64,000 bases of DNA from Klebsormidium nitens. Its lineage: Eukaryota; Plantae; Klebsormidiophyceae. A program made the translations under genes and the position numbers. Shown here piece after piece: positions 1 to 64,000 of this stretch. Location: positions 146,771 to 210,770 of the forward strand of contig DF237042.1 of NCBI GenBank assembly GCA_000708835.1, in the 5' to 3' direction. The notes under the pieces were generated by a model, which saw only the letters and a list, made by a program, of their open reading frames with translations, was not told the origin of the DNA and made no database searches. Position 1 is the stretch's first letter; each line of letters starts with the position of its first letter.

Positions 1-403
1 AAGACTTTCTGACCTTGCGTGAAAAGAAGCCTGACCTCGTTCGCTCACGCCCCTGTCCGAAGCAAAAAAAACCTGCTTTAGCACACGTTGATGCATCGGT
101 GGAGATCTTGTCAGAACAGATCTGCGACAAAATGGGTTTATGGCTACTTGATTAGTTTTGAATTTTCCTCAAGACTTCGTGGCATAAGAAGAAAACTGAG
201 GGGTCTGTCTTCAATGGCAGCCGTGGTGCAGCGACGCTGTTCCGCCAGACGTCGTATCCAACTTCGGACGAGGCTGGTCGGAGTCTAGCCGGCCGACAGG
301 TTGGCTTGCGGACCTCACTTGCACCAGTTTCAGGCGGCACCAAAGTCTGGGACGTTTTGAGAACCAACAGTCACTGAGATGTCACGTCGTCCTTTGCGTG
401 CAG

Positions 404-1771
404 CGATGGAGCTGGTTCTTGCCATGTACAAACTCCAGGAACAGAAATTCCGAGACCTGGCGCGGGTAAGTCTCACAACCAACGACTATATTGTGTGGTA
501 TGGACATGGCACAAAGTGAGCTGAAAGCAGTCTTCCTGTGGTCGTATTTGACATCAGAACATTGCCCTTGAAGCTAGGGAGTAAAGGGCTGCAAGGTGCA
601 CAGGTTGCGAGTTGATTCCAGGTACCGGACCGCCCCCGACCTCACCGTTTTCATGTTAGTCCGCGACCTCAGATTTCGGTGCGATATTGGGAAAGAGCTC
701 AGATTTTGGTGCAATATTGGGAAAGAGCTTTGAAAGCTGGTGCAAGGGGGTAATTTATAAACCGTTCTTCAGACACAGCCGAAAATTTGAAGAAGGTCAT
801 CTGGTGTGAATCAGCTTCAATGAGGAGAAGGGTGTTTCGATGTGCAGCTAGCAGACGAGGAAGGGGATCAGGAGTTCTCGGACTTCATCACCGACAGTTT
901 TCTCAGCCACCTGGTACGTTCCACCTCTCCTCACGAATCTCTTTCTCTCCCGTGCAATCTTCGCTTATGCGATTCGAGGACGAGGTTCGAAGTTACTAGT
1001 ATCGTTGCGTGGCTGAGGGCTCTCCGTGAGATCCTTGAGGGCTCCCCTTTTCTGCCTTTGTCTCGTGTGCGGTACACTTCCCCTCCGACTCTGACGATTT
1101 AGGATGTCGAAGTGCTCTCGTAGTCAAAGCCGTGGCAAGTTGTCGATGAGACGAAGCGCTATTCCCTTCTCAGCGTGCGCCACGTGTCGATGTGCAGACC
1201 GTCCTCGTGAAGAAGACCGCCGGCTACGTGGCGCAGCTGCGCCGCGTCGGCAAGGGGCACGGGTAAGAGCGTTACTAAAAACCCGCTCATGGAGTCTCGT
1301 AGGCTTTGACTGGAACGCGGCCTCGCTCCTAGCTGCGCAGTAACATTACTTGAACCGAGAAGCCACGACATAGGTCATTGCGGATGCTCTCTTTTTAAGA
1401 GATGGATGGCCTTTTCAATGGGCCTTCCCCACCTCTACTTTCTGGCTCCGCCAAGTTGACCATAAGGCCCTTGAAGACCAGGGCTTCTGGTAAGAGGTCG
1501 AAGATTAGGAGAAATTAGCCTTTGTCGTGAACCTTATTCCGTCCTTGTTCGTGGCCGACGTAGAGGCCGCAAGAAAAGGAAGCGGGGATGCCCCCCCGCT
1601 CAAGAACAGAACAGGGCGGTTACGTCTACCAGGCAGTGACCGGGCTAACTAACGCACCCCGCTTGCCGCAGCACGTGGCACTTCGACCACTACCTGCACA
1701 AGAAGCTGGAAGGGGACCACGTGGGGGACGAGTTACGTACCGGGCTGCACGAACTTGAAGGGACGAAGTAG
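404..1771 (+). CDS. FER: Ferritin (plant-type), 3' part only: exons 404-465, 848-913, 1198-1262, 1672-1771; 5' exons not found in window
   Basis: Spliced translation AMELVLAMYKLQEQKFRDLAR|LADEEGDQEFSDFITDSFLSHL|TVLVKKTAGYVAQLRRVGKGHG|TWHFDHYL...GTK*. YVAQLRRVGKGHGxWHFD is the plant ferritin helix D/E signature. All introns are GT-AG, and the 62- and 66-nt exons match plant ferritin exon structure as recalled. Confidence 0.93.
668..729. repeat. 30-bp tandem duplication in ferritin intron
   Basis: ctcagatttcggtgcgatattgggaaagag followed by ctcagattttggtgcaatattgggaaagag. Confidence 0.9.
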
Positions 1772-2160
1772 AGGGAGTAACACATTGACGCTACGTCAAG
1801 CTGGATATGGCACGAGTGGTTCAAACATAGACCCGCAAGGTTCAATAAGTATGGACCATCATGCTAGCGTGTGGCCTGGACAAGCTATACCTCAAAAAGT
1901 TTTAGGAAACAAATGGTGTGTCTTCAAGGTGCCACGATTAAGCTTGCTAATCCAAAGGAGGGTAAATTTTGGGATCCTATATTGACCATGGACAGGCGCA
2001 CCTCCAGGCCCGAAGGTCGAACTCTATGCTCTAGGCTACCGAATTTTAGCGGGGTACAAGCATATAGATACTCCGGTAGGCCAGGATATAGGAGCCCAGT
2101 GCAGGCAAAGCTGAGTACATACCTCTTGATGTGCATCGCCGATGACGGAACGTATGCATT

Positions 2161-2880
2161 AGGCGATCTGTCATTTTGATTGTTGCGGCGCGATCAGATG
2201 CCTAGGTTTTACAATCACGTACACAGATCAGGTCTTGCCAGGTGCCCTGCATGGCATCCTAGCTCATGCATGGTGTTCCAATCATTCAGTCTTCCCTGGT
2301 GCAATGAAAGCCCACAATTTTAAAGCCCTGGTCAATGCAAGAACGATCCGATTCAAAGGGGCGGGCACGTTATTACATACATATTTACCGTCCATTTGTG
2401 GTCTGTATCGAGTCGATCAATCCTGCATCACACTAACTTAATTCCGGAAAGCCGATCGCTGATTCGGCGGCGCAGCCATGATGGCATATGACCTGCATGT
2501 AGTGTCCGAATGCTGAAAGGTGTATATACAGCATCCGGCCAGTCCGGTGCGCATGCACAAGCACATGCAGGTCGCACCGAGCTAGAAGTCGGATCAACAT
2601 GGCGCCGCCAAGGAGGGAAACACCAGTCCATATGATAACATACATGTGATACACTTGCTGAGCCCGTAATCTCAAGGCGCGGCCGAACTGGCGCGTGACC
2701 AAATATGCCTGCATGATCGAAGCAGCGCGGTGACGGCGGGTTGTCGGAAACCTGCAACTTGCACATCGCAGTCGCATGTTTGATCGAAATCATTGCGTCA
2801 AGTCCGTGCACCACAGCGAACCTTATCTGTAGGGGAGCCAGTTGCGCGACCTGGGACGCATTTAGTTTGTGATCGATCAA
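2161..2880. other. CATG/GATC-dense intergenic island between convergent ferritin and RPP40 3' ends
   Basis: Hand count about 11 CATG and 11 GATC in 720 bp, versus about 3 each expected at uniform composition. Confidence 0.6.
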
Positions 2881-3525
2881 TTTTGGCGGAACGTCGTCAA
2901 AGTCCTGATATTCGTTCTCGAGCTCTGCCTAGCGACCACAATCTTAACTTCAGGCACAGTCAGTTACTGCTCTGGTTTCTGCCTCAGCCCCCTTCGTGTT
3001 GTCGCACATCGCAGGGTTTGCCTTCCGCCGACTAGCCGAGCTTCATCGCATCATGGCCGCACGCGGCACTGCACAGAACCGAAAAGAACGTGGCATCTAT
3101 CAGACCATTACGAAGGTCTTTACTGCGAAACTGGTGCATGGACTGTGTGTTGTCATTTGGGGGACTGGTTCATCACTCATCATAACATTCAACGACTTGT
3201 TACCGAGTCGAGCACACCGCTTGTCCCCAGTACTAGCAGCTCATGAGTCCAGCAGACTCAAGATCGTGGATTTAACCTATGGAAGAATTGAGAGGCAGAG
3301 GCACAAATCGTTGACACAACGCAGCGCCCGCTTCGAGTCCTCCGTTAGTGCACCGAGTAGATGGCCGTCGCTTATTACCTGGAGCTCACATTCATACGCG
3401 CTTCAGATTTGCACCTCAGTTCTCTTGTCAACCTGCAAGATATAGACGATGCCTTTTGAAGCATCTTCGTCTTCATGTTTACCCTCTCAAAAGTTGAGTT
3501 TGACGAAATAAGAACGCTGCATCAC

Positions 3526-6500
3526 CTGTAGAGGAGGTACCGCCCGTCTTCCAGCATCACCAGCGAGTAGTCATTCTCGCCGCTGTGTGCGTAGCCGTGC
3601 TCCGCTCCATACCAAGACACCTGCGACAGCACGCAATCCACAGCTTCAAGAAAAAGCAAAGAGCGAAAGACACAACACGGAGAATAAGAGGACAGAGCAA
3701 CTAGCTCAAGGTTGAGAAGATCGACGCATGCGACTCTGTGTTGGAAAGACGCCGACTCATTACCGCGTCTCTTTTCGGTATCTGCTGTCGTTGCCCTTGA
3801 CCTCAGTGCTCGATGCGCAAAATGAGCCCTCTCACGTGCCACTTTTCCTCAGACGCCCTAGCGAAGGCGTACGGTTGAAGAAACGGAAGGTGCCGAAGGT
3901 AGTGGTTGTCTGCAGTAGCTGAAAACGCTGCCTAATTTCGTTCCCGATGCTCCCAAAGAAGCAGTCAGGAAGAAGCTTCTCACTCCTCCAAGTCGCGCTC
4001 ACTCCAAAAGCAAGCTGTTAAGATGAGCTTAGCGCCAGCTTCTTACCGGCGCATCCGCAAATCCCCAGACCGTGAGCGCGGCCCACGGAACCCGCTTCTC
4101 CGCAATCAGCCGTCTGCAGGAGGAAGCAAGCCACGTCAGCAGGTTCCCGAAGACGTCAGCACGAAACGTCTCAAGAACTCCATGATGTCAACGACGGGAG
4201 GCCCTCCGGTTGAGAACCCAGTCGGACAACGTCAATCTTATTCGGGCTAAAGAAACGGTTTGGGTATTTTGGGGGCAGGCAGTTAATACGTCCGTGCGGT
4301 CATCTGCAGATAGCAGACCCGTGAAGATATATGCAGGTTTAGGGTCATGAAGAGTGGGATAAGGGACGCAATCTGACTCCAAAACTCCGGGTTCGGCAAT
4401 TTGATGGCGACAGCTTCACCTCCAGATCACAATTTTCAAGGAATTTTTGAAAGATAGCCCCAGCATACATGTCAAAGCTGCTCGAAAACGGGCTCAAGAG
4501 ACGCCTCAAAGAGACCCGCACGTTGTTAGGACGAGCCAGATAGCAGTCAGTCAGGCAAACACCAGCTTTTCAGGCGCGTTGACCACTTTCAACGACTTTG
4601 AAAGACTCCGCACTACCAGAGGAACAGCGAAGCCTCAATGTCAGAAAGGTATCCTTAAAATTCTTCTCAGTGTTTTCAAATAGACTCAAATTCACCTTGC
4701 GAGTCCAATGCAGCAGAGGACCTGCGAGGGGGCTATAAGCCCAGTCCACCGTACGGCGCGAGCGGCCCCGTCCTGATTGGCCACGTGGCAGTCCGCAAAC
4801 CAGTCGTGGTTGGAAGCAGGCTGTCCGGAGTCGACACGTGTCCCTGCCAGATCGGTCCGCACCTCTGCTCTGCAGAAGGAGGACTACGTATGAATAAACC
4901 CGGCTTTGAAGACCCTCAGGCAAGGACTGTCTAAGGACACACGAAGACCAGGAAGAGGAACTGAAACGGTGACTTTCGTAAAGGGCTTATTGCACTTCCA
5001 AAGACCGAGAAAGGGCTGTTGATTAGCTCAGTATTTGCTCCTGCAGGTAGAAATGAAGTGCAAAAGTAAGAACTTCAGAACTTGTTCCACACGACGCTGT
5101 CTGTACCTTCAAGAAGAGGCCATGGTACGAGCCCAAGCATAACTCATCCGAGAGCCCGTTCAGGTAACAACCATGATGTACAAGGCATCTGCTTGTCTTG
5201 GTACCAGCTTAACAAGGACATACGCGGGAAAGCTAGATACCGAATCAGCCTCGTAACGAGACGGCCTGCTGTAGTGCCTCTCTAAGCGTTCAGCCTCGAA
5301 CCTAGTCACCTGACGGCAAACTGTTCCGGTTGTCCTAAGCTACCCTCCTTTCAAAATGCCGAAGATGATTGCATCCCTACCCTGCTGCTCCGCAAGCCAC
5401 CGCCCCCAGCCACTCATGCAGCGCGAGGAGAAAGCGGTCGTCCGTTAGGAGATCCCCCTGCTTCGCCTCCGTCGGGGGACCCCCTGCACCCGCAGCCGAG
5501 TGTTGTCTGTCGTGCCGCTGCCCCTCTCCGCTCTCTTCCACGTCTCGTTGTTGCCCCGGTTGGAAGGCTTCCGGGAGCGTTTCACTTGCTGGAGGGCCGA
5601 ACTGCGTGACCGGGGGTGTATCCCAGGAACTTGCATCGGGAGTCCCCCAGTCAAACTCCATGGGCTGGGCCTGGGGAGGAGGGCCACGCTGATGTCAGGC
5701 TGACTGATCGTGACTGTTCACGTGGGCTTAATCAGGCGGAAGAATTCTGTTCAAAAAAGAAAGATGGGAAAGTGAAGAGCTTACATGTGATTGATCAGCT
5801 GTGAAGTTGAATGTGTTTTGATGTGGAGGCGTGCCAACTTTAGTAGGCGTGTGAACCACCCAAGGAAAGATCAACCAGAATTCTAACTCATGGGACGTCG
5901 AGAAGGAGAAAGAGCAGAAAGCGCAGCTTTCCAAAGAGGTTACAGTCCAAGAGCATACCGTACGAGACAACTTTGACTTACTAGAAGTACAGACTCTCGA
6001 TACGTCACACTATCGCGCTCGTGGACTGCAAGCTACCAGGCAAACTAGTAACCTGATCAAATTCGTGAGATTCTGATAGAAGTGCAGCACCTCGGCCGTT
6101 CAGTACATTCGGCAACTCGTAGCTTGTGGATCCTGACAAGAGCACAGATGATCCGTTTTTCTAGCCCGTCAACGAACGCAGAGCTTGTCGAGATTGCCGA
6201 CTAAACCTACCGACCAAAGCCGAATCAGTGCCATACTCACCGCATCCATGGCCTCTCCACGCACCGCCTCTCCTTGCGGTTGGTTCAGCATTGGCAGCCG
6301 CAGTTTCTCCACCGTTCGATCATCTCTTTCTACGCGGTGCTTGACTCCGGCCACTTCGAAAACCTCTAGAGGTTTGCCGTCCTTGATGCAGAGGGCGAGG
6401 AATTCTAGAGATCCTGCCCGCTTCGTCAAGCACTCCTGCACCCGGTCGTGCAGCTTCCGGCCGGGGACAAAGGACTTGGCGCGGAGGTCGATGGTGACGT

Positions 6501-8189
6501 CTGCCTGATGTCATCAAGGAATGACTGAAACAACAAGGCATGTAAAGTGAAAGAACAAATATCGGACAGAGGCTCCGATTGTAGCATGCGGCGTTTAAAT
6601 CTTTTCAGGACTTTAACCATGGGAAGCTTTATCCAAGAATCTCCTGATTCTGATGACTTTCAGCTGTGCAGTGCTTCTTTACTGAAGGGCCAGGATCCCG
6701 CTGGAAGCACAGTCATCCAACCATTGCTTCATTGTCAGATGGCCGATCTTTAATTAGTCCCAAAGACGAGCGCTGAGCCTAATGGGAGAGTCATGTACAC
6801 AGGCTGACTGCCGAAAGGCCTTGGTGTGACGAACTCTTCCAGAGGATACTGTGCCGATTGTGGGGCTGAAAGGCGGAGGTTGTTCCAACAAGGCCCAGCG
6901 TTTCGTAGCTCTGCTTCGTCAGAGCCAGGTGGAGCTTGCCTGAAAGGGGATGCAAATGAAGGAACGGGGTCAGATCCGGGATCAAACTTCCCAGTTGACG
7001 CGACGACTGAAAGGGAAGGACTTGGATCGTGGTTGCCTAAATTACCTGTTTTGGGAAGTAGGACGGAAAATGTCTACTCTCGAAAGATGAAGAGAGGCAT
7101 TTCTGATTGGCAAAGCTTCTTGACTTTTGAAAAGACGATGATTAACAAGTGACATTCATTTCCCCACAGAAGATCTAAGTTGGCCAAACCTTTACAGCAG
7201 GCCTAGAAGAAGCCATTGAGTCGGCTTTTTGTAGGACAGGTAAGTGCTTAGACATCTTCTTATGGTGCTTCCTTGTCGTGGCATGCCGGTGATTTCAGCA
7301 GAAACAAAGCTGGTAGAAACACTCACCGTCAGGGGAGACAGTGGCAGCATCTGTGCGGTCGATCGGGGTAGCATTTGAGATGGCCACAAACTCGGCCGCA
7401 CTCTTGACATAGGTTGATACAAAGTGGGGGCTCACAAAGGTGCTGAGAGGGGCTCGGAAGCCCTGGAAGAAAGGCTGGGGGGTTCCGAGGGCGTCGGTGT
7501 TTGTAATGACGAGCTGTGATAGGGGCAAGAAAACAGAGGGCTTGAATTGGAATTGCGTGAGCTGTGTCTGATCAGATGTATGTATGGATGCGAGAATGTG
7601 GCGCCTGACTGATGAATGCTGGCGACAGAAACTTCACGTCCTAGGAGAAGTATAATTTGTGCGATCGATAGAAGCAAAGGAGAGATCACAAAAGGCTGGA
7701 GACATTGCACCGTGATTTGAATTGGCCATCACAAGCCTGGCTGGTGGTAGAGCTCAGACGTCTCTAGACAGCCACAAGCTGGCAAGGGAGTCTGTGCTCC
7801 AAACGGAATGGCAGGTCACACGTTTCAGACTGGTGCGTTCCGAGGCACAACTAGCGCCAGCTTGCCGCGATGAAGACAATCAGGTATTATCAAGTAGCAT
7901 TCTGATTGACTGCTCTTTCAAACCACCAGCAGCAAGCATATGAACTGGGAAGAGCAGCATTTCAGGTCACATTCAAGCTGAGGCCAAGGTGGAGAAAGGC
8001 AGACATATGTACCTGCTTGGAGTCGCTGCCTGGCAGAACTGGCAGCAGAAGCTCCATGGCATTGTTGAAGGGGTGGTTGTGTACGTAGTTGTCAATGTCA
8101 GACTTGGGATGGTCAAAGCAAGATGACCTCACAACTAGCCTTGGAGCTGGCGGGGCACCTTTGCTCCCCGTTCCGTCATGACGGGGCAT
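3526..8189 (-). CDS. RPP40: RNase P/MRP protein subunit p40, multi-exon; last exon below 3526 not resolved
   Basis: Exon 8013-8189: MPRHDG...RLVVRSSCFDHPKSDIDNYVHNHPFNNAMELLLP. Exon 7327-7513: FVSTYVKS...TPIDRTDAATVSPDG. Near 6939: KLHLALTKQSYETLGLVG. Near 5400: LHEWLGAVACG. Exon 4696-4869: WTGLIAPSQV. Exon 4047-4113: VPWAALTVWGFADAP. Exon 3526-3620: VSWYGAEHGYAHSGENDYSLV. Order and motifs match RPP40; the junction phases checked were consistent. Confidence 0.88.
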
Positions 8190-8620
8190 GGTGCTGCAAC
8201 TTACTGCCACCACAGTACAATCGAAGTTTGATAGAGTCAACAACGCCCTCTGTTGTTCCACCAAAAGGAGTTCACCATTGGCGATGCTACTCGGGCACCT
8301 TTTCTTGACAACTCTCAAACCTCTCCAACACGCCCTTCTGTCGCCATGGCTTGTGCACTTGGAAAAATGTGCTGATCAGTACGGTATGATACCATGAATC
8401 AAATTCAAAGCCTTTTCAAGTGAAGAGCGCCTGCCTGTCGTTGTTCCGCCCTTCCATGCGCCAGAGCCGTTCCGCCGGACTCAAACGGGGTATCCTAACC
8501 GTCCGATGATATAGTAGTGGAAATCAACGGTGCCGATGCGACGATAGTCGTTACTGCACAGGTAAACTTTCTGTGCAGCCTTTCAGGTCAGCTTCGCAGT
8601 CTGTGCAGTCACACGAGACG
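8190..8620. promoter_or_regulatory. Putative bidirectional promoter between RPP40 and XRCC1
   Basis: Start codons 431 bp apart in head-to-head orientation; no specific motif demonstrated. Confidence 0.5.
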
Positions 8621-11600
8621 ATGGCAGACAGGAGGCGGTCATCGGCTCTTCCAGAGAAGGCTGCGTTGTCCGTGCATGCTTTTTCCTCGGAGAATGGGGT
8701 CCACAAGGCCAGCAATGTGGTGCTTGACGTCCTCTACAGGTGAGTTTCCTTGCAAAAGTTGCTCGCTCTTTGGTAGTGTGATCCCAAATTACATTACATC
8801 TCTGTTCAGCAGGTTTCTGGCATTCATGATGGTGGTGGAATTAGGCACATGCACTTGGAATAGACGTGATTTTAAACTCAAAAAAGCCCAGTAGGTCTCT
8901 GTGTCCATAGGCTTATCCCTCAGCACTAAAACTTGTCGTGCCTTCCATGAATTGACCATGATATGGCACTGGACTCAATCAGATCAAGCCAGGCTTGACA
9001 TGTCGTAGTCCCCTCCTGCTTACGTACCTAGTATTTACTGGAACACAACGTTCCACTGTCAACTGTACTTAGCCACGTTCTGCCACATACCAACTTTACT
9101 TAGCCGCGTACTGCCACATTATCTTCTTAGAAAATGAGACGAAATTACCACCTGGCCCAGCCGCCCCAGAATGTACACAATCCACCTTCTGGTTTCACGT
9201 GTCAAAGTGTGGGTGAGTTGGTCAATGAATGGTGGTGCTTCTGTGACACAAGCCCCCCAACCTCAACACAGTAATTTGTATAGTGCGCCTGGTGAATTGA
9301 GCTTGAGCTCAGGCCCCAATTCAACGTGCTTGAGATGTACTTCTGTTAGTTTGTTACCTGCCGACGTAACTCTTGCTCTTACTCATATTCTGTATGCTCC
9401 CTTATTACAGGCAGTGGCAAACAAACGGTCCTACAGACTCTGCCTGGATCTCAATCGATCTGGACCCTCCGTCCGGCATCCAACGGCTGGCACTCAACAA
9501 TTCTGGGAGTGCGCTTGTTGAGGCATATGGGTTGCAGGAGGGGGCTTCGGAAGAAGATGATGGCATCAGCGGTGACGTCAGCGGTTTTGAGATGCTGTTG
9601 CCAGCTCAGCAGTTCATGTCCGCTGCAGACGTGCGCGAGAAGAAGAACACCAACAGGGAGTTTGTGTACGAAGCGGGAACCAAGTTGCTGAAGTGAGCTG
9701 GTGTGACTGGCCTGAAATAGCTGACATCTCAAACTTTGCCCACCATGCTGAATAGTTGCGGTAATCAAGCGAACGGCCTTCAGATGTGCACTACTACTTT
9801 TCTTGTGACAATTTCGCTTTTTGCGGCGGATTGTTTTTGATCAACAGACTTGATGTCCTTAGGCCCACTTGAAAGCGATCCATTCTGGCTGAGCCCAGGA
9901 AGGTCCATCTACTTCAGCCCCCCAATTTGAGAACGCAATCGATCTGATCCGTCTTGTGCTTGAAAGCGACCGTTTCTCCTCCCTCTCTTTCTCATCAGTA
10001 ATATTGCCCAGAGATTCTGTGATGTTGAGCCAAAATGTCTCCACCGTCACAAGTTTCCCAGCCGTTCTTAGATACAACCCGCAGCTTGATGATCCTTTCA
10101 TGCTGCTCTGCCCTATCGTCGCTTGTACGCAGGGACGTGTTCAACTACAACTGTCTGAACAAATTTTGAATCAAGAAATTCATTCAGGCCCCAGCTGCCT
10201 GTCCTTGACCGTTGCTTCTCCATTCTTTGCAGGGCCGCAGCCGAACACAAGTGGCAGCGGCTGAAGCTCGTCTGTAAACAGCCCTTTGGAGCGCCGGAGG
10301 AGCCTATTGGGCTCGCACGAGTCAGAGTAAGCGCTCCACTCCTCGAAAGTCAATTGGCGGCTTTGTACCCGCTGATTCGAAGTGTTGGTCAGAACAGACC
10401 GTCACACAAAATGTTAGACCACAAACGCTTCGCTAGTTCCTCATATCAAACAGGACCACAATGTTCACAAAGGGCAAAGCACCAGACCGTTTAAGAAGGG
10501 CAAAGTTCGTAAAAGATTCTCCTAGAGGGTACGGAGGGCCTAAAAGCGGACTCGAGATTGGCCTTGACCGGCCGAAGCATGCCCCTAATGCTATAGAGCC
10601 GTTTGGGGTTGCAGGTGTTCCCGTGCAAGACCCCTGCCGAAGAAGCCGCAACAAACCGGCACGCTGCTCGGGAAGCCAAGATCCAAGCGGTAAGGGTTCT
10701 TTGCATTGCGGCATACGTAATCGCCGTTAAACTAAGGAGGGGTGAGTGCTTGAAGGGGATTGCCGTTATTAGAATTGAACATTGTTAAAGCCTACTTTTC
10801 AGGTTCTTGAGGAGGCGATTCCGCTGTTTCATCGTGGACGATCAGGGAGTCTCAGACATAAGATCCGTAAACAGACGTGACAATTCTGTGGCTCGTCTAG
10901 ATTCTACAAATACGCTTTCCCACAGTCATTAGCTTCAGCTGATTGAGACACCGCCGCTGTGCTTTTTGCACATGATCAGCCGATTCCTGTTTGGTTCTCT
11001 CATCCGGAACGGGAAGGGTTCGAGACCTCGACTTGAGCTCAATTTTCGAATCGCCAAGCGCCTCACTTTGCGCAAGACGGACTCCAGCTGATCGAGCTCA
11101 AACCCTGATGACGGTGCACACAAATCTACTGACGTGTTTGGAATAGAGAAAGAAAATATATCTTTCTTTCAGCAGGCGGTCGCTGATTCCGACAATCACC
11201 AGAAAAAGCCGCCCCCACCGTCGTTTCAAATGCCCCTCGCCAAGCTGTCAGACGAGCCCGCTGACCTGGCGGACCCGCCGCCGAGGGATCCCCCAAAGCC
11301 GAGGGATCCCCCGAAGCCCACCGGTAAACGCGTCCTCCCGAGCTGGCTCTCTGGCTCGCCCTCAAAGCTCGCTAGCGGTTCCAGAGGTGGGGAGAGAGGG
11401 ACGAAACGGGGCGCGGATGAGGGCCAGGAGAGAGATGCAAACAAGGCAAAGAGGGGGCAAGATGGCCGTGAAAGGGAGGGGGAGAAAAAGGAGCGGAAAG
11501 AGGTGGAAAGCAAAGAGCGCGGAAAAGGGGGCAAAAGCAGAGGCGGGAGGCATTCTTTTGCGAAGGAAAGCGACGATGAGGAGGAATGGGAGGAACCGAG

Positions 11601-13906
11601 CGCAAGGGCAAAAGAAGAGAAGGGGCGTTCTCCGAAAGGAACTAGAAAGGCGAGGGCGCCAACGCCGTCTGACGAGGAAGGCGGATCCGATGCAGACCCG
11701 GCATCCGGTCCGTCCAAGCGGAATGGCGAAACTGGAGGGGGGCCCAACGGCGCGAAAGTGCCTTTTGAAAAGTTGCTAGACGGAGTGACGTTTGCAATCT
11801 CGGGGATCCAGAATCCGGAACGGGGAAAGATTCGTGAGCAGGGGGAAGAGATGGGGGCCAAGTATAGGGGCGACTGGGGGGGGGAGTGCACGCTGCTGGT
11901 TTGCGCGTTTAAGGGGACGCCCAAGTTCAACCAGGTAAGGTTGACGTCTTATGAGTTGCAAATTATGTCAAATCGGTTTCAACCCTTCAAGTCCTTTATT
12001 GGTTCGTAGGGAACGGCCAACCGGTATTCACCCTCGAAGGTCAGGCTTTATGCGCGTTGCCAAGGGTTTTACTTTGTGGCCACCAAAGAGCACCAAACCT
12101 CGGGGCAAGTGGCAGGAAAGGGGCAGTATCTTTGCATTCCACTCCCGGTCGAAAACTTACATTTGCCTGGAAATTCAATTTCCAGGCCCTGAAGACCCTT
12201 TTGGAAGCAGATTCCGGTGTTCTGGGATGCAAGCTGCGCGATTTCGTCAGAAGCTTCGAACGCGGCCGGTCGGCATACTTCTAAACAAAAGTATGCGAAA
12301 GTTTTGTTTCGGAATGCACATATAACGAGCTTGTTGTGCTGAATTCTATCGAACACACAATCCGAGCCGGTGGACAGAGGTACTGCGGGCTTCTCTTCTT
12401 GCGATTGAAGCGCATGCCGTTGTACGAGGCGTTTGAGACGTTCAAACCTGATAGGCTGGTTGCGTCGTGGACATCTGGATTTCGACGGAATGTAATGGAA
12501 GTACCAATGCTCCACGTTCAGGGTCAAGAAGTTGCCTTCTTCGGTCGTGGGTGTGTCTGCTTTAACACTTCGACACAAATCGCCCTTCCAAATCAAACCG
12601 CCTGCCTGAGAGACGGGAGTTCATGAATTGACATTCTTGGGATCAGATTTTGAGATCCTGCTGTTGGCTCCGTCGACGTTCGACAATCTGGTCAGTCGCT
12701 AGACGATTGTCGTGACTGAGCTTGTGGCGTTGGGGGTTCACTAGGTGACGGTGTGCGTGCAGCCAGATTCAGAAGCACAACAGAGCTGCACATCACACTG
12801 CTGTTGCTCACAAAAACACTTAAACCAAACCTCCCGTCAGGTTTTACCGTAGTAAAAGTGTGGCGGCTTGAAGAATGTGACCAACGCTCGAGTGCAGGCA
12901 ACTCCGAGGACGCGCACCAGAACAGAACCTTTTTTCAGCGTGGATCATGTGATCAATTCCGCAGGAAGTTGAGTCATGCCCTTGCAGCACCTAGAGTCAT
13001 GCCCTCTTGCAACTTGCTCCATAACTGCAGGTCAAGAAGGCAAACGGAACGATTGTCGACCGAAAGTGGATCCCCGAGTGCCACAACCGGCGGGAGTTGG
13101 TGGATATCGACGAGCATCTGTTGCACCCGGGAAAGCCCTGGCGGAAGCAAACCGGGCAGAGCTTGGACGAAGGTCCGGCGGAGGAGGTGGCGCCGGAACG
13201 GGCGGAAGAAGGAAATGGAGGAGCGGAACGGAATGTTGCAGGGCGGAACGAGCAGAGCCGGACAGGAAGAGGGAGGGCGAAAGGAACGACGGAGGAGGAA
13301 ACGAAACCGCTGCGGGTTTCGTCTGGCAGAACTAGGGGCAGGGGGAACGGAAGGCGGGAAGGTCTGGGGTCCGTGACGGATGCTGACGTGGCGGGTTGGG
13401 TCACTGCTGACGTGGCAGCTGCGGAGCGGTTCTTGGAGGGGGAGGGGGCGGAGCCGGGGCCAGGGGAGACGATGCGCGAGTTGGGCGTGCAAGGCGTGCT
13501 GAGCTGTTTTGACTTTTTGGTGGAAGAACTAGAAGAGGGCCGAAGTTTGGAGGAAGCGAAAGATGGCTGGGTGGCTTCGCTCCCTCAGGGTATTGAGGTG
13601 GTTTGCGAGCAGGCAGATGGGAGTGCAGATTCGGCAATCTCGTTGTTGCAAGAAATGAAGGGTAGATATGAAAAAGCGCTGCAAAGCGAAATCAATGGGT
13701 TGAAATCAGGCAACCTTATGAGTACTGAGGAACGTGAGCAAGCCGAGGATGGAGACTCGGATGCAGAGACGGAAGCTATAGCGGACGAAGGGACTGAGGG
13801 CGACGTTGAGTCCGATGTGCTCATTTTGACGAGGCAAGAGATTGCGGCCGCCAAGCGAAAACTTGTCAAGGAATATGGTGGCGCGCGCGCGGGACTCTTG
13901 ACATAA
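8621..13906 (+). CDS. XRCC1: DNA single-strand break repair scaffold XRCC1: NTD + linker + BRCT-I + plant-type C-terminus; exons 8621-8739, 9411-9692, 10233-10326, ~11173-11934, 13031-13906
   Basis: NTD: VHAFSSENGVHKASNVVLDVLYR|QWQT...LALNNSGSALVEAY...FEMLLPAQQFMSAADVREKKNTNR...K|AAAEHKWQRLKLVCKQPF. BRCT: LLDGVTFAISGIQNPERGKIREQGEEMGAKYRGDWGGECTLLVCAFKGTPKFNQ|VKKANGTIVDRKWIPECHNRRELVDIDEHLLHPGKPW. GT-AG junctions keep frame. Confidence 0.93.
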
Positions 13907-14280
13907 CGCCCTTCAAAAATAATCACAAGGTCGCTGCGGTTTGCCAGATTCCGTTAACGGTACTAATCCTTTCTGCTCAATTGAGTGCACGTTGTCACTC
14001 AGTTGTGTCGCTCGGCAAGTTTGAAGTGTGTCAAGCAGACTTGCGTGGGTCCATTTGAGTTTTACTCCTTTCGACCGCGTTAAATGTTCGTGAATCCGCA
14101 ACGTTTCATAAATTAATAATTGCGCGTCAGCAGGCGCCACTTACAAATCTAGAGGATAGCAAATCAGAGCTAGATAGATTTTGAGAATACGGTGGCCGCG
14201 CCTGTCCCTAAATAGTGCTGGCCGCGCGGGTCATTATTCAATGATTGCGCCAGCGGAACGGGGCCAGCAGCCTGAGTTTT

Positions 14281-14462
14281 ATCATGGTTCCAATATGTAA
14301 ACCGGCCGGGCGGCTTCATAGTACAAATGATTCAGTCTAACATGCATGTTGACCGTTGGCATCTTCATGCCATGAACCAGTGTGCGTTTCTGCCGCCAGC
14401 TAAAGTCTCTGGCACATGTCGAGATCATGGATTGCACCGGCCAACCCTTTAAACCTTCATGG
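14281..14462. other. CATG-dense intergenic island between convergent XRCC1 and GT92 3' ends
   Basis: Hand count 8 CATG in about 180 bp. Confidence 0.55.
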
Positions 14463-14786
14463 TACGTAATTTCAACGTGACGGGGCCTGCGATAACGGTT
14501 GACGAGACGCGTATGGGCGCTGTGTCGAGCCGAGCTGCCATTCAAGACTCAGAATTAGGGTATCTTACAATTGAGCCAGTTCAGAAGGGAGCATCATACT
14601 ATGATACGCAACTGATAGCGTGTGCATGCCTGTCCTGGATCAGTCGTGCATATGCCGGTTATAACACGAGGCTGCGGTTACCTGAATTGCATCTACTTTG
14701 CGACTGTGCATCGGTGCCTAAAACGAATTCAAGCCATTTTTGGTGTCCAGAAACAGACCCCTTGCTCCGCGTTTGAGCGCTCATCA

Positions 14787-17700
14787 TCAAAGGCTGAATT
14801 CGTTTGCTTTCTGGTCAACAACGCCTCTATATTCGTCGACGAAGCAATCCAATCCACTCCCTTCCAACGTTACGTTATAACTGTCAGTTGTGTAATAACT
14901 TGGATTCGGGCGATTCTTCCGGCAATGGGCAATCTGGACGCCCTCTTCAGAACAGAAGGGTTTTATTCCCTCTTCAAGGGGTTCAAAGTCTTTGACTTCA
15001 TGATTAAACATTTCCCGAGCCTGCAAGACAAGAAGTGTAAGCTTGAGTTACTTGGACCATCTCTGCAAAATTTCACACTTCGAAAACGTACATCCGGACC
15101 TCGAACGTGTCAAATCATTCCGATCCAATCAAAACCCACTGATCATCTCAAACCAGTCGCGCTGATCAGATTAGACCTGTTGCCAAACAGCTTTTCAAAG
15201 TGAGATACTTTTGCTGTCAAGAGACCCAAACGACTGCCAAGCCCATCATTATTCCCATTATGGATCTGGACGGAACGAGTTCATGATTTTAGCTCGGAGT
15301 CCCAACACCAAATGAAAGAGTTATATGAAATGGAGACACATCCGTGTCCTCACCAGTAATTTTCTGATCAGTCAAACGGCTCTAGTAATGGGCAGGGTAG
15401 GAGAGAATGCACCACACTGTGAAAAGGCACCCATAGTCAGCGAGATGAAGCTTGCACTGCTTCCGCTTCCTCTGAACTCTTCGTAACACAGAAAGGTACT
15501 GTGCGGAATCGCCTTTCTGACAAGAGGACAACCTTACCAAGAGTGGTTGTAGGATAGTCTTCAGGAACTGAGGACTTTTATGCGTCTTCCGTCTGCACCG
15601 ATCGATAACTAGATCGGAGGCGGCCTCCTCTTCAGCCGGTAGGAAAGGATACTCAGGGGTGACGAATGTGGCGCAATGGTTCTTCTCCGCGAGGATTTGA
15701 GGAAGGGTCTTCTCGATCTTGCAGTCCCTCATGTTCGGTATCAGGTAGTCGTCCAAGTCGAAGAACATGAGCCATCTGCACGTTAACAAAATCGGTTTTA
15801 TTCTTCGCAGGATTACTACGTATACTTTATAGATCTCCGGAATCATCAGCAGCTGCTACCCACGAGAGTATAGTTCCCAAAAACAACCGCCCACTTCCTG
15901 CCAACATCTGATTGTACTTGAGATTAACATTGACACGGACACCGGATTCATGAGAGGGCAGTGTCATTGCTCAAGCCGGCATCCTAGACTAACCTGAGCT
16001 AACCTGCTAACCAGCCAAACCGAGATTCGAACCCGAGCTTCAACCCGAAAGGCTGCACCTTGGGCCTACCCGCGAAAAAGGACGCTAATACTATGCTCAT
16101 CTTGAGCGAGGTCAGTTAAATTCACAATTTCTACATGCATTAAACCGCAGAACCATACTTTGAAACTTCGTGACCGGACGGTTTTTTCCCCGCGAAAGTT
16201 CGGAAGCAGTTGCTTCGAAGGAAGTTGCCTCCAAGCGAAATGCGAAGCATGGGGACTCAGGAGACTCGGTTTCAGTAGGCAGAAGCGCACTTACTTTGAG
16301 GAATGCTTGTTGGTCTGGAGACAGTGGTTGTACACCTGATACTGTCAATCACAAAGAAACACGATGTCAATCCCTGAAGCCTTGAAGCCTCCGTAGGAAA
16401 GTCTCAAGGTAAAAGCCACATATAGGACTAGAGCATGGCTGAGGAGAAATGCTTTTGCGCAGTTCTCCTCAGTTAATCTCAGTTAATCTCTCAATTAATC
16501 CTCTCCTCAATGAAAGGTGCCGCCTTTCCATCAGAAGTCGTGACGGATTCTTTGAGAATGATGCAGTTCGAGGGTTATCACTACCTATAGGCCAGGTCAT
16601 TCGCTCGTCGTATGTGACATCGGCAAGACCCGTTTGAGATCTTCGTTGAGGTGTCTTTCGACAACGACGGTGCTCATGATTGCTTTCCTGCAGATGGCCC
16701 TCGTTCTAGTTTTAACTGGCAGTGACGACTCAATGACGGTTTGACTCTGGGATAACTCATGTACGCTTCCTTCCAACTCTCCTGGCCCCAAGGAAATCAG
16801 CGGAAATACCACATCTTTAAGCCTGAACTCAGCAGTCTAAGACAAAGAGGGTGCTCACCAGATCGTAGACGTTGCCGAACCTATTCTTCAGCGTTTCATC
16901 GTCGGTTGACGTAAACCACCGGCGAAACGTCACAAGGTCGGGGTACAGCTTGAAAAGATCATCAGGAACGTCCTTCCGACCGTAGATGAAAAAGTGCTCG
17001 ACGCCATGAACGCGATGGTAGAACTCAATGTGCTCAATCCAGGCCCTAGGCTTGAAGTGATCTCGTCCGTATATCGGCCCGATGCAAGCCGAGAGAAACC
17101 TGCAGGAAAAGGTGGCGAGCGCGATATAGAACACACTAGCTTCAGTCGATGCAGGTTTCGGCAGTGGGGTGTGCCTAGGTCTCAATTGCGCGACTTGTCC
17201 TTTCAACCTTTTCGTTTCGATCGTCTCGTTTCGGGATCTTTCCGGAACTTCTTTCCTGCATCTCAAAGCGAACTGTTACCGTCTGGCTACAACGATGCAA
17301 GCCAGAGCTTTTACTCTTGAGTGATCTAGTTGAGATATTCTTGCAGCAGCCGTCTGTTTCTCAGTACTTAGAATCTGCAGAACCCGCGGATCTGGAGGCC
17401 TACAAGATTCCTCAGGCGAAAACTCTACGGTTGAAACGATATCGCGTTGCATTGCAGTGCACATAATTGTGTGCAATCACCGGCTCCGACTTTTCCTTAT
17501 TTTGATTTTCCTGACCAGGGTCTCAACGGCTTTTGGCGACTCGCGTGGCCATCCTTTGCACTGGACAAAACACGCAATCTGGATGGATAGATGTAAGGCC
17601 TTCTCAACGTGACACAATTAGCAGAGGACTTACCGCTGCTTCTCTTTGAGGGGCCCCCTTTCAAACGCAAGGGTGAAGCTCAGAGTGGAGGGCGGTACAA

Positions 17701-19447
17701 TGGTTTTCGAGGCAATCTCGAGGGTTGCTTTCAGCGACTGCAAGAAACCAACAGCAGTATCTGCAGACGGTTCTTCTCAAGACCAGTTTCAACGATGATC
17801 TTAAAAAGATAATATGTGCAAGAGAAGTTTCAGCGTCATACTTGCAGGTCGCATAGATCATAGACTGTTGGAACCGTGAGCGATTTTGGAAGAATATCAC
17901 GCCACAAGTATGAGTTTCCCGTTCACTTTCAATGATGCCTGAAAGGTGCAGCCTTTACAGGGGCAACAGTCAGACGAGGTGTGATACGTACTGTGTGGCA
18001 CCTTTTACATTCTTACTACCAGGATTATCTGCTCAGCGCTTGTGAGAATCGCTCTGCATTCCTTCTGATTGTTTGTCACCGTAGCAGCTGCATCATTGGC
18101 TGGCTTTTAGGTCTGATCAGACTGCCCCGAGGTAAAACTTCATCTAAGGAGAGGAGGAAGGTCTAAGTTAGAAGCAACTCACGTCATCTTCGGTCATGTG
18201 GTCCAAAAAGGCACTGGCATCCGTTGGCAAGGGGCACTCCAAGAACTGCGAGCTTAGATAGTCTGGCCCGTAGGTGAATGAACAAGCGAGCCGGCTCCAA
18301 GCTGCTCTGGATTGTGGGCTGCCAGAAAGGATGCGCCTGGATGTTTGCAGCAGGGCTTCTTTTGGATCTTGGGGAGAAGCCTGGACAAAAAGGTACCATC
18401 TTGGAAAGGGCTTTTTTTGGATCTTGGGGAGAAGCCTGGCTCGAAAAGGGGAAAAGGGTATCATCTTGGAAAGGGCTTTGACTTGATTGGAGTCCGGAGA
18501 AGGGCTTTGACTTTGACAATTGGGTAGGAAGGGTGGGGTTTTGAGGCCAATTGCTGAGGTCGACTCTGCAACAGTGTGCTTCAGAAAAAACCACATCATA
18601 AGCTTCTGACGCCGTAATGGCACTCCAAACCTGGCTCATAGTATTGAAACTAATCTGGACACAAGCTTGACTGGACAATGAGTAGAGGCCTAGATTATTG
18701 GTTATCAACCATGCCTCAGTGCAACTTTTCAATCGTCTCCTGAGACTTACAAAAGACTACAATCCGAGCCCATTATGACCATTCACAGGACAACCAGGAA
18801 AGCTGTACTGGGTAGACCGTCACAGGTAACTGGCAGGAATAGCCTTTTTTTGAATGTCGTTAGGAGGATGCTCCCCTCACCTCCAGGCTCAACCGCATGT
18901 CCATTTCCCAAGTCTTGTTGCTCATACGCGCATGCTGTGGACAGCACCGCTCTGGGTTTTCATAGAACTCTAGAAAAATCTGGAAGCGTAAAATCCAGTT
19001 CCCTTTCCCAACAGGAACCTTCACGGGGGCCATGCTGAATATGAGCATCTCGTGGCCATAGATTTCATTCCAGGGCAACCGCAGGAAGTTCATGCCGTCT
19101 GTAGGGATGAGCTCCTTGATGGTAAGGCGATGCGCCAAAGAAGGAGCCGGAGGATTTGAAGTACCTGATTGCAACCTTTGCCTTACGCCAATCAATGCTT
19201 TTTGATCACGGGGATCCTGGTAAAGAAGCTGGGCAGTGAGGACCAACAAGCAGATCATGAGAACCAGGAGCGTTGCGGGTGTGACTTTGACTTTGACTGG
19301 CGTGCGAGGAGAAGAAGGAGATCCTGGACTGCTTATGCCCTCTTTACGTCCAATGTATGTTTTGCTCTTCCCTTCATCGGCCACTGTGCTGGAAAAACCT
19401 TGGCCAAACGAAGCGGCTGTCACATAAGGCTTGAGCAGAGCCTCCAT
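14787..19447 (-). CDS. Type II membrane glycosyltransferase, GT92/DUF23 family (galactan synthase-like fold), multi-exon; internal exon set only partly resolved
   Basis: N-terminal TM TLLVLMICLLVLTAQLL, then LACSFTYG...FLECPLP (~18180-18380), LSACIGPIYG...AWIEHIEFYHRVHGVEHFFIY (~16860-17130), and WLMFFDLDDYLIP with the DxD motif (~15740-15780). Last exon ends at stop 14787. Confidence 0.8.
18353..18480 (-). repeat. ~55-65-bp tandem duplication spanning a GT92 3' splice site
   Basis: Minus strand: ttttcgagccag/gcttctccccaagatccaaaaaaagccc upstream of tttttgtccag/gcttctccccaagatccaaaagaagccc; junctions at 18435 and 18380. Confidence 0.85.
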
Positions 19448-22233
19448 TTTGAAGAGAAGGCGGTGGCACTGAAACGAGCTACTCACTCCAGAATCAGAGT
19501 CGAAGCAGCGGTGGACCATGCTCAATATTCCCTGAAAGTTCCTCAGCAAATGAGGCGTGTGCTATCCCTTTCCATGGTGAAGCTAAGCGCCGTGCCAATG
19601 CATAAGAGTGGCCACTGGCGCCACATGAGCTACGGCAGTGGTTCAATGCTCTAGTACAGGGTGTTCTGAAGTCACACTGTTCTACACAGCTCTATAAGCG
19701 TCTACTGGTTCCAGTACTGAAGCTCAGCTTCCACCTATTCATGTTTGGTGGGGGCCCAAATGGCCCGATCCTGACTTTTCGCTGCTGGCACCTGCAAGCT
19801 GGCGCTCTAGATTTGTGCATTTGGTTGCATGCGAAGGAATCCGTAAGTAGGTAGTACTACTGGGCAAGAGTCAAGTAGGTGGGGTAGGTACTATCTACAA
19901 GAAGGAGCCGCCGCCTGAGCTGCATGCAAGCTCAGATCATTGCCTATCATTTACAAGGATTGCATGCAGCAGCTGCAGAGCAGTGAGCTGTCTGAGAGCA
20001 CTCAGCAGACAAAGCAGTAAATCGCGGTCTGCATGTAGCAATAATTGCAATGTACAGCCTCCCCAACCGACTCCCGAGGGCCGGCCCAGGCCCAGGGCTA
20101 TCAAGCGGATACAAGGCAGGCCCCTGGTAACCTGGTTATATCACTTGGGGAGAAGGCGGTTGGCTCCACCTACCAGCTGAGCCCACTTCGGGCCTGTCGG
20201 ATTTGCCAGCTACCGAGCTGGTGGGTTCCTACGTCCCCGCGGCCATCCCCCGGGCGGCCAGCCAAGCGGTCCGTTCATACCGGGCCCGGACCGGGGCTTT
20301 ACCTGCCGAGCCTCTCACAACGAGTGAACCTGATCTACGTAACCCAACAGTTACTGGTTTTCCAATATTTTGTGAATTATGTTGAATTTATTGCTCTGGC
20401 CAATTGATAAATCATAATCATATGATGGTCAAGCTAGGGGACAAATAGGGTTAGTTTGGATGTTCATGGTACCTACGTGGTGTGTTCGGGTGCGTTAAAA
20501 CCGGGCCAGGTTCCGATCACTTTGCCCGGTACAATGACCTGCATGCAAGCTATAGCCGTATACCGTATAGGTACTACTCGAAGAAAACAGGGGTTTAATA
20601 CCTAGGGTCAAAGTTCAAACAGGCCGCCAAATAAGGAAAAAAGCCGTGTCATCATCGAAGTAAATGCAATCATTGTTAAGGGGCTTCAACCGGGCCCCGT
20701 GCCAGGGCCCGGGATCCGCGTCCTGCCGCCCTGGCCACGTATCATTGCAGTGCTGCAGTCACGACTCACCCGACCGGACTGATATGTAGCAATTCTGCGG
20801 TAACCCAGTGGGGTTACGTAGGTAAGTCAGGATACTGTCCTACTCATATTGTGACTCACCAGGACACCGTGCGCGCGCAGTGTTGCCTTACTAGAATACC
20901 AAGTTTCTTAGCGAGTTATGAAGGCCAGCGAAAGGAGAGGCCGCTTGGGAAAAGGTAAATACGGTAGGAGGCGCATTGAGATTGCGCAGTAGCGAGCTGC
21001 ATCCGGATGAAGGCACACTGATCAGGTCGGAACTCTCCAGTCCTAGAAGCGACAGCATCATCGGCCCCCAGGTACACAGCGGCGGGAATCATTGAACGGC
21101 GTTTGAAAAAGAGAACACTAATCCGACCTTCCGACCGTTATCAAGCCCTGAGTTCGCGATAGGTGTTATAGCCGAGTCGAGTCTGCCTATCAACGGGAAT
21201 ATTAGTATGCAATTCACGTTCCAAGTTATCTTCAATCATCTTGCCCCTCAAGTTCATCTACAAGACGTACAGCTACCGGTATATCACAGCCGGTAAGTTT
21301 TGGATCGGGGCAGAAGACATTGGCCTGCTCAGTGCTGGCAAAGACCTGATACAAGGCAAGCAATGTCGGATCTTTGGTGGATCAGTGACCCTTTTCCGGC
21401 TTGCCTTTGTCAAATATTTTGATAAAGCTTCCGTCATGATTCATTATTGCAAATTGGGCAACTATTTGAAATTACCAGTATAGGTAGCTGCATATCTACT
21501 TGAATGAGTGCAGGCCTGAAGCGGACTTGGACTCTCTCACGATGTGGTGAAAAGTCGAAATGTAGAGCCTTGCGAGTTGAATAGATGTATATCTGGAAGT
21601 ACGTCTGTTTTTAAGGGCTGAGGTGGCGATCGCATACAGAGAGAGAAAATCGAAAACTGAGCTGCATTTCATGCGCATGCGACCCGATCGATGTACATAC
21701 CATCGTAGTTGATTGCATGGGACAATGGTGGGACATACACTGACAAGAGACATCATCGATATCACCAAGGATGGCAAGCAGGAGATGCAAGCCCCAAGCA
21801 GATGTTTGACACTGTCCGGTCAGTGCATGGCGTACTTTGTTGCACTCGCATTTTAGTGGGCATCGATGCATAAGAGCCGGGGAGAGAGCTGTGTAGCAAG
21901 GCAATATGACAAAGGTACTTGGAACAAGAACCTTCACCAAACGCTGTGCAGTTTAGATCAAAACGATCAAGCTCAAGCCGGGAGGCCTCTTGCTCGGATC
22001 ACAGTCTATCCTCCTTTCAACTCGCCACAGCACTAGCTCAGCTAAAAGTTGTGCTATCAAGGTTCGACGCCAAGCCAACTCAGCTGATACCTTTTGAATA
22101 TACCTAGGCCGCGCAGTGACTCGACCGGCGAGTGTGATCACGACCGCACAACACTTAGCTACCACAAAGTTCAACGTCGTACTAAGAGCAGCAAGCTGTT
22201 AGTTGAACTGCATAATCTTTTGGCTGTTGCGAA

Positions 22234-24442
22234 TTAATACTGACCGGGCTTGTACACAATGAAGGCGGCAGCCTGCACCTGCCTCTTCCTGTCGAATCCG
22301 AGGACACGGATGTAGGCATTGGGGTAGGCAGACTTGCACTCGGAAATCTCCTTGAGAACCTGGGCAGCATCAGTGCAGCCGAAGAGGGGAAGCTTCCACA
22401 TAGTCCAGTAGCGGCCATCATAGTATCCGGGGGAGGTGTGGTGCTCCCTGTAGATGGTGCCGTTCTGCAAGGGAGTGAGGTATCATCAGGAGAAGACCCA
22501 AAACGAAAGTCTGTGCAGATGCAACCACCTGAAAACAAACATACCGCCAGACCATAGCACCATTGCGACAAACATGCAAACTTTAGGGTTACGGCATGAC
22601 CAGAATTACTGAACTCTGATGGAAAAGCCGCATCAGGCAGGGCTGTCATCTGCCCCAGTACTTGAGAACACATCATGTTGAATGCATAAAGGTGTAATTT
22701 GGCCCAAATAGTAAGAAGGAATGTAATTTTTCACAGGCATTTAAGTCCTGAAGAGTTGGTCGCGCAAAGTCCTGAAGAGTTGGTCAAGCAAATTCCTGAA
22801 GATTTGGAATGGCAACTGTGACTTATTAGAATTTCTGCAAACCAGAGCATTTAGGTCTAGTGCAGATCCTAACTCAGTGCTTGGAGAGCAAAGCGTAAAC
22901 CAGCAGATATCTAATGAACCAGACTGGGTGCAGAGAATGCTCCAGTTTGATCTGGCAACCAACACCTATTCTATGGTCCGTTACCTACTAGATTAACTGA
23001 TGCCGTGCCTGTATTCCTTCCTCTGCAGAGGCACAGTTCATGAACACTAGTGCTCGAGAATCCAAAAGCATGCACTTGATCTGCTGAGTAATCCTGATCT
23101 TGGAGAGTCTCGCAGTATGATCCTTAGGAAGTGTTTTGATTCCTGCTTTTGCAAGCCTGATAACGATGCCACGAATCAAACACAGCGCAAAAGACGCAGA
23201 AAGATAAGGTGGATGTGATTGCAGAAGGGAGTACGAGATGAGGCGCCTGACGAACCTCCAAACCAGAAGGAAAGTGTGAGGGCGAAGTTTTGAGGTTCCA
23301 AAAAGTTGGATAGACATAAATCTCGTACCTCGTCGAACTCGATGCAAGGGCTCCAGCCCTTGCTCAGAAGGTACTCCACCTGCTTCATGAGGGAAGCGGC
23401 GGGGAGGGGGGGCAGGTACGAAAGGGTCTCGAACTGGGGAAACGAGGGAATGACTGTGAGTCTTTTGGGATCTGCTCTTAAAGCACTTTGAGGTCCACAC
23501 ACACGAGCAACTTAGCTGAGGCAACGAGGATCAAGAACTTTGCCGCAGACGATGGCTTTCTGTGCAGATCGAGTTCCTAAGTAGAGTGTCACTTTTCAAA
23601 CCAAGGATTGGATGACAATCCTGCAAAAGAAGCCGCGCTTGGCTCACCTTCTTGTTGTTCAAGGGGGTCCACACCTTCAAACACAACAAGAGTGAGCAAA
23701 AATTAGTTACTGACATTCAGTGATCCTTCAAAGCATTCTAAGAAGTGTGAACAGTGCAACCTGTCGTCGATAATGATCTGGTTAAGATGTATGCGACAAA
23801 GAGGATTCCCGAAATGGAGTCCCACAAACTCAGGTCTGTGGTGTGGGAAATTACATACTGAATAAGGGGCAAATTGCTGGGCGAAAGCTGCGATAACAGT
23901 CATTCCTGAGCTCAACAATGTACACACGCATGACCTTTGTCATCTAAACCGACAATGTGATAGCGCGGAAGCACGGTTGCAGTAATGGTCCAACGCCTAG
24001 GTGGCAATGGTTGTGGACTCTTTCAGATTTTCAAGAAAAATCAGTCATCATTTCCTATCATTCTCATTGAGGATCCACATTTGAGTCCATCTTATGCACA
24101 AAGATCTTACATTATAAAGTACTTTCAGAACTATCCAACAGAATAGCACTCCCCCGATTGGCAGAGATTCAGCATTCTGTCTGATAGAAATACAATGCAG
24201 CCGAAAGCTTCGCAGTCCGGGTTCCCCAGACTCACCTTCATGGCCTGAGTGCGAGCACCATTGGACACAGTCTTTGACTCCCACTGGTTGGAGCTGGAAG
24301 CAGAGAGCGCATTCTGCTGCTTCAGTCCAGAGAATGAGCGGAGGGGGGCAGCAACCGCAGACTGGCTGGTGGCAGAGGCCTTGGCAGAGGCAGTGGCGAA
24401 GGAAGCCACGGAGACGGACTGGACGGCGATGGAGGAAGCCAT
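22234..24442 (-). CDS. RBCS: Rubisco small subunit precursor; exons 24236-24442, 23648-23674, 23329-23433, 22234-22464
   Basis: Transit peptide [10 protein letters not shown]...GARTQAMK|VWTPLNNKK|[35 protein letters not shown]|[39 protein letters not shown]...[21 protein letters not shown]. Confidence 0.98.
22743..22807. repeat. 24-bp tandem repeat, ~2.7 copies, in RbcS intron 3
   Basis: aagtcctgaagagttggtc x2, then aattcctgaagatttgg. Confidence 0.85.
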
Positions 24443-25219
24443 GATTCCTGCTGCGCTTTGCAAAATGGTGCGCCTGAGAAAGTTGTGCAAGCTGGAATCG
24501 GGATTGTGGAGCTTTTCAGGGGCCTTTTTGCGAACTTTATCACACAACAGACATTTGGCGTGTACTGGCTGGGAAAACTGGATTCTGAGATTGTAGGGTC
24601 AGAAGATATTCGATGAGCCATCACTTCTGAGGTGGATAGCGCTGAAGAACGAAAGGCCAGGATGAGTCCGATAAGAGGGCATGCATCCTCACCGTTCAAT
24701 ACGCTCTTGTCAGAGTTCGAAAGATACGCGAGGTTTAGAGGGTTACGTTTTATCGTGCGGCCGCCTGAAAGTGAAGAGCGGCCGTGGTCGCGTTACGGTC
24801 GCGCGTTGGCAACACCGGCACCCGATCGACGTCGTTCCGGGCCGGCCGCGGTCCGGTCGAAAGCTAACCTACGTTCCGCCGAGATTCCGAGCATCGGGTT
24901 CACATTCTGCTTGCACAAGCCCCAGATCTAGCCAGAGGCAGAGCCCGGGCCCAGGCAACGAACGAGTATGGGCGTCTGAAACTTTGTAAAAGGCCGGGGC
25001 CGCACCTTCGGGCATGGGAGTTGCTGTCAGCATTGGGGATCGCAATGTTGCCAGCTTTATTTGCAGTACTTACCAAGTTACGAACAGGATCTGTGGCAAG
25101 CTCAGACTTTCTGAAACCCAAGTCTTTCTGCACTAGCGGAAGAGGGCATCACACAGCTGAAGATTGATTGATTGTTTTCATCTGTCAAGTTTCTTGAGGA
25201 CTTCAGCGGAATAGTCTCA
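24443..25219. promoter_or_regulatory. Putative bidirectional promoter and 5' UTRs of RbcS and the MSL1-like gene
   Basis: Head-to-head ATGs 777 bp apart. Contains GATAAG (I-box-like) at 24670-24675 and GGGCCC/site-II-like motifs near 24945; function untested. Confidence 0.45.
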
Positions 25220-28200
25220 ATGGCATCGGCGGGATTGGTGAAGGGAAGGCTTCCTTGTACAAGAGACACTGTGTGCAGCCTGAGGGCACATATCCCCAAG
25301 AGGGGGAATGCAAGTGCGATCCTTTGCAGTGGTCGGAGGCAGACCCCCAGTCCCTGCCAGATCATAAAACAGGTGCATTGCTCAAAGTCAATGGCTCTGG
25401 TTCAAGCTCTATTTCTTTGTTTTCGTACTCATACAGTTGCTGCTTATCATTCTGGTAAAGTTGGAGCCCTTGTTTGTCTGTTTTATTGGATCCAATTTCA
25501 TGTTACTGGTTGCTCCAATTGCTGTACTGGAAGAGTGATGGCTGAAATTCGCTAGTATCTTTTGCATCTTAATGAAAGTCCCTTTGGTAAACAACATTTT
25601 CTCAGGGAACTGCACAGCAGACTAGTCCGTGCACTTTCAGAATGTGTTTAGGATGGGTTGAAGATGGTGAGTGACTAGGCTTCCATGTTACCGCATAGAG
25701 CTTCTGCGTACGCGAAGAGTCGTCCTAAGTACAGCACACTGATCGAACACAGAAGAATTGTTCATGATGGACAAAGTGGTCAACGTGACTGCCCCCAGAG
25801 GAACCACTTGGAAACACTTGTCATAGGCTGGCCAATAGTACCATCTTGCACAAACTGACTAGTATCACTTATATATGCAATCAGGGCCCCACTTCTAAGG
25901 CAATGCTACAATCAGCGCAGGCAGCAGCACTACAGTGATCCGTGCACGTCTTACCCAACGTCCAGATCCTTGGTTCAAAGCCTACAGGATTTACTGTCAT
26001 CTCGGTCAAACCAAAGTACAATTAGTACAGCTTGGACTGAGCAGATTTCCCTGTGCAACGTCCATGGGGCAATCCTTTCTAAGCATGCTTTATAACAGCA
26101 TTTGGAAGAATAAAGTTGATTTTTCCAGGTTTGTCAGGCCATGAACGCACTTGCACTGATCAACCTGTTATGAAAAGTCCTCTGAATTTGAGTCACTTCG
26201 GCACAGCTTTCGTTGTTGGCTTAAGCCAGCTGCTCTTACCCCCAACATAGATAGTCGCGCGTCATCTCGTGTCTATCTTTGTCAGCAAGAGCGTCCTCGT
26301 CATCATTACTGTCTCCTTGTTTTCATGAATAGCCTCACTTCTTCCCAGGCAGAATTTCTTTTGTTTCAAAGGCGACATTGACCCATTCCTTAACTAACAA
26401 TTGCAGGTCTTGCCATCATCCTTCCTGCACGCCCGCTCGCAACCATTCCTCCCACCGCGGCCAAACCTGCCCTGCCTACAACAGGCCCCCTCCCAGCAAC
26501 GCCTGCTGAATCACACCCCCCGGACACGTCAGATCAGAGCTCATGCGCCTGCGGGTGCAGCCGCAAGACCGGTCGCCCCAATTGACGCGGCAAAAGGAAC
26601 GATTGAGGGTTTCAATGCGTGGCTTCAAAAGTCGCACTCGACTGAACTCACAAGATGGCTAGAGGTGAGGCAGCGAATCTTGGCCGCTTGGCCGCAAGTT
26701 TTGTGAGAGCTATGCCGGACCAAGCCCCCTACAGTTCTTGCTTGGGGGACAGATTCAAGTAGGCTTCCCTTTCCAGGCTAATAGTTGTCTTTTTTAAACC
26801 TTGAGGCTCGTTGGAGCAGTCCAAAGAAGACAACATGAGCCCTTACCTGGCTCTGCGCATAATTGGCAGACTGTCGAACACTTTCTTGCACAAACAGCTT
26901 CGCCCCGCCTCCGGTTCCCCCGTGTGTCCTGGTCCTAGGCTTCTTAGTCCATACTCTCTCAACACTGGCTATGCATCACCCTTCGATTGCTGCTTCAATT
27001 GTGTCTCGGTTCCTTTCTCATCTCTGTCCCATCAAACCTTCATGGACTACCTTTTACCCCATTCACCCCGCACTTCCTATCTATGTCTCTGACTCAGACC
27101 GTTCGTCAAACAGAGGGCGGCTTTCCTTGTCGTAAGTATGAATCAAAAGGTACACCAGTCATACGCATTTTCAGTATGAAAGTACCCCGAACTTGTACAT
27201 GGCCCCCTCTTCCTTCCCCTGCTTCCTTCCTGCCCTGGGAACACTAGTAACATCTGTCTGACATCATCGTGACCCTGCGATGCTCGCCTTTGGTTTGATA
27301 TCGTGTAAGATCTGGCCCTTGCTGATGCGATTAAGCAAGGCCCTCTCACAGGACCCTGATCGAACGCGGACCTCGAAAATCATGTACTTGCGTCAAACTT
27401 CAGGACCAATCCCTGGACTTTTGAAGCACTGCGCTGATGTCATCGTGTCCTCGGCAGGAACATCTGGACGTCCACCCTCCATCTCTCAACGTGACCCCGT
27501 TTTCAAGCACGGGCTTGTATCATAAGACCTAGACCTTTGACTTCCTATCTTGATGTCATCCGTCCCCCGCAGCCGCGCAACATTGTGCTTCCAATGTCTC
27601 CACATTGTTGGAAGCCCCTGCCACTGCATTTCGCCAGTGACAAGCTACTCTTTACAGGAAGAGTGCTTGCAATACACGTCGTTGTCTCCCATCCTAAACT
27701 TTCTCGTCGTTTAGGAACCTGTGTTTCCGTACTGACGTCATTCCGACCGCGGGGCGCTCGGTGTCGAGCTGCCTGGCCTTTTCGCTTGGCTTTCCCAGCC
27801 TCTGCACAAGAAGTCCAATCACTCAGAACTTTCAATCGGAAAATGCAAAAATCCGCGTGCTGACGTCAGCCGTCCCCCGCAGGCGCGCGGCATCGTCCTG
27901 CCCGACTTCTTCGCGTGGCTCCCTCAGCCGCTGCACAACAGACTACATCACATCGAGGACGAGCTCGGCATCTTCACGCAGGAGATAATCCTCGCGCTCC
28001 TAGTTCTCCTCTTCATCCGGGAGCTCAAAAACGTGCTGTACTTTTTCCACGACAAGTGGTACAACGTGCTGCACAAGAAGCAGACGGACGTGTACATGAC
28101 GCACAAGAGGAAAACGTTCGAGCACACCGTGTTCGGCGCGCTCGAGGGCCCTCTCAGCGCCGCGACGTTCCTGCTCTGGGCGTCCCACGTGTGAGCGCCA

Positions 28201-31200
28201 CGTGGCCTTAACTCGCCATTTCTACTGGGTACCAGCATTCCGGGAGGCCGACTCAAATCCCTTCACCTGGATCCTTGGCGTGTCTACATTTCTGCGAGTC
28301 GACTGCCTTTCGCCTCAGGCTGATAGTGAACCTTCAGCCGCTCACCACTTGACCTCGAAAATCTCCAGGCAAGCATCTGGATCAAAGAATGGTCTCCACG
28401 TCCTTATACGAAGGAATATTCAATTGTCGTGAAGTTTCCAATTTCGGCTCAATCACAGTCCTGGAATCCGCGAAGAGGGCGGGGTTTTTGCCCTGCTTAG
28501 TGTCTTCGACAAGTACTGAGGTTTTAGCCCAGGTTTGAAGGCTCGGGGCTTGAAGAATCCGCGGTCACCATATTCATTTGGTTTAGACTTTGAGGGCTTC
28601 GAAAGATAGCGGTCTTGTGTCCGACTAGGGTACTGACTTTTATCGTTCTCGACCAACAGGCGGTCATATTTACTCGAACCCAACCTGTTCTTAAGCTCTG
28701 CAAAAACGCTTGTTGTTCCCCATATACCGACTTTTGGCCACGGTGTCGAAAGCAATCTCCTTGGATCATGAAAGGAACCGCTGACCAAGGCGCGCGACCC
28801 CAGCAGTGGTCTTGGCTGGGTTAAACTTTTCCTTCCAAATTCCCTTGCTCTTCAATCTTCCTCTCAGAGATTGACCGAAGTGTTTCTTTCTTGGCTCGTT
28901 GATTCTGAGCTGACAAAGTATTTGTTTCTCCGTCTGCAGATACACCGTCATTGCCCCTCTTCTCCACATCAAGTTCTCGACCAAGGCGATCGCAGTCTAC
29001 CGTGAGGTCAGCATCATCGGGGTGCTGACGTGGTTCGCCCTCAACTGGAAGAACAACATCATCGGCGAACTCAAAGCGCGCTCCTCCGAACAGGTGGGAC
29101 CGCTGGTTGAAGATCGCGGAATGGACAAGACCGTTGGGGACTTTTTTCATGATTGTGGTACTTTCAGCAGCAGGATAGGCTAGGTTTTCTCCCGCTTTGT
29201 GAGTTTCATAATGTCCGGACGTGTCTTCTTGCCAATCTTTGGATTCGAAGTCGACGTCTTGAGTTCGTTCATTGTGCGTAGTTTTGGATTTTCTTGTTTC
29301 GACGGTGACGGCTGCACTGCACACACCCAGTTGCCATCACGCACAGGTAAAAGGAGTCGCGAACAAGCATCCAACGTACCAGTTTGCAGCAGTCGAGGTC
29401 TTCGCTCTATCCTAAGGCTCCGAAAGGTGACTTGTGCCATTGCCGGTGCTTGAACCGCTTTAGTTCCTCTTCCCTGGGGAGCGTCCGTTTGACGGAAAAT
29501 ACAAAACAGAAAGACTTCTGCGTGTCTTGTCGCTCTTTCTGTGCTGAGAGGCTTTCCAAATAGGACACGATCCCCAAAGAGTTTCGCCTTCTATTTTTCA
29601 TTCTTCCAGATTTCGGCAAGAAGAAAACCCCCAGCTTTAAGCATGTGTTCATGATGAGTTGAGACTTTGTGTCAATCGAGAAGTATTTGGGTTTCCAGCA
29701 TTTTTGTCTGTGGTCCAAGTACACCCAGACCTGCTCTTATATCAAACTGTGTGCTTCGCCTCCAAGATCCCGCCGGGATTTCCCCCCTGGCTCGGAGGAC
29801 CGCGAACGAGTTCCCGCACTTTCGGCCGACACGAATTTGATTCTCTCCACGAAGTTAAAACCTCAAATCTCTTCTTGCAGAGCACAAAAGCGTTGCTCGG
29901 CGAGGACCGCAGCCAAGTTCTCACTCTTTTGGTCGCCGCAAAATTGATTCTTTCCAAGATGTGAAAGCCTTTAGACCCTTCTTGCAGAGCACGAAGGCCC
30001 AGCTCGGCGCGCTGGACAAGCTGGCCACGATCTTGATCGTTAGTTTCGGGATCATGGTAACCGGCGAAATTGCGGGATATGCTTTCAAGTCAATCCTGGC
30101 CCTCGGGGGAGTGTCGGGTGAGTCTACGTGTTCTGCTCTTTTTCTCAACCGTCGGTTAGAAATGCGAGAAGACAGCTGAGCAGTTTTGTCAAAATGTACA
30201 GCTGTGCATCACCCGTGGAAAATGTGTAGGGTCGTTCGCACCGTTCCGCTCTTCCGCTTCGGCTCGGCTTTGGCTTTTCGCTTCGGGACGCTGACAGCTC
30301 ATGGTCACTCCAGCGTGCCGGAATGAGGGCCAATAAGTGTCAATGGCACTTCGCATCGGTTGCAGAGCTTGACTTACCGTGAAAGTTGCTGTCGAGCGCG
30401 CACGTATTTGCCAAAGCAGTTTCAAATCATAGGCTCCGCAGCCGCCGTGCTTAAGCATGCTAGTGAAAGAACAAAAGATCGCATGGCGTCAGCATGACGT
30501 GGGTCCTCTCGGTGCAGGTATCGCAATCAGTCTGGCCGCGCGCGACGTGGTAAGTAACATGTTCGGGGGTACGATGCTGTACCTCACGCGGCCGTTTGCG
30601 CAAGGCGACACCATCAAGGTACGTGCGCATTCACACCATCACAGTACGTGCACATTCACACCCCAGCTCTCCAGCTGGAACGTCAGTCCACTTGGCATTC
30701 GTCCGAGTTCCTCACTTCGCCTCGCTTTTCCCCGATTTGAGGTGGTCGTTTTCCTGCTGTTTCACGGATTTTGAGATTGACAATGTGCTCGAGTTCCGAG
30801 CTGTAGAGACTAGGCGTTGGGTAAGAAGAACCAGCTCTGCAGAAGTAGGAGAAGATCCTCGTCCGACAAGAGATCTTCTTTCAAGGAAGGATTGGGACGC
30901 TGATGTTCGCTTCGGTGGCTGCATAGTGCTTCAGTGTCGTTGGGACGTTGCATTGCGGTTGCAATTCTGTGTTTCTTTTCACTGCCAGAGCCTTGTTTCT
31001 GCACCCAATGACGTGGCACCGAGTCTTTCAAGCGTCTCCTGACGTCAGCTGACGCGTGCTGACGTCACCCTGGCAGGCGGGCAACGTAAACGGCCAGGTG
31101 GTGGATATTGGCTTCTACTCGACCAAGGTCATGACCCCAGACAAGCAGCCCACGTACGTGCCCAACGCCTACTTCACAAATCAGGTGAGCAGAGTATGCC

Positions 31201-32901
31201 AAGCAGATCTCAGAATTGCGCAATGGCCAGACTCGTGTTGCACTCTTTCGATGTCGTCTAACAACATCCAACGATAGGTACCGTACTCATCAGCAAATAA
31301 ATAATCATTTGGCCTGCCGAATGTGTCAGAAATATATTGCAGGCGGTAATGGATCGATAACGGTATGTTTTAGCAGGTAACATTGGGTCTGGCGAACTCC
31401 TAAAACGTTTTTGAATGATTTTTTAGTCGTCGAATCTGACGAAATTAGTCGCTGGTACGGTATGCAAGGTTGAGCTAGGAGCAGCCCAGTTGCTCAGAAC
31501 AGGGTACCGCAACCGCACAGGGCACAACCTTGGATAGCACCGAGTTTGGTGTGTCCATCTTACAACGTCGAAAGGTATCCGGTGGCAGCAAGGCTTCGTG
31601 ATGCCTCTCTGCCGTTCCAAACTTCTGCGCTCCGCCTAGTGAAGCTTTTTCTGTTAGAATTTAGGTTTGTGCTTTACATCTGGTGTTTGGGGCTAGACGC
31701 CGCAGTCGGATCTGCCCCGCCTTTTTGCAATTGGTATCCGCAAACCTGGCGCTGAGACGGAGGAGCGAACTCTGTTTCTTTCTTTTGTGGAACTGCAATG
31801 TTGTCTTATAGCACATTCACAATCGCACGTTCACATTCCTTCGCTGGATGTATAGGTTTCTCTTGCCATCGCCTTCCCCCAGGCCACGCTAGCTTCATCG
31901 AGGCACTCAAAGGGCTCCGACTACCCGGTTCTTCTTCGTGATTCAATGCCAACTCTTTCTTTCTGGCTGATAAGCGAGCGCCCGACCGACAACTTGGGGA
32001 GTTCCGTGTCGAACGCCGCTCTCAACAAACTATACCAGGACACTTAAAACCGGCATAGAGACTCCAAACTTTTCGCGGTTTCTCTCCGACAGGTAATCAC
32101 AAATTACTCCCGGGCCACAAACCGGGTGCTCAACGCTGTGTTCACACTGCGGCACCAGGACCTGGTTAAGGTTGACCACATCGTTGACCAGATTCGGGAC
32201 CTGCTGAGCTCCCACCAGTCGATCGACCTCCAGTCGTCGGTTAACGTCAACCTGGTTAACGTAACCCCGTACAACCTGGAGATCCAAATCAACGCTGTGA
32301 CCAGGCCGAACATTGTGAGTGGCCTCTGTCACCCTTTTTGCTGTTAGTAGATTGTTCGAATACGAGGGCAGAAATTTGACCATATCCGCGCTCTCTTGCA
32401 GGGGGTTCGAGGGATTGCCCGAACCTCTTGTTAGCGTTCTGATAGCCTCAGTTGCATGGGCAATCACGTCCAGTATCTCAGGTCGCGTCAGTAGCGCCAA
32501 GACTGAGATCGGCTGTGTTGGACTGAGCTTGATCATTCTCCCTAGATGCTCGACGTCAGAAGGGTTGTTTCTAAATCTCAAAGAACGTCATGGTCAGAAT
32601 CGAAGGTCAGAAAGAATTCTTGTCCCGAAGTATCTTTTCCTTGAACTGCAAACCCGGTGTCTGTTTCGCAAAGCATAAAATGATATAGCGTTACCCCGCA
32701 ACGGACTGCCTGCCTCGTCCTGTTTGCCTTCTGCTCGTGCGTAACGCTCATTTTCGACCTTCTGAGCAGGGCGGCGGCGAATTCAACAGAGCCAAGCACG
32801 ACATATTCATCCGGATTGCCCAAATCATCGACCAGGCGGGAGCGAGGCTTAGCCCATACCCGGATCAACCTTACCCGCCGATCCCTATCCCCGCAAAATA
32901 G
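25220..32901 (+). CDS. MSL1: MscS-like mechanosensitive channel, MSL1-like, with organellar transit peptide; exons 25220-25372, 26407-26664, 27883-28190, 28940-29093, 29988-30117, 30518-30618, 31077-31184, 32093-32314, 32770-32901
   Basis: FEHTVFGALEGPL; VLTWFALNWKNNII; LDKLATILIVSFGIMVTGEIAGYAFKSILALGGVSGIAISLAARDVVSNMFGG; RPFAQGDTIK|AGNVNGQVVDIGFYSTKVMTPDKQPTYVPNAYFTNQ|VITNYSRA; KHDIFIRIAQIIDQAGA. MscS domain with MSL1-clade motifs; nine exons splice in frame. Confidence 0.92.
29790..30010 (+). repeat. ~105-107-bp tandem repeat spanning the MSL1 intron-4 acceptor
   Basis: cttcttgcag/agcacaaaagcgttgctcggcg at 29880 versus cttcttgcag/agcacgaaggcccagctcggcg at 29987; an earlier partial copy gctcggaggaccgc at 29790. 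Confidence 0.85.
30610..30660 (+). repeat. 25-bp tandem duplication spanning an MSL1 5' splice donor
   Basis: accatcaag/gtacgtgcgcattcac followed by accatcacagtacgtgcacattcac. Confidence 0.85.
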
Positions 32902-33679
32902 AAAGCTGTGCTGACCCATAAGCTTGTGTTGTTGATATAACAGATGGGCTGCTATCAGTCTTAATCGTGCTTGCTTAGAGTACATACTATTTGATGGCTT
33001 GGAAAGGGCTGACTGGCAAGAAGCTGCCACTCTGACGCTTTGCTTTTGGTGTACATAGGGTGTCAGTCCTGATGAAACGGGCACTAGGCCGGACAATGGC
33101 AGCGCAAACCTTGATGTCGGTAACTCTCAGGTCTAATTGGCCGAAATGTCCAGACGTGGATACTTGTGGGTATATTCGAGGTGGATCCGCCCCCTTTTGG
33201 GTGATCTCTAGGTTATCTTTCCGTCATCAACCCATGTCCGTGTGCAAACATGGGCCGGCGTGCAGCGTACGTCATATGCTGTCACGCCTCCGACTATGAT
33301 ACATTGGTAATTCGCGTTTTGTCAATTCGGAACTGAAAAGGCCAAAGAGTTGAGCTTCGGATGTCAACGCGTAAATCCAAATCTTTCGTCATCTTAGTGA
33401 GATGATCATGCAACTCAGAATCCAGATTCCGCGACAAGACTCAGATGTCTTAAAGCTATAGCGGGTCACTAGTGCGCGGATTGGATGGTTGCTGGGTTTG
33501 CCTAATTCCCACCGTTTGATACACGGGTCCGGCCAACTCTTATCGATGAAAACAGAGGTGTTGCCTGAACTGCAGGCGGCCGCACCGCATGCGACGCTGG
33601 AAATTGACCAAAACGGCACTCGAGTCCTTTCAGTTAACCCTTCATAACCGTCCAATCAGTACACAAATGCGCATAACTC

Positions 33680-34030
33680 ATCATACATGCACAGTCACTG
33701 CACATGCGTATGATAGCATGCTAGCTCATGCAGCCGTGGGAACGCTTGTACGTGCCGCCATGTGCGATATCTACTATCTAGCACTGCACATGTGGAGTCG
33801 CTCTCGATCGTCAACAATTTTATTTATACTGAGTATTTCCGGGCATGTTTAAGATCGATCGGTCTGATTTAAATGATTCGCTTGCAGCATGTCATGGTCG
33901 ATCGATCCAAACGCGTCGGATCATCCCTCTATAATCTGAGAGCTACATATAACCGTGTTCAATGATGGCCTGATGACTTCATTGTAAGTGTCGCGGCTGT
34001 CATGTAAAGTCAAGCTTTTAACATGCGCGG
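33680..34030. other. CATG/GATC-dense intergenic island between convergent MSL1-like and Ig/TM gene 3' ends
   Basis: Hand count 11 CATG and 6 GATC in about 350 bp. Confidence 0.6.
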
Positions 34031-35207
34031 CGCCGCCAGCTGCTAGGGCCTGACCTAAGGCGCGGCACGGGGCCTACCGGAAGTCAGCTCGCCCTAGATC
34101 AATTGGCCACAAGCCCGCGCTCCAACCTTCTAATTGCACTAACGACCAGGTCTTCGAATAGCAGCACAACATCTCCCACAAATCAGCTGGTAGTTTGTTG
34201 AATGGACAAACCCGAGATTCCGCATGCAAGGTTCAGACTCGCGCAAGACTCAACGCCGCATGAGTCGAACGTATGCCAATTCCTTCGGCCTGCGTTTATG
34301 CAGGCTGATTCATTTTGATAACTATAGTCAATCAAGAATCCGGTCTCTCCTTTAACTGACCCAAATCCTTTCACAAACTTGAAAGTACCCTTACATTGTG
34401 GGCATTGTCACTATATTGTCTGGTCACAAACCCGACTGCCTAAGTTGACGTCCTAGAGGTAAATTATACTTTCGACCACTTTGGTCTGACCACACGTCCT
34501 TTACCCGCAAGCCCTCCTCATCATGGACTCTCCATATTGTCAGTCTTAGGCCTTCGTAAGTGGAATCGTCGTTAAGTCGAGCTTCCCAGGCCATTTACTT
34601 TATTTTCATCTAGTCCGAAAGGGAAGGTTCTGGGCAAAAGCTGAATATCTAACAACTAAACAAGTACCGAGGCTGAAACAATCATTGCCTACTAATCGTT
34701 TGTACTTTCAAATTGATGTCCCAGCCTCATCGTTCGGCTGTGTCGCACACTTTGACTTCTCCCAAGAGTTTATATTGAGACTAGTACGAACCGGCCTCTT
34801 AAGATGTCCTTCGTTTCTCGTCTTGCCAGTTCTACACCATCTAACAAACTTGACGCAACAACAAACCAATGCAAGTTCGAGAGCCCTAGTAATCTAAAGC
34901 CACCGAGGCCCTTGACCCACCTCCGAGTTGACAAGCAATCAACTAGACAAACAATAGAGTTCGTGACTGCACAATACGAAAAAGACGACTATCTTGTGCT
35001 GGTTTTGAAACCTGCACTCCGAAAGCGACGAGAGTCTACATGCAGAAACCCGGCAACTCGTAACCCGCATCTACCCGCAAGGCACAAGCACCGAGCTGGT
35101 GGTTGATCGTTAACCCGGGTGATATTTCCAAACAAGTTCTGCTAATCCCATGAGAATCACTAGAAGTCCGTGGTCCCCGGCCACAAGTCCTGCTCCCGCT
35201 GAACCCG

Positions 35208-38200
35208 CTAGAAGTGCACCGGGAGCGCCGTCGCCTTGCCTCGGAACCAAGCCACGGCCTTCAGCGTCAACGAGACGAGCCTGCAGCGGAAAGGCGTCGT
35301 CAAACCCGCTCTCAACCAAGAACGCTTTTCCTCGTATCAACTTCTCTTGGGAAAGAAGATTGTAACTCCTTGCACTGACTGCGGGCCTTATAGTGTAGGA
35401 CCATATTCCTTCAAGGTATTGACTTGTCAGCAGACACTAACGAAGTCGCTTACGAGACAGCATCCCCAACAAAAAGCGCGCGCTTGCGCGCGCTCACGAA
35501 GTCTTTCCCTAGTTCTTTGCACGATTTCACTTCTGAGTTCTGCTTTAAAGTTTTCTGGGGTTTGAGGGTTTGCGGTTTTGCGCGCGCGCTCACGTGTTGA
35601 CGACGTTGCTGAAGACCGCGAGCAGCTGGAGCGCGATCATGGTGTAGCCGAGCGCCTCCTCGTTCTTGCGCAGCCGGCCCTCGGGGCTGACGTCCTGCTT
35701 GATGACGAGAGCGAACGCGAGCGTGACGACAGCCAGCTCGCACACGCAGCTGAACAGCTCCGCCAGCTGGAGGGTGGCCACCACGAACGGCTGGACGAGG
35801 AAGACGATATGGGTTAACATCTGGGTTAGCACTTGGTTTAGCTGGATCACAAACGGTTGGACGACCAAGACAATTTGGGTTAGCATCTGGGTCGACGTAT
35901 TCGCGTAATGTGACGTGGCGAGTTTCACTCAGTCCGCCTGCAAGTCTTATTGCAAGGTCGATTAGATGCTCACACGGAGACGACTCGCTTAGAATGTGAG
36001 GACTCGTTTAAAGAGTAGTCAGTAGCTTTCGTGGCGAAGTTTCGGGAATTTGGAGTCTGTTGCTTCCCCTTTTTCTTGGGTGCAATCCTATCTATAGGGA
36101 GAGCTAGCCTCCGGGATTAACTGGGACGTCATTTGAAGGATTCGAGTTAGGGGCCGCGGAAAAACTCGTCAACTGAAGGCACGCACTGAAGCGCAAACCA
36201 CCATAAACTTGCGACCGACATCACCTCCTGCACGATACTCGTTGCGGTCTGTGCAAGTTCATATCGGGGCTCTGACGTCACGAGAGTGGTTCGTGACGTC
36301 ACCTTAAGGAGGAAAAGAACGATGACGAGCAGCGCCCGCATGGCGACGAGGAAGCAGAGCTGCCAGTAGGACGCGCGCACTCCGTACGTGGCGCCCAGCA
36401 GAGCGGCCTCGATGGCCTGGACACGTGGCGGTGCGACATTGGTCAGAAAAGAATCGTGCAAACGTACCGGCTGCTAGCAAGCCAGTATGCACTTACATCG
36501 TTTCGACAACTTTGGCAGCGACTGATTCTCAGGTCTTTATATATGGAAGTGGGCAAATGGATGGATTAGGGGCCAGGCTCGCATTAGTGAGACGTGTCGA
36601 AACACGGAGGTACATCATCTTTGGATGTGAATATTGCATATATGACTGTTGCAAAAAGTAAAGGGCATTTCGAGCGTGGTCAGATTTCGCATCTCAGATC
36701 CTTGATAGACTTTCGCATTTCAGATCTTTGACAGACTTCAGACTTCGTTTTCGCTAGCCTCGTCCCCTTTCTCGCTCACTCACCACGACGAGGAGGTACA
36801 TCATCTTCCACCCGGGGCGCAGGTGCGCGCCCACGCCGACCTTCCCGACGCGGTGCACCGTGCGCGAGCTCTGGCTGCGGAGCAGCTTTGTCCCCGGCGC
36901 GGGAATTCCGGGCGCGGCCTCGAGCAGCTTCTTGGATGACTTGGGCTTGGTGTAATACGCGAACTCCATGTTCCCCAGCCTACGGCGAACCCGCACCACT
37001 TTACCGGGCGCCTCGTTGCTGACGTCACCGCGGGTGGGCGATTGGGGCTTGGCTTCTCCGAGCGCGGGCTCCTTCGCTTCTTCGATGTCGATAAACTTCG
37101 CTCCCGCGTCGTCGACAGATTTGGGGGTTCCCTCGAGAGGGGCTTCGGCGATCGGGGGGGATCCCCCGGTCAGCAGGCCCTCGGCGTCTTCCACCGGTCC
37201 GCCTTTGAAAGAGAGGCCGCTCGGGGCGCCCTTGCGGGATGTCGAAACGGAGAGGTGCGGAGCGATACTGAGCAGTTCGGACGGGCGGCCGCAGTAGTCG
37301 GAGAAGAAGAAGCCGTACTTCGCCAGGAATAGGTCGCCGCTCTCGGAGTCCACCGGCTCCCAGGTGCCGCGGAAGGGGGCACGGAACCAGGCGGCGAGGC
37401 CCCCCCCCGCGCGGTGTTGCTCGGAGACGAAGGCGACCGACTTGCTCTGAACCGCGGAAGAAGTATGTCAGGATCGTTTAGGTAATGCTTTAGGATTGGG
37501 GCAAGTCCCAACTGCATGTATTCTGAACGTCGGCTTTGAAGTCCTCTCATCTCCTGGACACACAAACATAACGTTTCGATATGCCGTCTGCTTGATGCAT
37601 GTTCAATTCTCAGTTTAGAACGCAGCCTACACATGGAGAAGCTACGTAGTACACGTTCAACGAACTCAATCTGCCATACACCCCCCAGCAGAGACGAGTG
37701 GTAGTGCCAAGCTGACTGAATCGTGAACTCTCAATCCAGCAATCGATCGGCGACGACTCTGAGAACGATGAGTTGGTTAAACAAACCGGGACTCAGCTTG
37801 CAACCATTATCAACCTGACACCAGTCCAGAACCGGGTTTGAGTTACTAATTAGGTTAGCACTTACCATCATGACGTGGCGTGCCAGGATGGACAGCACGA
37901 AGAGGAAGAAGCCCAGGATCACCATCAGAACCAGCAGGCCCAGAGTGATCCCCCAAGGGGAAGCGCCTGCGATAAGACACACACAACGCGCATAAGAAAG
38001 ACAGATTTTCCTTTCAGCCTCGCGATTTGGAGCCTTTTTTTCTCCTTGAGACTTTCTTAGAGCGAATACGGTTTTGAGAATCGTTTCAGAACCTGGTCTA
38101 CGCAGGTTCAGCAGCTACGGCAGAGAACCGCGACCCTACAGCGCGCCACGTGTCCCCCGGAAACTCACCCACGATCGCCCCGAGTGCCACGTAGCCGAGG

Positions 38201-41200
38201 CCGACGATCGCGATTGAGAAGAAGGTCAGCTCCAAGGCGGGGAACGCGAGGAAAGCGGGGGACGCGTTCTTGCCCAGGCACCGGGACAGCGGGCCCTTGA
38301 GCAGGTGCAGGACGCAGAGCGCGAAAAGGATCACCGTGACCCAAAACATGACGCGGAGAAGGCTGCGGAGTCTGCACACGAAGATGTGAACGGCTGGTCA
38401 ATTTGGCTGTATGAAGGAATAAGATGAGTGGAATGTAACGAGCGGCGGATCTGCAACGCTGGTCGCCCTCTCCGCAGCAAGTGCCCGGTTTGCAGCGCAA
38501 CCGCAGATTCGGTTAAGAGGCCAATCATGGACAAGCCAGAAAGCCACGTGGCAAGAGGGTGTAAGTCAAAGAAGAGAAGCCAGCTGCAAGCGCGGAATCT
38601 GCTAGGATCGGAAGGGTTGCAAAGCCGCGGAAACGGACGGCCCGTTGCTTTTCTTTGACGTTACCGTTCGACCACGGTCAGCTTAACCTGCATGGCTATC
38701 AGCTTGTTCTCAACACTTACTAGATAGATGGAGATAATAACGAGTCAAAACGATGACGAGTTGAAAAAGGCTCGTACCCGTTGTGTCCTGGCTGCTGGAA
38801 CAAGCTGAGCGAGTTGATGCTCAGTTCTTTGCTGTATTCCGCAGGCGACGCCTCGAACGACACGTTTCCGCCGGAATAGAACGTCCTCGGACGGGCCTGG
38901 TTCAGCAGCTTCGTGTTGGCCGGAACCGTTCCGCTGGTTCCGTTGGCGGGCAGCGTCACCGCCTGGAGGAGCGCCCGCCGGTTCCGCTCGCTCGTGGCAG
39001 CGAGGATTCCGTTCGCCGGAACACCGGAACCGAGCGCCTGGGGGCGGTCCGTGTAGGGGATGGGGCTGTCGTGGGCGATTCCGTCGAAGGGGCTAGGCCA
39101 GCGGAAAAGGGAAAAGGCGAGAGCGGAACTGGCGTCGATGTAGGGGGTCGGCAGAGGAGCGTCGAGGCTCTGACGCGCGGCAAATAGACTGAGGCTGGAG
39201 GCGACATTCTGCAGTGAAACGAGGAGACGAAATCGATACACGTGGCCGGAGAGTCTTAGCTGAGCATCTGCGAAGTATCTGCATGTGAGAAATCGGGCTT
39301 TGGCTTTCAAAATCACTAGTCACTTGCAACTCTTATGCTTAAGCATGATGAACAAAGGAATCTCCAGATACGTGACAGGTGCGTTAAAGAGCAACTGAAG
39401 CAGACGACGAATGTGCTGAGAGTACGTACGATCAAGAGGCTCGAAGACTGCTGCATGATTCCGCCAGCAGCCATGACCCCCACGGAAGCGACCGCAACGG
39501 CGCGGATTCCGGTCTGAAGCCCCTTGTTGACCTCGTCTGCAAAGATCGGAAGGTGTCGGGCTCTTGCAGGGGACAAAGAACCATTTTGGACAGATACTAA
39601 GATATACGCGGTCATTGATATTGATAGTTGATATTTGATAATCTGCAGACTTTTTCATCGATTTAGCTGCTGAATAACTAAGTGTCAATACTGATTGGTA
39701 ATTGATCAAAGCCCTTTCATCTCGCTTTACTTCAATTATCCAAATCCATAGTCTCATCGGGTCTCTGTCACCTTTATCTGATGTTGATCTAGGTCTGGGC
39801 AAATCCGGACGCTTTGAACGCTCTTCCACAGGATCTGATTTCAAATATCGCAGCCACGCTCGAAGGGTTTGCCAAGCGCGGAGTCGCATCCAGGACAAAC
39901 TGGAAACGATGCGAGATCCTTGGCAAACAGCACTCGAAGCGGGTCGTCAGCAAAATTACAAACTTCCAAAGGCGCGGATTGGTGACACGTGGAGCGCTTG
40001 GATTGGCTCCTCACAGTGCAGCACTTGCAGCTGATTGGACGCAGTGTTCCCGGTGCCCACAATACTGAAGGCGCTGTCGGCAGGAACTTGGATGACGAGA
40101 TTGGCTTTCCGGTCGATGAGAACCGTCAGGACGTACGAAAAGCCGTCCGCTGTGGCAGCGTTCGGACCGGCCCTGCACGCGCGCACGTGAGGTTTTCGGG
40201 TTAGGTCTAGATTGCTGGGTTAGTTGGGCGGTAAGAAGGGCAGAATCACTGGCTGCAAGCATCTTGAAAAGTTCTGTCAGGACGTACGAAGAGGCAGCGT
40301 TCGGTCCAGCCCTGCACACAAGCGCATATGGAAGGATTTGGGCGAAACGTCGGGTTTGAAGTTAGACTACTGGGTAACCAGGCTGTAACCAGGGCAGAAC
40401 TGCTGAGTGCATCTTGGAGCATCGTAAAGTTCTGTTCGGACGTACGAAAAGCCGTCCGCCGTGGGAGTGTTCGGACCAGCCGTGCGCGCCCGGATGACAA
40501 AGCCTGGGCTTTGCGGGTTTGACAGGAGAAGCCCGTTTTCAATGGGCAAGGGATATTATGGGGTCCGGAATCTTCCTCAATATCAGCGAGAACGGGACCA
40601 CGTGTTACCGTTCGCAAGCCTCGTGTCCTGCAACCGGCCTATATTAATTCGAGAGCAATCCAAACTTGGAAAGTGCTTAGAAGGTTTCCCGCCACTTTGC
40701 AACGACAAGAAACCAATTTCAAATAAAGTTTCACCGGCTTAAAGTCAATCGAGAAGTGTTTGAGTGATCAAGAAGGAAGCGGCCGGACTTTCCGCCTTGC
40801 CGGGCCAGCAACAGAGCGGAACGGAGCGGAACAACGCATTTTTACTTCCTCTGATGCGGATGCAGAACCTCTTTCTTTGCAACGAATTTTCCACTCACCT
40901 AATGATCGTGCCATTAGTGATAGCCATCGTGTTTGCGTCGAATCCGAACACCTTCTTGTCAAACGTCAGCACGAGCGTCACCTCCTGGTCACGGGAAACC
41001 CCGGGTTCCGTCGAGAGTGCGACCACGCCGTTCGGGTCCTTGTTCACCAGCTGAAGGAAAGCGGTCGGAGGAGCGGAATCTGCCCGGGACAGGAGATTAT
41101 CATAGGGTTAGAAGAGGGTTAGCGCAGACTCAACAGTGGGTTAAGGTAGGGGCTGTCGATTCTGTATTGAGTTGACGCACAACCTTTGTTCACCAGCTGA

Positions 41201-44200
41201 TCGAAGAAGGGCGGTCGGGGCAGCCGTATATGCCCGGGGCAGAAGACAAGCATCAAGTTAAAAGCGGGTTACACAGGGGTTGTAGAATCGAGATACCGCC
41301 CCGTTGGATTCTGACTCAGAGGCCTGCTCAATCAACGCTCTTAAGGTCGATATTTAGAGAACTGACGATTCGGGGTCAATCAAGATTTGGATATTGAGGT
41401 GGGTCAGAATCGAATAAGGGTTAGGGATGAGGTCTGCGATTCTTTTACATCTTCAAACGGGGGAGGCAACAAAACCCAGAGAAAATCTGATGATGTTGAA
41501 CGCCTAACCAGCGGGTTTAGGCCCACTAACCGTGATACAAGACGTACGACGACGCGGCAGACAGTTGGAGAGGGTTCCCTGCCCGGTCGAAAACGTTGGC
41601 CGGGTTAACGCCAATCCTGATCAGCAATGGGCCGGTGCCGATCGGTACGATCTGCATCAGCCGGGGGGTCAGTACACGTCAGCAAGGGCTCCTCAGGTGA
41701 AACAAAGAACTTGGTTGTTGAGGAAATTGCTGGGCTCCAGCCGGAGAGAGAGTCTCGACGGGAAGGAGATTGTCAGAGATGAAAGGAGTCTGACAGTCCA
41801 GGGCGACAAGTGGTCGGCATCTGAAGGAGCGGAAGAGTCTGTGAGCAGAAATCCCAAGAGATCAAGCGGGCTGTACGACAAAAGGGAGTTGCAGGACAGA
41901 GCGAAAACACGTCAAGGGAGGTCGCTATCTCTGCAAAATTCGTGGACTTGGTTCATCCACTCGTTTCGAGCACCAGCTATGCTTTTCTAGGATGTGCAGA
42001 AAAAGCGAGCACTGCGAGAGCGCCTTTGCCGCCAATAAGCTATCGCTTCCAGTTTCTCTCTCGTCATTCACCAGATCGCATAACGTCTGCGCGACGAGTC
42101 CCTCTAATCCGTAGCTGATTCAGTTCGCTCTGCTTTCAAACTCACTTGGAAAGAGTAGGCGATTGGACCGGAGGGCAAATCCCCGGTCGCCTGAAGCAGC
42201 GCCCGGCGCCTTCCGGCTGCTGACGTGTCCTCCCGGAAGTTGACCAACCGCGCGTTCTCCAGATTAAAAGCGTCTGACGTCAGGAGGCCGACCGGTTCGC
42301 TGGCAACCGCGTAACCGGGGCAAGGCTCCTGCGAATCCCACGCCATGAACACGGTCTGACGTTCGCCGCTGGCGTCGACAAAGATCTTGGGCGTCTCGCT
42401 GACGTCAGCTTCGAGGGCGATGGAGATGGTGGGGGGGGTCGTGTCTGCAGAAGGAGGTGGGCGGTTTGCTTTGTGAATGATGTTCCAATCCATCCTTCGA
42501 GCGGTTCGTTTGCTTGTCATAGAACCGAACTTACACTTCTGCTTTTCGTACTCGAAAGGAAAGCTGACAAGCTCTCAGGTTATGCAAGCTACCGTCGGAA
42601 AGTTGGAAGACGTTGAAAAGACAAGGGAATGCAAAACCTCGAAACCTTCGCTTTCGGAACCGTGTCCTCGAGGCTTTGGCAAACTTTCTTGAGTCTGAAG
42701 TACCACTGAATTTGCGCTCGGTTGGTATCGACGTTTGAGAACTGAATTCGTCCATTAACCCCTCGAATGTGATCGATCCAAAGTCAAGTTGAAACGTAAG
42801 GGCGCGACAAAGTCGTACCAACAGTGACGAAGGTGCTGAGAAGGGCGACCGGGGCTGACGCGCCGGGGGCCGAATAGAAGGCAGCCGTCACCCTGTGGTC
42901 GCCGTCGTCCAGACCGGTCGTCTCAAAGGTCGCCCGGGTGTTGCCACAGGGCTCGGGAGCAGCGTCATCGACCTGGAATATGCGTCCGGAACAGGGGTTA
43001 GCAGTAACCAGACTTGGTTTGAGGGCTGTTTGTGGAAGTAGCAGAGACGAACCGAGTGAATTAGTTACCTGAAAAATACCTTAGGGAACTGGTCTGCTAC
43101 ACGGTTTTATGGACGTTTGCGCTTCCACTTCGAGAAGAGTCGATCGCTTTATTTTACTTGAGGACTAACCATGAAAAAAGACTTGGCAAAGTGGACAACT
43201 TCAGCTGCTGTGTTTGTCAAGGAGGGAAACAAAGCCTGACATGATTGGCGAACGTATCGTCTGCAATGTTCAATTTCGTGGTTCAGAATCTTGTAACGAA
43301 GTTTCCAAACACATCGGATCACGCAAAGTCATTTGATGCTGGCGCATGGCATGTTTGATCGCAGGTCGCCCTTCATGAACAGTGCATCTACAGGCAGCGC
43401 CCTCACAGCCACTTGCAAGCCGACACGTGGCAGCCTACCTGGCAGACAGCGGTGCACGTGGGACCGCAGAGAGCGGCTGTTGCTGGATCGAGCTCGAATG
43501 GTACCGTCAGAGAGGCGCTCTTGGAAAACCTCAGCACCGGGGGAAACTGCAGTCCCAGAGAAAGATTGTGAGAAAAAGATCAGTTCTCGCTTCTCACTTT
43601 TCGTTTCTGCGCCACTTACCTCATGCCAAAGGTATCTCACTCGATGGTTCAAACTAGATCACTGAACCCTCACTCTAAGTATGTGGCACTAACAAAACGA
43701 ACTGTCTTCAGCAAAGAACGAAGCAGAGACATAAGTGTCGTCACAAGCAGCTGCCCTAGCTTCTTATTCTTTTGTTGACGCAAACATCTGGACTTTACCA
43801 TGCTTTGGGCCATGGGATAAGGTTTATCGTCGATTTCAGCCGCAACATTTCCTCACCTGTGATACACCGCCCAGGTTTGCTGGTGTGGGGGTCGTGAACC
43901 ACTGTTCATACTCGGCTGTACCGGGCTCTGAATTCAGGTTCCTGACCGTGCGCAGAAGCTCTGAGTGGTCCGTCGGTTGAAACGCCCCTGGCAGGCCCGG
44001 AACCTCGATCAGCGCCGGGCTGCTGACGGCGATGACGTTGGCAGCGGGGGCCTGAGTGACGACCAGTATGGGTGACTCGGTGCTGACTTCACTGACCGTG
44101 GGGATCGGCATAGGAGGGGGCGGGATGACGGAGTAAGCTGGGGTTGGTGCGGGGGCGGTTTGGAGAGATGTGATGGTGCTTGGGGGGGTAGCTGGAAGAG

Positions 44201-44396
44201 TTAGAGCAGGGGGGGGGGAGGGGAGGATGAAGGTTTTGGGGTTGGTCGGGGAGAGTAGGGCTGGGGGAGGGGAGGGCAGCTGTAAGAGCTTCCGGCTCCC
44301 TTGGCGGATGACGTCGGTGTCAGGCTCGTGAAGGGGAGTGCTGGACACGTGGCTAAGGAAGGCCAGGATGACGAAGAGTGTACGGATGAGCGCCAT
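35208..44396 (-). CDS. Uncharacterised secretory-pathway membrane protein: signal peptide, Pro/Ser/Thr-rich stalk, bacterial Ig-like domains, multi-TM C-terminus (resembles the Arabidopsis At3g48200 family as recalled)
   Basis: MALIRTLFVILAFLSHVSS; Pro-rich segment; VDDAAPEPCG...GLDDGDHRV; DTTPPTISIAL; VFDRAGN; DSAPPTAFLQL...LTFDKKVFGFDANTMAITNGTII; VPADSAFSIVGTGNTASNQLQVLHY; TM segments including LRVMFWVTVIL, FPALELTFF, KYGFFFSDYCG, LFLLK|PFVVATLQLAELFS; terminal exon 35208-35280 LVSLTLKAVAWFRGKATALPVHF*. Confidence 0.85.
35790..35900 (-). repeat. 66-bp tandem duplication spanning a 3' splice site; upstream copy has AG changed to AA
   Basis: Minus strand: gtcttggtcgtccaa/ccgtttgtg (35856) versus gtcttcctcgtccag/ccgttcgtg (35790). 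Confidence 0.8.
36682..36747. repeat. ~26-bp intronic tandem repeat
   Basis: agatttcgcatctcagatccttgat / agactttcgcatttcagatctttgac / agacttc. Confidence 0.8.
40125..40500 (-). repeat. Three copies (139- and 170-bp spacing) of a 3' splice junction plus exon start
   Basis: Minus strand: gcgtgcag/ggccggtccgaacgctgcc...ttcgtacgtcc at 40172; gtgtgcag/ggctggaccgaacgctgcc at 40311; gcgcgcac/ggctggtccgaacactccc at 40481. Confidence 0.85.
41040..41290 (-). repeat. ~150-bp duplication spanning a 3' splice site; upstream copy has AG changed to AT
   Basis: Minus strand: cccgggcag/attccgctcctccgaccgc...cagctggtgaacaa (41079) versus cccgggcat/atacggctgccccgaccgc...cagctggtgaacaa (41229). Confidence 0.85.
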
Positions 44397-44527
44397 TGTA
44401 GTTTCGTGACTGGGCTTTCGATTCACCTGGAAAAAGAGTGTGCAAAGTTCAGAGACTCTGAAGATAGACTTTGCAATGTTCAGTGTCAGTTAGATGGTTG
44501 AAGGACAAGTCAGAGATAACATGGATT

Positions 44528-46700
44528 TCAGCCATGGAAAGTACTCCATTGGCAGCAACATGGGTCAGAAGAAACCAGAGACCAGCGAAGGTAAAAGACA
44601 CCTGCAAAACGATTGCCTTGGGCCCTGCTTGGATTTGAAACATTACTCAGCCTCGTTAACCACTCTGAGATGGAGATGCTATGATCCTGCAAGGAGAGAA
44701 AAGCCGAGGAACTAATCTTATCAGACCATGTAGGAACGAGAAATAGCCAATAAGTTAATGACACCTGGAACACTGATCTGAAAATGTCTCTCTCAATTCT
44801 GTGCACAGAGTTGAAGTGCAATCTGAATCTCATTCCAAGTGCCTCCAACCCAAAGACTGAGTAGGCTCCATACGCAATCTTTGTGGGCTAAGTTGAGCAC
44901 AATGCCAAAGAGTAAAGTCAAATACTCTAGCACCTTATCTCAAAAGCCCCCAACCCGCAAAGCTTTGAGCGAGTCTCCTTGTTCCAACATGTGGTCACAT
45001 GCAAATTGCTCCCTGAATTTGCCACTGACAGGGTCTACATGAACCAAGTGTTAGAAGGGATTTGGGGGCTTCCTCATTCACTGAGTTGGTTTAGAGCAAC
45101 AGGAAGGTCAAGTTTAGGAGCACTGATGGAATTGTCAAAGCAACAGAAAGAACCCAGAAAACTCTCATGAAGGTTCTGTTTGGCCTGCAATCAGTAAATC
45201 CAGCTTGAAAAGGGTCTGGTTCAGAGCTCCCACCCTGAAGCTTTCAAACAAAGAAGTGAAGACATTTGGTCACTGGGCAACCCAGAAATATGACAGCCCA
45301 AAGCCAGGGCTTTCTTAGGACAATAATGCACTCTTGTAGTACCTATCTGATCTTTGCCATAAGAGCCTTGCTTCTTCAAGACAATAATGGAGTCTGTCAG
45401 AATCTGGAAACTGTGCACAAGAAAGAATGCTTTCATGTAGAATTTCCTTTTGGAACTCAATCAATAACATGACAAGATAGGAGTCTTGTAAGTCTCACCT
45501 GAGCAAGCCCGATGCCAAGAGGAAGCTTTGATGTCTGAGCCTCTGAGGAATGGTCCTTCAAGTAAGGGATCCCCCACCTGCACAGGATACTGTCACATCA
45601 TTGGTGTGGGTCGTTCACTGGGCATTTGGGTAGAGAGAACGGGCTCTTCACTCCTCTTCCTGAATATCTCAGAAGGGCTGAGCAAGGCTGGCTGCAGTGA
45701 GAAAGTTCAATAAGGTTACACTTTCGTTGAGGAGCTGGATGAAACCCCTTGAAACCCCTGGTTTGTAGACACAGCTCCAACCTAACAGGTTCTCTAAGTA
45801 ATCTTTGAACAGGATGCAGTCCACAAAAGCAAAACGGTAGAGACTGTATTATCCATTGATGCTTTCTGGCAAACCAGCAATCAATCAGAGCAACAGTGGC
45901 CAATGAAATGGGGGGGGGGACGAGTAACTGAAAGCTTGGCAACCTCTGTTCATGGCCTTTGTTCATTGGAAGCATCCTGATTCCCATGGTGCACAAAGAA
46001 TGGACACATGTTTTCCCAGAGAGACGAGAGGCGAGAAATGCACAAAGGATCAATCACTGCAAGCTGCCAACAAGCCATCTCTCCCCAAAGATTTGGGCCT
46101 CTTCTCTGTTATTCTTGGACCCCTCTTCGCCCAGGGGCCAATGCAACCTGTGAAAAGAATGAAAGCGTACAATACACAACATCAATGATTTGTGTATCCC
46201 AGTCACTGCTGCAATGGTCAAGCCATCAATTCAGTAGTCCTGCCGTCTCACCTTGTGTCGAATCCTGAGTAGGCCTCCGACCTCTTTAACGCCCTTGGTG
46301 AATGTAGAGTCGCAAATAGCACAACCACAGCACAGGAGAGCTGCTCGGATGGGCCACCCCTGAATGTTTACGCGGCGAATACTCTCCTCAGCAGAATAAC
46401 TGAATCCTTCCACATCGGCAGTCCTCCAGCCGCGAGTGACTACTTGATGGCTCCTATCTGTTTTGTTTCCGAAGTGATTGCTGCAATGCAAGCATCAGGT
46501 TTCCTGAGCTGGCTGTACGATGCAGTATGGCAACCTGAGGGGGAACCAGATGTAAAGGTAGACTCGTCGCTTTTTGCAGGGGCAGCTTTTCGCGGCAGCT
46601 GATGAACATGCTCGCTGGTCAGCAGTGCGCAAAGCAGATCAGAACCACATTTCAAGGAACAACTTGAAAGTAGTAGTCCTACCAATTGTCAATCGGTCCA
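44528..46700 (-). CDS. Possible unidentified multi-exon gene; boundaries approximate
   Basis: Minus-strand GT/AG-bounded segments that chain plausibly, e.g. WGIPYLKDHSSEAQTSKLPLGIGLAQ|FPDSDRLHYCLEEARLLWQRSD, plus an open segment LYRFAFVDCILFKDYLENLLGW; no family recognised. Confidence 0.3.
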
Positions 46701-47940
46701 TATTTTTGTTGTCGATTTTACCTACCGCAGCTGTAGCACCCAATTTTACCATGATTCTTTCAGGAAGAGGATCCTGCACGGGCAAAATTTGGCGCCCGCT
46801 GATCTGACCTTTGAGTATAAGGAGGTGCTGCCATTGCTTCTCGACCGATTAATTCAAATTGCCCCCGGCTTCCCTCCTCTTCGGGCCTTCCTTTTACAGC
46901 TCTAAGCTAGTATGCTGACTTTAACATCGTAATAAAATCGAGGCCCGAGCATCGTCGCCTAAGAAATACGACACTGCTGTTTCTCCGGTCGAAACCTTTC
47001 GACGCAATCCTACTCCAATCGGTGCGTCCTTCCCATGATTTTCGACAGACTCGGGCTAGTGGCCCTACAGGAGTACTGAGCTATCCCGAAAGAAACCATG
47101 ATATCGGATCCTGATTCAGAGCATTCACGCAGCAAACAACGAACAAATTCGTGCTCGGTCAATTTGCCTCAAGTCGATCAGCGCATGCCCTTTGGCGACT
47201 CGGAAACGCTGATCGAAACCACCGTACGGTACAAACAACCTCATCATCATACCGGCCCGCATACCGGCACGGCGGCAGCTAGAGATCATGCCGAGGGCAT
47301 CCCTTCCGTTTTCTGGTCGAGCTCATCGCCGTGTACGGTCGTTTCCTGCCGCCCATTCTCGCCTTACATGTTTTGCGGGAGAGACGGGGGGAATGCTTAT
47401 AGGTTTACTCAGCAGGCTCTTGACAGATTCTCTAAACCCGCGTCTTTATCGCCTCTTAAAACTCACTTTCTTGCTTGCTTTTAATATCGAACACCATTCG
47501 TTTCCGATCTAATACCGGACTAACTTGAAAGAGTTTGCAAGGCTCGGACCCATGACTCTGGAGTCTGCGGAGAATGGGAAACGGCCCAACCGACTTCTTA
47601 CCGGCGCTCGTAATATTCTCATCCATCAATCATATTAGGTAGTAATACGTATATAGGTATGAGCCCTGGCCCTCGTGAGTCGTGACTCTAGTGGTAGATT
47701 GATCTTTGCGAAGAGTGCACCGGAAGGCGCCAACTGGCAAACGGGCAATCGGTCTTGTAAAGTGCATGCAGGTTCTGACAGTAGCGTCAAGTACGGCTGA
47801 AATAAAGCTTCAGTACTAGGCACGGTCCGTACCTGACGGGACTTACAAAGTTGACGAGTAAAGTTTGGGAGACTGTAGAGGATCAGTCGATGGCTGAGGC
47901 CCCGGGCAAAACTAAAAACCTAGCTGGGTGGTGTGACCGA

Positions 47941-48095
47941 CAGACCCTAATGTCACTGGGAAGTGCCCGGTTGTCACCCGGTTGCTTGCGAGACCCTAAT
48001 ATCACAGGGACAGGACAGGGACTCGGAGGGCCCAGTTGTCACCCGGCTGCTCGCGAGACCCTAATTTCAGAGGGAGGGCCCGGTTGCCTCCAGGC
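47941..48095. repeat. Three imperfect tandem copies, ~50-65 bp
   Basis: agaccctaat...g(t/g)gccc(g/a)gttgtcacccgg(t/c)tgct(t/c)gcg repeated. Confidence 0.8.
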
Positions 48096-50262
48096 CACGA
48101 TACGGATGATTACCCTGCGTAAGCTTCCGGGTGTACAAGTCCTCTTACATAAAACAGTACTTTATTTGCAACAGGCCCTTTGGTAGGCCTAGGCTGTAGC
48201 GCGCTAGGTACTGCGGTGGACATGGTGAACACGGTGGACACTGCGCAGTCACCAGTCTGCACTGTACTGTGCAGCTCGTTGCCAATGCCACGAGTGACGG
48301 TACGTACCGTAGGTACTACGGTAGCCATGCACTTCCTCAAGTGGGTGCTGTTTCTGCCGCTTCTGCACTCCCGGGGACGTCCGTACTTTCGACAGGCGGA
48401 TATTGCGACGACAAGCTACAGCGTACAGGCCCCAGGCCCCAGGGCCCAGGCTGCATGCCGGGCCAGACTCCACGCCGCCGCACGGCCGTCACAATTGGCC
48501 GGGACGTCCGTACAACCCGATTCATTTAAGGCGGCGGTTTGCGCGACGACGGTTTTCAAATTTCCGCCTCCTTCGGGTTGTCCGAAGAATTGCCATCTGG
48601 CAAGCGCCGGAGAGCGAGTCGTGACGGCTCGCCCAGACCGTGAACGCCGACAGTCACTAGCACCGAGTGCGGCACTTTCCGAGACAGTCACCCCGTCGGC
48701 CCGGGGCACTTTCTCCGACTAAGTTCCAGCTAAGTAGTTCTGAGTCAGTAAATTTTAGTACGGTATGATCTCGGCCAAGTACTGCCGGCGTATGCCTTTT
48801 GTATGACCGATTTAATCTCAGTATATGCGCGCGGAGCAAATGTCGCGACTCGCATTATCAACACATGCGTATGCCGCGCACGCGTATGAAATTCCATGCA
48901 GTGATCGATGACTGCCACTTTGTCGCCGCTAGCCGGCCGGGTAGACTCTTCCAGGCACATTCCTGGTCCTGGCCGGCATGAAGGATTTGGAGTAGGAGCC
49001 CGGAGGGCTTTTACCGGGTTGAATGTTTCGAGTGGCACTCCGCGGTCGATTAGCTTTTGCGCGTTGCCCACGCTAAAAAACCGAAGTAGGTACCGGTATC
49101 TACACGGTATAAGCAGTACGACAGCGACCGCTTATTACCAGCAAAACCTAATTATATATGCGAGTGTACGTTGACTTCGGGTTACGTAGCCCTGAGGTTA
49201 GGTATCTTTCTGCGCCGGCTAACGATCAAGGTGTTCGTCGGAGCCGGGCATACCGGTAACTAGAACTCGAAGTAGGTACCACAGATCCGGCCACAATTTC
49301 GGAAAGGAGGCAGGCCTTAACCCCTCCGTGAATGTGGTTTGAATCTGACCCCCCCGCGGACCTTCGCTCCGACCTCACTGCAGCTTTGAGTGATCGATAA
49401 TTTGAGCTAGCCGAGCGCAGAAAGATGTAGGATATGAACCCAAATGCGATTCACAGGAGGCCCTTCGACATGCCGCAATCAGGGCACTGCAGCCAGGAGA
49501 ACTGTGCCCATGTGCAGGCGCGGACTTACTCTAAGTTATCGCCTAGCTAGCAGTAATTGGTGCGAAATCTGCTACAAGACACGAAGAGCCGGCTGTACTA
49601 AGATTCTAGGTAGGTAGTAGCTGCCCCCAGAGAGTTACAGGCGCCACCTAAGGCCCATCTGCCGGTGGCCTGGCGATCCGGCAAGCTGTAGGCATTCCGC
49701 ACGTTAGAGACCGAGTCTTCCAGGCGATCCGGAGTCCGCTTAATCTGCCGGAAGCATCCCATACCATCTCCGAAACAGGGGCTCAGGAATCTTGGAGACC
49801 GCTGCCTTCGAAACCCTAGAACTCTTTTACTGACCGTCGCTGCTGCATTGTGCCACTTGACCGTCTGTCAGCTACTCTGCAGCGTTTCTGAACCATCGTA
49901 TGCAAAGGCGCACGTGGGGTATGATTTGCACGGCCGCCTCCCTTAATTAGACTTTCCTGAGCTAGAGCATCATGGTGTGATCGCTTCCATCCGCGACGCA
50001 GTTGCGATGGACTTCTTCTAGGAACCAGCTTTGCCTGGGACGGTAATATCTCAGCATTTGTCTGACAGCGCTCTAGCTTCGAAGGAGCTTCTTGAGTATG
50101 AGGACGGCCCCTGAACATGAACCTAAGCTCCTGTTTTGCATTCTTAGCAAGATAAGATAACCAAAACAGTTTGCACTTCCCTCAGAGACGGTACCCCTAG
50201 GCATGCTTTACAAATAGGGGTATGACTTGGACCGAAGCAGCATCTTTCTCTAGCGGACGAGC

Positions 50263-53074
50263 ATGGCCCCTAGGCTCCGCCCGCCACGCTTGCCGCCGCG
50301 CCGCAAAGTCATTCGATACACCTTGCTAGCCTTCGCAGCTGTCTCGCTCCTGAGAATCGTCACCATCGACGTGAGGCTCACCGCTGAGGGCGAGGATTTT
50401 GCTAGCAGAGTCTGGGCCTCATCAAAACCTGCGCCCATTCCAATTGAAACCCCTCTAAGCACCAACGCTCTCCCACCAACCAAGTCCGACACGGACTTCC
50501 CGAGCGTCAAAGAAAGCGCCCTTGTCGTGGGTTTGAACGAGGCCTTTGGGCAACGGCCTCGGAAGCAGTTGCCCGAGGAAGTCGCGGAGCAGGCCTGCCA
50601 AAACTGGTGGCGCGGATACTCTTCATACCACAAGACCGTTCTGAGCCACAACGGGTCTGCCGGGTGGCCCGCCCCCCGTTTGGCGGTCGTCAAAAAAGGG
50701 CGGGGAGTTTTGGGCGACGGGGGCGGGCTGGGGGACACAGTGTCAAGCCAGGTGTCGAGCCTTGTCTTTGCGATGCTGACGGGGCGGGTGTTCCAAGTGT
50801 ACTGGACGAAAGCCAGGTTTGTGCTCGAGAGCCCGTACATTGACACTCGATATACGGGACCAGAGGAGTACCTGGACCTGACGCCGGATAAGGAGGACGG
50901 CGGCCTGGCGCAAAGCGGGGACGGCGCGGCGCAGTCGTCGTGCGTGCAGATGCCATACCGGATCTGGGCAGGTAAGTATTCTCGTTTTGTTTCGGTTGGA
51001 TTCTGCTACGTGCCTGTGAAGAGCGGCGACAAGGCTGGAAAGGTCTTGCACCAGGCCTGTGCAAAGTGAGCTGGATCACTTTCGGGCCGCAGCGAACATT
51101 CGATCCAACATAATGCCACTTTGTGTTGGCAACCATTAGCTGAACCTTTCCAGGTTGAAAGCCAATCTCTAGTTTGGTTTGCAAAGCACTTGAAGGTTCA
51201 AAGGCCGACCTGTTGCTGAAAGTCGCACCGCGGAGGAAAAACCTCTTGAGCCGCCACTTTGATTTATTGACCAGCTTTTTGTGACCTCGTTTGTGACCCA
51301 CTGCGCTTCTGAACCTGACTGACTAGTGTCACGCCAATCAACTGGAGAAGCGACTTCAACCTGACTCACTACGTGCCGTTAGGAAGAACTGGAGAAGATT
51401 CTGCTTGATTCAAAAGCTGTTGTGCTTCTTCTCTCAGCTGACTGGTGGCTTGACGACGAGGTGAGGAAGACCGGCGACTTCGACCGGGGCAGATTGTCAC
51501 ACCAGATTGAGCTGCTGGACACCAACAAGGGGGTGCTCAGTTTCTGGTGGGACGAGCCGCGGGTCCGCGTACGGATGCTGGCAGCGGGGCTGGATCGTGA
51601 CACTCTCTACGGTTGCGCTCTCAACTTCCTCTTCAGGTAGGATAAGGTATGTGGGTTTTCGATCGAAGATTCCCCTGCGTGTTGAGAATCTGCTTTCGAA
51701 AACCTTTCCGACGGGCCCACAGGAAACGGTGGTGCGATTGTAGGTCGCACGATCGCGTTGAACAGATGAACCACCACAGAAGTGTCTCCATCAGCAATCA
51801 GTCGTTGCGATTCTCCCCGCAAAATTTCGTCAACGCCGGCCGCTTTCCCGGTCTTCCGACGAAAACGGTCCCTTCTCAAGATCCTAGCAGATGCTCTTGA
51901 TAGAGGCTAAGTAAGAGCTGAGCACGTCTTTGCACTTCAATCAGCCCCTATGGATCTCGACTTGGCAAATGTTGGAAGAAAACAGGCAGAAGCATCAAGG
52001 GTAGCAACGACTCTGCTTAAAACGGACATCCTTCGTAGCAAAGTTCCGAAGCCCAAATCGGACTTTTGCCTGCAGGCCCATTCCGAACTTGGCTTCCGTG
52101 ATGCTTCCGAAAGCGCAGATGCTGGTGGACGTAAACACTTTCAGTATCGGCATCCACGTTCGGACAGACTTCACAGACAGATCGATGAAGGGACTGGACG
52201 GGGAGAAAACCGTCCAGGAATATTGGGAGCCGTTTCAATGCGCCTTGGTAAGGAGCTGTTCCTGTCAAAACGCCAAACAGAATCCGGAGCTGCTTCTTAA
52301 CCGGTTGGCTCGACTGCCATCTTTTCCCTTGCAAACGCCTAGGTGCACTTCAGCAGTTACTGAGCAGCGCTCTGCGTGAAATGGGTCATGATGCAGGTTT
52401 GCATAGGTGCGTTTCAGGTCCGTCACACGTTGCCGAAGTCTGGGCAACGACTTTCAGCGCGCATCCCAATCGAATCTGGAAAACCTGCTGACAAATCCAG
52501 GAAACGAAACCAGTCGCCCGCTCCTGCTTCGTACCCTTTCTGATTTGTTCATTAGGTCCAGACCAAGGTTCTTGAAACAGTTTCGAAATAATCGGACACC
52601 AAGAACTGCGCCCAATTTCTGCAGGACATTGAGACGAGGTACGCGGAGCTGATAGGCGGGCGGCAGGTCCTGTGGCACGTGGCATCCGACTCGGACTCGC
52701 TGCGCCAGGATGCGCGCGCAGTGTATGGTCAAGGTCGTCGACACGTGTACGTCCTAGATGCGAAGCCGACAAACGCATACATCCAATCGAAGTCCGATAG
52801 CCAGCCTTGTAGTTACGAGTGGGACTGCTTAGATCCGGTTCCGATCAAGGCCCTCGAGGCGACTTTCGTAGAATGGTGGCTTTTCTCCTTGAACGATTTT
52901 TTCGTGATCACGGATTCCGGGATGTCGGCATCGTCGGTGGGGCGGTCGATGAAGAGAAACACTACGTACCACTTGAGTATAGACCAGGAGGAGAAGCGCG
53001 AGAAAGGTCAACCTGTCTGCTTAGGAGAGCCCACTGCATGGGCGCTAATTGAGGATCTGCGTGCGGGCATGTGA
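50263..53074 (+). CDS. Type II membrane fucosyltransferase-fold (GT-B; GT23/GT37/NodZ-like) glycosyltransferase; exons 50263-50971, 51438-51636, 52076-52247, 52625-53074
   Basis: TM YTLLAFAAVSLLRIV; GGLGDTVSSQVSSLVFAMLTGRVF; GCALNFLFR|P; IGIHVRT; LWHVASDS; EWWLFSLNDFFVITDSGMS. Motifs I-III of alpha-fucosyltransferase-fold enzymes; all junctions keep frame. Confidence 0.85.
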
Positions 53075-53340
53075 GCAAGTCTGCCATGGATGCAACGAAT
53101 CGGAAACGCTTGTTCGAAGTTTTGACCGTAAGTTATATTGAGCCCGAGCTTAGCTGCGGCTCGTTGGGCTTCGCACATGCTGCAGCCTTCTGATAGACCA
53201 AGACACCGCGACCCACCGCGCGGCTGCACCTTTTCCCATGAAGCTCATAAGCTGCATGTCAAGCCAGCCCGGCCCTTTATGCAGACGCTTTATTTGAAGA
53301 CCACATTAAAACCCGCGGCCTCGTCGAAGCCGGCCGGATA

Positions 53341-53890
53341 TGGCCCGCGATCTGCGGACTGGATCGAGGATTCAAAGCATAAGTTGGATTGATGCCATGG
53401 CATGTGCGTGACGGTATACGGGCTGCACCGGCCCCATGGCATGAAACCGACCTTAAGTGTATTATCCTAGATCGTTCGGTGCGATCCTTTGGGCCAGCTG
53501 GGGGCACTGGGAAATCAATCCGAATCGATGGCCCGGGCGCGATCACGAACGCACTGACGGGCTCTATCCACAATATCGCAGCAATCGATATGTGCAGCAA
53601 ATATTGCGCAGATGGTTTATGCGGCACATATTACAGCCATGCAACGTTGTCCAGAACTGCGCCGGAAGCGGGCGGCGGAACCCGATCATGCATGTAATTG
53701 TTTATGAGGGCGCCACGACGCCGTGGTGTTGCCTTTCAACGAACCATCGGACTAACAGGCTGATCGACTCAATGATTCCTATAGATGCATGCATAGTCAA
53801 CGGGTGCATGAAGCTACCCCGTGACGGCAATGTACACAGCAGTACGGACTCGAAACTAAGTATTCTTGCCAATACAATTCAGCATGCCGT
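53341..53890. other. CATG/GATC-dense intergenic island between the two convergent fucosyltransferase-like genes
   Basis: Hand count 10 CATG and 7 GATC in 550 bp. Confidence 0.6.
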
Positions 53891-54073
53891 ATATATGCTG
53901 AAACTTCACTCGGGCGTGCCGGCAGGGGCCGTTCGATAGCCATTCGCGTTCAACATTTGTGACGTTAACTCCCTGCATTGCTATATATATATATGAAATA
54001 GAAATACATTGTGGTTTGACGGTTCCACTTTCTCCTACTGAGCATTTTCTTTTTTGGCGCGTCTTTCTGCACA

Positions 54074-57000
54074 CTACAGCCCGCTCCAAGAAGTCGCAAG
54101 GTCCAGGATATGCGCCGGCCGCCATGGAACCAACTTCTCGCTCAAGGAGATGGTAAATATCTTGTCCATGTGTAAACCTCTAGCAACTGCGGTCGCCGAA
54201 AACCCGGACTGCGTAAGAAGATACATCTTGCACTTGGACAACAAGCTCCACTCTCTTGCGGTCATTTGGACGTCCGACAGACGGCTCACGCCTAACAAGC
54301 CGGTGTGAACGGGCCGCACGGGCGTCGTGATTACCTGGAAAGGAAGAAGACTTCATGTCAAACGCGCGAGTTGAAAGTAATATGAGCAGGAATTACTAGC
54401 AGAAAATGGGAGGCGCTACAAGGCGTGGGCTCCAATTACGCTTCCCCTTTCCGCACCTTCCGCTTTGTTAGTCCAGTGTTTTTAGCGGGGGACGGGCCGG
54501 GGACCTATTTGCTCCAAGTTAGAACAATCTTTCGGACCAGAAGAAGAAGCGTCTTTGAGCCTCAAACCAAGAACGTAAAACGACGAGTCTTCTCGTTGCT
54601 GAAGCTTCTCTTCGAGCTGAAGCATTATACACGTTGGTAGCGTGATGTTCAGGAGATTGGTTCATGCAGGATATGAAAGAACTTACGAGGACGGAGGATT
54701 GCTAGAGGGAGCTGATGCTTGATGTACAAACAAGAAAACATTTTCACTGTGAGGCGCGCACAGAAAGTGGCTCGGCTCCACTGGCACTAATCAAACACGA
54801 GTGGTTTCCAATCTTACATTCTTGTATCTTGCGGCTGCTATCTCCTTCAAATGGTTCGAGCTGCTGAAGAAGAAGACGTTGGTGGAAGAACACGCCTCCG
54901 TTTGCCAATATTTCTCAAGGATCTGCAAAAGTCAGGCAAACAGTTTAGTAAGCCGACATATCGACGTTCGTTGAATATAACACCCTTCATTACAAAACCA
55001 CTAAAGTCGTTTCGAACAGAAAGGAAGCAATCAAGAGCGCCTCCCCGAAATGATGGGAGCCTTTTACTGAGGTACGCGTGCAACTTATCACTTGCGTGGC
55101 TATGAGTTCACAGGAATCGAAACAAGCGAATCAAGAGCAGTTGGCCACGGCCCCTCGAAGCGCCAACCTTTCTATGCCCCAAGCTTTCGCTGCAGGGAAA
55201 CTGCACGCTTGTACTTCCTTCTCGTACTCTGGGGGCACGGCTGTGGCCAGGCTTTCACAATTTGTTGTGTGGATTTTGTCACGTCGTTGTACTTCTGATT
55301 CCACTTCTGAAAAGGGCAGACTGCCTGATGAACGTAGAAACCATAGCCTCTCAGAAAGCAACGAGCCGTCCTTATTGACGTCAGCTAGTGCCCTTACCTC
55401 GACGGACTCCATGATTGCATCAACCAGGCTCTCGTGTTCTGAGTCCTTGTACAAGGATTGGTTCGCGTGTATCTCCTCGTCTCCCAGCCGCACGTGTACA
55501 CAAATGCTGAGGGCATCCTGAGACTCGATCTGATCGCCAAGCGCAACGAAATCTAGGGCTGTTGGCATGGGGTTCGCCCTGCAAAATGAGAAGAATACGC
55601 CTTTGAATCAGACGGACACATCTGCGCCTCCTCAAGGGCTGTTCCGCACCCGTGAACCGGAACGGAACCAGGCCGGGCAAGCTGAACACCGAGCTTCCCG
55701 AGCGCGCTTATTGCACAAGAGAAGGGCGCGCAAGCATACGCGTTTCGGCAGATCGAAGGCCACAACTCCCTATTCGGATATTCCCGCCAGAAGAAAATCT
55801 TCTGGAGTTATTGTCCCGTTGCGAGGGCCTGCGTCAGCCGCATGTCAGGACTACTCTCGTGCCAAGATTCACCTCCAGACCGGAGGGGCGCCGGAGGGAA
55901 CACTGGTATTGCGCAACAACCCCAACCAGAAGCTTCACTTGCTGGCAAAACATGATATTGGCATTCCACCGGCATCTCGCCGCGCAAGAAGGCTTGAAAG
56001 AAGCAACTGATGCAACGAGACGCTAACTGGTAGTGAACAACCCAAAACACGAGCAGCCTCAAAATCTCCGGGTCTCAAACTGGAAAGCTTGTCTTCGACG
56101 TGAAGTCAACCCTGGCTCTTTCCGCTCCTCTCTCTTCATCCACAGCGAAATGGTAGGAGCATCGCGGGCAAGCAGATGGATCAGGCGAACAGGTCAGCAA
56201 CTTTTAAGTGCCACACTGCGCCTCAAAACCAGCAAAAGCTTGAGCTACCAGAGAACTCACCAAAGAAGGAACCTGTTCAGACATCCCCAGGCTTGAGACA
56301 CCTGGACCCCCAACGTGGACTGGAGTCCTGCATCCGCTAGCAACCACGGTACCACGTACCCTTTGTTTTGTCTCACTACTACAATCTTCGCTCCAGCGGT
56401 TTGTACGTCCAGATCCTCAATTGAGGGTATGCTCCCTCGACCAAAGTAATCGATTAAGACCACGTCCCTGCAGGTCAGGAAAGCTTAGTCAAGTGGACTT
56501 AGTGTGCTTCTTTGGGCTTCGACCCGAGTCTCCATTCTCTCAAAGCCGGCAGAAAAAAGAGAATGGCAACGAAAACATAACAGTGTGCTTGGCTTTGCTT
56601 GGCGGCAGCATGCGCGCGTTGCGCATAATTGTTCGAAAGTTGGGTGGGAGGGAGACCTTGATTGCAGTTCAGGCAGACCTCCAATCAGACTTCCGATCGG
56701 ATCCTTGGAAGGATGCCTCTTCTCAAGCTTTTCTATGAGGAGCACCTTTGTAAACTGTTTGCCAGCTCCTCAAGCTTAGTACAATGAAAGCGGTCATCTT
56801 TCCTTTGAGCTGAAACCATACCAAACATTTCTGACCGCAGGCTTGACAGAGGCGGAAAGTTCAGGTATGATGTCAAAGAGAGAGGTGTGCAGCTGATATG
56901 CTAGCTTGGTCAATCTCCAAGCTCCAAGATTCCCTTGGCAAAGCCCTTACTCACCTTCCATGACGTTCTACGGTCGCATCGCCTGAGGCGTCGCGGCCTT

Positions 57001-58329
57001 CTGTAAGGTCGGCCACGAACTGGGGCAGCACGAAGCCCTTAGGGAGCTTCCAGTTGATCTCTCCGGGTAGAAACGAAGACTCGTATTTTGGCCAAGATAG
57101 AAACAGCGCCCTTTTTGAGAGAATCGCGTATAGGAACGCGCTTGTGGCACCCAAAAGGGTGTCTCCCATACCGCCGCAATCAAGGCCATCGCTGCATAGA
57201 AAAGGGTCTTGGGAGTTTGCGTTCTAATGCCTAAGGATCGGACTCTGGATTATACGAGACCGCTCAGAGCAGGAGATTTGATGCTCCTTTCAATCCTTTA
57301 ATGTTGAAGCTCGGACGAGACCAATCCCTACATCCAACCTTGTTCCAGAATCTGCAAGAGAATCTGGCAGGTCTCCTTCGTTTCAGAAGAGAGTCTTCTG
57401 TGGACATAGTTTGCCAAGTTGGGACCTACACAAGACCTTGCCCTACTGATTGAAACTTTTCAAGAGCACCGTATGAAGAACACTCACCTCTCTCTGTCAC
57501 AAACAAAGATCAGTATATTGGGGAACGCGTCTTCAGGGATTTTCTTTCGCCAATCAGGAAGAGGCGTCCCGGTTACACCGTCTTGCAGACCTTTCTCTAT
57601 CACTCCAGTCAATTGTTGCCTTTGAAGCTGATGCCGAGCGGTGTAATCATTTTGCCAGTTGCCGCAAAAATTATCCAGATGAACGTGACTGAGATCAACC
57701 TGAGGATCTCCGCAGGCCCCCTGAACCTTCGAAAGCTTTGAACCAGTGGCTCTGTCTTTGGAATTAATCCTGCAAAGAACATTCTGCAGCTTCAAGAAGC
57801 ATGACATCCATTTTAAAACTCAAAAGATTGCAGCAATCTGCAATAAAGCTTAGGTCTCCGGACAGCAACTTATTATTGACAGCACACAAGTCGGAAGCAA
57901 CAGCTGAGAGCACTAAAGGTTGTTCAATGTCAAAAGTAAACAATATGGTAACTCGCTGAGCCAGACTCCACTGGTTTTGTTAGGGCGAATGCGTCTTTCA
58001 CTGTCTCAAGCTTGAGACCTGGACGCCACCTTGCAAGACATAAAAAACTCTTCCACCAAGCTGCCTACAATCAGATGCTAGGGGTTACACTTTCGTCTGG
58101 CAGACGTAGCTTGTTTAGCAATCAATGTTTTGGCTGCCAAGATGAAGAGATTATACACAAAAGAATGTAAAGATGCTTACCAGTAAAACACCCCCCATGA
58201 GGTAGAGTTTTCCGTTGCGCTGTATATTATTATACACAGAAGAATGATCAGGACTATCATCAGAAGCCTCTGAGTGTTCACCATAGGTTGGGCCAAGGGG
58301 CTGCCCATGCGGCGGTTCGATGTGCCCAT
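54074..58329 (-). CDS. Second fucosyltransferase-fold glycosyltransferase, a paralogue of the 50263-53074 gene; start at 58329 or 58284
   Basis: TM RLLMIVLIILLCIIIYS; FCGNWQNDY; CGGMGDTLLGATSAFLYAILSKRALFLSW; GCLNRFLLW; ICVHVRLGD; VFFFSSSNHLKEIAAARY; EWSLLSKCKMYLLTQSGFSATAVARG; ends WSGL* at 54074. Confidence 0.8.
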
Positions 58330-59060
58330 CCTGTAAAAGATGCTTGCACAGTATTCACTAGTATATCAATGCAGCCACACTTAGACCAAGTCAACAGGGT
58401 GACAATAATTGCTGCATATTTGCAAAGAGCAAAACTCGTTGCCACTTGCATCGCCCCTCTCTGCTTTTAACGAGCACAACAATACGGTGGTGCTCGTCTG
58501 CCTATGTGTAACGTGGCCCGATGACGGCCAATGACTGATGCTAAGGAGTTCCAAACAGATTGTCATGACAACAACCCAAAAAAGCTGCTTGAGCTGGATC
58601 CGGCCATCAAGGAAGGAAAGGGCCAAAAACAACGTCCTTGGACACCATAAGTACTGGAATTTGCCAGCAATCAAAAAGTTCACTTTTCAGACACAGCATT
58701 CAAGGCACAGGGCCTGTACGAAGGGAAGCAGCTCACAATGAAACTGTATTAACTGCGTGCCTCTGTGCTTCTGGACTAGACACTCACTTGACGTCAGGTC
58801 GCGAGAATCCAATGGGAAGGGTCACATTCTGAGAGTCTCTGTGGTGCTTATCGGAGCTTGCGAACCAGATCAGCTGGGATGCAGCTTTCATAATTGGCAC
58901 TCAAAAAGCACGTTGAACTGATTCTTACATTTCTTTTTCTAGTCAGAGATTCCGCTGATACATGATAAGCCAACGGCCCAACATAACATCAATTGGCAAT
59001 GCTTTATAAGGGAAGGTCACACATGTAGTCTAACCTCTCTTCAGCTCAAGGGGAGCTCAA

Positions 59061-59090
59061 GGCTCACAGGCTCACAGGCTCACAGGCTCA
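59061..59090. repeat. (GGCTCACA)n microsatellite, ~3.75 copies
   Basis: ggctcacaggctcacaggctcacaggctca. Confidence 0.9.
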
Positions 59091-62054
59091 GCGGATTCTT
59101 GGCCGGTGCTTCAACCTTGTGCGATCGACCATACTACTACTGCGTAGCTGCAATGTTTTTCAGCCTGAGCTTCTCGCAGAATAATTCTTTTCAGAAGGCA
59201 GCGCGATCTGAGCCATGGACAGCCTGAGAGTACCTGCTTACCCGGCAGCCACCGTGACGCTAGCTGACTGTGGCGCCGGCGGCAGGCGCCATGCCCGTCA
59301 ACTTCAAGTTCAAGCCAGAATTTGTGACGGCGGTGCTCTGAATCAGTTTGTACTCAGATTGCCTACCGATTTACCGTACAGGCTATAGCCTTATAGGTAC
59401 CGGTAACTGTACCGGTTCACTCAGCATTGGTACTGTAATTGATGACGTCAGCCCACGGCTGTGCAGTGTGCTCATGGCTGTTTAATCGGGAACTGCCAAC
59501 TGGCGGCTCGTCCGGGCCTCCGAGTCCGAGTCCGACCAAGAGCTCGTAATGATTGGGCGCATTTCACGCCGAGGCGGTTCGTACGCCGTCGGCGGCCGCG
59601 CCCCAAGCAGGCGGCCGCGCCCGGGTGCGGCCTGGCTGGGAGAGGCGGTCACTCCTCCAAAAGGTGGATATAGCCGCGTCTGCCCTTGTAATTTTAGGAC
59701 CCTAAGCTAAAACGCCGCCAGTCTTTCAGAGCCCAGAGAGCCCCCTATTCTAAAACACACTACGTCTTTTGTGGGCCCCTATTCTTAGAACATATGGTGT
59801 GTTGTTGGAGCCATAATACCCCAACTTTCTTTCTGAGCTCGTTCCTCCGATCTTTCTCGAGCTTTGTGCATTTGCTGCTCCGTTTTCATCGGGGTATCGG
59901 GGATTCTGGCTTCTCTCATTCAGCAAGTAGAGCAGCCAGTGAAAAGCGAAGAGACAGAGCTCGGGAGTCTCGTTCCAGGCCCCGTATCATGGCATAAAAC
60001 CTGGCATGCATTTTCCGACCCCTTTTCCTAAAACCCGGGTTTTATCTCGGCCGCATTTCTCACTCCCTTTGGTCGACGCGGGTCCCTTCCACATAAGCTA
60101 TCCTCGAAGGGAGAGTGACCGCCTCTCCCCTGGCTGGCGCCCGCCGGGCGGCCTCGGATGAAGATGCGACACCATTCGCCAAACCAGGACTCGTCGCTCA
60201 AAGTCGTGAATCCTTCAGAGCAGTCGTATGACAGGCAAACATATATATCAGCGCTCTATCAGGATGTAGGGTCATGTGCCTGAGCCACAAAAGAGCCAGC
60301 AGCGCGCTAGCAAGACTAGACTGATCTACCAGTGTCACCAGACGTGCACGTATGGCCAAAGGTATCTCCCTAAAAGTATGATGCATACAGTGGATGACAT
60401 GCAAGACAATGCGCCATGAGTTTTGGAGTGAGGTCAAGTGGACGATCGGGCACCCTTTCAATTGCAGGTGGTCGTCGTCGGACGCGAACGGATCATGCAC
60501 GGTGCCTTTGTCCGATTTATCATCGGCATGCTGAGATTCTCCCCGTGAGGCTGTGCGAAGCATTGGGTAGTAACATGGAACACCGGAAATGGCTGGCTTG
60601 TAAAAGGTTTTGAGGTGCCCACTAGTGTACATGTATGAGCTAGCAACTTCATCATGCAAGAGGTTGCCGTATTAGAAGGGCGGTCTCAGCCAGTCCGCAT
60701 AAGTTCGAAATCGAAGCTGACCCGAATCCTATGTTTCAGCTGGCTAGCTCTTTCCGCAAAATGCAACTCCAAACGGTCAGACGCAACAGTCCCCCCGCTG
60801 CGGGCTCACTAAGTCTATCCTTTTCCGGGAATATCGTTGGACGTCAACATATTTTTCTGACAAGCTGATTCATTATTATTCCATCTTGGCTACTAGTTTA
60901 AGCTAATGTCTCGACCATGGCCGACAGCTGCTCTTGCGTGCACCGTTACGCTACCACGTGAAGGAACAAACCGGGTCCCCATTGCGTAATTGTATCGTGC
61001 AGGGTCCGCTCAATCCATGCAGGAAAAGATTAGTACACGTAGATCTAGTCAAGCGAAGACAAATCACCGACTTTGGGTCAAACTCAATCCAGAGGAGTGC
61101 TAACCACCAGAAGCTTCTGAGATACGCATCAGAATGTCTCGAAAGCGGCTCGACGTTGATGGTCTCACGGTTCTAGAGTCTGAAAGGGTCTGAGCAGTTT
61201 TGTCGGTCCAATCCGCTGTAGTTCCTTTAAGAGCTTCTAAACACCTACGTCCTGAGAGCTCGACCAGGTTCGACGAGTCTGAGGATGTCTCACCTCTCTC
61301 TCACGGTCTCCAAAAGGTTTTTGCAGGTCAATAATATTAGACGTACCATAATTTTCTGATTTCGATCAGACAGCGGATGTCTCGAGGGGACTGCAGCCCA
61401 CATCAAACGCTCAACTTTCTCTGCGAAGAATTCTCGGTGCATCTTTGATCGGCGGCTGGTGACTCATCGATGTCGCGGGGAGCAGCTGCAGCGCGATGGG
61501 GTCCCGCGAGAGCACCTGACACGTAGCAGACAAAGATCGGCGACATGGTTTTAGCGGTTCAAAGAGAGCGGAAGCATGACAGAGCTTCTGGGTAGAACGA
61601 GAGCGGGCGAGACCTCAGGGAGGATAGCTGTGATGATTGAACTGAGTCAGCCAGCCGGCCCGGCCCGCCGCTCGCGTGCACGCGCCCGGTCGCGCGCCCT
61701 AGCAGCCGCCAGCCGCGCGGCGGGGTCGTGCACTTGCCTGCCGATGCAACCCGTGACGCGGGCATTCTTTATATGTTGACGGCTAAAAACCGGTACGTTG
61801 TAAAGCAGATCGAAGATAGTGTCGATTCATGGCAGCGTAAGCCCAATACAATCCGAGATGGAAAGAGACCGTTCGATCGAAAGTAATTGCGAGATACTGA
61901 CGGTCATATGCAGGCAATCATGAATTGATGGATCCGGGAATGGTATTGCGGCGCCGTCTCAATAATATTTTCAGGACCGATCCGGCTGCCAGCTTATATT
62001 GACAGCCAACGATACTGAATCATAACCAATCCGGACTTGTGAGCCTAACGTAAA

Positions 62055-63980
62055 TCACCGGCAGCGGAGGACGCCCAGAGGACCAGTCCAGCTTTTCCGG
62101 TAGTCAGCTTTGTAGACGAAGTTAGTGGGCAACTGCTTCAGTAACGTGAGGCGCTGGTAAAGCTCATTTGAAGCTGCACAATGCTTCCCATCACGACACA
62201 TCATAAGAACGAGAGTCGGTGGCTGTCTACAGCTGTACTGCGCGGCCAATCGCAAACGGAGTCGGCGCGTTTTACGTTTGGCGACCAATCTAAAGACAAG
62301 GGGCCAGGGGTGCTCGCGGCCGCACGCGCCGTCCGGGCGCAGGCTCTGGCACTGACGGTCCCATGAATAGGGCCGACCGTGCAAGTAGAGCTCGAAACAG
62401 CAGTTGATCATGGCCCAACCAGTGTCGAGCGGCAAAAGTATCCCGTATGCAAGAACTCGGCTGACTTCAGCAGCGCTGCGTCGCGACAGACGGTGTGCTT
62501 GAATCAACACAGGCAATGTGACTCATGCATCATGGTCTCCAAGCGCTCCTGCGAAGATAAATACGGAAAACTCAAGGGCTGCAGAACGGATAAGGACTCG
62601 ACAAACCATGTGTCCCAGAGCTTGGGCTATCATCTCAAGAATCATAAGTTCGCACTTGTTCAGAAAGTTCCTCGCTTCTCGCGGCTCCATACTTTAAGGA
62701 GCCCAGTACATATCGATTGACGTTAGAAAAGCCCCAGAACCTGAGCGTGCCAGGCAGTGAAACAGTGGGGGTAATTGGTACGGGTTCTGGCACCTACTGC
62801 ACGTGCATCACTGACCGCTATCTACACGGAAGCTCTCAGCAAAGGAAAGTTGCCTCGACTAAGTTAGCCCTATACGTCAGATCAGACCGCAACAAACTCT
62901 CAGTCGTGGTCCAGCCGTGGCTTCATCAAAGCTAAGGTGAAGCATGAAAACATTCCCCAGAGCAAATGGAAACGAGATGTCATGGCCATGTGGTGGGCGA
63001 GCTTTTCACCAGTAAGACGCTAGTTCCTCCGTCAGACAAACAACACGCAGCCAGGGTGCCGGCCGAGATGCGGTTGCATTTTGGGCGGGACGCTAATCCC
63101 GAGGGGTGGCGCGCGCACATCCCCCGTTGGCCACGTGGCAAAATATTTAAGCACCGGGCCCGCCTGCTGCTGAATGTACTTTGACTTGAGAGCCCATGTT
63201 CGTAAAAGTCACCTCTGTAGTACACACGTCCTACTTGGACCTTTCGTGAAGTTTGCGCATTCCTAACCTAAAACTTTTATCCTGAGCCATTAACCGGTTA
63301 CAAGTAACTTGTGCCCAACGGCCCGCAATATGTGGCTCCGCACAGACACCTGCAAACCCCGATAAGGAAGCAAATGGGCAACCTCAAGGGTGCAGCCTTC
63401 ATGCAAAGCCACTTTTTCATCGTAAACTTGCCAAGCGTTTGCGCGACATGCACCAAAGATAGATCGTAACGAGTTGACTGACGAAGAGAAGCTGCTTCGC
63501 GTGAAAACCGTATCCACCCGCCAGTACGTTTATGTTGTACGTACGCGAATGAAAGTGGATCAGGCGGGCTCTCCGTGTCCTCCTTCCGAATGAGCAATGA
63601 CGGGGAGAATGGAGAAAATGGCAAAGATGCTATGCATACTTTAACGGTGGACTCTGACGTCAATTTAAATTTTTCGATGTGATCACTTTGAAGTGCCGTT
63701 AACCGGGATGAAAAAGAGCTTTAGGTACGGAACCTCCAGGCAACCGGAAGCAAGATATTTGGAACACGCCTTGGGAGACAGAGTAAGGCCCTACATAAAT
63801 ACATGCGTATCTGTTTAGCCTTCTGCCTTAGGAATGTAAAACGCGAACGTGAGGCATCAAAAGCGCTAGCAGATTAAATCAGCACGATGCAATTTGAAGG
63901 AAATCACTTCCTTGTTTCGGGATCTCCCTGGTGGCGTCATCTTGACTCACGTAGATACACCCATTGCATGGGAACTAACT
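62055..63980 (-). CDS. Possible unidentified multi-exon gene, probably continuing beyond the window end
   Basis: Acceptor-bounded open segments AAEVSRVLAYGILLPLDTGWAMINCCFELYLHGRPYSWD and ASNELYQRLTLLKQLPTNFVYKADY...CR* (62055); strong donor gtgagt near 63945; no family recognised. Confidence 0.3.
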
Positions 63981-64000
63981 TCTCAGAAAAGAGAGGGCAT

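Follow-up and report, generated by a model that had tools for sequence, protein, structure and literature searches.

Klebsormidium nitens XRCC1 carries a complete N-terminal domain on the same transcript as BRCT-I

In mammals, a strand face of the N-terminal domain (NTD) of XRCC1 binds the palm-thumb of DNA polymerase beta (Pol beta; structure 3K75), and in animal-type XRCC1 the second BRCT domain (BRCT-II) is the partner of ligase III (Lig III). In reviews of base-excision repair in plants, findings from Arabidopsis and rice are generalised to a “plant XRCC1” without the NTD (PMC10573277, PMC6728418). The reviews state that XRCC1 of these two species has neither the NTD nor BRCT-II and describe plants as being without Pol beta and Lig III, in agreement with what a preliminary description of the present locus had stated. 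According to the same reviews, most plants have Pol lambda as their only X-family polymerase (PMC10573277, PMC6728418). No mention of the NTD in any plant or alga was found in the literature searched.

We analyzed a window of 64,000 nucleotides of the Klebsormidium nitens genome (contig DF237042.1 of assembly GCA_000708835.1, positions 146,771 to 210,770). It contains, at 8621-13906 on the forward strand, a single XRCC1 gene of six exons (Table 1), which is transcribed and spliced into one mRNA of about 734 codons. All five introns are of the GT..AG type with compatible phases; exon 1 ends in phase 2, and the final AA of exon 2 forms a joined codon with the G at position 10233. The three exons to which the preliminary description had assigned the NTD (8621-8739, 9411-9692, and 10233-10326) lie where they had been placed, with GT..AG introns and in-frame joins in RNA contigs. 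The range given for the domain, 8621-10326, was correct as to exons 1-3 and too short at its far side, where the end of the NTD continues into exon 4. The exon carrying the first half of BRCT-I starts at 11176 and not at 11173: of the two CAG in a tandem CAGCAG, all four runs use the second as acceptor. No notable repeats were seen within the gene, the sequences at 9566 and 13404 have no further copy within the window, and neither the ORFs of intron 5 nor those upstream of the gene matched any family.

Table 1 Features of the K. nitens XRCC1 gene (positions in the window) and amino-acid identity of the exon products of relatives to those of the window.
Feature	Position	Strand	Content	Identity, relatives vs window
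5' UTR, minimum extent	8574..8620	+	RNA contig starts at 8574-8614	
Exon 1	8621..8739	+	ATG at 8621, the first in the open frame; initial strands of the XRCC1 NTD	64-85%
Exon 2	9411..9692	+	NTD core including the NSGSALVE and FEMLLPAQQFMS strands; Pfam XRCC1_N	82-88%
Exon 3	10233..10326	+	AAAEHKWQRLKLVCKQPF...IGLARVR; last NTD strands; Pfam XRCC1_N	81-97%
Exon 4 (75 nt)	10615..10689	+	NTD end (VFPCKTP...) and start of short helix/linker	68-92%
Exon 5	11176..11934	+	Long charged linker, then BRCT-I, first half (about 11764-11934)	41-72%
GKRVLPSW motif	11326-11346		Conserved; within the exon 5 linker	
Exon 6	13031..13906	+	Second half of BRCT-I (GTIVDRKWIPEC...HPGKPWRK), plant-type C-terminal region, acidic tail	52-71%
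Stop codon TAA	13904-13906	+	End of exon 6	
3' UTR, minimum extent	13907..14178	+	RNA contig ends at 14144-14178	

The gene model was compared with contigs from four runs, each from a different study, mapped on 8400-14300. These runs are not recorded as RNA; their origin from spliced RNA follows from their contigs, in which precisely the five predicted introns are missing. Junctions 8739/9411 and 10326/10615 and the acceptor at 11176 were seen in all four runs, junction 9692/10233 was seen in spliced contigs, and the exon 5/6 junction (11934/13031) was seen in three of the four. Contigs of 1118-1260 nt each chain exons 1-5, and one of them (X2 record 14) covers 8607-11825 and reaches the start of the BRCT domain. 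Introns 2, 4, and 5 were also covered by contigs of low depth, as unspliced precursor would produce.

The exon 1-4 chain predicted from the genomic letters is joined in RNA, with single contigs extending into exon 5, and with exons 1-5 on single contigs and the exon 5/6 junction in three runs, the NTD and BRCT-I lie on one polypeptide in the alga. A separate upstream gene or transcript for the NTD exons, their fusion with the BRCT exons being an artefact, could be argued from the long introns and from metagenome records, where gene callers of the prokaryote style assign the exons to different ORFs. It conflicts with the single spliced contigs of four runs that start in exon 1, include exon 5, and reach the BRCT domain and with transcript-derived land-plant proteins that have both domains in one frame, and its probability is practically nil.

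Domain searches were run exon by exon, and the evidence from them concerns the exon products taken singly. Exons 2 and 3 matched Pfam XRCC1_N (PF01834) with E=1.4e-8 (35.4 bits, profile 32-110 of 148) and E=1.6e-5 (25.4 bits, profile 119-146), respectively, both above the curated cut-off of 21 bits. Against solved structures, HMMER aligned exon 3 with human XRCC1 119-148 (E=1.5e-4), pairing AAAEHKWQRLKLVCKQPF with human AAAEKRWDRVKIVCSQPY, and exon 2 with human XRCC1 45-110, a match that is weak alone (E=0.37) and that pairs NSGSALVEAY with NDGSAFVEVL and FEMLLPAQQFMS with YEVLLVTSSFMS; the motif pairings noticed at the outset were thereby reproduced. Exon 1 alone matched nothing in Pfam or the PDB, and it was identified as the start of the NTD through its alignment with the first part of plant XRCC1 NTDs (13/22 identical, E=2e-7); it also aligns to human residues about 9-34. 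Exon 4 corresponds to the ...CKT.. segment in the alignment with plant NTDs, and the products of exons 1-4 tile the homologous plant NTDs end to end without a gap (alignment A2).

The NTD of a fern-like homologue, P0007, matched human XRCC1 9-147 with E=2e-16. Its AlphaFold model (pLDDT 79) gave crystal structures 3K77 and 3K75 of the human NTD as best matches (TM 0.72/0.81), with generic galactose-binding-like folds far behind. In the ESM Atlas, exon 2 had no usable match, and the NTD of a homologue returned animal XRCC1_N clusters only, which is uninformative on plants. The algal XRCC1 carries a complete NTD, and this domain is transcribed on the same mRNA as BRCT-I.

The label “animal-type”, which the domain had been given earlier, might point to horizontal transfer from an animal or to contamination. 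The NTD of the plant homologue is only about 31% identical to the human one over the structural alignment, the algal exons stand within a spliced gene that has a plant-type C-terminus, and the domain occurs across streptophyte lineages; given these three observations, an animal source or contamination is scarcely conceivable.

Exon 5 matched Pfam BRCT with E=5.8e-6, and the only PDB match of its BRCT half was human XRCC1 BRCT1 (2D8M, E=1.3e-14); the half of BRCT-I encoded by exon 6, taken alone, had no XRCC1 match in the PDB. The end of the algal BRCT domain reads GTIV..KWI.EC...LVDI...L.H.GKPWRK, a motif common to non-flowering land-plant XRCC1. A second BRCT domain was not found in the 291-residue exon 6 product with Pfam at E up to 1. 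With E=2e-18 and E=3e-14, respectively, the product aligned to the C-terminal portions of P0007 and the Ginkgo protein, and a word search with exon 6, restricted by a length window, returned three close relatives only. That the NTD exons are spliced to BRCT-I and a plant-type C-terminus, as originally read from the sequence, is borne out by the contigs, the 2D8M match, and the alignments with land-plant homologues.

All six exons were found in order at four loci of Klebsormidium-like relatives representing three distinct sequences: L001 and L002, which are identical over the gene, and L003 are from a JGI metagenome, and L014 is from a Logan assembly. At three more distant loci (L008, L011, and L013), NTD exons are located upstream of a BRCT-I exon. 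Nei-Gojobori estimates made per exon against L002 and L003 gave a dN of about 0.09 for exons 2-3 versus 0.32 for exons 5-6, and a dN/dS of 0.07-0.11 for exons 2-3 with dS near saturation. Because of this difference in dN and the per-exon identities (Table 1), the NTD is the slowest-evolving and most constrained part of the algal XRCC1.

An exhaustive HMMER search with exon 2 over 1.84 billion representatives yielded 12 matches. Three of these (P0005, P0007, and P0010, one of them the Diphasiastrum protein) are full-length XRCC1 proteins, each with XRCC1_N (E=1e-21 to 1e-26) and one BRCT domain, and their NTDs share 41-46% identity with the translated exon 2. Named relatives came from a word search whose query was the P0005 NTD and which covered only proteins of 354-1125 residues sharing short words with it. 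XRCC1_N and BRCT occur together in proteins of the moss Ceratodon purpureus (KC19_8G185600), the lycophyte Diphasiastrum complanatum (O6H91_Y473900, which ends just after the BRCT domain), the fern Adiantum capillus-veneris (GOP47_0010576), and the gymnosperms Ginkgo (Gb_38900) and Taxus chinensis (KI387_008944); for a further gymnosperm, Cryptomeria japonica (LOC131069288), XRCC1_N only is listed. The land-plant proteins have the Pfam annotation in their database records, where most of them go under a generic name such as “BRCT domain-containing protein” or “hypothetical protein”. In the alignment of the land-plant set, the NTD, BRCT-I, and a linker motif K(R/K).LP.W were common to the proteins, as was a C-terminal region in all of them except the Diphasiastrum and Cryptomeria proteins. 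An NTD followed by one BRCT domain and a plant-type tail is the usual layout in the non-flowering streptophytes sampled.

The absence of the NTD from flowering plants is taken from the reviews on Arabidopsis and rice and from the word search, in which no angiosperm was among the named matches (354-1125 residues, short shared words), an observation that is supporting and not proof. When alignment A1 was used for a word search by profile, common words dominated; the four proteins returned were already known, and this search is uninformative on flowering plants.

The preliminary description had regarded the algal layout as an intermediate architecture and had inferred a loss of the NTD within streptophytes. 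A special intermediate with an early loss, between streptophyte algae and land plants, would fit an NTD that is present here and, per the reviews, absent in Arabidopsis and rice; it is very improbable in the face of full-length proteins with XRCC1_N and BRCT in moss, lycophyte, fern, and gymnosperms. The domain was found in every non-flowering group named and is to that extent common in land-plant XRCC1. Since it occurs in moss, lycophyte, fern, and gymnosperms, its loss is placed on the flowering-plant line, most likely on the stem of the flowering plants or within them, and the short form of Arabidopsis and rice seems to be exceptional. As a whole, the explanation that this is an ordinary six-exon XRCC1 with a complete NTD, BRCT-I, and a plant tail, without BRCT-II, and that the NTD was lost later, on the flowering-plant line, has in our judgement a high probability.

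By comparison with mammalian XRCC1, the algal protein would serve base-excision repair and the repair of single-strand breaks as a scaffold, recruited to poly(ADP-ribosyl)ated PARP at the break by its BRCT-I, and the NTD may hold a gap-filling partner or gapped DNA via the strand face that binds Pol beta in mammals. Cuneo and London reportedly described, in 2010, a redox switch between C12 and C20 of the XRCC1 NTD; both cysteines are absent from the alga, which has Phe and Lys in these columns. Among the Pol beta contact columns of the alignment, human E69 is retained, and F67 and V86 are replaced by Leu and Met, both conservative changes. The V86R substitution in mammalian XRCC1 abolishes Pol beta binding (PMC2926592).

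We infer that Pol lambda would be the first candidate for the partner of the NTD, because the reviews call it the only or main X-family polymerase of plants. All through the non-flowering streptophytes (Klebsormidium-type algae up to gymnosperms), the NTD might tether Pol lambda, or else a Pol-beta-like X-family enzyme so far unrecognised, that fills gaps in short-patch repair; flowering plants would have lost this link together with the NTD. We put this forward tentatively and consider it rather unlikely. If it is true, plant base-excision repair exists in two differently wired versions. Flowering plants have kept Pol lambda and dispensed with the NTD, which counts against our explanation. 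Also counted against it are the description of plants as being without Pol beta and a 2024 study proposing that human Pol lambda binds mainly the central BRCT region of XRCC1, via its own BRCT domain, and not the NTD (PMC11241748).

Both of the latter points favor reading the NTD as a DNA-binding or purely structural module that would help to recognise nicks and gaps, or would hold a different repair enzyme such as AP endonuclease or ZDP, without a polymerase partner. According to work cited in PMC11241748, the human NTD binds nicked and gapped DNA, and the strong purifying selection on the algal domain implies that it does something. Conservation between plants and human is highest in the strands that carry the Pol beta contact residues, which speaks against a module of this kind in a suggestive and not a specific manner; the conserved residues could be just the core of the fold. 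We regard a DNA-binding or structural NTD as quite possible, if short of probable, and gapped DNA or some other repair enzyme as a serious rival to Pol lambda for binding by the NTD.

The algal gene is an ordinary orthologue of a well-known protein and does not demonstrate a new kind of protein or mechanism. Its significance is that it corrects the statement that plant XRCC1 lacks the NTD and re-dates the loss of the domain. The generalisation from Arabidopsis and rice fails for the sampled moss, lycophyte, fern, and gymnosperms and for Klebsormidium-type algae. The finding also raises the question of what a Pol-beta-binding domain binds in lineages described as being without Pol beta.

With mammalian XRCC1 (human; NTD 1XNA, 3K75, and 3K77; BRCT1 2D8M), the algal protein shares the NTD beta-sandwich with the same order of segments and the motifs N.GSA.VE, (Y/F)E.LL....FMS, and AAAE(K/H)(R/K)W.R.K.VC.QP(Y/F), followed by a charged linker and a BRCT-I of unmistakable XRCC1 type; it differs from the human protein in being without BRCT-II and in having a different, plant-type C-terminal region. 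With XRCC1 of Arabidopsis and rice (At1g80420 and OsXRCC1), whose features are given here as stated in the reviews, it shares one BRCT-I, no BRCT-II, and presumably the same role as a repair scaffold, whereas the flowering-plant protein is about half as long and without the NTD that the alga has (PMC10573277). XRCC1 of non-flowering land plants is like that of the alga in having XRCC1_N, the K(R/K).LP.W linker, one BRCT domain, and the plant-type tail (the Diphasiastrum protein ends after BRCT). The land-plant NTDs have two cysteines (SCSSE and CIGLS) and a two-residue insertion before IGL, both of which are missing from the alga, and linker length varies widely. The combination of the NTD, BRCT-I, and a plant tail without BRCT-II is unlike both textbook forms of XRCC1 and is common to all the non-flowering streptophytes sampled.

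The acceptor of exon 5, which encodes the linker and the first half of BRCT-I of the Klebsormidium nitens XRCC1 gene, is a tandem CAGCAG. The second AG was used in the spliced contigs of all four sequencing runs, placing the start of exon 5 at window position 11176; splicing at the first AG, which would add one extra Gln, was seen in no contig of the four runs. Contig depth was 2–8 over introns 2, 4 and 5, versus 20–55 on exons, and these intronic contigs are most simply read as unspliced precursor RNA. No family match was found for the ORFs of intron 5. In three runs from three studies, a contig matched the gene only from window position 9566 (or 13404) onward, preceded by ~255 letters absent from the window; such contigs may be assembly chimeras, or another locus may share a word with the gene.

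Features of the XRCC1 gene and of a relative's locus.
Feature	Location	Strand	Position in gene
Tandem CAGCAG acceptor	window 11170-11176	+	start of exon 5
Low-depth contigs	window 9717-10175, 10853-11149, 11920-12928		over introns 2, 4, 5
KRVLPSW motif	window 11326-11346	+	linker, exon 5
Two ORFs	L003 17229-18814		downstream of L003 XRCC1 gene

The linker motif KRVLPSW is kept as K(R/K).LP.W in most aligned land-plant XRCC1 proteins and may serve in nuclear localisation or partner docking; we found no published account of it.

The JGI metagenome 3300060284 contained two XRCC1 loci of Klebsormidium-like relatives, L001 (2565-10876) and L003 (1908-10870), with 97% identity in the N-terminal domain (NTD) and only 82–87% in exons 5–6. 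They come either from two closely related Klebsormidium-like genomes or from a gene present in two copies. The two ORFs downstream of the L003 gene are probably a retroelement, the second (18095-18814) matching reverse transcriptase (RVT_1).

The NTD of the alga was aligned with those of six land-plant proteins (P0007, P0005, P0010, P0018, P0021 and P0023). Mammals have a C12-C20 redox switch, whose partner Cys was present in none of the aligned sequences. In all six land-plant NTDs the C-IGL segment contains a Cys as well as an insertion of two residues, and four also have the SCSSE Cys, whereas the alga has neither Cys nor the insertion.
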